The notes: generated by a model not told the origin, from the letters alone. DNA of 60,194 nt, filler included, from Porpidia crustulata (GCA_964255105.1; 8 parts of 8 records of this genome joined end to end with filler, not necessarily neighbours in it); one strand, 5' to 3'. Counted from the first letter of the whole stretch, positions 1 to 60,194 are shown. Made by a program: numbers and translations.

Positions 1-230
1 GGACCGTGGGACCTGCGTGGTGGTGTGTATTTGGGGTGGGTTAGTGCTTTGATAGAATGGTGGAGTCCTCCGTTGTTAAAGGGGGATTTGATAGAAGATA
101 TACTTTAGAAGATATTCGGAGTGAAATGTACAAGGGATGGAAGCGTCAATGATAGCCTTCGAGGGCTAAATTTGTTTTTTCTCAATTCTTATGTGGCTGC
201 TATCGAGCAGCAATAAAAAGAGAATGCCAT

Positions 231-3200
231 CTATCCGTTAAACCTGAACCTTGTCGCCTCCAGCCTACCTAGCCCTTCCCTGGGTGCTACGTTTCTCCTC
301 CGATATGAGTTGGTGAAATCTAGACAGCAAGGTATCGTTAGCAACATTGCATAAAGAGACCGTCCCAAAAGAGAAGCTATGTATTAGAGCGTACCTTGTA
401 ACAGTACCCTGACCTTCCGCAAGTCTCCCAGCTGAATCTTTTGCCCGATAGCCGCCATCAACCTCTCCCCTTCGCCCTGCTTTACTGTTCCCGGCGGTAG
501 CATCTGAATCGTGGCACCTATCCAGCCCGCTACTTCCTCCGGCATAATTTCGAGAAGCACAAGTAACACCCCGCTCGCGTCTGGGAAACAGTCACGCGGG
601 AAGTGAAACATCATTCCCGTCATTGTTCTCTGCACTAGCGACTCCCCTTGGCTTGCTACAAGGCGCTTGACTGCTTGCTGAGCCTGAGGCGAATTCTGTT
701 GGGATTGCTGGGAGTCTTGCTCGTCGGTGAAGGCCGAGGAGTTGGGATGCGAGGTGCCGTAGGAAAGGAAGTCCCGCAGGAAGTGGAGGGTAGCAGTTAG
801 CGGCGCGTCTTGCTGAAGGGATAGGGCACTGATAGAAGCGGAGATGATGGGTCCACAGATTGGGGCAGGGAGGAGTTGTTGATGGTAGTAGATTAAGGCA
901 TCGATTATGAGCCGGAAGAAATCCTCAATAACTGCACGTATAGTATCAGCAAACACTACATACACTATACATAGATCGAATGGAAATGTGAGGCTTACCG
1001 TCAGGAAGATCGGTAGGGGGAAGGTCATTCATGATACGTAGAAATGCAAGAGCCTGTTGTTCGAAGAAGTTGTAAATTGCATGTGAGGTAGCTGGATCGA
1101 CAAACTCTGCCCCTCTCGCGAATTCTCGCAGGACAGAATCCGTTGCCCATAGGAAACATCCTTGGCGAGAATTCTCGAACCCGGAAGCAAGCTGTTGAGC
1201 TAAGGTTGGCAGTAGAGGAAGTACGGCCGTTCTGTACGAGAGAACCATAGATCGCCAACATCGGCAGACTCGTTCTAGAACGGGTATCGAGTTGGTGAAA
1301 TTCTCAGCGATTGCGGACATGACCGGTAGGATTTCATGGCAATATTTAACAGCTGGATTCTCCTCTTTTGGTGATACGTATGGTTGAATGTTCCGAACAA
1401 ATAGTGTCAAGAGTTGCAAGTAATCAGCAATAGCCAATTTTGACTTCTCGTCCCCGGCGTTCTTGGCTTCGTTGGCACAGGACATCATTCTCTTAATGAT
1501 AGGGTCACAGTATAGCTTGAACATTGGGTATATCTTATCCAGAGGTTGAGCCGAGATAACACATGCCACGCCCTCAGTAATCTCTTCTTGACTTCCCTGT
1601 GGAAGTTTGTCCAGGACAGATTCGTAAAAGGTGTGAAGCTGAGTTACATGGTCTGTGAGAAGTTTTCTACAATCTGTCCCAAAGAAGCGGAAGGCAAGCG
1701 CGGCAGCTCTTACAACTTCCGTTGATTCATGCTGGAACCCAGCAATAACAAAATTCAATTGCGGTTGGAGAAATTGTGGATGCTGAGCAGTCCACTCGGT
1801 ATACCTTCCGAGTGCCATTATAGCTTGGAAGCGTAACTTCTCGTGGTCCGGTATTTGTACGATGAGTGGTATCACTTGGTGGAGAACCGTGCTCTCTTCT
1901 GGAGATACGTTTCGCCCCATTGCTCGCATACTGAATAACGGAGCCTCAAGTTCCTGCCAGTGAGAGACGCTAGTGCTTGTGGCTTGTCCTCCCCATACGG
2001 ATATCCATTGTTGAATGAGTTTGAAAGCTTTGCCTAGGCAGACCTCAACGGTGATGACATCGCAGCAGTCTTTCAGCACATCCCCCATTTGATGCCTGAA
2101 TCCTCGGAATCTCTCCTCTTGCTCTCGATCGCCATCGAATAGATCTGTCTCGTTTGAATCTTGTAAAGTCGGGAATTCCAGATGCTTGATCATGACATCC
2201 ACGAGTTTTTCAAAGACGTCGGCATATCGATTACGTGCTGCTTTATACTTCTCTAGTGTCACCATTTGTTTGAATTCGTACCAGAAGATGAATGTCAATG
2301 AAATTGCATCTCGATCGCGATCCCTGGCACAGCATTCCAGAATTGCTTCCACAAGCCCTCTAAACTCAGCGGGTAGTCGAGCAATCATGACGACCCAGGC
2401 TTCACCGGCTTCAGCAAATAGTCTTGTTATACCTTTGTAGATTTCCTGATCTTCTGATTCGGCAACGTCTTGTATTCTAGGTTGCAACGATAGAACACGG
2501 GGGTAGATTATCTGGATCAGTTCAATGGACTCATCTACTTCCCGAGTATCCCTAATTATTGTGCATATGCAATCGGTTGCAGCTTCGAAGGATGCTTCTA
2601 TGGATAGAGCATTTATGACAGTGTCAAAGAGTGGAGAATTAACAATATCAGCAGCTGGGATTTCGCGGAGCCAAGAAGATATACACTCGAAAAGATGCGG
2701 ATTCGAAGCCGCAATAGCTGTTTACCAATTAGTCTCAAGCCCACTTGGTACGCATGACTGTAGAAAGATGAAGGATATGGAACCCACGGGAAGATTGAGA
2801 GTACTGGATTAGAAGCCGTCGGACCTGAGAGGCATTGTCTTCCAACAGTTCTTTCGTTCTGCTCATTAGATCATCTTCCTGATGACACGCGACGGCATTA
2901 GTCACTCTGTTTCAAACAACCTGACTTCTATCACCGATTCTTGGGTTCTTGGAGGCCTGCATACCGATAAATTGATCTTTCGCCCCTCAATAACTTCTTC
3001 TGGTAAGACCCTAAGAAACTCCAGAACACAATCCAAAGCGCTATTTCCAAGTGTTGAGCCCACGAGCTGAAGCACATTTTTCCATTCTATCATCTGAATT
3101 GCTAGGTTTGCGAGACATACACATAATTGTGTTCTGACTGGTCTCGGGCCTTCACGGAAAGTATTCAGGAGTCCAAGGATGGTATCGCGTAACGCTGGTA

Positions 3201-3571
3201 AAGATTCTCGAGGAAGTTGATCAAGATCATAGGTGATCTGGAAGAATGAGTATGTTGATCTCGTTGTCCGGGGTTTCGGGATGGAGTATTTACTTTTCCC
3301 TTAAGTGTTGTCGCGGCAAATAATTTGGCTTCGGCAGTGGCTCCAGTAGATGACAAGATGGAGTTCGTAGATATCCAAGCATCAGGCTACCGTGTGGAGC
3401 AAGTCAGCACGATCTTACTGAAGCTGGCAATAACTAGACTGTACATACAGACTTTTGGAATTTCTCAAGATACTCATGTGCTTGCGATTTCTCTGACCGA
3501 TCCCCATGGCTTTGCATAGTTGCCAAAGCCGCAAGTACAGGCGTAAAGTCGCCCGACCCCGTCGAGGCCAT
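231..3571 (-). CDS. MTR10: Transportin-SR / mRNA transport regulator Mtr10 (importin-beta family), multi-exon
   Basis: Spliced ORFs (GT-AG introns) start MASTGSGDFTPVLAALATMQ...AHEYLEKFQK, include KLFAATTLKGK, LEFLRVLPEEV, FRHQMGDVLKDCC and WQELEAPLFSMRAMGR, and end DFTNSYRRRNVAPREGLGRLEATRFRFNG*. Confidence 0.92.
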
Positions 3572-3998
3572 CTTGTAAGGACAGGGGAGGGGGACACTGG
3601 ACCTGAAGGTTGCAAGTCTTTCAAAAGATAAATGGGCGTCTCAAATATCCAATAGTCAACGGCATATCAGAAAGCCCGGGCAGGACTAAGAGAAGGGAGA
3701 ATCTCTTTGGTCTTGTATGGTGGAGATTCTGTGTCAGGGTGTCGTTTAGTTGATGCGCATCGTCAGAGGCGTCCAAATGCGGCTCATAGGGCTCCCTGCG
3801 GTGGAACTTTCTTCAGCCCGCCGACAACAGGCCTTGTTTAGAATCACCAAAAACACCCTTCTTCGTCATATAAGCTCCTTTTAAGAACCATCAAAGAGTA
3901 ACAGACTATCTTTCGCGGACTTTGCGGTACTGCCGTGCTACGGTCAGCACTGCTAAGACTATCTCCATTCGTGTCTTTGTGCACAAGCAACATAAGCG

Positions 3999-4399
3999 AT
4001 GGCTGGTCGAGGAGGTGGTGGGAGAGGGAAGGTCCTTTTGCCTCCAATCAACTTTATTTTCAAACTTCTACAGCAGCATTCAACGGTCTCAATATGGTTG
4101 TTCGAACAACTGGCAATTAGAATAGAGGGAAAAATTAGGGTCAGTGGTCTTGGGGTTAAGGATCTTGATTAGACGTGCTCACAAATTCGTGCTTTAGGGC
4201 TTCGACGAATTCATGAACCTGGTGATCGATGATGCGGTGGAGGTGAAGCAACCCACAAAGGCAGATCCCGAAGAAAAGCGACGGGAATTAGGTACAGCGC
4301 TGCTTCAGATCACAGTGTACATTTGATATGCTGACAATTATCATAGGTCAGATTTTACTGAAGGGGGATAACGTATCTCTCATTCAAGCCCTCCAATAA
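3999..4399 (+). CDS. SME1: Small nuclear ribonucleoprotein Sm E (3 exons)
   Basis: Hand-spliced: MAGRGGGGRGKVLLPPINFIFKLLQQHSTVSIWLFEQLAIRIEGKIR|GFDEFMNLVIDDAVEV...ELG|QILLKGDNVSLIQALQ*; Sm1/Sm2 motifs; not in the ORF track. Confidence 0.95.
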
Positions 4400-4520
4400 A
4401 ATGTCGTTGGCAACTATTCCTAGGTCAAACTCATACTCAAGCTTCAGCGAGGCGCAATGGAGATACCACAAAAGCATATTGCCGTTCTGTATCAATCGCT
4501 TGACTTACACTTGGTACTCA

Positions 4521-5369
4521 TTATTTTCGAATCAACGAACCATCGCCTCCAATCAAGGCATCTAAGTGCCAATCGGAAGTATCCATGGGGACCTCGTTAT
4601 TTTCCAGAAGCTGTTCTTCAAATGCTAGTCCAACTGTAAAGTAGCTGATTAGACTGGATGGAAAGATAAAGCAACGGAACAAGCCGTCCTACCAAGGAAG
4701 GGCATCTGCTTCGGCTCCTCATTCTCCGTAAACCTCGTTTGATGATATCGGTGCAGAAAGAAATCGTAGAAACCCTTTCCATGCCCAAGTCTTGCGAGGC
4801 CTTTATCAAAAGCTACACCGGGCATGATAATCATATCAAGATCTTCAATTTCGTTCGAGGTACTTGACTTTATGTCCAAGGCAGTTCTATGGGCGCCGAG
4901 GCATCTGCGTCTCTTCGATATAGTTGCATTGCTAGGGGTGGGAATGCCCCAAGAGTCGGGTTTAAGAGCCTTGTAATCTGCCAATGAGTGTAAAGAAACC
5001 ATGTCCATGACCGATTTTGGTCCTTCAGTTGGAGAATTTTCTACTCTGTAAATATATGGTATGAAAACGTCCTTTCCTTTCCCAAGAGCATCATGAACAA
5101 TTCCATCCGTAGAGACTTCCGCTCCTGGCATTGAGAGATAGATACTTATACGACGGGCTTTGTCGTATTCTGGTAAAGAAAACAGAGAGTTTGCAATATA
5201 ATGGGCTGATCAATGGAGCACATCGAATCAGCAAGAAACTGCCATAAATCTTATGAATCTACAAACATTGCTTGCTGATAGAGTCTCCGGACAGCCTTGA
5301 GAGTCGATGCTTCATGGCAGCTCTTACTTCTTTCTTCAATGATCGAAGGGCCAACATCTCGGTGGGCAT
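4521..5369 (-). CDS. FAU1: 5-formyltetrahydrofolate cyclo-ligase (3 exons)
   Basis: Motif DMIIMPGVAFDKGLARLGHGKGFYD; first exon MPTEMLALRSLKKEVRAAMKHRL; last exon VGLAFEEQLL...VPMDTSDWHLDALI. Confidence 0.9.
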
Positions 5370-5669
5370 TGCAACAACGTCGAATATATAATCAGGTATG
5401 GCCGCACTAGCTGGAAATGTCACTTGAGATGTGGCTGGATCTCAATGAGATGGGTAGATTGAACATTTGAGATCACAGATCAATTTCACTGTAGATGAGA
5501 ATGTTGTTATATCATTCAAAATTCTGATCTCGATCTCGGAATTTAGTGGATGTACCCAGGCACGCCAGGCTCGTTTTTGATCTTCGGAGACAAAAAACTA
5601 GGTTTATCATAGGCCGGAATCCTAGCTCCTCTGTCCGATGATTAAACCTAGCCTGACACCCTGAGTAAT

Positions 5670-5691
5670 GAAAGAAAGAAAGAAAGAAAGA
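5670..5691. repeat. (GAAA)n microsatellite
   Basis: gaaagaaagaaagaaagaaaga abutting the foldback element. Confidence 0.8.
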
Positions 5692-6040
5692 ATTCACTAA
5701 ATTTAAATAATGCTGAAAATATCCTTATTTGATGATTTAATTATTTGACTCCTTGGCGGCTTGACTTACTGATCGCTAGGCTGTTTATTACCTGTTCAAT
5801 TGTAATTATCTGACTGCTTGACTGCTAGACTGATTAATTGCAAGACTGCCTGACTGCGTGACTCCTGAACTGTTCAGATGCTGAATTGTTTAACTCTTTA
5901 GTTGAACAGTCAAGCAGTCAAGTTTTCAGTAGTTAAGTAATGAAATAACTAATGTACAGATTGACGATCAGGCAGTCAAGCAGTCAAGCAGGCAGATAAT
6001 TAAATAACCAAGGATATTTCTCATTAAATTCGCTAAATTC
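5690..6040. mobile_element. Degenerate foldback/MITE-like element
   Basis: AT-rich, non-coding, imperfect inverted arms: 5803-5832 vs reverse complement of 5973-6002 (28/30); AAATATCCTT 5717-5726 vs AAGGATATTT 6010-6019; internal GACTGCTT/AAGCAGTC 8-mer repeats; no TSD found. Confidence 0.6.
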
Positions 6041-6117
6041 CGCCGTCGGCATTACGAGGTAGCGCCTCGCCCTCTTGAAGATCTGAGTACAACTTCATCA
6101 ACTCATACTGTCACCCA

Positions 6118-7104
6118 ATGTTTATCTCCTTAGGAGCGCTGTTGTTTGCCAGCGCTATCTTCATTTCGGCAACGACTTCACAAAGCACAACGAAGCTGAC
6201 CGGAACATGGACGACCAAGTCGCGGCAGGTCATCACTGGACCGGTAGGCACTCCTTGATGCTGTCTCTGGACAGAATGACTGGCACCATGAGAGAATGAG
6301 AGGTCGATTAAAGAGCTGCTACATCAGCTAACAGCATGTCCAGGGCTTCTACGACCCTGTGAACGAGAAAATGTTTGAGCCATCATTGACGGGGTTTTCT
6401 TATTCCTTTACCGACGATGGCTACTACGAAGTAGCATACTATCGAGCAATTTCAAATCGTCTGTCTCTAGTATTTCAAACCCATTCAAATAAATTTCTAA
6501 TTAGCTTTGCAGCTAAAAACCCATCATGCCCTCAAGGAATAATACAATGGCAGCATGGCACCTTCAGTGCACCGTCAAATGGATCCCTGGTGCTCACTCC
6601 ATTCGGTGTTGATGGCCGTCAACTGCTATCGAATCCTTGCCAATTCCAGAACTCGGTGTACACTCGCTACAACCAAAGCGAGCTTTTCAGGGTAAGTCGC
6701 GCTTGATCTCTCGCTTCCAATGATGACGCGCCAAGACCACATACTGATCTATTGCATAGAGCTACGAAGTGGTCACCGATTCTTATAGCAAAGCCCAACG
6801 CCTCAACCTTTTCGCCTTTGATGGAGCCCCATTAAATCCACTCTATCAAGCCTACAAACCCCCCATAATGCTCCCAACACAGACTCTCAACCCCACCACC
6901 GCAGCCTCAACCGGAGGCAGTACCGCTACGGCCTCAAGCACCAGCAAAGCCAAAAGAAGCTTATTCGACGGCGATGCGGACTTGGGAGGTCCACTGAACC
7001 GCAACGCTCTGATCAAGAGGAAAGAGCCGGTCAATGCAGGCAAGTGGTGGTGGATCGGCGCAGGGATGACCGCGATTGGCGGTGTTGGATTCCTTTGCTT
7101 TTAA
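6118..7104 (+). CDS. ROT1: ER chaperone Rot1 (multi-exon)
   Basis: Signal peptide, LTGTWTTKSRQVITGP|GFYDPVNEKMFEPSLTGFSYSFTDDGYYEVAYYRA, QWQHG, DGRQLLSNPC, PPIMLPTQTLNP, C-terminal TM KWWWIGAGMTAIGGVGFLCF. Confidence 0.93.
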
Positions 7105-7448
7105 TCGAGGCGAGAAGCATCGGTGTTCTATATAGATAATGTCGCGAGGGGAGATCTGGGCATGGATTGGCGTCTCGGAGTACATGTTGTCTTAGATACA
7201 CTCCCCCGTACATAGCCTGACCCTGACTATTATACGAGCTGATCTGCAACTTACTTGTTTTGAAAGCTTGCAATTTTGACCAGCGTGTGAAATCTCCGTG
7301 ACCTCAATCCCGCCTTCCATGCAATTTAAACCCATCGGCTGATCCCCCAAGCCCTCTGCGCCACTTTTCCCATGGCCAGCACAAGTCCGCCACACCAAAC
7401 GTATACTTGCGTTCCGTAAATTTTCTCTCTCATCAACAATCCATCATC

Positions 7449-7548
7449 NNNNNNNNNNNNNNNNNNNNNNNNNNNNNNNNNNNNNNNNNNNNTTAATTAA
7501 TTAANNNNNNNNNNNNNNNNNNNNNNNNNNNNNNNNNNNNNNNNNNNN
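7449..7548. other. Artificial contig linker
   Basis: 44N+TTAATTAATTAA+44N (stop codons in all six frames). Confidence 0.98.
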
Positions 7549-8231
7549 CCCCCCACCTCCCCAGCTCAACCACTCATCGCCTCATTAGCAAAAATTCATC
7601 GCTCCCAACCCCACATCAGGATCAGCGCGCCAACAACGCCCCAGGGATACAACCGTCGAAGGATCCGAGAGGATGGGAGCAGACGACGCGGTAGATATAG
7701 GGGCGGGTTGCCCAGAGCAGGCGTAACGGAAATCACAAGGCTGTGAACGAGCTGAGATGGTTTGGATCGAGAAATCGCATTCGTGGTTTACGTTGATGTG
7801 GATCTTTCATCCTCGCTTTTTGTTAATGGCGCTTCGTTGAGTAGATACTGATATCATTGAGCGCTGGTTGATAATTTCGGATTCTATTAGACTGGCTCTA
7901 CTTGAAGTTCTATTGCTTATTTAACGTTAATTGAATTGAGAATTTTTATCGCTTTAGATCTTTTTCTCGTACATTTTGTCCGCTGGGTACTTAATATTAC
8001 GGGTCAAAAGCGGCAATGGCCGAAGAGGAACAAAGAAAGATGTATTCTGAAAAGCGACGTAAACAATGCGTACAGGCCGGAATAAGGGAAGGGTCTCTGA
8101 CTGACTCCATAAATCAAGGAGATCAAGATGCAGCTCCAATATTTCCAGGTATCCTACTGTTGGAAGCCTCTATTGTTGATATTATTTTTGATGGCGATTC
8201 GATGTCGAAGCTAATTCGTAGCTTGAAGCGT

Positions 8232-8672
8232 CTAGTCTCTCTGTTCAATTCGCTGCGGCTTGAAAAAGAGACCGAGCCTGGAGATGAAGTAGCTCCCGAG
8301 GCCGTACACGGTTGCAGCAGCAAATACAATGATCTATCTTAGCATCAGTATTAGTACCATATCTTCAGCGTTCAAGGAAAATATAATAAGGATAGTCCAT
8401 GCACATGCTCACCCCGCCATGTACCCCTTTCTTCGCTCACCAAAGGCCGACTGAAAACTAGGATCAGTAGACCGATGACGAAAAGTAACATGCTAACATT
8501 AAGGAGCATCATCGGTGTCTGCCATATGAAGTGTTGCAATTGAACTTTCTGTGTAGCGCTCCGAATGCCCCAACCTCAAGGAGAAACTTAGCAGAGTACG
8601 CAGATCTGTAAGCCCATTAGGACGAGAACTTAGCCGCAGGAGGGCATTGTTCTGCTGCAGTGCAGTGATGAT
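8232..8672 (-). pseudogene. 5'-truncated, frameshifted fragment of an uncharacterised fungal membrane protein
   Basis: IITALQQNNALLRLSSRPNGLTDLRTLL, frameshift, QLQHFIWQTPMMLLNVSMLLFVIGLLILVFSRPL, probable intron, IIVFAAATVYGLGSYFISRLGLF; no upstream start (TAG shortly before). Confidence 0.5.
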
Positions 8673-8875
8673 CTCTCTCCTAGATAATGTGCCTCCTGCC
8701 TAACTTCAGTCAGATGACCACTAGGCAGAATGCTTTTGATCAAGCATCTAGCCACAGCCATCTCCTCCTAATCCCTATCCAGATTCGACAAGACCCCGCA
8801 GGGAAGGGTGGTAAGTGAGTCCCAATAAGGAAGACGCAGGATATGATAAACCCATGTAATGAGGCTCCAATGACT

Positions 8876-11452
8876 CTAGACTATGCTGATCATAAATCGA
8901 TCGAACCTTTTCGGAACGAAATCCAGATCCTTCCCACTCCAATTCGAGGGAACTATATCATCAAGCCCAATTGCATCTGCCTTTTGTTCTTCGTACGCAG
9001 CTTCCTCCAGATCCTGATTTCCTAAATCGCATAAGAAAAGCGCGACCATTTCTTCCTCCAACCTGCAGGTGCCACATCTCCTGAACTGGCCCCTTTCAGT
9101 TCCGGTCGGTTCCAACATTAGACCAACCATTTCGTCGATTTCTGGTGGCTCATCGCCATACCGCCTGTCAACAAGGTTGAAAGTAAGCAAAGGCATAAAA
9201 TATAATTCAGGTCGCTCGGAGATGTCGCGGTCGTCATCGAGTCGTCCTCTCGTCCCAAAAGGTTCCCTTGTTTTCCAAGTATTGAAAGATAGGAAAAACT
9301 CGCGGTCTATGAACGGGTTCTCTCGTTCTTCCGAGTGCGAGATGGTCTGTGCTTTTGGGTCGACCACAATTCGTAAGGGCTCGAGATCTGATTCATCGTT
9401 TGAGGCTCCCTTCCCTGGAACTATGGCTACTCTAAGTAATGGTGTCTCAATTGTCAATGCACTCGCTTTTACTGAATCAAAAGGGTCATTTTGGAAGATG
9501 GTGTCGATGGTCAGAACCGAGACTGGTGAGCGAGATTTTTGGGGTCGACTTTTCCGACTTATATGTCGCCAATTGAAGTTGGGTTCGATGGTACCGTCCA
9601 TTGACGCCCACGACCAAGTAGGTGCCCGATATTCTGGCGTTCTGTGTGCTGAAGAGGAAGCCGACCAGCTCAATTGGTCGATAATGTAAGATCCCCACAT
9701 ACCAGCGACGTATGTAGCGGCATTTGGATGTTTCTGGGACAGTACTCTCGCCAGGGCAGACACTGCTATGAGCTTATCCGAAAGGTGGCTCAGACCGCGC
9801 GTTAAATACTCGCCTACAATGGAACTCCAAATCTCAAGGAACCTTTGCTTGACGATTCCATCATTTGATCCAAGCGAGATTTTCGAAAGTTCGGTATCAT
9901 ACCGCGCTGGAACGCCTTTCGGGAAGCTTTCTGAAGCTTTTGTCTCATGGCATTCCCAGAATATTTGATCTCTAGCAAAATGCATAGTTCGGTTAGACAA
10001 GAACCATTCTTGATGAACCCAAGCGCGTTTGCTCAAAGGCGCCATTCTAATTTGATCAATCCATTCCGCGTCACTGTAGCAATGATATTTTCCGGCTGGG
10101 ATGAGCGGATGCCCCTCCCGGACATCAGCAACGCAGGTTTGGGTGGTCAATGGTCTTCTCCCTCGAAATAGACCCTGGCTTGAATTCGAGGAGGAGGTAG
10201 CCGCGATGTTGGCATAGGCATTAGAGTAAATCTGCCACATCTTTGCAGCTTCAGCCTTCCAGTCTTCTTTGTCGTCTTGGATAATGCAGAGAGAGTCAAT
10301 CCAGACATATCGGATTTCAAGAGAGCGAGAGACCAAGATCATGTCCGTGAAGGTTCGTGGTAGTTCGTTTAATGGAATCCGGTGCTTCAGAGCAGAGATA
10401 TTCTGCCGCGTAAGCTGCGAAGCCATTGGCACCTCTGAATTACCCCAACAATGACTGAGGGTCAGGTATCTCGGGAAAGATAGTAATTCTTTAGACTCTA
10501 TTAGATGCACAAAATCCGGGTCTTTGTTTGCTAGACTCACGTCAATGAGATGAGTCGGGAGGAATTGTATGTCCTGATCAGTATCTTGCGTGGGGTTTGT
10601 ACAATTATGTAACGTGTCACATATATGTGACCATTCACCTAGATAGTTGTGGTCGTTGGGTGAGGTCGTGGTATCCAGTGCAAGTTGAGGCTCTTCCAAA
10701 GACCTCGTCAACTGGCTTCTCGCTGGGCAGCGTCAGCAAAAACGCTCTGAGGGGACCCATCTCCACCCACTATCTATGGCCTCTATAGTGATCAAATTAC
10801 TAGTCGTGGTACGGGGAGCGAGTCCCTCCCCGCCTAAGCTCATCACGTAATACGAAAACCGCACCCCGTACACGTCCTTTGCTCGGGTAAATTCAACAAA
10901 GTCATAATGTCCCGGAATTAACTCGGTAGTAACAAAAGAGGTATCCAATGATCTATTCAGCAGGAAGCACATTGGACATTTTCTGGCAGATCGTTCGAGC
11001 ATTCGACCGTCCCAATGGCTGTAATAGAGTCCCTTCTCAAACCTTGTCATTGGGGAGACAAAGCTCCCATTGCCATCGAAAATTCGGCGGCATGGTTTGC
11101 AGAAATTTGTATTGAAATTTGACATTGTCAGGTCTCTTTTTGAACGAGAAGCGCTTGTTTCGTATTTTTTCTTTACCGTATGCGCTAATGCCTTCGCGAA
11201 TTGCTCTGAAAGGGGCGGGACCGCTGGACGAGGCCCATTCTTGTCGATACGGTCGTTTCTTGCCTGAAGTGCTAAGCCTTTCTTATTCTGAGTCTCCATG
11301 AAATCATACTTGTATTTGACGTTGGAATCAGTCCAGAAAGTATGTTGATAAAGCTCTTCTATCACCTCTTGCAACTGTGCCCGGGCATCTATCGGCTTGG
11401 TCGTTTCGTTGAGGTTTCCTGGCTTGTCTATCTGATCGATTTCGGGATCCAT
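8876..11452 (-). CDS. HET-domain (heterokaryon incompatibility) protein with intact motifs, 2 exons
   Basis: ORFs 10733-11452 and 8876-10711 are joined by a GTGGGT...GCTGAC...CAG intron; motifs LPTHLIDV, YLTLSHCWG, YVWIDSLCIIQDD-DW-EA-M-IYSNA, PLSKRAWVHQE, QIFWEC, YRAPTWSWAS. Confidence 0.93.
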
Positions 11453-11613
11453 ATTTCGTACTTAAGTCCACCGCAGATGGACCATATCAGATACTAGTCA
11501 TTTCACATACTCGAAAAAGCTAGTCTAACTGTCAATTCGACAATGATTTATGCTTCAAAGGTTCAAAAGAGCGCTCGGTAATGTTCGGCTGCCTGACTAA
11601 GATTTGTCGTCGG

Positions 11614-11621
11614 TGACGTCA
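11614..11621. promoter_or_regulatory. Palindromic CRE/ATF-type site TGACGTCA in the bidirectional HET promoter
   Basis: Perfect palindrome almost at the midpoint of the 342-bp intergenic region between the two divergent ATGs; TGTTTAC follows at 11623-11629. Confidence 0.35.
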
Positions 11622-11794
11622 TTGTTTACGTTCGGGGACTTTTGGCGCTTTTCTTGCATAACAAGGTATGATAATCAAGAGGGATTGATCATTTTTGAAA
11701 GAACAACGATACATCTATGAACTTTCTACCCTGAGATCCAAACGTTCGTTCGCATAACGTACTGAAGCACGCCTACTCTCGTCTTCTTTACAAG

Positions 11795-13740
11795 ATGCCC
11801 CCTAATCTCGATACTGCAGGTAAAATCAAACTCCTGGACTTATTGCCTGAAAGTGGCTTGGGTGGAGGCAGAAACTACAGGATCGAGGAATATTTATGGC
11901 AAAATTGCCCTGCATATAATGTAATAGAATATGTTTCTGCGCAGAGCCATCACTCTTCGTCGTCGATCATTATTGACGGCGAAGAAGTCGCTTTGGAGCC
12001 TACATTGGGACATGCTCTCTCACATCGGATGCATCACAATAGATCTCAGAAATTATGGATACAGTCGCTTTGTCTCGACTCTGTCCATGTATTGGATTCG
12101 AAGCAGCTTTCTCAGCTACAGAAACGGATCCGTACAAAGGCGGAAATGGTTATCATGTGGATCGGAAGAGATCATGAAGACGATGATATTCTAAGATATT
12201 ATCTTGGACCAGGAACCGACTCGTCGACCGAAAATGCCTTCACTACCTGCTAGAGCATAGCGGATGTCGAAGATCCAGAGCAAGACCTTCGTCAATACAT
12301 CAACGTGGAGTCGCCGCAAAGTCAGCGACCTATGCTGTGTTATTTGATGAATTTACTTTACAGATCTTGGTTCCGGAAGCTACCTGTTTTGAAGACCAAT
12401 TATCTGGACGAAATACCTTCGCTTATGGTCGGGTGTGGTACCAGGCTTACGAAGTGGGTAAGCATCAAAATCGCGGCAGAAAGAATAAGAATGATCAAGC
12501 CAATCCCGCATCTTCTGGTAGATTCGTTTCTAGAAGTCTTCGAGAGTAAGGGACATATTCGAGATTGGCTGCAAGCTCGCAAAAACTCTGGGTTCAGCAC
12601 AATCCAACTAATGTCTCAGGCGATGTGGCTCGTAGACAGGCTTCCCGAAGGACAAACTGACACCGACGCACGGAGAGATCATGTGACAGGCTTTTTGGGT
12701 ATGATAGGTGAATTATTTGGCTTGACATCCGATATACACGAGATAATTTCGCAATCAATAGAGGATTCAATTGACAAAGAAGACGCGCGAGAGCACTCTC
12801 CTTTTACGCTTGCAAGCCTGGAAAGCTCAAGCCCGCTACCAACTCCTCCCATTCGACAAGTATTGGATCCAGCTCCTGACCCAGAATATCAAGCTCCCTA
12901 CATTCATAAACCTGTGAAGATGGGTTTTCTTAACCTGCTCAAGCTTTTCCCGCAAGGCAATAGTGGCGAGACACTCGTTCAAGGAACCATAATATCTTTT
13001 CCTGTAGCTGATGTTCCACCCTTCTTCTTAGTCTGCAACGCCACATTAAAGAGCTACCGCAGGAACTCACTCATCCTCATAGATGGGCAATCTTTTCTCG
13101 TACCTGAAGCCCTCGAAGTATTCTTGCGTCGAGTCCGAGATTCAATTGACGAGCAACTATTCTTCATTTGGAGAATCTGCTGGTATCCTCAAGACGCACA
13201 TGTACTAGGAGATGAACGTGGCATAGCAGCTCTCATTACTTATACAAGCCAAGTCGCCATCATATCATCACTATGTGCGGGCTTTATTGATATGTACGAT
13301 ATTTTGACTGAGGCCGCTGAAGAGGTTGCTCACGAGCTAGAGGGAGTTTTGGATGGTGACGATTGGCTCTTGGATCTATTGGATGAGGCGCAGGTCAATG
13401 ATGCGCCAGCCACAGAACAGAGTGAAGAGGAAAAGAACAAAATGTATGTCCCAATTTTCTGGCGGTGTTATCTAAGCTTAATGGGGATTGTAGGGACCCG
13501 ATAACTTTTCAATATGCCAGGACCGAGACAAGTAATTTGAGCAACAATGAAGAGGGAAGTTTGGCTTCGAATATTGAAAAGCTCTCCTTGAACGACACGC
13601 TTGTGACTTACTTTTATGAGGTGAAAAGACCTACCAATACCACTTCGTCAATGGATGCAGGCGCCGATCCGAAGACGTGGTCCATTTCCAATGTGCTCTT
13701 ATCCGACCTCATCCACTTCAATTTGGCACCTCTCAATTAG
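11795..13740 (+). pseudogene. Protein with two tandem degenerate HET-like domains; one in-frame TAG at 12251-12253 (nonsense allele or recoded stop); 3' end uncertain
   Basis: ORFs 11795-12253 and 12305-13504 are in the same frame, separated only by TAG; domain 1 IKLLDLLP..PAYNVIEYV..IIIDGEEVALEPTLGHAL..KLWIQSLCLD..KAEMVIMWIG..RSWFRKL; domain 2 PYIHKP..LNLLKLFP..VPPFFLV..ILIDGQSFLVPEALEVFLRRVR..FFIWRICW; GTATGT..TAG intron near 13444-13492. Confidence 0.7.
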
Positions 13741-14994
13741 AGGGTGGAACGTGCTGATCGCAACAGGATTCGGCTTCGCCATGGATTGTGCCCCAGCGGA
13801 GGATATCATCAACGCACTTCGTCTACATTAAAGCGCCTAAGATACCTGTGATCACCTCTAGTTTCGGTGGAAACACTACCCCATATAAAGGCAGGGGCAA
13901 AGGCAAAGAGTGAAATCGAGATCACTCTAGAATTTTTGCCATCATTCCATGAAGACAGGCTTAAGTGATGCTGCCAGTGAAGCGATTTTACCGCCAGCGA
14001 AACGAGATCAGATATTCTAAACTCAAGATTCTGTTATTGTAACAGATACTTTCGACCTGGTTTTGACCCTGATGCCTCGCTAGTCAAATGTAAGATTCTC
14101 GAAGGTGGGTATAATTCGGGCACCTATGATATGCGTGTCAACAAAGCGTCTGCAACAGGGAACCGATCGCGCCAAAGTGCTTAGACCTTGCTGGCGCTGA
14201 AACGATCTTCTGCTATGCTTGGGCCCGGATTGTCTTATGCTCGATGGAGCTCGAATGATCCATACTTGAATACCTGCCCAGCGATGACTCTTGGCCTGAG
14301 ATTCCCGAATTGGAGTCATGAGGGCAATGAAGATTTGAAAGTCGTTGTTTCAGTCCGCACTCTTGGTGATCGATATGTTTGGGATTAAGGCGTGGCTAAA
14401 CCTTGGAGACTGCCTTCGGCTAAATCCGGTAGATCTCCTAATTCGAAGGCGAAGAAGAATTTTCTTTCACCTACGCACTTCTCATCTTTGCGCATGAGTC
14501 CATTTCCCCAAAGGATGGCCTTAGGAGTTGGATTGTTGATGACTCTGTATATTTGGTCCCTTATTGTTACCAGATCAGATCAGCCGTCAGACGAGGCATG
14601 ACCTTTGGACGCAAGCTGACTGTTAGATCCCTCACAAAGCCCCGAAACAGTACCAGTGCAATTCTATAGACCTCTGAGAATCGTTAATAGAGCCTTATAA
14701 TTAGGGTGATGCCCTTAAAGGACATGTTTTCCAAAATTTAGGTCGACATCTTAGCAGGCTGCTACATTGAGGCTATCAGGGTTGGCCGCCGACACAGCAG
14801 CCTATGACCTTCGAAACAGCTGAAAATAGCTCAAGCTTATCGATTATTCAATCTTTATATATTCTAGATCAAGAAGCGCTTAATCAGCGGCCGAAGGAAG
14901 GATTGTTGGAAGCGATTGTTAATACAGCAGTTTCTAACAATTGTTGAGATATATGATGGGCTGACTTAGGGTGAAAAGGGTTGTGGATTGAGTC

Positions 14995-15094
14995 NNNNNN
15001 NNNNNNNNNNNNNNNNNNNNNNNNNNNNNNNNNNNNNNTTAATTAATTAANNNNNNNNNNNNNNNNNNNNNNNNNNNNNNNNNNNNNNNNNNNN
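14995..15094. other. Artificial contig linker
   Basis: 44N+TTAATTAATTAA+44N. Confidence 0.98.
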
Positions 15095-15149
15095 GGGGTG
15101 GGCGCTGTCTCGTTTGAGGGTGTGTCTCGTTTGAGGGTAGACTACGTTA
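15095..15149. mobile_element. Terminal inverted repeat end of a Fot1/pogo-like (Tc1-mariner) DNA transposon at a contig edge
   Basis: Reverse complement reads TA|ACGTAGTCTACCCTCAAACGAGACACACCCTCAAACGAGACA: ACGT terminus, TA target site and a duplicated internal 16-mer TGTCTCGTTTGAGGGT, as in fungal pogo-type TIRs. Confidence 0.6.
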
Positions 15150-15387
15150 CTCTACCGGCTAGGACTGATTGATCATAGTTCGCTGGTCGAATGGGTGACT
15201 CGACGAGGTGATTTCCTATTTCCGGCACCAAAGTTGACGACGCGTGGAACAGCACCGAGAAAATCCTCAAATCAGGCGCCTGTTTCACCGACACACGAGA
15301 TATCCGCGCGTTCACGTGACATTCTATGCATTTCATGGCAACGCCTTTGAAACTTAGCTAGCTTTCGCAATCAAGACCGACCCACCT

Positions 15388-16180
15388 TCACCAAGGTTAC
15401 ACCCCATCCTTGTGAACGAACTTACCCGCATCCGCGTCCCGCTCCCCACGGAGAATACTCAACACCATCTCCCTGGAGACCTCGGGGTCACTCGCCTTGC
15501 CCCATCCGCTCCGAGCCTCGTCGCTTGTGCCTCGCAAGTTCGACACCACAAAGCTAGGACACACGGCGAAGACCTTTAGGTATTGCGGGCCGAGTTGAAA
15601 TGTGTCCTGGGTGACGAGCATGTTGAGGGTGGCCTTGCTGGATCGGTATCCTTCGCCATTGGGAGGGCCGCGGGAGGACGGTGAAGCCGAGTTAGAAGCT
15701 TTGGTCGGCGAACCGACGCCGCTACTCACGTAGACGGAGTATGAGTTTTAGGCCTTGAGCAACAACGGTCGGAAAGCTGCGGCGACCACGGCGGGTCCGA
15801 TGAGGTTGGTTTCCATACAGAGTTGCATACCAGCTTCGATGTCTGGGTCTCTACTGCCGACGACCGCGTTGTTGACTAGTATGTGTAGTAGTCCAAGGTA
15901 TTCTTGAATAGGCGTCGCAGCCTGTTCAATTGATTTTTTGTCGGTGACGTCCAGCTGAATGGCGGACAAGGAGCCTTTGATACCTGCCTTCTCGATTTTC
16001 ACTTTCTCCAGAGACCGGCCGGTCATGATGACATGAGGTCCTCCGATGCGCTTGTGATCACCTTCGCTGTAGCGTAGCCCACGCCGGAGTTGGCTCCTAC
16101 ACTACGTCTCAGCAAGCGATCAAATTTGAAATGTAGGGTCTCATGATCTTACCAGTAATGTGGATGTTGATTGGGAACAT
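15388..16180 (-). pseudogene. Short-chain dehydrogenase/reductase pseudogene
   Basis: ITG|ANSGVG Rossmann motif, QLDVTD, LVNNA, YxxxK (YRSSK); lesions: 1-nt frameshift before HVIMTGRS (~16035), TAA at 15748-15750, and TAA in the terminal GV*PW (expected YPW). Confidence 0.88.
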
Positions 16181-16983
16181 CTGTTGAGATGCTGGTGGCT
16201 CAAGCCTTTCATATAATGCCAAGTCTTCTTGATTCGATTGAAGTAGCCAGCCGCGTATTTGTGTGGAAGCGGCCTCGACTTACAGACAGTTGACACCGTC
16301 TATCATGAATGGCAATTGAAATGTTGCAATCATCGATCCATTTGGGGAGAAATGGATGCGAGACTAACATTAGAGTATAATCTTATCAACCTCTACGACG
16401 GAATTAGAATTTCAACCCTTTACCCACGGGATCATGTGCCCGAAACATCATGGGAGATTCCCTCATATGTCTCCCCGCCGGGTTGATCGTGGGCTTCACC
16501 ATTTTGCGAAAGTCCGTTGGTAGGTCGAGGTGCCCAACTGCTCTGGTAGATAGATAGATCAGCCTACAGTAGTCGTGATGTGGCAGTCATCGGGATGTTC
16601 ACGTCTTACTCCGTGTAATTGATCCAGGATAATCGTAGAAAGTTGCGTTTGAGCTCAGTGGTATTACTGCAAAATGTCGATCTCGACCAGATGAATGGTT
16701 GGCTACCCGAGCAGTCCTGCCATAGCATCACGTAAGGTGCCATTTTTACCAGACTCCTACATTAAGTATGGACAATGTCAGTCAGTCTATTGAATTCTGG
16801 GAGAACCAATGGAAACTTACACAGAAAGGAGCTAATCCGTTTCAGGAGAAACCGTGCGAGGATGGAAAATCCGGGTCCAAGAGCAGAGTCTGCCTTTCCC
16901 AGTTTTCGAGGGTTTGGGAAGTAAGTCGGTTTCAACAGCGTTGCTTATCAGCACCGCCAATTGATTGCCCATTTCATGCCAAT

Positions 16984-18540
16984 TCAGAGCATGGCCCATT
17001 GATCCGTTTCTGCAGACTCGAGAACGCCATTGCCTGTTATTCTCCCGAGATTTGCAAGCTGAGACCTGAACCATAGCCGCTGCCGCACATCTATTCCTTC
17101 CAGGCTCGAAGCAATGCTCAACGGCCATACTACCAAAGAGGCTGAGTATGGCTTGATATCCTCCTTTGTGTTCAGCGTGACTGAAGCTTGGTGAACGGAT
17201 GAGCTGGGATTAGCTACCGTGAATCTTTCGATACAAAAAGGAATGGTAGATGCTAGGTCATCAGACATTGCCTTTAATTGAGTGATACATTCTGGTTGCT
17301 GCTCTTGGTACGTGAAGTCTGAATGCGAGCCGTGACAATTCAGTGCTAGAATCTTTAAACGAATACTGTTAATGAGCATTCTTGCGGCAAAATATTGGCT
17401 CCAGATCACGGCATCTTCAGGTCTTGAATAGCTGTAGACTATCATGGAATAGAAATTTCTCCTCTGCGAAGCATCAAGTTCGGGGAGAACATGTCGCCGG
17501 TAGGAACGTTTGCTGGGTATTAGGATTGCCCAATCTTGCAACGCCTTATTGAGTTCCCAAGCTTCAGTATTTAGATCCTCGGTCTTTATAGTCTGTAGAT
17601 AAGGTCTCTGCTGAATGTTGCTGAATGCATAATATAAATTGACGATTCGAACAAAAATGCGATCATACTTAAGCTCTAGGTCATGCTCGCCGAATCGAGT
17701 ACCATCTAGTATCCAGTCTGGCAACTGAAGATTCCTAAGCAGACATGTTCTGATCAATCCCCTTCTAATTTGCTTGATAATGAAAGTTGCAGAATTGTGA
17801 TTTAAGTTGTCATTCCAAATTTTCAAAATTGCCATGGCCCCATCATGATGCGACCAGCTCTGCAGCGATGTCAACGAGCGATTCGAACTGCAATTGCCTG
17901 GGCGGTGTGTTGCACCTTCGTACCGGCCCATGATAAGAACCGCAAGCAAGCAGGCGTCGATGCTGTATTCATCCGAAGCTAGGATTCCTACTTGTGGAAT
18001 CCGCTTTTGCGCAACCTGCAAAAGGCGGTGATACCGTGAAGAAGCCGCTGTAGCGGCTGACGGATGACATTGGGTTCGGGAGAAAATAATCAGGGCCATG
18101 GAAGAGAGTGCAAGATCCACCATGGGACATATCCTTCCAGAAATTCTCCATGCAGATACACATTCCGACAAGCCTCCCGATATACTATTTGGTACGTCTG
18201 ACGGTGTCTGCAAGTGGTATTGTCGGTAGTATGCAAGAGCGCATGTTTGCAGATCAAAATTTGGACGTAGCACAGTCAAGCTTGAGCGAGGTCCTCTCGG
18301 TCGCTTGGTTTCCCCGCTTGCATAACAATTCTCGAGGTGAATCGAAAAGGAAGCTTGTTTGGCAGTGCTCGCTCCGAGGCAGATTCGATGGGACTTTGTG
18401 CATCTCTGACAGGTCGGTTGGGCCTCATCGCACTAAAGCCGCGGGTCAGCTACTGCCTTCTTGAAAGAAGACTGTGCTACTTCGCTTGCCTTGATTCGAC
18501 GAATCTTGCAAGTCTGGCATGCTGCGCTCGGGAATGGCAT
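16984..18540 (-). CDS. Zn(II)2Cys6 transcription factor (2 exons; GC-AG intron 18433-18489)
   Basis: Spliced MPFPSAACQTCKIRRIK|CDEAQPTCQRCTKSHRICLG continues in frame into the 431-aa ORF with a fungal TF-type C-terminal region (HHDGAMAILK). Confidence 0.88.
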
Positions 18541-18836
18541 GACTTGCGATACAACTTGCTTTTGACGTGACCCTCACTGACTGCCGATGGGGGTTTGGCC
18601 AGAATAGAGTCAATGTGTTGAATGTTAAACGAATTTCTACAACCTTCTGACAGCAGGACCGACTTTTCGAGAGGCATTCAATTCTGGAAGTGGAAGAGCT
18701 TTAACTATCTACAACGTCCACGCCTTCAATGACGTCTTTTTGATGCCCAGCTTCGCGAATCTGATGTTAAAAGTCTGCAACGTAGGTACCTTACTTTTCT
18801 GCACATATCTCAATGCTAGTTGGGTACAATAAAGAT

Positions 18837-19344
18837 GGGGTCGCAGCCTGGCTGGGGTTGGAAATTTCTTGGACGGGGTTGAAAACTAAAGTTGAATGCG
18901 GGCTGAACCGGACTAAAACCTCGACTAGGGTTCAGAACAGAACATATACATAGCATATACAAAGCATATACATTACATATACACAGCATATGCAAGACAT
19001 ATAATAGAATATTAAGAAACTGTGTGTGAATTCTGATGAACATAGATTTAAAATATGTTAAAATATTATTTAAATATTAATGTTTACGTTCAGCATATGC
19101 TGAGCATGTGTTTCATGATATTCATATTAACGAAATCACATATCTGAAATTTAAATGACATGTGCTCTGCATATGCTCTGTATATGCTATGTACATGCTA
19201 TGTACATGCTCTATATTTCTGTGTTCATTCAGGGTTGAGTTCAGCATATGCTCAACATTCACGACTTCGTCGCGGGTCAAGATTTAACGCTAGCGTTTTC
19301 AACCCGTGGCTAACTATTTCCAACCCCTCCCGAGCTGCGACCCG
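18837..19344. mobile_element. Non-autonomous Mutator-like (MULE) MITE
   Basis: TIRs GGGGTCGCAGCCTGGCTGGGGTTGGAAAT...GGGTTGAAAAC and GTTTTCAACCC...ATTTCCAACCCCTCCCGAGCTGCGACCCG; 9-bp TSD AATAAAGAT (18828-18836) / AATAAAGAC (19345-19353); AT-rich core with inverted 11-bp subrepeats. Confidence 0.85.
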
Positions 19345-19658
19345 AATAAAGACCGCAGACGTCTAATTGTATACTGCCACATCGCTTTATGACTAGGGGT
19401 GTTTACCAGTAATAAGATGTTGAGATTCTACAGATTTATAAATCATCTACGACCATCTCAAATTATGTAATTTATCTACAATGTGAGAGGAGTACGCATA
19501 ACATCAATCGGAAGCACGATATGTCAAGACTCAACCGACCATGTGGAAATGTCAACGGAGCAATGATCTCAATAGATTTGTGAATCGTGTTTTTTGCTAG
19601 AGAGTGTACACTATTCCCACAACCGCAACCAAGGAACTTGATCTGGAGCCTCACTATT

Positions 19659-20342
19659 TCAGTGTTGAGCAGTCGCGAACGCCTTCTTCGCCGACTCGCG
19701 CGAAGTCATCTTGCCAAGCCACTCCTTGACATGCGGAAAATCGTCCTCGTTGTACTCGTCCTTCATAATTACCATACCGATAGTTCTCTGCCACGGGATA
19801 AATGCGATGTCTGCGTAGGATAGCTTGTTGCCAACGAGCCACGGTCCATCGCTACCAGCGCTGCCGCCTTGTTCCTGTTTCTGCTGAGCCAGGTGCGCCT
19901 CCAAGACGCCCGATACCCGATTGACTTCTTTGAAGTAGCGCTCCTGTGCACTGGGCAGTTGTTCTGGGTGGAATTTCTTGAACCAGGCCGCCTGGCCGTA
20001 GTATGGGCCTTGTCCGCTCGTCTGGAAGAAGAGCCACTGCTTTGCAAGATATGACTCCGGTGTTCCTGAGGCAAAACTCAATTGATGCTTCGTGTCGTAG
20101 CGCTCGACCAGATACTCGATAATTGCGCCGGACTCCCATAGAGTGATACCGGTATTGGGGTCATGGATGGCTGGTATGCGACCATTAGGATTAATGGCGA
20201 GGTACTCGGGCTTTTTGACATCCGCGAAAGAGATCGAGACAACTTCGAAAGGAAGACCGAATTCTTCCAAGAAAATGCGGACTTTGAGCGGATTGGGACC
20301 CCCTCCACCCCAGAGCTTGATTGGTTTGGCTTGTGCCGACAT
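19659..20342 (-). CDS. Glutathione S-transferase, Ure2p-like class (intronless)
   Basis: GPNPLKV, INPNGRIPAIHD, LWESGAIIEYL, QWLFFQTSGQGPYYGQ, WLVGNKLSYADIAF. Confidence 0.95.
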   Translation of the reverse strand: MSAQAKPIKLWGGGGPNPLKVRIFLEEFGLPFEVVSISFADVKKPEYLAINPNGRIPAIHDPNTGITLWESGAIIEYLVERYDTKHQLSFASGTPESYLAKQWLFFQTSGQGPYYGQAAWFKKFHPEQLPSAQERYFKEVNRVSGVLEAHLAQQKQEQGGSAGSDGPWLVGNKLSYADIAFIPWQRTIGMVIMKDEYNEDDFPHVKEWLGKMTSRESAKKAFATAQH

Positions 20343-22128
20343 TGTCTCTCGGGTTTGCTTTTGACGTGAGTGGCGACAAGTCCTGGTGATAAGCTAGTTA
20401 GACTTGAAAGTACGTGCTTTGTCTCGCAATTCTCGTCGAACAGTATGAATGGGACAGTTATATATGTCTTCAAGATGTATTTACTCACCGTCAATTCATT
20501 TCCTGCAGGATCTACTTTACAAAGCGGGATAGCTGTAGATTACAAACGCATCTTAACTAAGTGCCGCCAACGAAGGGGACCAGCCGTTTGTGTGATAAAT
20601 CGTGTCGGATCCGGGTTCATCTGATATACGAGCACAGTGTGAGTGAAAGGCTCGGCCACTTCGGGCAGTGAAACATTAATCATCTCGCAGAGTTACTCTA
20701 GAAGCGGACTAGCTTTAGGGCTTAATCTGCCGTGATTACTGACCCATACGTAAATACGTACGTAAGTTACTTAAGCCTCAATCAAGGATCACATGGCGTT
20801 ATCAAAAGTCACTGGAGGAGTTCAATGATGGGGGTCGCGCTGAACGGCTCCAATGACTTTGACTACCCCAAAATTACGCTGCCAATGCGGGGTTTCGATT
20901 AGTTTGGAAACAATTTCATACGAGACCTGGACTAGCATCGACTTCATGATTATCCTCCCGCCTCCCACAATAACTTCGTAATCACAACAATCCGCCGACA
21001 CCTCTTTCTCAGCATCCTCATCTCCCGTCATCTCCAGTAAGAGATTTGGGGAAGATGAGGTATCTGAAAATTGAGAGTGGACATGATCCTGTCTCCTCCG
21101 TTCCACCCGTCACCCTCCAACCGTATGGATCCACCATGATATAATCCTCTAACGACCACTCAGCTCAGAGGCACAATGTCTCTAACATTGCTTGGTCCTT
21201 TACTCGGAGATTTCTTGATCGTGTCGTTGATCTCATGTTTCGAATTGGAAGATCATAGAGACCCGGACGGGTTGAGCCTCAGGATGAGACAGGACTCGTG
21301 ACCAATCATCGTACAGGTTGCTTCAGCTGCCAATGACGTTGTGATAGGATTACAGATCTGATGTTGCCCACGGCACTACACGCGTACAGATCTCACTCCA
21401 TCAACATTTTTCTCGCTTGATCTTCAATCGAAGGTCAATTTCCATCAGATATATGTCCTTCCTAATTTGACAGAAGAGCTTTGATCTTCAGAGGCAATAC
21501 TACCATCCTAGTCAACTTGAATTGACTTTCTCTCCTGCAGTCTTATGCTTCGTCGATCAACTCAAAGGTTGATGAGCGATTTGACCATTCTGCACCCTGT
21601 ACAGCGTTGTGCACAATGCGATGGCTTCATTTCGCTGTCTTCTTACCCAATTCTGGAATCCCTCAAATTCTTGCATGCATTCTTCGTGGCCTAGGGAAGT
21701 TCTCCAACTGACCTAGACATTGGGCAACCAACTGCGACGGGTCATCAGGGGGAGCATTCCGTTTGCTCAAGCCGCGTTTCTAAAGCCATTAGAGCGTCCC
21801 TATACCGCTACTACCCGAAAAGGAAGGCCTTAATGTGCACACATCCATGAAGCGGCGATCATATTTTGGGGCTTCAGAGGCAGAACGTTTCTCTACCGTG
21901 GTCAGACATATGGAAGATCTGAAGCTATTTCGTCAGTCCTGTAATAGATTGCAGTGCAACTATCAGCCGCTATAAATGCCAAATCCAAATATATGCATTT
22001 AATTTAGCACAGATGATTGAGATTATGGGCTCATCAATCATTGTTCGTCTTATAAGTATGTACCTCCCAGAGGATGGCTCGCTCATCAACTTGACATATT
22101 CCAACGCACACCGGACACCTCCACCATC

Positions 22129-22536
22129 ATGTTTCTCACCGTTCTATCAACTTTGGCATTTGCCCTGTTGGCCCAATGTCAAATGTTCCAGAGTCCTGTT
22201 CGAAGCCCAGGAGCTGACCCACACATGGTAACATTTGGGGGGGCCTACTACCTAACCAACACGCAAGGCTCCTTCATCTCCGTAACTCGATCAAAAACAA
22301 TCGGAGGCTTACTGGACGGCGACACCAGAACAGTCTGGACAGACACAGACCCCAGCCGTAATGCAAACTTTTGGGCTCCAGAAATGCACATGATCGACGG
22401 AATGTGAGTAGGCCGTCCAATCCTACCAAATCCTGCCCTTCCTGACCCCGATCCCAGTTGGCACATCTTTTACACCGCCGGCAACGGCGATATCGGCTCT
22501 GGCCAACGCTCTTTTGTCCTTGAAGGCTGCCCCTCC
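22129..22536 (+). CDS. Secreted glycoside hydrolase family 43 (arabinofuranosidase/xylosidase-like), 3'-truncated at contig end
   Basis: Signal peptide, GADPHM, YYLTNT, FWAPEMHMIDG|WHIFYTAG. Confidence 0.85.
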
Positions 22537-22636
22537 NNNNNNNNNNNNNNNNNNNNNNNNNNNNNNNNNNNNNNNNNNNNTTAATTAATTAANNNNNNNN
22601 NNNNNNNNNNNNNNNNNNNNNNNNNNNNNNNNNNNN
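22537..22636. other. Artificial contig linker
   Basis: 44N+TTAATTAATTAA+44N. Confidence 0.98.
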
Positions 22637-23173
22637 CTAGAGATGGGTATTTGTTATTAACCAAGGCAACATTCTCGTTCGAAGCCTTTGGCTAGTCATC
22701 CTTGGGTTTTTCCACCTGGTGTAGATATTCACCTGATCTTGGGTCCTGGTGGAGGAGTTCGCCATCATATCAAGAAGTCGTGCTTGTGTGATGTCGAAAT
22801 ACTAAAACTTCAAAATTCTAGGGTATTTGCCAGACCGATGAGGAGCTCCCATGGATCAGCAATGGGCTTGGTTCGAAATCTGGTCTTTATTCTACGTCGT
22901 ATGCTCTTGTAGAGAGAATAAAACCAAACTAGATAAATCCATTTGATCGATGATGAGGCGTCTCCGTACTAGTCACTATACTGCGAAGTGCGATGAACTG
23001 GGGCCTGATAGGCACTCAAGTCTAATCCAGGATGAAGTTGACGCGTCGGGTAGAACGCGGCAAAGGCAACGACATCTGTACTATCATTTCTATCTAGATA
23101 AATCTAACCCTCCTATGATTTATTTCATATGTTTCCTTGCTGGCCATCATGATAAGTATACAATTACGATTCC

Positions 23174-24915
23174 ATGCCTCCTTCTCCATCAACCATGGCC
23201 TCAGATAGCTTATCGACCCTCTTTGTGCTACCGAATGAATTGTGGAATATAGTAGTAGGATTTGTAAGTGCTTTGATTCTTTCGAGTTTTATGTCTTGGG
23301 CTTTGCAGCGAGTCGAGCGTTTTTTTCTCTCCCTAGATTTGGTCCAAAATTTCCTCTTGAGATTCTGGTGGACACCCAGATTCTCCAATCGCTCCTTTCG
23401 TACTATCGCCACTAATCCAGCTCAATCCAAAGATCGCACGGCCTACGGATCTGAAGTCCCTCTGTCTTGTATCAAGAGCATTTAATGAAATCGCGACCCC
23501 TTTCCTATATCGGGATCTTGTCCTCCCCTACGACGAAAAGGACCCCGATTGGTCCAGACTGAAGCCCCTGTCCGGAAATACAAATCTTCGACATGTCCAG
23601 TCCCTCCGATTCGGGCACCACAACTTCACGGAGCTGGGCTTCTGTAAAGCACTCGATGAGCTGTTGCCAAACTTCCATGCGGATACCCTAAAGCGGTTCG
23701 AGTTCGGCGGCCTTGGCCGACCGACCTACGAAACGATGAGACATCTGTGGCGGAATCAGAAATATCTTCGCAACCTGCAATTCAATTTCGCATTGCTATC
23801 GCCATCGCTTGAGGATGTCTTAGGGGAGGAAGCATCAACGCTGAGATCGCTGAAATATGTGGAGGAAATCGATGTCAACCTCGGTGCGTCCTTGCTGGCG
23901 AGTGACGCTGACCTTCTCTTACGCTTTTTCCAACCGCGGGATTTGAAAAAGGTGAGCATGTCCGCCATCAGCCGTAATTCTCGAGATCGGTCTTTCGGAA
24001 TCCTGCACTTCAACCGATATTTACCTGCGACTCTCACTCACCTCACACTCGACTCCATCACGCTGCCTCCACCGGAACACCTACAGTTGGACCTTTTTCC
24101 AGGCCTGATCTACCTAAATATGCAGTGCTACTACAAGTGTGGACCCGTCTTGGATGCATTCCGAAAACCGAATTTGCGTGAATTCAACTTTTATTATGAT
24201 GTGCTTGGGGATGATGGGATAGACGAGGTCGTAGGCATGCTGGCAAGATTCGGAACCCTCGAGAAACTTACTATTCAATTCCCTTATGCCCGCCTACGCT
24301 TAAAATGCCAGGCCCTAGCATTAGGGATCCTCATGCACACACAGAATCTAACGTCGCTGTTCCTGCGGTGCCGTTCCCTAGAAACGTCCGAGTTCTTCGA
24401 AGAAGTGGCTATTCGATGTCGGAAACTACGACAGCTAGCTTTCACCTTCGAATACTACCACTTCCTAGATTTCTGCAGGGTACAAGTACCTCAACCGTAA
24501 GATAAAGCACGCGATACTAAATCTATACCCACTCGTCCAGGATCCAAGATTTTTCGACATAAACCGCCACCCCGTCCTCTCGGTGCTATATGTATTGAAC
24601 CATTTCGAACAGAACGATTACATAAAGTCAAGGCTGCGACCCAGGCCCCTCCAAGACTACGCGAACACCCTCTTCCGGACTTCGTCAAGCCTGTCGATCG
24701 TCGCATTCGGGTCAGAGCACATGTACACTGACAGGTTCGAGCGCCATTACTATCAAAGTCCGCCACGCCAGTGCTTCATCCGGGAGCAGATGAAAGACTC
24801 CGAACTGCGGGCGGGCGCGACCGGCGTGGCGGTTCCCATCGAGCGCAAAACCGTCAAGTACGTGGTGCCGGAATGCGACGTGCTAGACCACAAGGTCGAG
24901 TACGGCGGGCGATGA
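23174..24915 (+). CDS. F-box-like protein with LRR-like C-terminal region (3 exons)
   Basis: LPNELWNIVVGF|GTAAGT intron|IARPTDLKSLCLVSRAFNEIATPFLYRDLVL (F-box-like), then LxxLxL segments (LTHLTL, LEKLTI, LTSLFL, LRQLAF); second intron ~24480-24540. Confidence 0.72.
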
Positions 24916-25075
24916 TTCGTTGCGGATTGCATTTCGGTTGCGCTAAGCGATCGTTGTGTATCCTGGCACGAAGAATACGTCAATATATATATTCGGAGAA
25001 AGGTATACCAAAAGTTCCATTAGCTCATAGACACCATATATACATTACATTTCTGCACATCTACTACTGCCGTCT

Positions 25076-26046
25076 CTATTGTGCCCCACACGTCTCAGCA
25101 GCCGCTGGCGTCCCGTCCAATTCCGCATGTAATTCGCTCCCGCGCATTTCCGAAATATTGCCGCCCGCTGCATCCATCTCGTGCGCCGCTCCGCTGCCCG
25201 CTTCATGCAGTTTCCGGAGCTCCGCCTTGTCCTCCGCCTTCATCCCCATCGATCTGGGGTCATTCGAGTTCAATTCCTGTGCGCCATTCCCCTGATTCTT
25301 CCGCCGCCGGCTCCGTGTCCGGAAAATCAGAAAAGCCACGGCCGCAAACGATAGGACCCCCAAGCTCACTCCAACGCCGATGCCCGCTTGCGCACCTGTG
25401 CTGAGACCTTTGGCGGCCGCTGTTGCGTTCCCTCCGGCAGCTGGTTGTGAAACCGGCGTGATCAAATCCGTGCCGTTGGTTGTACTCGTGCCATTGGTTG
25501 TACTTGTGCTGTTAGTTGTATTGGGCGGATTTGTGTTAACTGTGTCTGGCATACTCCAAAACTTGGGCTTCACAGTCGAGTCGCGGATGATGAACCAAGA
25601 GCCGCTGTTCGTGGAAAATGGCGCCTGGGGAGGTTTGGTAGGCATGTGCTCTGAATAAACTTCAGCGTGGCACTGGGGGAGGCCATTGCAGTCGAGAGTG
25701 ACGAGCTGACTTCCTGTGGAAGGGACGGAAGTGTTGGAGCCTGGGGTCAGGGCGTGGTTTTAGCACGAGCAGATTGAGAGTGGTGCGGAACGGGGGAATG
25801 CTTACATGTTCTGAAATTTGTGAAGTCTGCGAGCCCGCACCAAAGGAGGAGGTAGGTATTGGGATAATTTGATGTCCAGGAACAGTTCACAGTGTCGATG
25901 TAGTTGTATGTTGGTCTGAAATCCGAAGCAGGGAAGAGCCATTTCCCTGAAGCTGATAAGGGAGCGGCTGCAATAGTCGAGGGGACGAGGAAGTAGAGGA
26001 CTGTCAATAGAGGGGAAAAAAGGCTCTTGCCCAAGGCGCGCATCAT
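25076..26046 (-). CDS. Single-pass membrane/cell-surface protein (Mid2-like TM architecture)
   Basis: Signal peptide, small Cys/Trp ectodomain, T/N-rich stalk, LSTGAQAGIGVGVSLG TM followed by RSRRRK, cytoplasmic xEL/xEM repeats. Confidence 0.75.
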
Positions 26047-27368
26047 ATTGAAAATGTTCACCGTCGAGTTTCCACAGCAGCCAGGATAGACGACGCCAAA
26101 GTTAATCGCTATCCACGATTCTCCCTTTGCAATGATACTCAAATCGTCTTGGACGTAGGAAAGATTCTAGATCTTGAAGGAAATCTCAAACGCAGGATAC
26201 AAGACAGAAGAAAAGGCCATCGAGCATGAACTAGCACGAGGCAAAGCGACAGCACTAAGCACGCGATGCTTGCATTGCCTCGTTGGGATGCATCTCAATT
26301 CTCAAGCACGTAAATAGGAGGGTGTTGCAAGCCGTGTTTAGATAGATCTAGTTATCCTGCAGGATTGTGATGCCTGCTTAGCCACGCCTAGAGGAAGCCG
26401 CAGTCGCCAATCAAGAACCCATTATCACTATGTATTTGAGCGCATGTTATTTGTCCGAGCGATCAGCGATTTTCAATCAGGCTAGGCGCAAAATTGATAG
26501 ATATGAGATGAAACCTTTGCACCAGTGCCTGTGTCCTGATTGAGTGTTTCGAATGCTCGGAGAAGGTGTGCTCTTTGTAGAATAGTAAGCCTTGTAAAAC
26601 ACTCCTAAGATTGGACACAGTAATCTCATCCATCGTGGTGATTAAATCATCGCCTCGTAGTTACTCGATAGAGGATGCACAGCCGCGGTTAATGGAAATA
26701 AAGGGAAATTTCTGTTTCAGATTATCATTTAAAGATTTGACATCAGCCCTGAGTAGCGGGGGGGCACTAGGGGCTTCTACACCTTAGCGGGTCTAAGCTT
26801 TTAGTCTCAAAACTGAACTTTGCTGTCGCTTCGTAAGCTACTTTGACAGAAAATGCTGTGGAAGGAAAAACAAAGTAGAATAATATCATTGAATTGAGTG
26901 TGCTCTAAATGCAAATTGATCAAACTCAAGAATCTGCAAACAGAACTGAAATAATGTGCGAAGATACGGAGCGCTGTGCGCGATTTGCAATTCTTCAAAT
27001 AAATCGCGAAGGAAGAACCCACTAAATCGTTTCGTCCAGTAAAGTCACTTAATGGGGATTACCACGCACAAGGCTAATGTCGTTGAAATCCACCTGCTTT
27101 AATATATTGAGGTGGCCAGACCTGTTTTGTAGGAGCTTCACAGCTGGCGGAACGACAGATTAGATTTCGAGATTAGATTTCACTTCATCGAATCGTATCG
27201 CTAATGATGCCGAGCAGCAAACAGCTGGTCGGCGAATTCTACATCTCACCAATGCGCAGTGAATAAAATATTTCTGGGGAATGTATGCATCAAGGTCATT
27301 CAACGTGTACAATGTCACAGTCTACTGTTCCTAGCTGTAAATTCGCCATCGTCAGCGATACCAGATCC

Positions 27369-28575
27369 TCAAGACCGGTCATCCTCACCAAACTTCGCTT
27401 GCCAAAACCCTCGGAAATGCTTCTGCTCCCCGGCTTCGGTAATCTCCCCCACCTCCCTCGGCGTCATCGAGAATGTCAGCGTTCTCAAGTAGTCACTCAT
27501 CCTCTCTTCTTTGCTGCTTGTCGTGATCGCTACGATCCCCTGGTCGATACACCACCTCAGTGAGATCTCCGCTTCGCTAACGTAGTACTTTTTGGCCAAC
27601 TGCCCCAGGATGGCATCGCAGGGGCCGGGCTTGGCTTTGGTAGCAGCAGTCAGGGGACCGTAGGCTGCGACGGCGATATTGTGCTTTTTATGGAAGGGAA
27701 TAAGACCTTGGTGTTGGAGATAAGGATGGTACTCGATCTGGTTGATGCTTGGTGGGATCGTGGCTGTAGCAAGGGTGGCTTCGAGGTGCGGCTGCAGGTA
27801 ATTGGATACGCCGATCGATCTGGCTTTGCCGGAGCGCTTGACCTTCTCCATCTCGGCCCAGGCGTCTTGGAGGTCTTTGTCCGATTTGGCGTAGAATGGG
27901 GAATGGATAAGATACCTAGAGCCTCCGTATCAGAACCCCTATCCGACTTCACGTCAGCGCCGATGAAACGCACAAATCAACGTAATCCAACTGTAGCTTC
28001 TTCAAGCTCGTATCGATAGCCTTTGGGATGTCGGCAATATTCGTGATGACCTTGCCTGTGACGAACAGCTTGTCCCGGGCTACGCCGCTCTCTTTGATCG
28101 CCACGCCAAGCTCCAGCTCCGTATTGTAGACCTCGGCGCCGTCGAGGTGGTAGTAGCCGAGCTTGATCGCTAGCTTCGTGGCGTCCACGGTCTTGCGGTC
28201 GATGCTGCCGTCATCGTTGGCTTTGTACCACGCCGTGCCCACTGGGGGATTAATGAGCTCTGATTTTGTTTTCAAAGCCGTGTAGTTACTTCACTCACAG
28301 CCGTATCCGAGCTAGGGTTGGCCGTCAATATCATCCTGTTAGATTTTTGAGGTGATCGTAGAGGTAGTACCGACCATTGGCACGGAAGTGCCATCATTGA
28401 GTTTCAGGTCTGGGAACTCTTTCTTTATGTTCGCCATACTCCTTTCTGCGCCGAATCGCTGGGGGAAATTTTGTAGTGGGGCGCGATAGGGACTGGACGT
28501 AAGCCTTGGCGGAGGATATCGTCTGCACGTTTCGATTGTAGGACAACACGACCTAAATCCGAGGGTACGAAGCAT
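27369..28575 (-). CDS. Aldo-keto reductase (NADP-dependent); alternative ATGs at 28575 and 28437
   Basis: LKLNDGTSVPM|LGYGL|GTAWYK, HLDGAEVY, LFVTGK, DYVDL|YLIHSPF, SIGVSNY, NQIEYHPY; 13-nt microexon 28299-28311. Confidence 0.92.
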
Positions 28576-29825
28576 ATGTTTTCAATGTCTTCGCCGACGG
28601 TACTCGGGTCTCTACAACCATGGATAATGTTTCTTGTGATGTGGTGGGGAATAGGGTCCTGGGCCTTGAATTGCCGCGCGGCAACAGCACTTGAGTTGGA
28701 CGGCACGACGGGTGGACAGTAGGTAGTGAGAAAAGAATACCTTCCAGAATTCGACTCCCAGTTTTGAAGATCAGTGGAGATTGCGTTGGCATTAGCTGAC
28801 CAGCGAGCAGCTTTTTCAGTGATCGATTTCGATTGTTATGCATGATCAAGGATCATGTTGCGTTCTTACGCTTCGACTCAACCCCGCGTATGCATTCAAC
28901 TTAGACCGGAGTATCATTCAGTGCTCCATACAGATTGGTAAGGTCGCACGTATGATGGTCCTTGGTATCTTCTACAGACACGACACATCGCATAATGCAT
29001 GAGGAGACTTCGTTACCTGGGAAGCGTTCTAGAATCGAATATCATTGTGCTTACGAAGAACTAAGTTGTCGCTCAGCCAAATGAGAAATTCTCGATTACG
29101 TGAGCGTTGTGAGTGAAAATAATTATTTCGATTCCCTTACGTGGGAGCGACTTGAGATGATTCATAAAGAGAGAGGTGCAACGTGTATAGCTTCAATGCA
29201 GATAGAAGCGCCAAATGCGAGAGAGAAACTCAAGTCAAAAGGCAGCATCAAGAAGACATGTTCAGACCAGTTGATCAATTCAAATTTACATTGGCTTAGA
29301 AAGAGAAGAAAGAACGTTTATAAGCAAGCATAGTTACATCGGTCCATTCGGATCTCTTGGGTGATAGTTGCCAACCTTAATGTGACTGAGAGTTTTACGT
29401 GGAAGAATCGAAGCCATCTGCTTTTCTAGATAGAAAGAGCACCAGCCTTTGATGCCTCACCCAAAGCCAGCGCTAGTCATCGATGTCAAACCCGTCTCTG
29501 TACCCCATTCCGTTCTTGATAAGCAGGAAATCCTCGATCAATAGAACAGCACAAGCAAATCAAAGTCAGACGCTCACTACCAAGAAATTCGAACATCTCA
29601 TCGCTTAAAGTGACTGTGTGAAGCAGATAGCAACAAATGCGTGCTGATTGAAGTATCTGAACTGCATTACGATGCAAGAGGTAAACATATATCTGTATGG
29701 AACCCCACATATTGCGCTCAATTGGCCAGCGATAAAACCCACCTGTACGCGGTGCTGGCTACGAACCTTCTGTTATCAGAAGAGCCTAGAGGTTTCAGTC
29801 GATTTAGCTGTATCGATAAGTCGCT

Positions 29826-30077
29826 GTTGTTGCATAGGACCGCAGCGACGCGTCGAAAAAAGCGATCGATTTGATCAGATCGACACGTCAAGAAGTTGTT
29901 GCATAGGACCGCTATTGCGACGTGACGATCTATCCACTTGATCAGGTGGCAACCATCGACTCGCCTCCTAGCCCTGTGGGAGGCACATACAATGATCAGA
30001 AGCCCACCTAGCCCTGCCAGCTAGGTGGCACCCAGCGAATCGCCTCCTAGCCCTGTGGGAGGCACATACAACGACCA
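29826..30077. repeat. Direct-repeat/hairpin array at a contig end, probable repeat-element terminus
   Basis: GTTGTTGCATAGGACCGC x2 (29826, 29895); TCGCCTCCTAGCCCTGTGGGAGGCACATACAA x2 (29961, 30040; 79-bp period). Confidence 0.7.
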
Positions 30078-30177
30078 NNNNNNNNNNNNNNNNNNNNNNN
30101 NNNNNNNNNNNNNNNNNNNNNTTAATTAATTAANNNNNNNNNNNNNNNNNNNNNNNNNNNNNNNNNNNNNNNNNNNN
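30078..30177. other. Artificial contig linker
   Basis: 44N+TTAATTAATTAA+44N. Confidence 0.98.
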
Positions 30178-30273
30178 GGATGGAGGTGGATATAATGAAG
30201 ATCTGAGGTCCAAGTAGGCTCGGTGAAGCTGGCGCAATATCTATCCGAACAGTTTCCGTGGTCGATGGAGTAT

Positions 30274-31247
30274 TCAAGCTGCAAGTTCGCTCCTGCAAGC
30301 TTCACTCCGGTGCGTCCCGTCCAGCTCGCTAGGAACAGGGACGCCATTGGGCGCTTCGTGAACCAAGTCCTGGTGCATCGGGGGTTCCATCTTCGACATC
30401 AGTGGTGGCATTGCATCTCTCTCTTCGACTGATGGTCCTGGGTCAACTGTCGCCGGCCTTCGCCGTAGCCGGTAGAAGAGAATGGCGGTTAGCAGGAGAG
30501 ATATGCCGCCCAATGCCGCTCCGACGCCTATGCCGGCTTGTGCGCCGGTGGAAAGGCTGCTGGCACTTGTGGTCTGGCGTGCTGCTCCGGTGGGTGGGAG
30601 GGTTGTAGAAGCCGAAGTCGCAATGACAGAAGCCCGAAGGGGGCTGGCAGAAGCCGAAGTGGAGCTGGTGGTTGTCGACGAGGATGGCGAGGAGCTCGTG
30701 ACGAATCGTGCAACGTCGTGTTGCTGGTACTGGATCGTGACGGCCGGAACCCACATCGTGATAGGACCCGAGACGGAGGTTATATTTGTTGCCGAAGCGC
30801 TCGATCGCGCTTTCAGCGTCGTGGAGGTACTGCCTGTGTAAGAACTCACACAACCGGCAAAGAGCTTTGAGCTTCGAGAGGTATCATCGTTGATAGTACT
30901 GTAGGTGGAATGATATGAATATCCACTGACAGATTTAGCTTATAACGGGGCTTCGACGCGTGGACCTTCTACCTTTCACAACATATGGCTGATGTGATTC
31001 CAGCGCCGCTGGATACTACAGGAGTGGACCATCCGGCTGGACACCATCCTGGGCTGTAGATTTGATTCGCTGGAATCCGGCCAGTCTGAATGTAATTTGA
31101 TGGATAACACGCGGGAGCAGACGCATCTTGTATCAAGAGTCCCCGAGAAAACCCATTGTAGTAGTTTCCCTCGTATGTGAATGCAGTGGAGCAAGAAGCT
31201 GGAGGGGTAAAGACGGTTGTCAATGGAAAAGTCAACGTTTGAGACAT
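30274..31247 (-). CDS. Ser/Thr-rich single-pass membrane protein with a Cys-containing N-terminal domain (2 exons)
   Basis: PLTTVFTPPASC...CYPS...YSPGWCPAGW...AICC, intron, S/T-rich stalk, LSTGAQAGIGVGAALGG TM, RLRRR, C-terminal ELDG/EL motifs. Confidence 0.78.
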
Positions 31248-32342
31248 GTATGGTATTCGTATGCCTTACGAGACCTCTCACCAGGTCTTAGATTCTATCA
31301 ACAAGAATAGAAAATGAATGTGGCTAACCGTAATGTAGAAGCTTGGTTGAGCTGGAGGGCGGTAAGGTGGGGGATCAGTAGAATCGTATCCAAGCAATCA
31401 GGGCTCAAGAAGAATTGAAGCTCAACCTCGTACCTAGTACAGGCCGTGGACACTGGCTGCAAAGTGTAGTATTCCATGAAACGAGGACGAGAGGATTAGC
31501 ACATGTCCAGGAGACTCAGCTTTTGTATGTGTTTTCGACAGGAGATTGAACCATTCAAACACAGGATTTGAAAAGCTTTCATTTGACTGATAGGAAGACA
31601 TCCAAAGCATCGATGTGCCGAGGGGATGTAATATGTACACCATCCAGGGTCTGATTATTTGAGATTTTGTACCTAGATTGGTCCTCATACCGGATTTTAC
31701 CATACGGTGAGAGGAGTGCAAGGATCTTACACTCTACGCTTCGTTGTCATCCATTGCAATATTAGGTGTCTCAAGTTGAGTCTGATATTGTTGGTTGTGT
31801 ATCACATGCAAGCTGGGTCATTATACACAATGAGGCGCATGGAAGGCTCCCTGAAAGACCTATGACCAACTGGGAGCTTTGATCTGAATACGTACGCAGC
31901 CTCGCTGTAAATTTCCGATACGTCTATCAGCTTTAGAGCTGTGTAGCGCTCTGTCTACGCTGTTGGCTGTCATCTCGCAGGATTGATCCTCAATCTGCAC
32001 TTCATTGCTGACATTCGTTGGATGCATGGACAAGCGGCCAGAGCAACCCATGATCGCAGTCCAATTGAGCTCTTTGATGTTATCCTACTGTGCAAGGCTG
32101 ATACGATTTGATAGAACGCCGCAGCCGCCCGAGTCCGGCTATAGAGTAGTACCATGTGCCCATCAAACTAGTGAATGGCGCTGTTGAATGCAGCGTCGTT
32201 GCTTAATTGAATCTCTGACCTGCATTGGGTATGAGTCTACGATTCTTCGTATTGCAGAAAGATGGGCGTCCTCTGCTGCTACAATCATTCCAGAACGAAG
32301 ATTAAGTAAATCGCAGGATGAGTCAAAGTATGAGGTCTTACA

Positions 32343-33776
32343 ATGCCCCGCGACTTCCTTTTTCGACGACATCGTGTTGTACTGAGTTTTTCAATACTTC
32401 TCTTCATTCTCATTACGTTATATAGTCTGCTGTCTGTCAGGAAGCCGCAAGTAGATAGGCTGCACGGATCTTCTATCGCCACTCATGCCCTGCTCCCCAT
32501 ACCCGAGTACCAAAAGGCCTCTGCTGTATCGACGTTCTGCGCTGAGCGATTTGGACTCGAATATCTGCAAAGTCTGAGCAACAGTTCCACGAACTATTGC
32601 AATGCTGATTCGGGCTCAAGTCTCACCTGCTTCCACAGCCGAACCGTGGACAAGCGTACCGATTCGTTCTGTGTCGGTGGAGCAGCATCCATTGATAGCG
32701 ACGAAAAGAAATTTCGGCTAAAATGCGATTTGAGAGAATGGACAAAGCAAGAAGCTGCCGAGGGCATTCCGAAGATTGATCAGTTTCCAGGCTACTGGTA
32801 TGAGACGGGTCCGCGCTATATCTTCAACAAGTATATTCGATTCGAGTCCACGGCGCAGGCCCTTTCTAGTACTAGAAGTAAGACCCCGAAATTTTCGGTC
32901 CTCATTAAACGCGAAGAGAAGGTTTTCAATCTTTGGCACAGTCTGATGGAAATTAGCGCATATTCAATGACAATCGATGTGCTGCGGATGACACATAACC
33001 CAGTGACGGCTCAGTCATTCTTCAGCATTGAAGACATTGAGAATACTCAGGTCGTTATACTTGACGATCACCCGGAAGGCCCATTCTACGATTTATGGTC
33101 CATGTTGGCCAGACGGCCCATCATCAGATTGAACAGTCTCACTACAGACCGGCCACAGAGCTCCGAGGATGTGATTGTTCCCTTGCCTGGAGGGAGCAAC
33201 CCTCTGTGGCAAGGAGACTGGGAAGTGCATAATTGTGAACACTCTGCGCTATGGCGTACGTTCTCACAGAGAGTACTTGATAACTACGAAATTGATGACA
33301 AGCCAAAGAGAGATGACGAGCCACTCGTGCTTACCTTCATCGACCGCCAAGCGAAGCGACACCTCATCGACCAGGAACATTATATTGAGACGCTCAAGTC
33401 CAAATTCCCTGCGGTGGACATCCAATCCGTCGATTTCGCCAACCATTCATTCGCCGAACAACTCAGCCTAGTACGACGCACAGATATCCTTGTGGGCGTG
33501 CACGGCGCAGGGCTTACGCATGGCATGTTCCTGACACCTGGCTCGGCCATGGTCGAAATTATCCCACCCGGTTTCCAGCACAAAGGCTTCCGTAATCTGG
33601 CCAAGCTCCTTGATCATCTTTATTTTAGCAGCCATGCGGTCAAGGCCCCGGACGGCTCGGGTGATTGGCAAACGGACGATGTGGTTGTTGAGGAGGATCG
33701 CTTCTTGGGTTTGCTGGAGGTTGCGATCAAGAGCATGTATAACAGGGGATTACTCAATATAGATGTTACCAGGTGA
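32343..33776 (+). CDS. Glycosyltransferase family 61 (DUF563; EOGT-like) type II membrane protein
   Basis: N-terminal TM anchor, NLWHSLME, LTFIDR, DFANHSFAEQL...TDILVGVHGAGLTHGMFL...VEI, GFRNLAKL; intronless, 477 aa. Confidence 0.88.
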   Translation: MPRDFLFRRHRVVLSFSILLFILITLYSLLSVRKPQVDRLHGSSIATHALLPIPEYQKASAVSTFCAERFGLEYLQSLSNSSTNYCNADSGSSLTCFHSRTVDKRTDSFCVGGAASIDSDEKKFRLKCDLREWTKQEAAEGIPKIDQFPGYWYETGPRYIFNKYIRFESTAQALSSTRSKTPKFSVLIKREEKVFNLWHSLMEISAYSMTIDVLRMTHNPVTAQSFFSIEDIENTQVVILDDHPEGPFYDLWSMLARRPIIRLNSLTTDRPQSSEDVIVPLPGGSNPLWQGDWEVHNCEHSALWRTFSQRVLDNYEIDDKPKRDDEPLVLTFIDRQAKRHLIDQEHYIETLKSKFPAVDIQSVDFANHSFAEQLSLVRRTDILVGVHGAGLTHGMFLTPGSAMVEIIPPGFQHKGFRNLAKLLDHLYFSSHAVKAPDGSGDWQTDDVVVEEDRFLGLLEVAIKSMYNRGLLNIDVTR

Positions 33777-35660
33777 AAGCTCGCGAGTCGTTTCAAATTG
33801 CCCAGCATTCTCGATAACGCCCGCAACCTTTGGTGAAACGGCTGATCGGCCGGAAACTAGACACTGTTCATTCATCGTACTCCGTGGCTGCCGCAAACAT
33901 GGAAATTGCCAGCATTTGAGCGTTCAGATATGGGCTTACCAAAATTGAGGATAAGTGATAGGAGATTTACGCATGAGATGGAGGTGTTGGCCAATGGTGT
34001 GTCATTTGAGCGTAATGCTCTGGCGTGTAACCAGATCTCAACCACACCCACCCTTCCACGGCCTCGAACCATCAAGACTCCGCCCCATCTCTTGATATTT
34101 CGGTGACGGACTCGGCCTTCCGTACTTTTGTCACATCATACGCGAATTCAACAAATTAATCAAAGCATACTTCCAACCTCACCACGATCTAAAATCAGTG
34201 TTGTCAAAGCGTTCGTGTTCAAGTTCGTGGGAGCGCGAAAGAAACGATTAAAGCAAGACCATTGGTCTTGTCTGCTATACTCGCATTACCCTCTGCATTC
34301 AGAAGGGGTTTCGGAACGAGGACGAGCCGTGTGAGCAGTGGAAGGCACGGGTGAATGCGAAAGCGTGAATCATTATCACAAACAACGAGTTTATGATCCA
34401 ATGGCAATCTCATCCGCCCCTCCCAGCCTTCTGTTCCAGGCCCTCGAGTCAATTACCTCTGCTGCCCCACATCCTCACGACCAGATCGTGCCGTTACTGT
34501 GGCGCTGGGAGGAAAGGAATGGGAGCTGGCTATTGAGTCTAGGAGCGGGTTGGAGGGATTCAGTATTCTCGAGTTGTGGACGCGATAAAAATTGCACTCC
34601 AGTTGGTGACTCTCCGCTTCAAGGACAGTTTTTTCGTACTAAACCGCACAACACAGGATTGTCTCATGACCTTCTTCCACGCCAAGTTCAACACTAACAC
34701 CCCCCCTGATTCGAACATCGCGACAGCATCTACCTACGAGGAATAGGGTCGATAGGATCTTATTGCGGACCACTGTGAGCCTTGCTATCCTAGCTACCTT
34801 GGCTTTCCATTACAGGATATCCCAAAGAAATATGAGGGAATATGCTCATACTGAAAGCCGCTGCCTGTGACTGGTCATGTGATGCTATGCACCCAACTCT
34901 TAGACTGAAGGGCGTTTCGCGGTTACCATGGCGTAGTTCGACGATACTTCTTACAACGGAAAACTTTCGGTGATTTCGAGGAAAAGGGCCGTGGCCGTCG
35001 AGAAAGGCATGGACTTGGAGGGATGTATGAGACCATATACGGCAACAATGCTAGAGTGTGATGCACGGTAGTAAGCAGAAGCTCCACAGGAACGAAGCAA
35101 AGAAATGAGCGAACTAGGTGCGCGTGCAGGCCTAATTCAGAATCCAGGGACAAGACTATAAGAACCATATCGATTACCCATTCATGTACCCTTGAGAGTA
35201 GTAATGGTGTTGAAGATCGACGCGATGCAAATGATTACGGACAGATTAAAATAAAGCGAGATATTTGAAGGGACGTTGAGCGGTGAAAAGAGACCTTTCA
35301 CGGGCAGTCAAAATCGAGAGCAGAGAGAGACAATTAGAGAAGGAACTTGTCAGGCTGCGAAGAGACTTGAGCATCTCCAGATATCTGAGACTTATTCCTT
35401 CAACCTCGGTAGATCTTTTTACTCAACAATGTGCGATACAGTCGGATTTTTGGCGATGGAGACCATGGTTCGTAAGAATTACGCAATCCATCACGATACT
35501 GCGGTGCGAACAATGTCAACGAAAATTGCAAGGCCACACCAAGGGCGCATCCTTCCCAGGGATTTTAATGCACTTTTCCAACATCTTTGATATCCTACAT
35601 CCTCGTAGTCGCTCCTTTTCATAGTGTTCTGGAGATATCTGATTGTGTAAGGAAGGTTTG

Positions 35661-35680
35661 TGACTCGTAGCATAGAGTCA
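35661..35680. promoter_or_regulatory. Inverted pair of Gcn4/CPC-1/CpcA cross-pathway control core sites upstream of arg-2
   Basis: TGACTC (35661-35666) and GAGTCA (35675-35680), about 440 bp upstream of the uORF ATG. Confidence 0.55.
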
Positions 35681-36115
35681 TCAGACTGCTCAAATGGAAT
35701 GAATAGTTGTGAAAACCCAACTGCATAGCGAAGAACCATCAAACTCGACGAAGGACGTTGTTTGTCCGAAGCGCATTAGCGCGGAAATAGCCCAGGGCAA
35801 AAATTTGCTCAGTCACCCCACCAGTGAAGAAAAATACCACTTCCTACAGAAATACTGTGCAAATATACGAAATCCACATCTCTCACTGTTCCTTTACCAA
35901 AGATCATTTGTTGCTACTACCCGCGTCCACGGTCTTACGATAGACTAAAGGCAGCCAATTCTGGGATCAACCCCCTCAAATTCGCTAGTTCTTTTCGATC
36001 CCCGCTGGGAATTTTGGTGCTCAAAGTTGAAGTTTTCCATGACCGCCCGTTCCCCTCTCGCCCTTCCGGAATCGAATAACTTATAATCTTGAGTGCACAT
36101 AGCACAGTCGCGCGT

Positions 36116-36338
36116 ATGCGTGTTGCTCCTACAGTCTATACTTCTCAGGTACGTAGTATACAAGCTCTTGCTCTGTACTGTGCGGCTTGACCGCCTTGAG
36201 CTTGTTAGAGAGAAACCGACTAATTCTGGGCACTGTAGGATTATCTTTCTGGTGTGAACATCCGCCCGTATGCCTTGAAGAACCCCAAGCTTATAGGCCA
36301 TGACTACAGATCAATTGTGGAAAGCATCGCTATACTGA
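36116..36338 (+). CDS. Arginine attenuator peptide (AAP) uORF, 24 aa, 3 exons
   Basis: Exons 36116-36148, 36239-36251 and 36310-36338 give MRVAPTVYTSQDYLSDQLWKASLY*, matching Neurospora AAP MNGRPSVFTSQDYLSDHLWRALNA; ends 30 nt before the arg-2 ATG. Confidence 0.93.
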
Positions 36339-36368
36339 GAAAGAACTAAAGTCTAGAAACCCCTCAAC

Positions 36369-37618
36369 ATGTCGTTCCGACTCTGCAAAACTACCTCTTT
36401 GAGCCCATTGTGGGCCAAAACGCCGCTATACAGAGCTGGGTCGCAGGGACGCTACCTGGCCACTGTCGAAGTCAATACACCACGTCAAGTCCCAGTGGCT
36501 ATGCCAAGGTCAACGCCAGTCTCGCACGACAGAGCCACGTTCACTATCAGAGTTTGTTGAATTACATACAAGTAGATTGAGAGTCGAGCACTGACATTTG
36601 GACAGAATGGCCCGGTTTTCAATGGAACATCATTCGGCGCAAAAACAAACGTTAGCGGCGAAGCCGTCTTCACCACTTCACTTGTTGGTTATCCAGAATC
36701 CATGACAGATCCCTCCTACCGTGGGCAGATCCTAGTCTTCACCCAGCCTCTTATTGGCAACTACGGCGTTCCATCCGCCGCACGAGACGAGAATGGTCTC
36801 CTTCGACACTTTGAATCCCCCAATATCCAAGCCTCCGGTATAGTTGTGGCCGATGTTGCAGAACGCTACAGCCATTGGACGGCCGTGGAAAGTCTTAGTG
36901 AATGGTGCGCTCGTGAGGGTGTCCCTGCCATTTCAGGCGTTGATACTCGTGCCATTGTCACGTATCTTCGAGAGCAAGGGTCCTCGCTCGCTCGCATCAC
37001 CATTGGAGAGGAATACGACGCCGATCAAGACGAAGCATTTGTGGACCCCGAGCAAATCAATCTCGTTCGTAAAGTCAGCACGAAAGCGCCCTTCCACGTC
37101 AGTTCTAGTACCGGAGACCTGCATGTCCTCCTCGTCGACTGTGGCTGCAAAGAAAACATCCTGCGTAGTCTAGTCGGTCGAGGCGCTAGCGTCACTGCGT
37201 TCCCTTATGACTACCCCATTCACAAAGTAGCTCATCAGTCAGTTATCATAAACCCAGTCCTCCTTATCCGCCTGCTAACACAAATGTAGTTTCGACGGCA
37301 TCTTCATCTCCAACGGCCCCGGAGATCCAACCCACTGCCAAGACACCGTCTATCATCTCCGTAAACTCATGGACTCCTCCCAAGTACCCGTCATGGGCAT
37401 ATGTCTCGGCCATCAACTCCTCGCCCTCGCAGCCGGCGCCCGCACCATCAAACTCAAGTACGGTAATCGTGCTCACAACATTCCGGCGCTGGACCTCACC
37501 ACTGGACGCTGCCACATCACGAGCCAGAATCACGGATACGCCGTCGACACCACAACCCTCCCAAGCGAATGGAAAGAATATTTCGTCAACCTCAACGACT
37601 CCAGCAACGAAGGTAACC
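36369..37618 (+). CDS. CPA1: Carbamoyl-phosphate synthase small subunit, arginine-specific (arg-2), 3'-truncated
   Basis: Mitochondrial presequence, [68 protein letters not shown]. Confidence 0.97.
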
Positions 37619-37718
37619 NNNNNNNNNNNNNNNNNNNNNNNNNNNNNNNNNNNNNNNNNNNNTTAATTAATTAANNNNNNNNNNNNNNNNNNNNNNNNNN
37701 NNNNNNNNNNNNNNNNNN
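37619..37718. other. Artificial contig linker
   Basis: 44N+TTAATTAATTAA+44N. Confidence 0.98.
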
Positions 37719-40532
37719 CTCCCATCTCCAGGTCCCACCCTTGCCATTCCCTCGCCCCCGATTACCGCATCCGTCCCTACTGCCTTGGCTGACCCTTGCT
37801 TCAGCGAACCCTCCCCGAGCTGCTTCCCCACATCAGACCCCTTAGGTGTCAGCACGCCCGCTTGACTGGTGAGCGTGACGACGCTAGCGTTTTCGGCGTT
37901 CGGGTTCGTGCCGAGCTTGAAGGGGAACGCGATGCCGCCTGCGGTTGGCCGGTTGGAATCCGTAATGTTGACGGGCGTCGAGTTGCTCTCCATCTCATCA
38001 TGGATGTTGTGTGTTGATGGCAACAAGGGGGAAGAAAGGAGATTGGGGTTTTGAGCATTTTGTGCAGTTCTAGCATGCTCAGCTCGCATATGCTGGAACT
38101 CTGTCGTCAAATTGTCCCGGTCGTCGGTACTTTGACCGGTATCAGTCACAGTCCGGTGACGCGATCTAGAGCGCGATTTCCCAACTACTCTATCATTACC
38201 CAAAGGCCTAGTATTCGCACCTGTGTTTCCAGCCGTTGCAGATCTCTCTGGTTCTTTGTCGGCGTTCGCCTCCCGTTCAATCGTTTTCTCATCATGCGAG
38301 CTGCCCCACAAGCTCCAAAGACTCATCCCCCAACTTCGCGACTTCTTCTCTTCTTTTGGCATGCGACGGCTTCGCCGCCCTGCTAGCGCAGAAGGAGGAG
38401 GTACGTCATCATCATCCCAGTCTTCAAAGCCTCTAGCCATGTCCTTGATCCGTTGCTTCTGGATCTTTCTCTTCTCCCTGGCAAACTTATTGTCCCATTC
38501 CTTTTTGGCATTCAGCCATTTCTTGACTGGGCCTGGCTTGATTACGCCAACATCGTTTGGAGACATTTGTAATGCTGGTAGAGATGAAGAAGGGCTCAAT
38601 GGGTAGATGTGACCATGTCTGTCTACTCTCTGGCGAATCATGTGGTTCTTGAACGCGGGAAGCGGCTCTCCTGCTCGCCCAACTTGTTCTGTCGCCAGCG
38701 ATTGACTTTGAATGACGCCGTCCTTGATAATTGGAGCCTCTGGCCTTGCTTTATCCACTCTGTCTTCTTCATCAGACTCCTCAGAGATGACTGAGACATC
38801 GTCATCATCTAGGATCTCAATCTCAGTCTTCTGCGCTTTTGCAAGCGCCCAGGCACCAAATTGGGCAATTGATCTGTACATGTATTTCGCTGGCCTTGTG
38901 AAACTCAATGTAGGCGCTACGTGACATAGATCTTCCCAAACCTGTAGCTGTACATCAGTGGATTTCCACCTATCAACTCTATTCCACGCATCAGGAAATT
39001 CATCCAGATATGCCTTGCCAGGTGGATATTGTGCCGGGTTGGCCGCTTTATGCGCGAGATATATCTGTTCGTCACGAAGAATTTCACCACCACCAGTAAG
39101 GATGAGTAGCGGTGGTAGTCCTCCGAGTGAGGGCTGCAATATGGGCGACACGAGCGGATGTGAAATCAGCTGGTTCGTTGTATACAATTGAATTTGATCC
39201 TTGATCTTGATCATCTTCCCATCAATCATTATTGAAAGATCATGGCCTGTCCCAGGAACTGTATTTACGGATGATGGATCCGCATTCTTAGTGACTGCTG
39301 AAGTATCCGCGTTTGTTCTGGAATTGGAGCTCTGGGGAGCTTGATGCTCCGGAAATCCCGTGACTGCTTCCTCTGTGGCTTCTCGTCGCACCTGTTGGGT
39401 TGACTTTCTAGGTAGGTCCTCCTCAACAACCTTCTCTACCGCGTGCAGCGCTATATGCGCCATATCATCTGCATTTGGTGGTGGCCAAGCGGCTGACGGC
39501 TTCTGCAGGAAACCATGCGCCGGTACATAGTCAAAGGAGCTGTCACCATCCAGGCTTGGAAATGAATGGGTTAGATCCACCCATGGTGATATTAATACTG
39601 CCCCGGCGGGTAAAGGAATGCCTTGGTCTCGCAAGATTACCAATATACTTGGCCGCAGTCAGCCTCATGAGCCTAGTACGCATATGCTATACATACCTCA
39701 CGATCATACCGCCTCCAGCAGAATCTCCTGCTAGTATGATCTCTGAGGGCTCTTGGACAGTCAAGAGGTAGAGATAAGCTGCCAAGCAGTCATGAAGGCC
39801 ACAAGGAAACGGGAATTGCGGTGCCAATCGATACCGTGCTGTAGTTTTCAGTATTTCTATCACTTGCTATTTGGCACCAGGACTCACTACAAGACAGTCA
39901 GCATACCGAGTGCGGCTGACCCTTCAATTATACACATACCGAGCCAATACTCTGGCGTTCAATTTACGAGCGTGTCGCTGCATCTGATACCGATGCTCAT
40001 CTACACTGCCGAAAAAATACGCCCCTCCATGCACGTAGAGCATTACCCTCTTCCCCTTTTGTCTGTACTCTTTCCGCTTGGCATAGTCGCTCCTCATCTC
40101 AATCCATTCAGCCTGCAGTATACTGCCATTCCTTCGCCATTGCCACCACTTGCTCCCACCAATTTTGTCGATTCCATGATGTCTTAACTGTACAATAAGT
40201 GCGTCTGCAGATTGTCGAATTGGGTCCTCTGGGATGGTAATCTCGTTTACCTTGACCCATCGAGGCGTTGGCACCCATTGAGAAGTAAAATTTTGGATAT
40301 CTTCAACCGTGTGGAACGAAGCATAACGTAGGAATTGCCGTATCAACGAAAGGCCTTCATGATATGAGACGTGGGCGGTGGGTTTCTGGCGAAGAGGCTT
40401 TCGGTTGAGGTACTATCTTGTGTGGTCAGAGATGAGCTCTCACGAGGAATCGGTGCTTGTTACATGGGAGAAGTAGGTTTCAATAACTGTAGGCGTCACA
40501 GCGGTTCCTACTGATATAGTATTGAATACCAT
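37719..40532 (-). CDS. Alpha/beta-hydrolase fold lipase/esterase (HSL-like), multi-exon, C-terminus cut by the contig end
   Basis: [25 protein letters not shown], nucleophile motif [31 protein letters not shown]. Confidence 0.9.
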
Positions 40533-40985
40533 TTTGCCTCTATATTACCACGCAGAAGGATACTTAGTCCTCACTGCGAGCTGTGACACATAAGGACCGT
40601 TCTGACCGGACATTGAGATGGAATTCGACGAGATTGATAGAATGGAGAATGAAATTTGGCAGTAGCGACACGCCTGCAGGACACAAAGTAAGGTACGTCA
40701 AGTTTAAGTCAAGATACCATTAGCCACCTGGAGGCTTAAGAAGACTTTTGTCTGCGAACGTCGCCATGTTTAATTATCCGCAAATCTTCAGGAGATACCT
40801 GGAGCTACGAAATGCTCAGATTCAAGCAATTGAATTGTGCAGATCTTCGTGTTGAAGACGTTGACCTCCCGTGCCTCCCTGCGGAAACAGACCCGCTCTA
40901 GCCACCCTCCAAAATCATCCGCTTAATTTCACCTCTCGCTCTCTGCATTATAAGAATGTCATCCGCAAACCAGGGCTCCAAATTG

Positions 40986-41635
40986 ATGCCTACGCGAGAA
41001 TTGCAAGGTGGAGTTGCGCTACCACCTTCAGCAGGTATGGCACCCGCAGCGTTCTCGAACCATTCTACAGCTGAAATAGGACAGAAAAGATTCAAGCCAA
41101 ATTTGACCTCTCAATTACCCTGTCCCTAGCTACATGGTCGGCACTCACCCTTGCCGTCCAGAATTCTTGGGGTGGACCTGAATCTTCCGAGAAGCGTGAT
41201 TGGTTTGCTGGCGCAATCTCGGACCTCATAGCAGCTACGCCTAACGCCGATGTTGAGTATGTGGAGGAGTTCATGCTACAAGTCATGAACGACGAGTTTG
41301 ATATCAACGTCGACGACGGAAGTGGGGAGGAGATTGCTGCTAAAATTGTTGGGCTACGGAAGTTAACCTTGCAAGGCAACTTTGACATGGTAGATGAGAT
41401 GTACCGGAAATGGCAAGAGCAGCAGGCAAGAGGTGGGGGGCAGGCTAAGATTCAACAAATGCAAAGGGCAGAAGATGAGGATGATACGGATTGGGACAGC
41501 GATGACCTGGAAGACGACGACGGGGATGTAGGGATGGAGGACCCGCCTTTAGTGGTAAAGGAGGCAAAACACAAGGTTCAGCCACAAGTCGATGATGACG
41601 GCTTCACGCAGGTAGTTGGGCGGCGGAAGAGATGA
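40986..41635 (+). CDS. TSR2: Pre-rRNA-processing protein Tsr2 (2 exons)
   Basis: WSALTLAVQNSWGGPESSEKRDWFAGAI...EEFMLQVMNDEFDINVDDGS; acidic tail ending VDDDGFTQVVGRRKR. Confidence 0.92.
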
Positions 41636-42868
41636 GGGTACTCCCCAGGTTGAAGTTATGTCATAGATATCAAGACTAGATGAGAGTGTACAGCTACGCG
41701 GACAGTGATACCCCATTATCAAGTAACTTGGCGAATAATAACATCAACTGTCATGCATCGAAGGCAAATATTGATCATGTTAGGAAGTGTGATCTGGGGT
41801 ACTCAGATGTTAGGGCTATCTGATTTTAGGGATACGCGCAAGACACGAGTGGCACTGAGTACGAACTAAGTAGCCCTGGACGTTCTGGATGTGAATGTCG
41901 TGTAAGCGTCCTATGGGCGATACAGATTCGCTATTGGAAATTGAAAGGCAATAACGGAGTTCTTGCTAATATAGTAGTGTCGGTACACGTGCTTTGAGAC
42001 TTTCGTATGAGACGTATTACAGGTTAAAGAGAAAGAAATAGGGCAGAGCGAACAGGAAATCCCCACATACCTCAGCTCATATCTCACCAACTCTGGCGTC
42101 AATCACGCAGAAACACCAGTTTCTTGTTTTAACAATGGTCGTGTGTTTGAAAGCTTCAGCTGGAAAGAGAAAGCGATATAGAAATCCCAACATTATCTTT
42201 GAAGAGGTGTTCTGAGAGATCACGGAGGCAGTTCTCTAGAGCCCTCGGTCTAGCATCTTTGAGTGAGAATTGGATAATGCCAGGTCTTTTCATATCAACA
42301 GACCCCACGGGGTTCTGGACAAGTTCTTTCGGCCTAGATCAGACAATCTCATACATAGCCTCAAGTCCAACTTTCACGCAATCAGGAACAGTGCAAACAG
42401 CTTACAGCAGGACACTCGTAGATTGTACATTTCGGTGAGTATAGAAATCGTATCTACGATACAGGAAACAGTGGCTTCCACTAGTAGTCGTCTCTGATAA
42501 ACGGGACTGCGAAGGGTTGAAGTTTCTCCGAAGACCGGGCTTCGCAAAAACCTCTCCTCCGCTTCGGGCCTTCAGATAATGCGGTCGAGTCTACTCATTA
42601 TTCCCCTTTTGTATATCAAGCGTTGCTTGAATTCCCTCAACATTGCCCAAATCAACGAGTATCCAACCGTGCACCTCAACATGACCTCCTTCTTGTTAAA
42701 TGGACGGACTATGACCGAAAGCGTTAGCGCGGATTGTGATCTTGATAAACCTAGCACAATGCCCCAAACTTCAACTCCTCTATGCCACAGCTTCAACTAT
42801 CAACCTGCCATACCAGTATTTAAACCATCAACTTTCCGAGATAAACAAAAAAGCTGTGGCAATTTATT

Positions 42869-44984
42869 ATGGCCAACTTCCAAAGGTATCCTGCACCAGA
42901 ACCAATGGATCTGGGGGACGTAGACCAGCACATGTACATGGGTCATGTAGCTCCGAATGAGCAGTTGGGCCAGGAGGCAGCGGGCACTGGCAAAGCAGGC
43001 GAAAAATCTCGGAGCAAAGTCTCACGCGCGTGTGACGATTGTAGGCGGAAAAAGGTGAGATTCCAATCGACTGACGTTTTCGTTATTTCTGTATATGGTC
43101 AGCTAATTGTCGTAACAGTCAAAGTGCGACGTCGTTGAGGGGTCTGGTCTACCTTGCAGTAACTGTGTGAAGTCGCAAAATGATTGCGTATTTGAGCGTC
43201 AGGCTCAGAGGCGTGGCCCAAACCGAGGGTAGGCTTGTGAACGTGAAAAGCGCTGTGTATCCACCTGGGGTTTTGCTGAGTGTGTCGTAGTTACATTACA
43301 GACATGGCATCCAGAATTGCTGATCTGGAGAACACTGTGCAAAACCTAAGTCATGGGATGCCCAGTCAAGATGACATGGCGATGCGAAATATTTATGATA
43401 ACCTGCAAAAGTTATCGGACAATATGCAACATCTAGTAAATCGCATGACGGCGATCGAGAGACATTTGAATTTACCGGTGGGAGGTAGCAGCGACCAATT
43501 TGAATACATTCACCCACAAGGTATTGCTGGTCGCATCGACGCTCGTCGAATACCCTCAGACCATAGATCTCAGGGACCGCAGCAATTGACAGCAATTACC
43601 GTCGTAAATCCCTCTCGATACAATTTACGCTTGAGGACCTCTGCCAGATCTCCAACTCGCCAAGTTTCCATCGAAATGGGTCGTCAAGCTGCCAATACCG
43701 GCATCAGTGGCTCAAATGTTAAAATTGACGCTGACATGGAATGGAATGATCAGATCGTTGACGAGTAAGTCGATTGTCCCCCTGGTTTTACTATACTTAT
43801 GATCCACTCGAGGTACTATCGCTTGATTCATCCTATTTTGCCAATCCTTCCATGCAAGGATAGATTAAAGTTGAATCTTTCGAAAGCTCCACGTGTCATA
43901 AGCAACGCTCTAAACTCTACACTCAAAGCACTTGTCCGTCTTCCGACGTCAGACATGAATTCGGATTTAAAGGGGGCCACTGAACAGGTGATGGCACTGC
44001 GAAATGAGGATTTCACGACCCGTCCGACATCCGATCAACTCCTGTACTTACAAGCTCTACTTTTGATGAGCCTTGCTACTGATTGTCATGATCCGATCTA
44101 TCAATCACAATCTGAATGGCTTCAAGCAATCTTCGACACATTCCAGAATCTCAACCTCCCTTCAGACGGCCCGTGTGAACACATTGTAGGCAGCGATCCT
44201 GACACCGACACGAAGCTTTGCAGACGCGCCTGGGTTGTGCTGATGATTATGGACCGCTGGCAAGCACAAAGTAATTACAGCAATCATGTCACTCGCGCAT
44301 CTAATGTGACGTTGTACGACCAAGATCTTGTTCTGCTCGGGAACGACGTTTACTACTTTGCACGTAAGTAAACATAGCTTTTAGATCCCTCTTCTACACT
44401 GCTAAATATTTCTAGGCCTGTCACTCCTGCTAGGCCAAATTTCCGAAATGCATCTTTCCCTGGGCGAAGAACCCGCAGACGCAACCGGCCACCGCCAAGC
44501 CGAAGCTCAAATATGCGAACAGGCGCTTGATGTTTTCGGCAAAGACGTCGGTAAAGACATGTTCGCTAGATTGCCGTTCCTCCACTCCGCCTACTGGCAC
44601 GCCAAGATCACCCTCGCCAAGCACGGCTTCCACCAGCGAACGCCGACCATCGAATGGAACCAAATGGCCTTTCGCCTGGTCCACATCTTGTGCGGTAATC
44701 GCGGACCAATCTCTCCGTTTGCCCAGGACCACACCGCACTCGCCGCCAACCTCCTCATCGACCTCCACGCCGCCAGCAATCCAGGCGGCGCGTCTGTTCA
44801 GGCCGCCCTCGAGGACCTTCGCGCCGGCCTCGCCAGCGGCCGGGTCCTCGGGGCGGGCGCCTGGAACACGGGTATCCTGGAGCTGCTTGGCGGCGTGGCC
44901 TCGGCCATTGACCGAAATGGCCTCCGCCACCTTGCTGACGCCGCGGTCGGGGAGAGCGACTCCCTGGAGCACGGAGCTGCTTAG
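42869..44984 (+). CDS. Zn(II)2Cys6 transcription factor, Rgt1-like glucose-responsive family (diverged), 5 exons
   Basis: RSKVSRACDDCRRKK|SKCD...PCSNCVKSQNDCVFER...RGPNRG|YI, YYRLIHPILPILP, MDRW, C-terminal GLRHLADAA. Confidence 0.82.
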
Positions 44985-45148
44985 AGGCCAATAAGTAGAT
45001 CCCAACTCAGCAAGTCATTGAGGACCTCCCCAGCTGACCCATCTTCCAGGTGGCCTCCTATCTTTTCCCGTGTGCTCTTTATTTTCCCGCGTATTCTTTG
45101 CTTTCTGCGAGCGCCCGTGCTCCGACATTCCGATTAATCGACGATCTC

Positions 45149-45248
45149 NNNNNNNNNNNNNNNNNNNNNNNNNNNNNNNNNNNNNNNNNNNNTTAATTAA
45201 TTAANNNNNNNNNNNNNNNNNNNNNNNNNNNNNNNNNNNNNNNNNNNN
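45149..45248. other. Artificial contig linker
   Basis: 44N+TTAATTAATTAA+44N. Confidence 0.98.
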
Positions 45249-46188
45249 GCAGGGGGCAGGGGCCCGCAGATGTTTGTACATGATGGCAAGGCTCACGATG
45301 CTGATTATTCAAGATCACTCTCTGAAAGGTAGTCCAATGCATAACAATAAAAGCCCAGAAGGCGAACTAGACGTTCTGGAGCTAGTCCTCGCGATTGCGA
45401 TACATAAGGTCCAAGCGTTTCCTCGAGTGGCACCGAGACCTTCGACATCTTTCTTGAGCAGCAAATGGATTGATTCCGAAAATGGTGATAGAAGAATGAA
45501 GAGAGAGGGATGAGACGATGTGAGAAGGGGCGGTGAGAGCAGAGGGGGTGTAAGATTGCATAGACGGTGATTGGTATTGGGAAACATCAAGGCATACTGC
45601 GATGTAGCTGCTGGGTATTTGGGTTCTTGACGGGCTCATTATTCCAAATACCAAAAATATTTGAACACCCTTTCTAGAGTGAGTCAATATGCCTCCCATG
45701 TTCTATGTACCCCGGCCGCCATTGGATTAGATAAAATGAAAGGGTTTGAGTGTTCCGAGTCGTGGTGTTTCACAAATTATGTGTTCTCTCGTTGATTTGG
45801 GAGCGACAAAAGCGTGGAATAGGGTCGATAAGATAGTCCCACACACTGAGGGCCATTGCTGTCCGATTAGATGAGGATATTTGTAATGTGGCTTGCCTGC
45901 CCTGCAGAAGGGTGGGTGTATCTGCAACCTGCTATTCGAGAGATCGACGGCTTACTGATCGCAGAGCCTCCACTTATGGACTGTGCAGACTGCAGATAAA
46001 TTGTGAGTAAGCGTATTGCAGCACACCCAGATGCACTTCACCACCACCACGAAATGCTTTCAAATCAATAAAATCACTGAAATCATATCTGTAATAATGC
46101 TTTATCAAACGTATAATTCTAAAGTGAGTCGCCTGCAAAAGCGTGGACGAAGTCATTGTGTGTAGTATTCGTGATTGCGTTCACCACA

Positions 46189-48432
46189 ATGTCGTTAACC
46201 AAACTCACGACCCTCCAAAGACTGCGCCTAGCAGCTCAAGGCCTTGATTCTCACGGGAGGGAGTCCGAGACGATCCAACCAGGGATACTCCCGACGCCAA
46301 GGGCAGCGGCGCCCTTGGAAAGCAGCAATCGCAATATTCCTCGTAGTCATCCTCTTGAGCATTATCTGCTTTCGGTTAGCGAGCGTGTTGACGGAGACAA
46401 CGAGGCCTTTGAAGCACTAAGGCAAGAGTTGCCGGCCACGCTCTTCGCTTTGATGTACCGCTATAATGCATTGATATGCCTGGGTATCCACTTACCCAGG
46501 GTTTGATCAGTAAGCGTAGAATGCTGATCTAGGTACCAGGCCTCAGGGATGAAGAGCCAGCACCACAGATAACGTCGCAGAAGCCGGACGTAGAGAAAGG
46601 TTTCTTGACTAAGTTCCAATTCGTTGCCAATGACGACCTTGCTCACTCGCGAAAGTCCATCAGAAAGCATGTTATGCGGGAGTACCGGAGAAAGGAAAGG
46701 TGGACAAATGGTGAAGGTATTTGCGAACGCAATAGCTGCCAGTCCGGGAAACGACCTAAGCTTGTATCTGCATCGTCTACAAGACAGACTGGTCATTTCG
46801 AAAGACGGGAAGTTGTAGATGACCGTTTCGCAAAGTCGTCATCCTTGCCGGAAAATTCCAGGTCCTCTCTAGCTGCAGGAAAAAGGAGGCTTGGCTTGTC
46901 TCTCCGTGAACGTAATAGTACGACTCCCTCGTCTAGGCTAGTCTGCCAACATTCCCATGTCCACGAAGAATTCAAGGATAGAGAAGTCAGGGCAGGAGAT
47001 GTGGCCACGCCGTTTCGTTTCAACCCTTGGGCAGCGGTCGCCGCAGGAGATGCAGACCCCTTTCACAAGATCAATTTTGGCGCCCAACCAGCGATGCAGG
47101 CTCTCTTACACCAATGCAAGTACTTCAGACCGTGTTACAGCTAAGTCCAGCACTAATTGTAGAATACTCAGACGTTTGGAATGGGCCGAGGGCATTCGAT
47201 TTATTCGCGGCAGGCACAGACTTTCATCGTGTATCCTGGCTTTATAGTGAAGTCGCTGCTCATGACCCGGAACCACTCCATGTCTGTATCGGGTTTTCTC
47301 TACGTCACATGGCTCAGTTGCGTGGCCAGAAAGAGCCACCGTTGGCAATCGAACATAGAAACAAGGCTTTACACGCAATTAATAAGCGCCTAGAAGACCC
47401 TAAAGGTGGTATTAGTGACGCTTCGATAGGAGCAGTGATCAATCTTGCAGGCCACGAAGTATAATCAAGTCCGCTGTATTCAATATCTTGTGCTAATTTC
47501 TCCTTCAGTATGTATATAATCATCCCCAATTCTTTGTTATTCACATGTCTGGTCTGGCACGAATGATCAAGGCGCGTGGGGGTGTAACATGGTTCAACGC
47601 CCATCCAGAAATGAGATCCATTATCATGCGGTGTGCTCCTCAATTCCTCTCAGCAGATCGGTGTTTACAAACTTGAATGCTAACGCGAGATGACAGATTA
47701 GATTTACTGCGAGCTTATGCCACAGTGTCAGGGCATCGGTTCCCTCAGTACGTCGTATGCCAGAACCTTCCGTCTTTGAATAAGCAGCTGGATATCGGGC
47801 ATCTCGATGATGGGGAGGGACAAAGTATTGCCTGTAGCTACTACAGCAAGACTAATGGATTTTGCCATGATTGTATTGCCTTGATTGACGGTCTAGAAGA
47901 CATTATGTCATTTATACGGACTACCAAGGCGAACGCCACGCAACCCGAAGCATATTTGTTCCAGCCACTCTTGGAAGGCTTGGTACATCGACTACTTCGA
48001 AAGGAGCCCGGCGTAGCTCTGGACGGAATATCGACCCTGATCAATGGATGCTGTCGATTAGCGGTTTTGATCCTGGTTGATGCCATGGTTCGGGAAGCCT
48101 TTGGATCACCGGCTTACACTGATCACCATGTTCGGAGGATCAAATCAGATCTGCTGCCTATGAATACCGGCTTGGGCCGGGCATTATACTGGTTGATGGT
48201 TGCAACGCTTCATGGGCAAAAAGTTGATTTGGGGGAACCCGCGCGAGGAATGTACGTTGCGGAAGCTGTGCTATTAGCAATTGATATCAGCGAGAACACA
48301 TGGCGGCTTGCGAGAGACAAGATCCTCGACTATCTCGAGCTGCGAAAGACGAACGAACTTGTAGATACAAATTCTTTGGAATTGTGGGAGTTGGGACCCA
48401 TCAGCCAAATTATTATTGAGGATTGGATTTGA
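46189..48432 (+). CDS. Putative fungal-specific transcription factor without a Zn cluster (DUF3468-like); 5' exon uncertain
   Basis: FQFV...RKSIRKHVMREYRR, GDADPF, ALHAINKRLEDP...SDASIGAV, HMSGLARMIKARGG, CRLA motifs across several GT-AG introns. Confidence 0.65.
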
Positions 48433-48843
48433 TAGCTCAACTTCGTATGAGCTTGATTGCTTGGGATTTGTTTGGCACTGTGCCATTAGCAGCTGCGAAG
48501 CTGAAATGTGGTATCACTCTCCACCTAGAAACGGATCCGTGCTTGAACGACATCGTTTTTTATCGCAGCCTAAGATGAGGTGTGGACGAACACAGATAAT
48601 ATCCACCTACCTGTCACGTGATAAAAACCCTGCCAGTACTTTGATTACTTGCAAGCCGCACCGTTTTTATATTATTCAGGTCCAAGTCTTAGGCGCATTC
48701 ATCGCAGATATAAAAGCAGCAAACAATGTGCTCACTCACGGGATGGTTCATGGCCAGTGCAAAAATCCCAATTAATTAAGGTATAGAGTTGCCTCTGCAT
48801 ATGACTGTCGTATGGCCAATAGCAAAGACTTGATCCAGCCTTT

Positions 48844-51504
48844 TCACTCAGGAGTCCTCCGAATGAAACCACTTTCAAAACTCTCGGCCTTAAATATGTT
48901 TGATGGCCTGTGACGAACGAGACGGCGCCCCTTCGAAGGAATATTCGAGCCGTGTGGTCCGCTGTGCTTGTAAGGGGTAAATTCCTCTGGAAACGTTATG
49001 GAATGGACCAGATTTTGGGCTACTCGGAATAAAGTAGTAAAGGATTCCTTATTGTAGTTGGTATCAATGTCTTCTGGTAGGCTCAAGAGAAGTTCTTCTC
49101 TTCTGCCACCCGTCCTACCTGCTTCAATGATGCTATACTGAATATCAGAACCCCTGAATTTGTCCTGGACGGATGACCTATGATTTAGACTCGCGAACGC
49201 GTAAGCTACCTGGATCTCGGAGTTGGATTCTCCAGGCAATTTTGCTGTTCTAACTGAAGGTTGAATGGCATATTCCGGGATCGAAATCGTGAGGCTTGCA
49301 GGTGTCTTAAGTCGATCTTGACCCCAGATATTGAAATTGCTCGCATCCACAAATTCGTGGATCCGCTGGTCTATCTGCTTTCCAGCAACAAAATAGGATT
49401 CAATCTTAAATCTGAGGTCCATGGGCGCACTGGGTAAAAGAAGGTCAGATTGTCTTCCAAGAATAGCGAGTCTGGCACTATGCAAAGAAGTTGTTTGGTT
49501 TTCCGTATCTATCGCGATTCGTATGTCAAAATCAGGTAAGTCTTTCGTGGCTATGTCTGGAGCCCCAATCACTTCTGATGGGGTCATTCTTATGATGAGT
49601 TGCTCATGCTGTTTCGAACTTCGTGACCTTGAATCCATATTAACCAAGAAACCACGTACCCCTGGAACAACGGTAAGAAATTCATGTGGACACTTGATAA
49701 TTTTATTGATGTCTGCCGAATCTGGTATGCTTTTGGGGTACAGGACCTGGCCGACGACTGCGGAGACCACAGTATACAGTTCACGGTTCCAAAAAGTATC
49801 AACAGCGGTCGATCCTTGCGGGATGATAGGTTGCCCCCTCTCTACGTTGTGTAAGAAATTAGAGATTGACTTAATCATTTCGGGAGATCTTGAAATTCTC
49901 CATATGGGAGTTGGTGTCCGCGCTGGAATAGGCGAAGAACTATTATCAAAGCGGTCGGGCTTAATGATTGCATTCCTTAACCTCATCCACTCCGTTGCTC
50001 TCTGGTTTAGAGGTAGACTGGTGCCCACTTCAACTGGACTACGGATCACCTGATCTACAGGGGAGGTCTCAGCCCAGTGGACCTGCGTCGTGATTCTTGA
50101 TGGAGGCTCCAACGCTTGAAGGACTAGCCTGCATACATCCTCCAGGTCACGGTCACTGGGGCCAAGGTAGTATATAATTAACTGGCTACTAATCAGCTTG
50201 AGTCAACCTACATAGCAATGTGTTACCTTTTTCAGATTGTCCTTGACCAGACTTGCTTCGGGCGTCCTAATTATGGTATTTGTGAGCTGCCCTGTTTGCT
50301 CCAGTAAAGTTTGGTTTAGCAGATGAGACAATTCCTTTGAGGTCCCCGAAGGAAGATCAAGCTCAACCTTCCTGACGGTCTCGAGTATGTATCGTAAAAG
50401 CTTCAACACATCGCTCGCAGTATCGTGGTCTGCAGAAATTCTCAGGATACCATTGGAGCGTGATGCTTCCACCTTCGCGGCATAAACCTCGGACAGCCGT
50501 TTGAGCACATCTCTTCCTGTATGATGTTAGCTCCCCATAAACTACTAAACACCTCTAGATTGCTCACTATGGTTGAGGAGAAGGTCCAAATGGTCTGGTT
50601 GTATCCATATGTCCACCTCGCCTGGTGTCTCTTTTTGTTGTTCGGTCTGTATACGCCAAAGCTGTCGTATAATCTTATCCGCGAGAACCTTCTTAAGAGG
50701 GCTCGTCTTCTTTATGACTACCGATTCTCTCAATTCTCTCACATGGTTTGAAAATTTGAGTGATCGCAGTCGATCCTGTGCAACATCGGGAAAAAGGGTC
50801 AAGCCAGGAATCCATGCAGATCGCTTGTACAGCTCTGAAGAAAAGTCATGGTCAATTTCCAAAGGGTCAGAAGAAGCACCAGGGCCTGCCTCGTCGAAAT
50901 AGTTTTGTAATTGAGCTGCAGTGAAACCATCCCGAAGATTCTGCGATAGTGTTTCAACCTCAGCGGGGCCGGGGGGACCAAAGCGGTCGCGTACGCTGGA
51001 TAGCCATGTATCCTTCAAGCTCTCTATGTTTGCGCGAACATCGTCCGCACTCAAAGTAGCCCTTTCGACCTCTATTGAGGCCAGTAACTCATCCGAGCTG
51101 AGCAGACTATCAGTCTCGGTACTCAATTCTCCATAGTTTCGGTATCTTGTTTTCTTGAAAGCTTGACGAAGCTCATTTCGTAGGAGGAGGACTTCTGCAG
51201 GTTGTCCAAGAGCGTCAACACCCAAGGGATCTTTGATGTGGAGATCTGCGTGCCTCCACCTGGAATGGGAAGGCGTTGAGTGTCTCAGTTTTCCATTATG
51301 AGAAATTTTTTCGGTATCCTCCACTCCAGAGTCACGCTGTTCGGTTCGTTCTTGTGCAACTTGGCCTGAGGTAAAGAATCGCGGTGGTAGAGATCCTCGC
51401 GCGTGGTTGATTCGTTTTATTCGAGGCGGCTTGTGGGTAGCTATACGGTGTTGGCATCTCAGACATATCGATAGGTTTTGGGTCGTAGGGAGGAGTGAGA
51501 ACAT
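48844..51504 (-). CDS. SLS1: Mitochondrial inner-membrane-bound regulator (SLS1-like), 3 exons
   Basis: Mitochondrial presequence with CLRCQ, LGVDALGQPAEVLLLR, L-DGFT--QL--Y, K--L---IIR-LW-I, DLLLPSAPMDLRF. Confidence 0.7.
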
Positions 51505-51833
51505 CTGCAGGAGCTTGTGGATAGGACTTTATTCAAGCCCAGAAACTTTTCGCTCCACATGGTCTTCGAGATATTTTGGCGGAATAGTTCCGCGCAAAAC
51601 TTGCCAACATACGTATGGTGGCGAACTACCAATCCTCGCATGCGCACTACCTCCTACTATCACAAGAAACATGTCTTCTCAGACCTAGTTTCATGCCACG
51701 ATCCATAACATGATCAAGAGGATGAATTCGATGGATCCAACTTGGGAAGCAAAACGCCGCGATGTCGCTCATGCATCAAATACGAAAGCCCGAGTGAGAC
51801 TTGCAGATCGGTAGACTTGTGGACAATTGTGCG

Positions 51834-52672
51834 ATGAATAAAGACAAAGACGTGCCAGCAACCCCGGGAACGATCGCTATCAATCTCCTTGCTCTTGCCG
51901 AAGCTCACGAGCAGCTCCAGCCTGCACCTGCAAGCTCTGGATCTAGTATCCTTGACGAAGCAGCGCTCGAGGGGGGATTGAGGTATGGGGAAATCACTTC
52001 GATAGCCGGGGCTAGTGGTATGGGAAAGAGTCTGGTAGGTTTTTCTATTGCCTGTGGACATGCCATTTTTACTGGTTCTGCTTTTGCTGATTCGGGAGGA
52101 AGATAGCTTTCCATGTCATCGCAAGCCACCTTATCAGTCACGACAAGAGCGAGGTAGCTTTGATCGACACCACGGGAACTTTTTCACCCCTGCGCTTGAG
52201 GGATATTCTAGCATCACGTCTACAGCAGCAGGCTAAGCGAGCCAAATATCAGGAAGCCGGGTATATGTACGAGAAAATCTCGCCGAAGAACGATATCGCT
52301 GAGCGCGAAGCTATCGATCAAGCTACGTCGATGCTCGACCGCGTCAAGGTCATGACAGTCTTTGACTTTGAAGGGATCATAGAGGCTATTGGAGAGGTTG
52401 GTGAGACGTGGGAGGAAGTGTCGCGGAGACGGGACAACACCAGAGAACGGGTAGCACAAAGCAGCGTGGCAGCGGACGGCATTGCGGATAGTGAGGACGA
52501 AGCCGGCGAAATGCTCGACGATTTGCCGACCTCAGAAACCGCAACCCACGAAGTGGATCAGCCCGCATTCCCCTCCAACGGGGCCGGCCAAATCGGCGTA
52601 ATAGTCATCGACACAATAACAAACGTCGTCTCATCCATGATGTCCCAATCTCAAACCCACGGTACCCCTTTC
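51834..52672 (+). CDS. RecA/Rad51-paralogue P-loop ATPase (RAD51D/Rad55-like), 3'-truncated
   Basis: SSGSSILDEAALEGGLRYGEITSIAGASGMGKS (Walker A), ALIDTTGTFSPLRL, LDRVKVMTVFD, VIVIDTI (Walker B). Confidence 0.8.
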
Positions 52673-52772
52673 NNNNNNNNNNNNNNNNNNNNNNNNNNNN
52701 NNNNNNNNNNNNNNNNTTAATTAATTAANNNNNNNNNNNNNNNNNNNNNNNNNNNNNNNNNNNNNNNNNNNN
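52673..52772. other. Artificial contig linker
   Basis: 44N+TTAATTAATTAA+44N. Confidence 0.98.
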
Positions 52773-52872
52773 ACGTATAGGTGGTGCGGGCGTTGCATTT
52801 CATGATGTTACTGCAGGGGAATCTTGTACAGCGATAGCTCAGTCACCGGGTTTATACCAACCTTCCATTCAT

Positions 52873-55188
52873 TTACTCCTCGTCTTCTTCTTCCTCATCG
52901 CCGTCATCATCGTCTTCTTCCTCCTCAGCCTCCTTCAACCACACGACGAATGCCTCTGCTAATCCCCTCACCTCTCCCAACTCTTCTTCTCGACTTCGCT
53001 CGTCATCCCACCACTGTAAAACTCCTTCCTCTTCTACAGCCTCCAAATCATACAGTTCCTTGGCGACACACAGCAGAGTCCGTCTGCCATTCTGTTTCCC
53101 AACTGCCTCCTTTTGCACAAGCATCAAGAAATCCACCTGATCGACCTTCTCATCTTCCTCCTTGTCAAATATCGTCCGTTCGGCAAGCTCCTTGTATTTT
53201 CTGAGCACTGTCTCCACCGCGTCTCGGACTTTCGCTTCTGTAGCTTCGGCGCCGCTTTCGTCTCCGATCAGACCCAATATGCGCTTCATCAAAGCGGCCA
53301 CAACAGCATGTCGTACCTCGCGCTGACTAGCGTCTTGGGCCATGCGATAGCCGTTGAGCTCGAGAAAAATATTCTCGGGTAGATCTCCTTTCTGAAGACC
53401 GTCAAAGATGCTGCCAGTTGCTTCAAGGTGGAAATCGCGGTTTTGCGTAGCGTTCTCTGATCCAGTGGAGACGAAGCTGCTGCGGCGCGAGTCGCCGGAA
53501 AGGGCTTCGTAGTCGAAATCGGAGTCACTAAAGGAGGATATGGAGGACAACGATTGCGACGCGGAAGGGTTGCGGCAGATTAGGTGGGAAGACATAGCGC
53601 TTGAGGTATCGGATTCGTCGTCGGATTCTGGAGAATAGGAGAAGCCTTCACCGCCTTTGCCCACGACAGCGGTATCGATCGTCGAGCGTTTGTTTGCTGA
53701 GTTTTGCTTTGCTCGAGTAATCCTGCTTGTCCCGGGAATAATTGTACTATCTGCTATCCGAACCCCGAAGGAGATCAATGCACCCGGTTCTACTCGACAG
53801 CTATTGCTTATAACAGCCTCATCTGCAATGATTGCTTGCTTGACTATTGATCCATCTCCTATTGTGACATTGTTCCAGATGTAGGAGCCTTCTATAACGA
53901 CATTTTTCCCAATCTTACAATTTCTTCCTATCACACTACTTCCCACAAGACTTCCTTCCCCAATGACTGTCTCACGACCCAGTACGCTCCTGCTCTTCAC
54001 TACACTCCCTCGCGCGAGCCTAACAGATTCCTCTTCATAGACCTTGCCTCTACCAAACCGGTAGCTTTGTCCACGGGCAAGATTACTATCGGGACATAGT
54101 GGGTATGTCCATCGGTTGGTCACGTCTTTGGTGATTGCGTCATATGCCCTCAAGCTCTTCACACGTGCTGCGTATTGATCAGCTACTATGTATGTATGAA
54201 TTGTCTTCCCGTTCAATTCGTAGTCCTTTAGCACATCTGATAGGAAGCTCTTCCTTAAAGATTGATAGTCGAAATTGTCACTCCAGAGGCCGAGCACGTC
54301 TAGAGAGCAGATGTCTATCGAACAATCTATCAGGTCTTCTCGGACTTCGAGTTCTCCATGAGAGGTGAGTATTTCGGGGGCGAGCATAACATATTTGCCA
54401 TTCTCTCTATTGTGGCCCATCTCCTCGTAATGTAGACATCTGTCCCTGCTGGGATCTATAACAAAGACTGGCTGTCTTCCCGTGCTCTTCGTTCGATGTC
54501 GAATCCCAGCTTCTCTTAAGACCATTGTCATGATAGCATTCTTATCCTTCTCTCGGCGAGCTCGGTGTCTGGCTAGAGCCGGTTCAAGGGAAAGGTTCGA
54601 GACAACATCGCCCGAGACGACCAGGAAGTCTCCCGTGATGAGATCGCGGTTGTCAAGGTCGCGCATGCAATCGCCCACGGAGCTTGCAGAGGATTTGAGA
54701 AGCGCCAACGAACGAAACGGGGAGGTGGATCGTTTCCATTTTGAGGCGCTGATAGTGGAGGCATTTATTTAGCAAAACGACATGCCGAGCATCGGACGAC
54801 ATGGAGATTCTTTACTTTATGTAGGTCTCAACCTGTTCAGTATGAAGACCGCAATATATGAAAATGTCCTGAACGCCGGCATTGGCGAGGAATTCGAGGG
54901 TATATTCAATCAACGGGGTGTTTGCTAGCGGTAGTAAGCACTAGATTGAGGTATCAGTAGATTCCTTATCGGAGCTCAAGCGGTGGGGCAGAGACGCACT
55001 CTGGGCCTTTCCAATGTAAATGGTTTGAAGCGTGTTTCAAAAGAATCGGCGAGAACCTGCGTGGTGTCAATATGTGCTATCAGCCACAGACCGGTTGTTC
55101 CACTCACGACTGCTTGCAGGGAGTCTTCCCTCTGCTCATCTTGGGGCTTTTGCTTAGTCTTGACAGCTTTGGCATTCTTGGGCGCCAT
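52873..55188 (-). CDS. GCD6: Translation initiation factor eIF2B epsilon subunit
   Basis: LQAV|VLADSFETRFKPFTLERPR|CLLPLANTPLIEYTLEFLA, GDCMRDLD, left-handed beta-helix hexapeptide repeats, W2 domain (EEEGVLQWW, WLKEAEEE). Confidence 0.96.
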
Positions 55189-55781
55189 GCCGGTGGCCTC
55201 GTAGGGCTTATTTGTAGAACGTTGGAATCTAGATGGGTCCCGACCGCACAGCTTGCGTCGGTTGTTGGAAACTTAACGAGCGATGCGGTGCGTCCAAAGT
55301 CTAGATTGTCACAATTCACAAATAGACCACCAAAAGTCTAGAATCACGGAACGAGAAGCGTAAATTGACCTCACCCGAATATCATACCTTCTGATTGACT
55401 CAATATAATCAATCGAGCGATATTGATGGATAATTATAGGTTCATTGTATATATAGCGATGTGCTCCAGTTACTTATAGATAGTACATTGTCCATTCAGG
55501 AATTTGTAACTCCTCCCAATTGTGAACTGATACTCAACCAATCCCTGTGTCCACCAACCCAGTGCGCTGTGATGTCCCAGTCGGCGACGTGCATACGCCA
55601 AATCGAGAAACACCTTGCAATGAAGAACACGCTGTAAGACTCCTATGGATTCTCGTGATGTGATGGCAAGATCTTCTGGAATATTTCACCCATCAGGCCT
55701 GTGGATCCTATTATGACTCGAAGATGGATTGATGATGGAGATGGATATGTAACAACAAAAATGCTCAAAGAGAGATTTCAT

Positions 55782-58005
55782 TCAGCCCGGCCTGCCTCGC
55801 TGCATCTGATTTAACGGCAGGGCATTAGTCTGAGTATACAACCGTTGTCGCTTCGGGTCGTTGGCAAGGTCATCCGCTCCTGCTAGTTCCGAGATCTGCC
55901 TTCGGTGCGGCTGCTGTGGCCGCGGACCACCTAGAGGAGTATGAGGTGGCTGATACTGCATCGGAATTTGCTCCATCCCATACGACGGTGGCACGTTGAT
56001 CGGTTGCATGTAGGTATTTGGAGGTCCACTGTGAGTGGGTGAGATCCCGGAAAAGTGCCCCGGCGACTGCCAATTCGAAATCGTGGACGGTGACTGATTC
56101 GGAGAGCTCTCATCCTTGAGGGAATGGCCGGCTGAGTGCTGAGGCATTGGCTGCGGTACCATGGCTTCCATGCCTTCGGGCATCTTCTTCAGATGACCAA
56201 GATGTTTCTCAAGCATGTGCAGAAGGCCTTCCTTGGTGAATGGTTTAGGAAGTACATCATTCATGCCTGCATTGATTAGAACGTGCACATTTAAGAGAGA
56301 TGGATGACCTTACCGTGATGGAAGTACATGGAGATGTCGTCACTTCGGATGTTTGAAGTCATGGCAATGATAGGGGTATGGTCGAATTGTCTGATCAGGT
56401 GGCATGCTGACACGCCGTCCAGGTTCGGCATAATAATGTCCATCAAGACTAAATCGTATTTCGATCCTGCATTCATCTTATTGACAGCTTCCAAGCCGTC
56501 GAACTAGCAAAGTCAGTTATACAACAGCATAGTGGTTGTGGGTAGACTTACCGCACTATCTATTGCACAATGAAATGAATACAAGAATTTGCTTCCGATC
56601 CTTCTACATGTTGGGTCGTCTTCGACAAGCAGGATCTGCGGAGACCGAATCCATCCTGGATCAACTTGCTGACTTTTCTTGCGAGTGTCAAGTTGAGGTC
56701 TTCGAGCGCCTGGCACGTCGTCATCTTTCGATGGCATCGGGTAGGGAATATTGTGAATGTGTTCGCTATACATTGGATCGATGCCGTTGTTGTGTCCGAC
56801 TGGATAGACAACAGCGTCCGGTTCGCCATGGCCATGTAACTTAGCGTAGCCCATGGAGGAACTCGAACCGGCGGAAGTTGGCGCCCTAGGATGACTACGT
56901 GTTGCGGAATCGGGAGGTGGAGTTGACATGGTTCCATTGGCACGGTGATGCAGATCCGACATATGCTCGAGGTTCTTATAATTCAACTGGACATCCGCGT
57001 TGAGATCACTCAATAACTTGGAGGCGTTTTGCAGCGGTGATGCCGGTTCGTCTTCCAGGGGAGTGATTTGCTGGTGCGAAGAGTCGAGCGCTGCCGACGG
57101 TGCACTGGCCTCCTCCGCATGTGCGTATGGTCCCCCGATCTTGCTGTCTCGGCGTTGTCGTGCATCCACCTGGTGCAGGAAACTCATCACGTTCTGCATT
57201 ACATGCTCGTGGTTGACCACAGTCTTTTGAACGCCAATGAGTTCCTGCACCAGCATCGAATGGTGCATGCTCATCTCGTTGTAGCGCTCCTGCAGCTGCT
57301 GGAGTTGTTGCTGCGTCGCTACCAGTTGGGTATTGACCAAGTCCATCTGCTGGGTCGGCAACGCTTCGTCCGCGACCTGGGTTGGTTTTCGCGGCGCCGG
57401 GGCTTTTCGGCGAATGTTGTCCAGGGATTCTTTGTTGTTGGCCTTGAACTCGGGATGCTTGAATTCCCACGCCTGTCTCGTTCAGTTTTGCGGGTACCGA
57501 AGCGCGCGAGGTCTCAACTTACCCCGGAGCCGTATGGCGACTGCCCGCTTTCCTCATTGTTGTGTCGCACCTTGTGGAAATCATACTTGTTCAATTGGCG
57601 GACGAAGCTGGCAAAGTTGCTATGCTTGAAGTGTTTTGGAAGAATGGCCTTGGTAAACCTCTCATTCTACGAGCAGCGTCAGATCCTGGCGTTCTCCGAC
57701 GATGATTGTTCTCAGTACCTCCAGCACCACGAAGCTGTCTCCTTCATCACCCCACCGCACCACTTGGGAATATGTTGGGTCTTCGAGCATTCTTCGACCA
57801 CGGTCAGCGTGCACTTCGGCACTACGGTGGAAGACTTGGTGGAACACGTCGGATACATACTTGTACAGTTTTCGCACCTGGACAAATATCATTAGCCTTT
57901 CTTCCTTTCATCCTTTCCGTCCGAACTGTCAGGGTGAGGCGTGCCACTCACAAAGTCACTCGAACTATTCGTGCCCACGGCACCGACACCTTGACTCCCG
58001 TCCAT
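55782..58005 (-). CDS. SKN7: Stress response regulator Skn7/Prr1/SrrA (HSF DNA-binding domain plus receiver domain)
   Basis: SSDF|VRKLYK|MLEDP...VVRW...[26 protein letters not shown], coiled coil, receiver ILLVEDD...[15 protein letters not shown]...AMT...[10 protein letters not shown]. Confidence 0.95.
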
Positions 58006-58268
58006 CTTATCGTCGATGCGCATCGAAAGCGCAATGTCCTCAGCGACCGGTGCAGCGATGGGTTGTGGGTACGGCGAGAGCAAGAATAATTGCAGCGACG
58101 CAGATACCGAGAAGGTGATAGCGCGGAGGGGGGGAAGGCCGCACTTCTTTACGCCTGCGCCGAAGATGGGGTAAAATTGATTTCCACCGAATGATTTCGA
58201 CTACGGAGTGCTACGACTTTTACCGTCAGCTTTGGCGCGAGTCAGATAGCATCGGCCCCTAGGCTTGA

Positions 58269-58461
58269 TATGATGATACATGATGATACATGATAATACA
58301 TGATAATAATAATAGTAATTCAGATAGGGCAAAATAAGGTACACGGGAGTCTGCCAATCTGGTCAGGGTCTTGAGGACACAGGCAATAATTTCTCTCTCT
58401 TTTTTTCTGTTTCTCTCTTTCGCTCTCTCTCTCACTCTCTCTCTCTCTTCCTCGTTTCTCT
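58269..58461. repeat. Simple repeats in the SKN7 upstream region: CATGATGATA-like tandem 10-mers and a (CT)n/pyrimidine tract
   Basis: atatgatgatacatgatgatacatgataatacatgataata followed by a CT-rich tract 58392-58461. Confidence 0.7.
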
Positions 58462-59434
58462 CCCCTGATCTTTTTCCGCCTGCCAATTCCTTCGGTCGAA
58501 GATTGCGGTTCCATCACTAATAAGCGAGAACGCCGTCTGCAGACCCCCTGTCCCAGATCTACTCCCTACTTACGTACTTACGGGTACTAATTACACCGGA
58601 CGGAATCATACTTTATTTACTTTATTTACTGTATTTCGTTCTATTACCATTTACCTCGCACGCCTCGTCAGCTCTATCCAGTACGGCATTAACCATTATC
58701 ATAATCATAATGGCAGTACCATGGTAACCTAATCTCGAGGCATCGCACGGCAACTGGAGTGTTTCCGTACATGGGTTACATGCATACTCTACTTTCCCCC
58801 ACCGTCCCGCTGCTGAGGTATCCAGTCGGATGGCAGCAGCCTACAGGGCAAAGAGGGCGCATCGTGCAGATTCGTCCTCTTCTGAAGGGCGCTGGTGCAG
58901 GGTGACGGTACTAGGGTGGCGACATGACTGGGTATCCAATTTCGGGAGGGCCATCAATTCGATCTGCTGCATGTTGACCCTGTCGACCTTAAGTTGTCTA
59001 AATCACATTCAAGCTTACATAGTACTCGACCTCTTACCCTGACCCGACAAGACCAATCGCCTATCTGGCCATCTCACGTAGTACGACAAGTCCCCTGTGA
59101 AAATCTGCACGAAGCTGCAAGAGCTGCACCGTACCAGAATCTAACCCGCCTTGACTTTGTACGACAGATTTCCTACTCAAGCTAGATCAATTCGTACACT
59201 AAAAGCAGTCGCTGTCCTTTCTAGGACAAGTTCTTTCTACTAAGCAACCCTTGACCACATCGATCAATCAAAGTCTTCGCCGCTGATCCCTTCGACCCTA
59301 AAAGATCCCCCCGCCATGCCCAAATCGTAGGAAACACCTCCGTACCTTAGCTTCAACGACCTAATAATTCGCACACGCCAAACCTCACCAATACTTCCTT
59401 CTCAGCTGCCAAGTCGTCGTGCCACCGCCGCCCC

Positions 59435-60194
59435 ATGATGCTGCCAGCTCGAGCCTGCCGATTCGCATGTCGCCTGCCCAACAGCGTGGCCCGGGCGTCC
59501 TTTCATCAAACCGCGCCGGTACACGTCAAAGTAGGCGACCGCGTTCCCGATCTGGACGCGCTGCTGGAGAATTCGCCCGGGAACAGAGTCAACCTGTCAA
59601 AGGCGCTCGCCACCGGCAAGGGGCTGGTCATTGGCGTTCCTGCAGCGTTCAGTACGTGCGTCTCGGAGTGCCAGGCTATCGGATTTCCAGTCTTCCGAAT
59701 TTCCCTTTCCCTTCATGTCTCTGTCAGCCCTTGTCGCGTGCCTAGTCGTCTCCCCGTTTGAGCCATGATCCAATTTGTCAATTTCGATCCATACCCATGA
59801 CCTCAACTCTCCATTGATTGCGCCACAACCCGTCGAATGATAATTCGAAGCTTATGTCAACCACGATCCCTTTTGAACATTAGTTTGGTACACACTCACT
59901 ACAGTCTCTAGTCATCTCAGTCACAATTTACCACTAAGCACTTTTTATGAACATATAGACAAATCGCTGATGTAAACTCCTAGGTCCATCCTGCTCCGCA
60001 ATCCACATACCAGAATACATCCAGAGCCCCAAACTGAAATCCGCCGGCCAAGTCTTTGTCGTTTCCGTCAATGATCCCTTCGTGTCAGCATCTCCTTTCC
60101 ATTTTCCACTTCACTCTCGCTCTCCTAGCTCAACATATCGTCCCGTCCTAAATCCACCCTATTTCCTTCCTTCCATCCTCCGACTCCATAACCA
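59435..60194 (+). CDS. Peroxiredoxin, Prx5/AHP1/PMP20 (redoxin) family, probably mitochondrial; 3'-truncated
   Basis: Arg-rich presequence, VKVGDRVP, GLVIGVPAAFS|PSCSAIHIPEYI (peroxidatic Cys), VFVVSVNDPFV. Confidence 0.92.

What the first reader, a model, noticed from the sequence alone, without database searches (positions are those of the whole stretch)
8876..13740. Head-to-head pair: intact HET-domain gene opposite a tandem degenerate-HET gene (candidate effector/decoy or toxin/antidote allorecognition module)
Seen: two genes are divergently transcribed with ATGs 342 bp apart inside one contig. The left protein keeps all HET motifs (YLTLSHCWG, WIDSLCIIQDD, RAWVHQE). The right protein has two HET-like copies that keep the scaffold pattern (IKLLDLLP/LNLLKLFP; IIIDGEEVAL..L..AL/ILIDGQSFLV..AL..FL) but have lost the conserved core (YxALSYxWG to YNVIEYVSA or FFLVCNATL; WIDAICINQ to WIQSLCLDS or FIWRICWYP; no WxxQE). 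Established: HET domains are cell-death effectors in fungal heterokaryon incompatibility and are proposed to be TIR-related; tightly linked gene pairs occur in allorecognition loci (het-c/pin-c, het-6/un-24) and head-to-head in plant sensor/executor NLR pairs. Inference: the degenerate tandem protein may be a co-expressed inactive partner that inhibits or senses for the intact HET. I do not recall this architecture being described.
Basis: partly seen in the sequence, partly recalled or inferred. Interest (0 to 1): 0.82.

Follow-up and report, generated by a model that had tools for sequence, protein, structure and literature searches.

The report
Conserved pseudo-HET partner beside HET gene
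On one contig of a lichen-type fungus, a normal cell-death (HET) gene lies head-to-head with a conserved relative that has swapped the usual HET signature motifs for its own and carries a premature stop here; the two genes also travel together in related fungi, but what the partner does is unproven.

Summary
On one 7,446-nt contig (window 7549-14994), two genes diverge from ATGs separated by 342 bp of spacer.

**Left gene (minus strand).** It is an intact canonical HET gene: Pfam HET 115.5 bits. Its only in-frame stop lies in a 48-nt canonical intron.

**Right gene (plus strand).** It is not decaying junk.
- It belongs to a conserved, apparently undescribed family: 14 full-length close homologues from lichen fungi at 42-79% identity, and relatives down to about 23%.
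- The family has a divergent HET domain, a helical middle, and a second module of about 125 residues.
- That module descends from the TIR-like N-terminal core of HET (hhalign E 1e-5; four controls E 0.2-0.69).
- The "lost" motifs are replaced by conserved, family-specific ones.
- The window's copy alone has a TAG where homologues have Q, R or E, and shows no other sign of decay.

**Linkage.** Left and right homologues share contigs in five other assemblies, with adjacent locus tags in Xanthocarpia ochracea. Orientation elsewhere is unknown, and several right homologues have no left orthologue among the hits listed.

**Verdict.** Partner or regulator of HET signalling is my best guess, and it is inferred. 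An obligate toxin/antidote pair is unlikely. This is a new variant of a known kind, of moderate interest.

The parts
7549..14994 (.). The single assembly contig that holds the pair. The rest of the window is other contigs joined by N/TTAATTAATTAA spacers.
   Evidence: N runs at 7449-7548 and 14995-15094, recurring about every 7,546 nt. Spacer read. The window's own proteins are listed on a 7,446-nt contig.
10771..11452 (-). Left gene exon 1: N-terminal Cys-rich region (CKPC...CPMC). No Pfam family.
   Evidence: ORF and ATG. No Pfam hit. The homologous N-terminal region is part of the annotated 799-aa Geoglossum umbratile protein P0031, which covers 95% of the query.
10723..10770 (-). Left gene putative intron: 48 nt, in frame, contains the TGA at 10733-10735.
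   Evidence: GTGGGT donor, CTGAC branch site and CAG acceptor read. The frame continues on both sides. Not confirmed by RNA.
8876..10722 (-). Left gene exon 2: canonical HET domain (10007-10468) followed by a C-terminal region with PTWSW.
   Evidence: Pfam PF06985, 115.5 bits, E 3.4e-33, profile 1-146 of 146. All signature residues are invariant in 16 homologues. Orthologues are 54-84% identical.
11453..11794 (.). 342-bp spacer between the two divergent start codons. Presumed shared promoter region.
   Evidence: Coordinates. Promoter function is inferred, not tested.
11795..13443 (+). Right gene exon 1 (549 codons plus 2 nt), interrupted by one in-frame TAG.
   Evidence: 14 full-length homologues at 42-79% identity align end to end.
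11816..12484 (+). Right protein residues ~8-230: divergent complete HET domain with conserved replacement motifs (CPAYxV.EY, LWIQSLCLD, WIGRDHEDDD, YRxWFRxLP.LKTNY).
   Evidence: Pfam HET 33.3 bits (cut-off 22.5), E 7.6e-8, residues 42-130 on profile 2-93. 13,998 library proteins at E<=0.001; in the top-150 listing most beyond the family's own members match profile positions ~5-230. Motif conservation.
12251..12253 (+). Premature TAG at codon 153, unique to this genome.
   Evidence: At this column, 10 of 14 homologues have Q, 3 have R and 1 has E. An independent Logan contig of run X1 (7,297 nt, depth 11.5) is identical across 8876-13740, though it may be the same sample.
12485..12799 (+). Right protein residues 231-335: helical middle region.
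   Evidence: Helices in the AF2 model. Lowest conservation of the regions, mean pairwise identity 0.45.
12911..13294 (+). Right protein residues 373-500: second module, a derivative of the TIR-like N-terminal core of HET.
   Evidence: hhalign against the N half gives E 1e-5 over 108 columns; four controls give E 0.2-0.69. Same strand/helix order as residues 10-122. Residues 365-549 fold alone at pLDDT 83.1, pTM 0.78. No direct Pfam hit. Linked to Pfam HET through the homologous module of P0191, 25.0 bits.
13444..13493 (+). Right gene putative intron (50 nt, GTATGT...TAG).
   Evidence: Read. The peptide after the junction is conserved in homologues P0006, P0012 and P0014. Not confirmed by RNA.
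13494..13740 (+). Right gene exon 2: conserved tail (..TYFY..KR.TNTTSSMDAGADP.TWSISN..) and stop.
   Evidence: ORF 13426-13740. The same tail is present in P0006, P0012 and P0014.

Best explanation
SHOWN.
- The locus holds two divergent genes of a lichen-type ascomycete. The named relatives are Lecanoromycetes.
- The left gene encodes an intact canonical HET-domain protein of about 842 aa after splicing: a Cys-rich N-terminus, the HET domain, and a PTWSW-type C-terminal region.
- The right gene belongs to an old, conserved family that I found described nowhere. Members are about 520-630 aa.
- That family has three parts: (a) a complete HET domain whose canonical blocks are replaced by conserved family-specific ones; (b) a helical middle; (c) a second ~125-residue module that descends from the TIR-like N-terminal core of HET.
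- The family is kept by selection, so it is a changed-function ('pseudo-HET') paralogue and not a decaying copy.
- In this genome alone the right gene has a single premature TAG at codon 153. That is one transition from the CAG (Gln) codon inferred from the homologues. Nothing else looks decayed, so the event is recent, or it is an unverified base.
- Left and right homologues sit on the same contig in at least five other assemblies.

INFERRED.
- The two genes are co-transcribed from the 342-bp spacer.
- The right protein has lost the canonical signature and acts as an adaptor or regulator. It would dock on HET domains through TIR-like surfaces, those of its neighbour included, and tune HET-dependent cell death.
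- I put this functional coupling at about 0.4.
- I put the anatomical and evolutionary part at about 0.9.
For: **Anatomy.** ORFs, introns and motifs are. Pfam HET scores 115.5 bits (full profile) on the left protein and 33.3 bits (partial, above the 22.5 cut-off) on the right N half.

**Family under selection.**
- The word-index search gave 19 hits, including the window's own ORF. 14 full-length ones at 42-79% identity align without breaks, with invariant residues in every region.
- The exhaustive search found 29 cluster representatives at E<=1e-30. Members down to 23% identity keep the same layout and the motif YRP(W/F)FRxLPLLRTNY in place of W..QE.
- The window differs at only 3 of 91 columns where all other sequences agree. 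The other 14 sequences range from 0 to 7.

**The second module is HET-derived.**
- hhalign gives E 1e-5 in register, while four controls give E 0.2-0.69.
- Secondary structure repeats in the same order.
- Related modules sit N-terminal to a HET region in 12 of the 147 library representatives that I scanned locally. A full canonical Pfam HET lies downstream in 8 of the 8 tested.
- The P0191 module itself scores 25.0 bits on Pfam HET positions 18-69.

**Linkage.**
- That is 5 of the 10 non-self left orthologues and 5 of the 18 non-self right hits.
- Xanthocarpia ochracea has consecutive locus tags, Q9171_001037 and Q9171_001038.
- The two HET domains belong to different subfamilies (hhalign E 0.007, 16% identity), so this is not a recent tandem duplicate.

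**Literature.** A heterotypic HET-HET adaptor role was proposed in PMC4986451 (passages read).
Against: - Gene orientation and spacing in the other assemblies are unknown. Only contig lengths and locus tags were available.
- Right homologues on long contigs have no left orthologue on a contig of the same length, nor any same-species name, among the 120 best left hits listed. These are the unnamed P0007 (1.56 Mb), Mycoblastus sanguinarius P0009 (138 kb), P0003 (55.8 kb) and Ikaeria P0012 (39.8 kb). The right family can therefore exist without this neighbour, or the databases are incomplete.
- Shared synteny among related lichen fungi could keep two neighbours together without any functional tie. 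I have no valid synteny control.
- This genome carries the right gene with a stop beside an intact left gene, so the partner is not indispensable here.
- There are no expression data.
- The biochemical mechanism of HET is unknown (passages in PMC10890737 and PMC12881547). 'Inactive' is therefore an inference from lost signature residues.
- Fold matches to TIR, SEFIR and deoxyribosyltransferase chains are weak: Z 4.5-5.4 for the N half and 2.1-3.0 for the C half.
Confidence: 0.55

Rival explanations
1. The two genes are functionally independent HET-family genes. Their adjacency is inherited microsynteny within a group of related lichen-forming fungi, helped by the known tendency of HET genes to cluster. 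The right protein has a job of its own that is unrelated to its neighbour.
For: - Right homologues occur without a listed left orthologue in several assemblies.
- The right family extends to ~23% identity, where no link to a left-type gene could be examined.
- HET genes are reported to be non-randomly distributed in genomes (passage in PMC10197012).
- The right gene is broken here while the left gene is intact.
Against: - Both genes are conserved together on 5 other contigs, although HET genes are described as poorly conserved between distant species (PMC10197012 passage).
- The arrangement is divergent with only 342 bp between the ATGs.
- Modules like the right C half are fused to canonical HET domains in other fungal proteins, which argues that such modules work together with HET domains.
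Confidence: 0.35
2. One reading: an obligate toxin/antidote or effector/decoy allorecognition module. The intact HET protein is the killer, and the pseudo-HET protein neutralises it or guards it.
For: - Tight divergent linkage, with co-location in other assemblies.
- The partner has lost the canonical signature but is conserved.
- Two-gene HET loci exist, for example Bh/Bp in Podospora anserina (PMC10890737, passages).
Against: - If the TAG is real, the 'antidote' is truncated at codon 153 while the 'toxin' keeps every invariant residue.
- The right family occurs without a listed left orthologue.
- Both genes look like conserved orthologues rather than highly divergent haplotypes. Allele data are absent, because only one run holds the sequence.
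- No NLR or decoy-type domain is present.
Confidence: 0.1
3. In this particular genome the right gene is a fresh pseudogene or null allele. The TAG is real and inactivating. The locus is therefore functionally a lone HET gene, whatever the family does elsewhere.
For: - The TAG sits inside the first domain, where 14 of 14 homologues have a sense residue.
- An independently assembled contig shows the same base at depth 11.5.
- The codon context is not one that I recall as prone to read-through (recalled, not tested).
Against: - There is only one defect in 1.9 kb and no excess of unusual substitutions: 3 of 91 columns, within the 0-7 range of the other sequences.
- The contig evidence may come from the same sample and cannot show minor variants.
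- A 390-aa ORF from the ATG at 12332 (it runs unspliced to 13504) would still encode the middle region and the second module.
Confidence: 0.55

Closest known systems
Canonical fungal HET-domain proteins (Pfam PF06985; e.g. HET-E/D/R, TOL, PIN-C, HET-6, Bh)
   Same: The left protein is an ordinary member, with a full-length Pfam match and all three signature blocks. The right N half is homologous, with a Pfam match above the cut-off.
   Different: The right family has replaced block 1 (Y.ALSY.WG becomes CPAY.V.EY) and block 3 (W..QE becomes WFRxLP.LKTNY), and has altered block 2. It also carries a second, partial HET-derived module that Pfam does not detect.
het-B locus of Podospora anserina (adjacent Bh HET/lectin gene and Bp PII-like gene; PMC10890737, passages read)
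   Same: A HET-domain gene is tightly linked to a partner gene, and the clustering is conserved across taxa even where no incompatibility is known.
   Different: Here the partner is itself a HET derivative, not a PII-like sensor. No polymorphism or incompatibility data exist for this locus, and orientation elsewhere is unknown.
Fungal proteins with a HET-N-like module fused upstream of a canonical HET domain (unnamed; P0163, P0183, P0185, P0186, P0187, P0191, P0286 and multi-copy P0167, P0170, P0178, P0189, P0269)
   Same: They carry the same kind of degenerate ~110-residue module (..V.N....YR....I.VDG..F.V..ALE.FLR..RD....LFIW.IC..), which matches the right family's C-half profile.
   Different: In those proteins the module lies N-terminal to an intact HET domain in one polypeptide. 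In the right family it lies C-terminal to a motif-altered HET domain, and the intact HET is encoded by the neighbouring gene.
TIR-domain adaptors, and paired head-to-head plant NLR sensor/executor genes (recalled from general knowledge; TIR-HET relation from PMC4986451 passages)
   Same: The concept is similar: a non-enzymatic paralogue assembling with a signalling-competent one through homotypic domain contacts, encoded by divergent neighbours.
   Different: There is no NB-ARC/NACHT or LRR/WD domain. Fold similarity to TIR is weak. No interaction has been shown.

Membership tests
HET domain (Pfam PF06985): left protein | Pfam profile match above the gathering score over the whole profile | tested here: met
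   115.5 bits against a 22.5 cut-off, E 3.4e-33, profile 1-146 of 146.
HET domain (Pfam PF06985): left protein | Three signature blocks (Y..LS..WG, WID..CI.Q, W..QE). The block definition is recalled from the literature. | tested here: met
   YLTLSHCWG, WIDSLCIIQDD and RAWVHQE are present and invariant in 16 aligned homologues.
HET domain (Pfam PF06985): right protein, N half | Pfam profile match above the gathering score | tested here: met
   33.3 bits against 22.5, E 7.6e-8, but only profile positions 2-93 of 146. 15 of 16 more distant family members tested also hit HET at E<=0.01 (14 at or above the 22.5-bit cut-off, P0165 at 20.5 bits, P0160 none); the 14 listed as family members (P0140-P0165) match it only in part, while P0158 has a full 1-146 match downstream.
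HET domain (Pfam PF06985): right protein, N half | Three signature blocks | tested here: not met
   Block 1 is YNVIEYVSA. Block 2 is WIQSLCLDS, which keeps W, I and C but not D, N and Q. Block 3 is SWFRKLPVLKT, which keeps W, F and R but lacks W..QE. The replacements are conserved across the family.
HET domain (Pfam PF06985): right protein, C half | Pfam profile match | tested here: not met
   No HET hit even at E<=10. Homology is indirect: hhalign against the N half at E 1e-5, and the homologous P0191 module scores 25.0 bits on HET positions 18-69.
TIR-like alpha/beta fold proposed for HET | Structural similarity of the model to TIR/SEFIR-type solved chains | tested here: inconclusive
   - N half: deoxyribosyltransferase 1f8x_A Z 5.4 (rmsd 4.0, 109 aligned), SEFIR 3vbc_A Z 4.8, TIR 7fd3_A Z 4.6.
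- C half alone: 1f8x_A Z 3.0, MyD88 TIR 7beq_A Z 2.6. By title, 13 of the 42 chains at Z>=2 are TIR, SEFIR or deoxyribosyltransferase.
- All are below the tool's reliability mark of Z 8. Foldseek found nothing at E<=0.001.
HET domain as cell-death inducer | Overexpression of the domain causes cell death | not testable with these tools
   Needs an expression experiment. Literature basis is in the PMC12881547 passages.
Allorecognition (het) locus | Divergent haplotypes under balancing selection; incompatibility between alleles or linked genes | not testable with these tools
   Only one public run holds the sequence. No allele series is available.
Toxin/antidote pair | The antidote is intact wherever the toxin is intact, with strict co-occurrence | tested here: inconclusive
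   Here the putative antidote has a premature TAG beside an intact left gene. Right homologues occur without listed left orthologues. However, the TAG is confirmed only in contigs that may come from the same sample, and the databases may be incomplete.
Paired NLR sensor/executor genes | Both partners carry a nucleotide-binding NLR core | tested here: not met
   Pfam finds only HET in both proteins, with no NACHT or NB-ARC.

The most novel reading that the evidence does not exclude
Right-family proteins are dedicated trans-acting pseudo-HET (pseudo-TIR-like) partners of canonical HET executioners. Their two HET-derived modules would mimic a HET-HET assembly interface and so either cap or nucleate oligomerisation of the neighbouring HET protein. 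That would make a two-gene cell-death switch, conserved in lichen-forming fungi and possibly used in contacts between thalli or with symbionts. The nonsense allele seen here would be a natural 'partner-off' variant. The [module]-[HET] fusions in other fungi would be the same switch built into a single polypeptide.
Probability: 0.2. Interest if true: 0.75.

Novelty: new variant of a known kind. Interest (0 to 1): 0.45.

Why it matters
HET is among the most abundant and variable domains in filamentous fungi. How it kills, and how it is controlled, is still unknown (passages in PMC10890737 and PMC12881547).

A conserved family that keeps the HET scaffold, has exchanged the signature residues, and carries an extra HET-core module would give two things:
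- a natural comparison set for working out which residues matter for HET activity;
- a candidate built-in regulator or adaptor of HET signalling.

If the linkage to canonical HET genes holds up in a proper synteny survey, it would add a HET/pseudo-HET pair to the short list of two-gene fungal cell-death modules. It would also offer a testable case of heterotypic HET-HET signalling, an idea proposed in 2014 (PMC4986451).

If the linkage does not hold up, the finding reduces to one more HET subfamily, plus a nonsense allele in one lichen metagenome.

Tried and rejected
1. **Whole-genome search.** No genome is held for this window.
2. **Synteny control that turned out invalid.** I searched the ORF at 16987-18432 as a 'flanking gene'. 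I then found that the window is a chain of separate contigs. That ORF is on another contig and says nothing about synteny.
3. **DNA context of relatives.** Two scans of metagenome contigs, with alignments A1 and A7, confirmed no relative (158 and 61 pattern matches, 0 confirmed). Orientation and neighbours of other family members therefore could not be read.
4. **The listing of cluster members.** Contig names and accession numbers were not obtained.
5. **Earlier findings of this scan.** Nothing came back by sequence or by place.
6. **Sequencing runs.** No RNA holder is listed. Contigs of run X1 are identical to the window and may be its source. Run X2 holds low-depth fragments of a diverged left orthologue and one 45-nt piece of the right gene. 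Run X3 holds one 38-nt piece. None of this shows expression, splice sites or arrangement.
7. **Complex prediction.** I then sent the natural intact pair P0023 (residues 1-375) with P0005. The verdict was 'no answer', score 0.02. This is no evidence for or against binding.
8. **Foldseek against the PDB.** No match at E<=0.001 for either the whole right model or the C-half model.
9. **Sequence search of solved structures.** Profiles A3 and A5 gave nothing meaningful; the best hit had E 0.27.
10. **C half against the left-type HET profile.** No alignment. The N half against the left-type HET gave only E 0.007.
11. **Intron over the right-gene TAG.** Rejected. No plausible donor/acceptor pair of adequate length is present, and homologues align through the position.
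12. **RIP as the cause of decay.** Rejected. The dinucleotide indices of both genes resemble those of the whole window.
13. **Neutral pseudogene decay of the family.** Rejected.
14. **Literature.** Searches for tandem or second HET domains, for head-to-head HET pairs, and for degenerate or inactive HET listed no paper describing this family or this pairing. In one search only 15 of 6,132 hits were listed, and none of those 15 held the specific phrases.
15. **ESM Atlas.** It only returned generic HET clusters.
16. **Pfam on small ORFs in the contig flanks.** No family.

Full report
**What the window is.** The 60-kb window is not one stretch of chromosome. N runs recur about every 7,546 nt. Each spacer reads N(44)-TTAATTAATTAA-N(44). 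The window is therefore a chain of separate ~7.4-kb assembly contigs. The finding lies wholly inside the contig at 7549-14994 (7,446 nt), which matches the contig length that the protein database records for the window's own ORFs. Only about 1.3 kb of true flank exists on each side, and it holds no ORF with a Pfam family. The housekeeping genes elsewhere in the window are not neighbours of the pair.

**Observation.** The start codons are at 11452 (minus strand) and 11795 (plus strand), which leaves a 342-bp spacer.

The left frame contains one stop, TGA at 10733-10735. It sits in a 48-nt segment with a GTGGGT donor, a CTGAC branch site and a CAG acceptor, and the frame is preserved across it. 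I read this as an intron, unconfirmed by RNA.

The right frame contains a TAG at 12251-12253. A 50-nt GTATGT...TAG intron at 13444-13493 joins the main ORF to the 13494-13740 exon. The peptide of that exon (..TYFY..KR.TNTTSSMDAGADP.TWSISN..) recurs in homologues P0006, P0012 and P0014.

**Left gene.**
- Pfam HET matches the whole profile (115.5 bits, E 3.4e-33).
- Orthologues at 54-84% identity exist (P0021-P0030), and 1,229 proteins score E<=1e-10.
- The annotated 799-aa Geoglossum umbratile protein P0031 covers 95% of the query, including the N-terminal CKPC...CPLC region. Exon 1 therefore belongs to the gene.
- All signature residues are invariant in a 16-sequence alignment.
- The gene looks intact.

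**Right gene: a conserved family, not decay.**
- The N-terminal 152-aa piece matches Pfam HET above the cut-off (33.3 against 22.5 bits), but only on profile positions 2-93. The rest of the protein gives no Pfam hit.
- A word-index search found 19 proteins, including the window's own ORF. Named ones come from Xanthoria aureola, Xanthocarpia ochracea, Ikaeria aurantiellina and Mycoblastus sanguinarius. Of these I looked up two: Xanthocarpia ochracea (Teloschistales) and Mycoblastus sanguinarius (Lecanorales) are both Lecanoromycetes.
- Fourteen full-length homologues at 42-79% identity align end to end, with invariant residues in every region.
- The 'lost' motifs are conserved replacements: CPAY.V.EY, LWIQSLCLD, WIGRDHEDDD...YLGPG..SST..AF, and YRPWFRELP.LKTNY. 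The second half carries LLKLFP, NATLK.YRRNS.ILVDGQSFLVPEALE.FLRRVRD, LFIW.IC and DWLLDLLDE.
- An exhaustive profile search found 13,998 proteins at E<=0.001. In the top-150 listing most beyond the family's own members are ordinary HET proteins matching profile positions ~5-230. 29 cluster representatives scored E<=1e-30.
- Members at 23-33% identity keep the same two-module layout, and many end at WDDWLLELND. One of them, P0142, still has a canonical IWIDRICINQDD.
- The family is therefore old and kept by selection.

**The stop codon.**
- At the TAG column, 10 of 14 homologues have Q, 3 have R and 1 has E. TAG is one transition from CAG; this is an inference.
- The window differs from an otherwise unanimous column at 3 of 91 such columns, within the 0-7 range of the other 14 sequences. 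There are no frameshifts.
- A Logan contig of run X1 (7,297 nt, depth 11.5) is identical over 8876-13740, but it may be the same sample.
- I read this as a recent nonsense allele. An uncorrected base, or a variant within the thallus, cannot be excluded.

**The second half.**
- Controls: reversed-sequence comparisons give E 0.58 and 0.69, and the middle region gives E 0.2 and 0.23.
- The AF2 model of the whole protein is of middling quality (pLDDT 61.9). It shows the same order of elements, five strands, helix, strand, helices, strand, at residues 10-122 and 378-499.
- Residues 365-549 modelled alone with 34 sequences give pLDDT 83.1 and pTM 0.78.
- Structure searches are weak but consistent. 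The top hit for both halves is nucleoside 2-deoxyribosyltransferase 1f8x_A (Z 5.4 and Z 3.0). SEFIR and TIR chains follow: 3vbc_A at 4.8 and 2.7, 7fd3_A at 4.6 and 2.3, and MyD88 7beq_A at 2.6. All are below the reliability mark, and Foldseek found nothing.
- Independent sequence support comes from other fungal proteins. Among 147 library representatives scanned locally, 19 match the C-half part of the profile. Twelve of those have the module upstream of a HET region in the same protein.
- Pfam finds a full canonical HET downstream in 8 of the 8 tested.
- For the N-terminal modules scanned alone, P0191 scores 25.0 bits on HET positions 18-69, P0185 scores 17.1 bits (below the cut-off), and P0163 and the window's own C half score nothing.
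- The module thus corresponds to the ~100-residue TIR-like core that PMC4986451 describes for HET (passages).

**Linkage.**
  - P0005 / P0023: 21,132 nt
  - P0008 / P0027: 36,508 nt
  - P0011 / P0029: 7,386 nt
  - P0016 / P0028: 6,414 nt
  - P0014 / P0026: 194,090 nt
- That is 5 of the 10 non-self left orthologues and 5 of the 18 non-self right hits.
- In Xanthocarpia ochracea the locus tags are consecutive: Q9171_001037 (left) and Q9171_001038 (right).
- On the 6.4-kb and 7.4-kb contigs the two genes must lie within a few kb of each other.
- Against this, right homologues on a 1.56-Mb contig (P0007), a 138-kb contig (Mycoblastus), a 55.8-kb contig (P0003) and a 39.8-kb contig (Ikaeria) have no counterpart among the 120 best left hits. 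Orientation is unknown everywhere except here.
- The two HET domains are of different subfamilies (E 0.007, 16% identity), so this is not a recent tandem duplicate.
- My intended synteny control is void, because that ORF is on another contig.

**Interpretation.**
- Shown: an intact HET gene lies head-to-head with a member of a conserved, motif-altered, double-module HET-derived family. That member carries a private nonsense codon. The two genes are co-located in several related fungi.
- Inferred: they share regulation through the 342-bp spacer, and the right protein acts as an adaptor or regulator through HET/TIR-like contacts.
- The cis fusions of similar modules with intact HET domains make a working relationship between such modules and HET domains plausible.
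- An obligate toxin/antidote relation is unlikely. The partner is truncated here while the left gene is intact, and the right family occurs without a listed left orthologue.
- Allorecognition cannot be judged, because no allele series is available.

**Literature.** I read passages, not whole texts, of four papers:
- PMC12881547 and PMC10197012: HET is TIR-related, its mechanism and structure are undetermined, and most HET genes are not het loci.
- PMC10890737: the Bh/Bp pair, with clustering conserved in 28 of 31 taxa.
- PMC4986451: the HET-TIR similarity and the adaptor idea.

Searches for tandem or second HET domains, for head-to-head HET pairs, and for degenerate or inactive HET listed nothing that describes this family or this pairing. 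Supplements were not consulted.

**Verdict.** The anatomy is confirmed. 'Degenerate' should be read as 'conserved but non-canonical'. The pair is a reasonable candidate for a HET/pseudo-HET module, but its function is untested. I rate it a new variant of a known kind, with interest 0.45.

Noticed in passing
window 7449-7548, 14995-15094, 22537-22636, 30078-30177, 37619-37718, 45149-45248, 52673-52772: The window is a concatenation of ~7.4-kb contigs joined by N(44)-TTAATTAATTAA-N(44) spacers. Genes in different segments are not genomic neighbours, and any synteny argument across a spacer is void.
   Followed up: yes
window 12160-12330 (right protein residues ~122-180): A strongly conserved acidic and Gly-rich stretch (WIGRDHEDDDIL..YLGPG..SST..AF..CQS) has invariant residues even in 23%-identical relatives. 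It models with pLDDT below 50. The premature TAG lies inside it. It may be a binding loop specific to this family.
   Followed up: partly
proteins P0163, P0183, P0185, P0186, P0187, P0189, P0191, P0286, P0167, P0170, P0178, P0269 (library representatives, no genomic context): These fungal HET proteins carry one or two degenerate HET-N-like modules upstream of a canonical HET domain. Pfam annotates only the canonical domain. This tandem architecture seems more widespread than the lichen family, and I found no description of it.
   Followed up: partly
window 10771-11452 (-): The left protein's N-terminal ~227 residues hold a CKPC...(~50 aa)...CPMC pattern that is shared with the Geoglossum homologue P0031. 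It matches no Pfam family and may be a small zinc-binding domain.
   Followed up: no
window 16987-18432 (-), a different contig: This 482-aa ORF starts with a Zn2Cys6-like Cys pattern. Its best named hit is Claussenomyces sp. (Leotiomycetes, 64% identity), with lichen-fungus proteins (Trapelia, Mycoblastus) at similar identity over part of the query. It could come from another fungus in the same sample, or be a widely conserved regulator.
   Followed up: no
window 13494-13740 (+): The right gene's second exon encodes a tail (TNTTSSMDAGADP.TWSISN) conserved in the Teloschistaceae-type homologues P0006, P0012 and P0014. More distant family members lack it and end at WDDWLLELND.
   Followed up: partly
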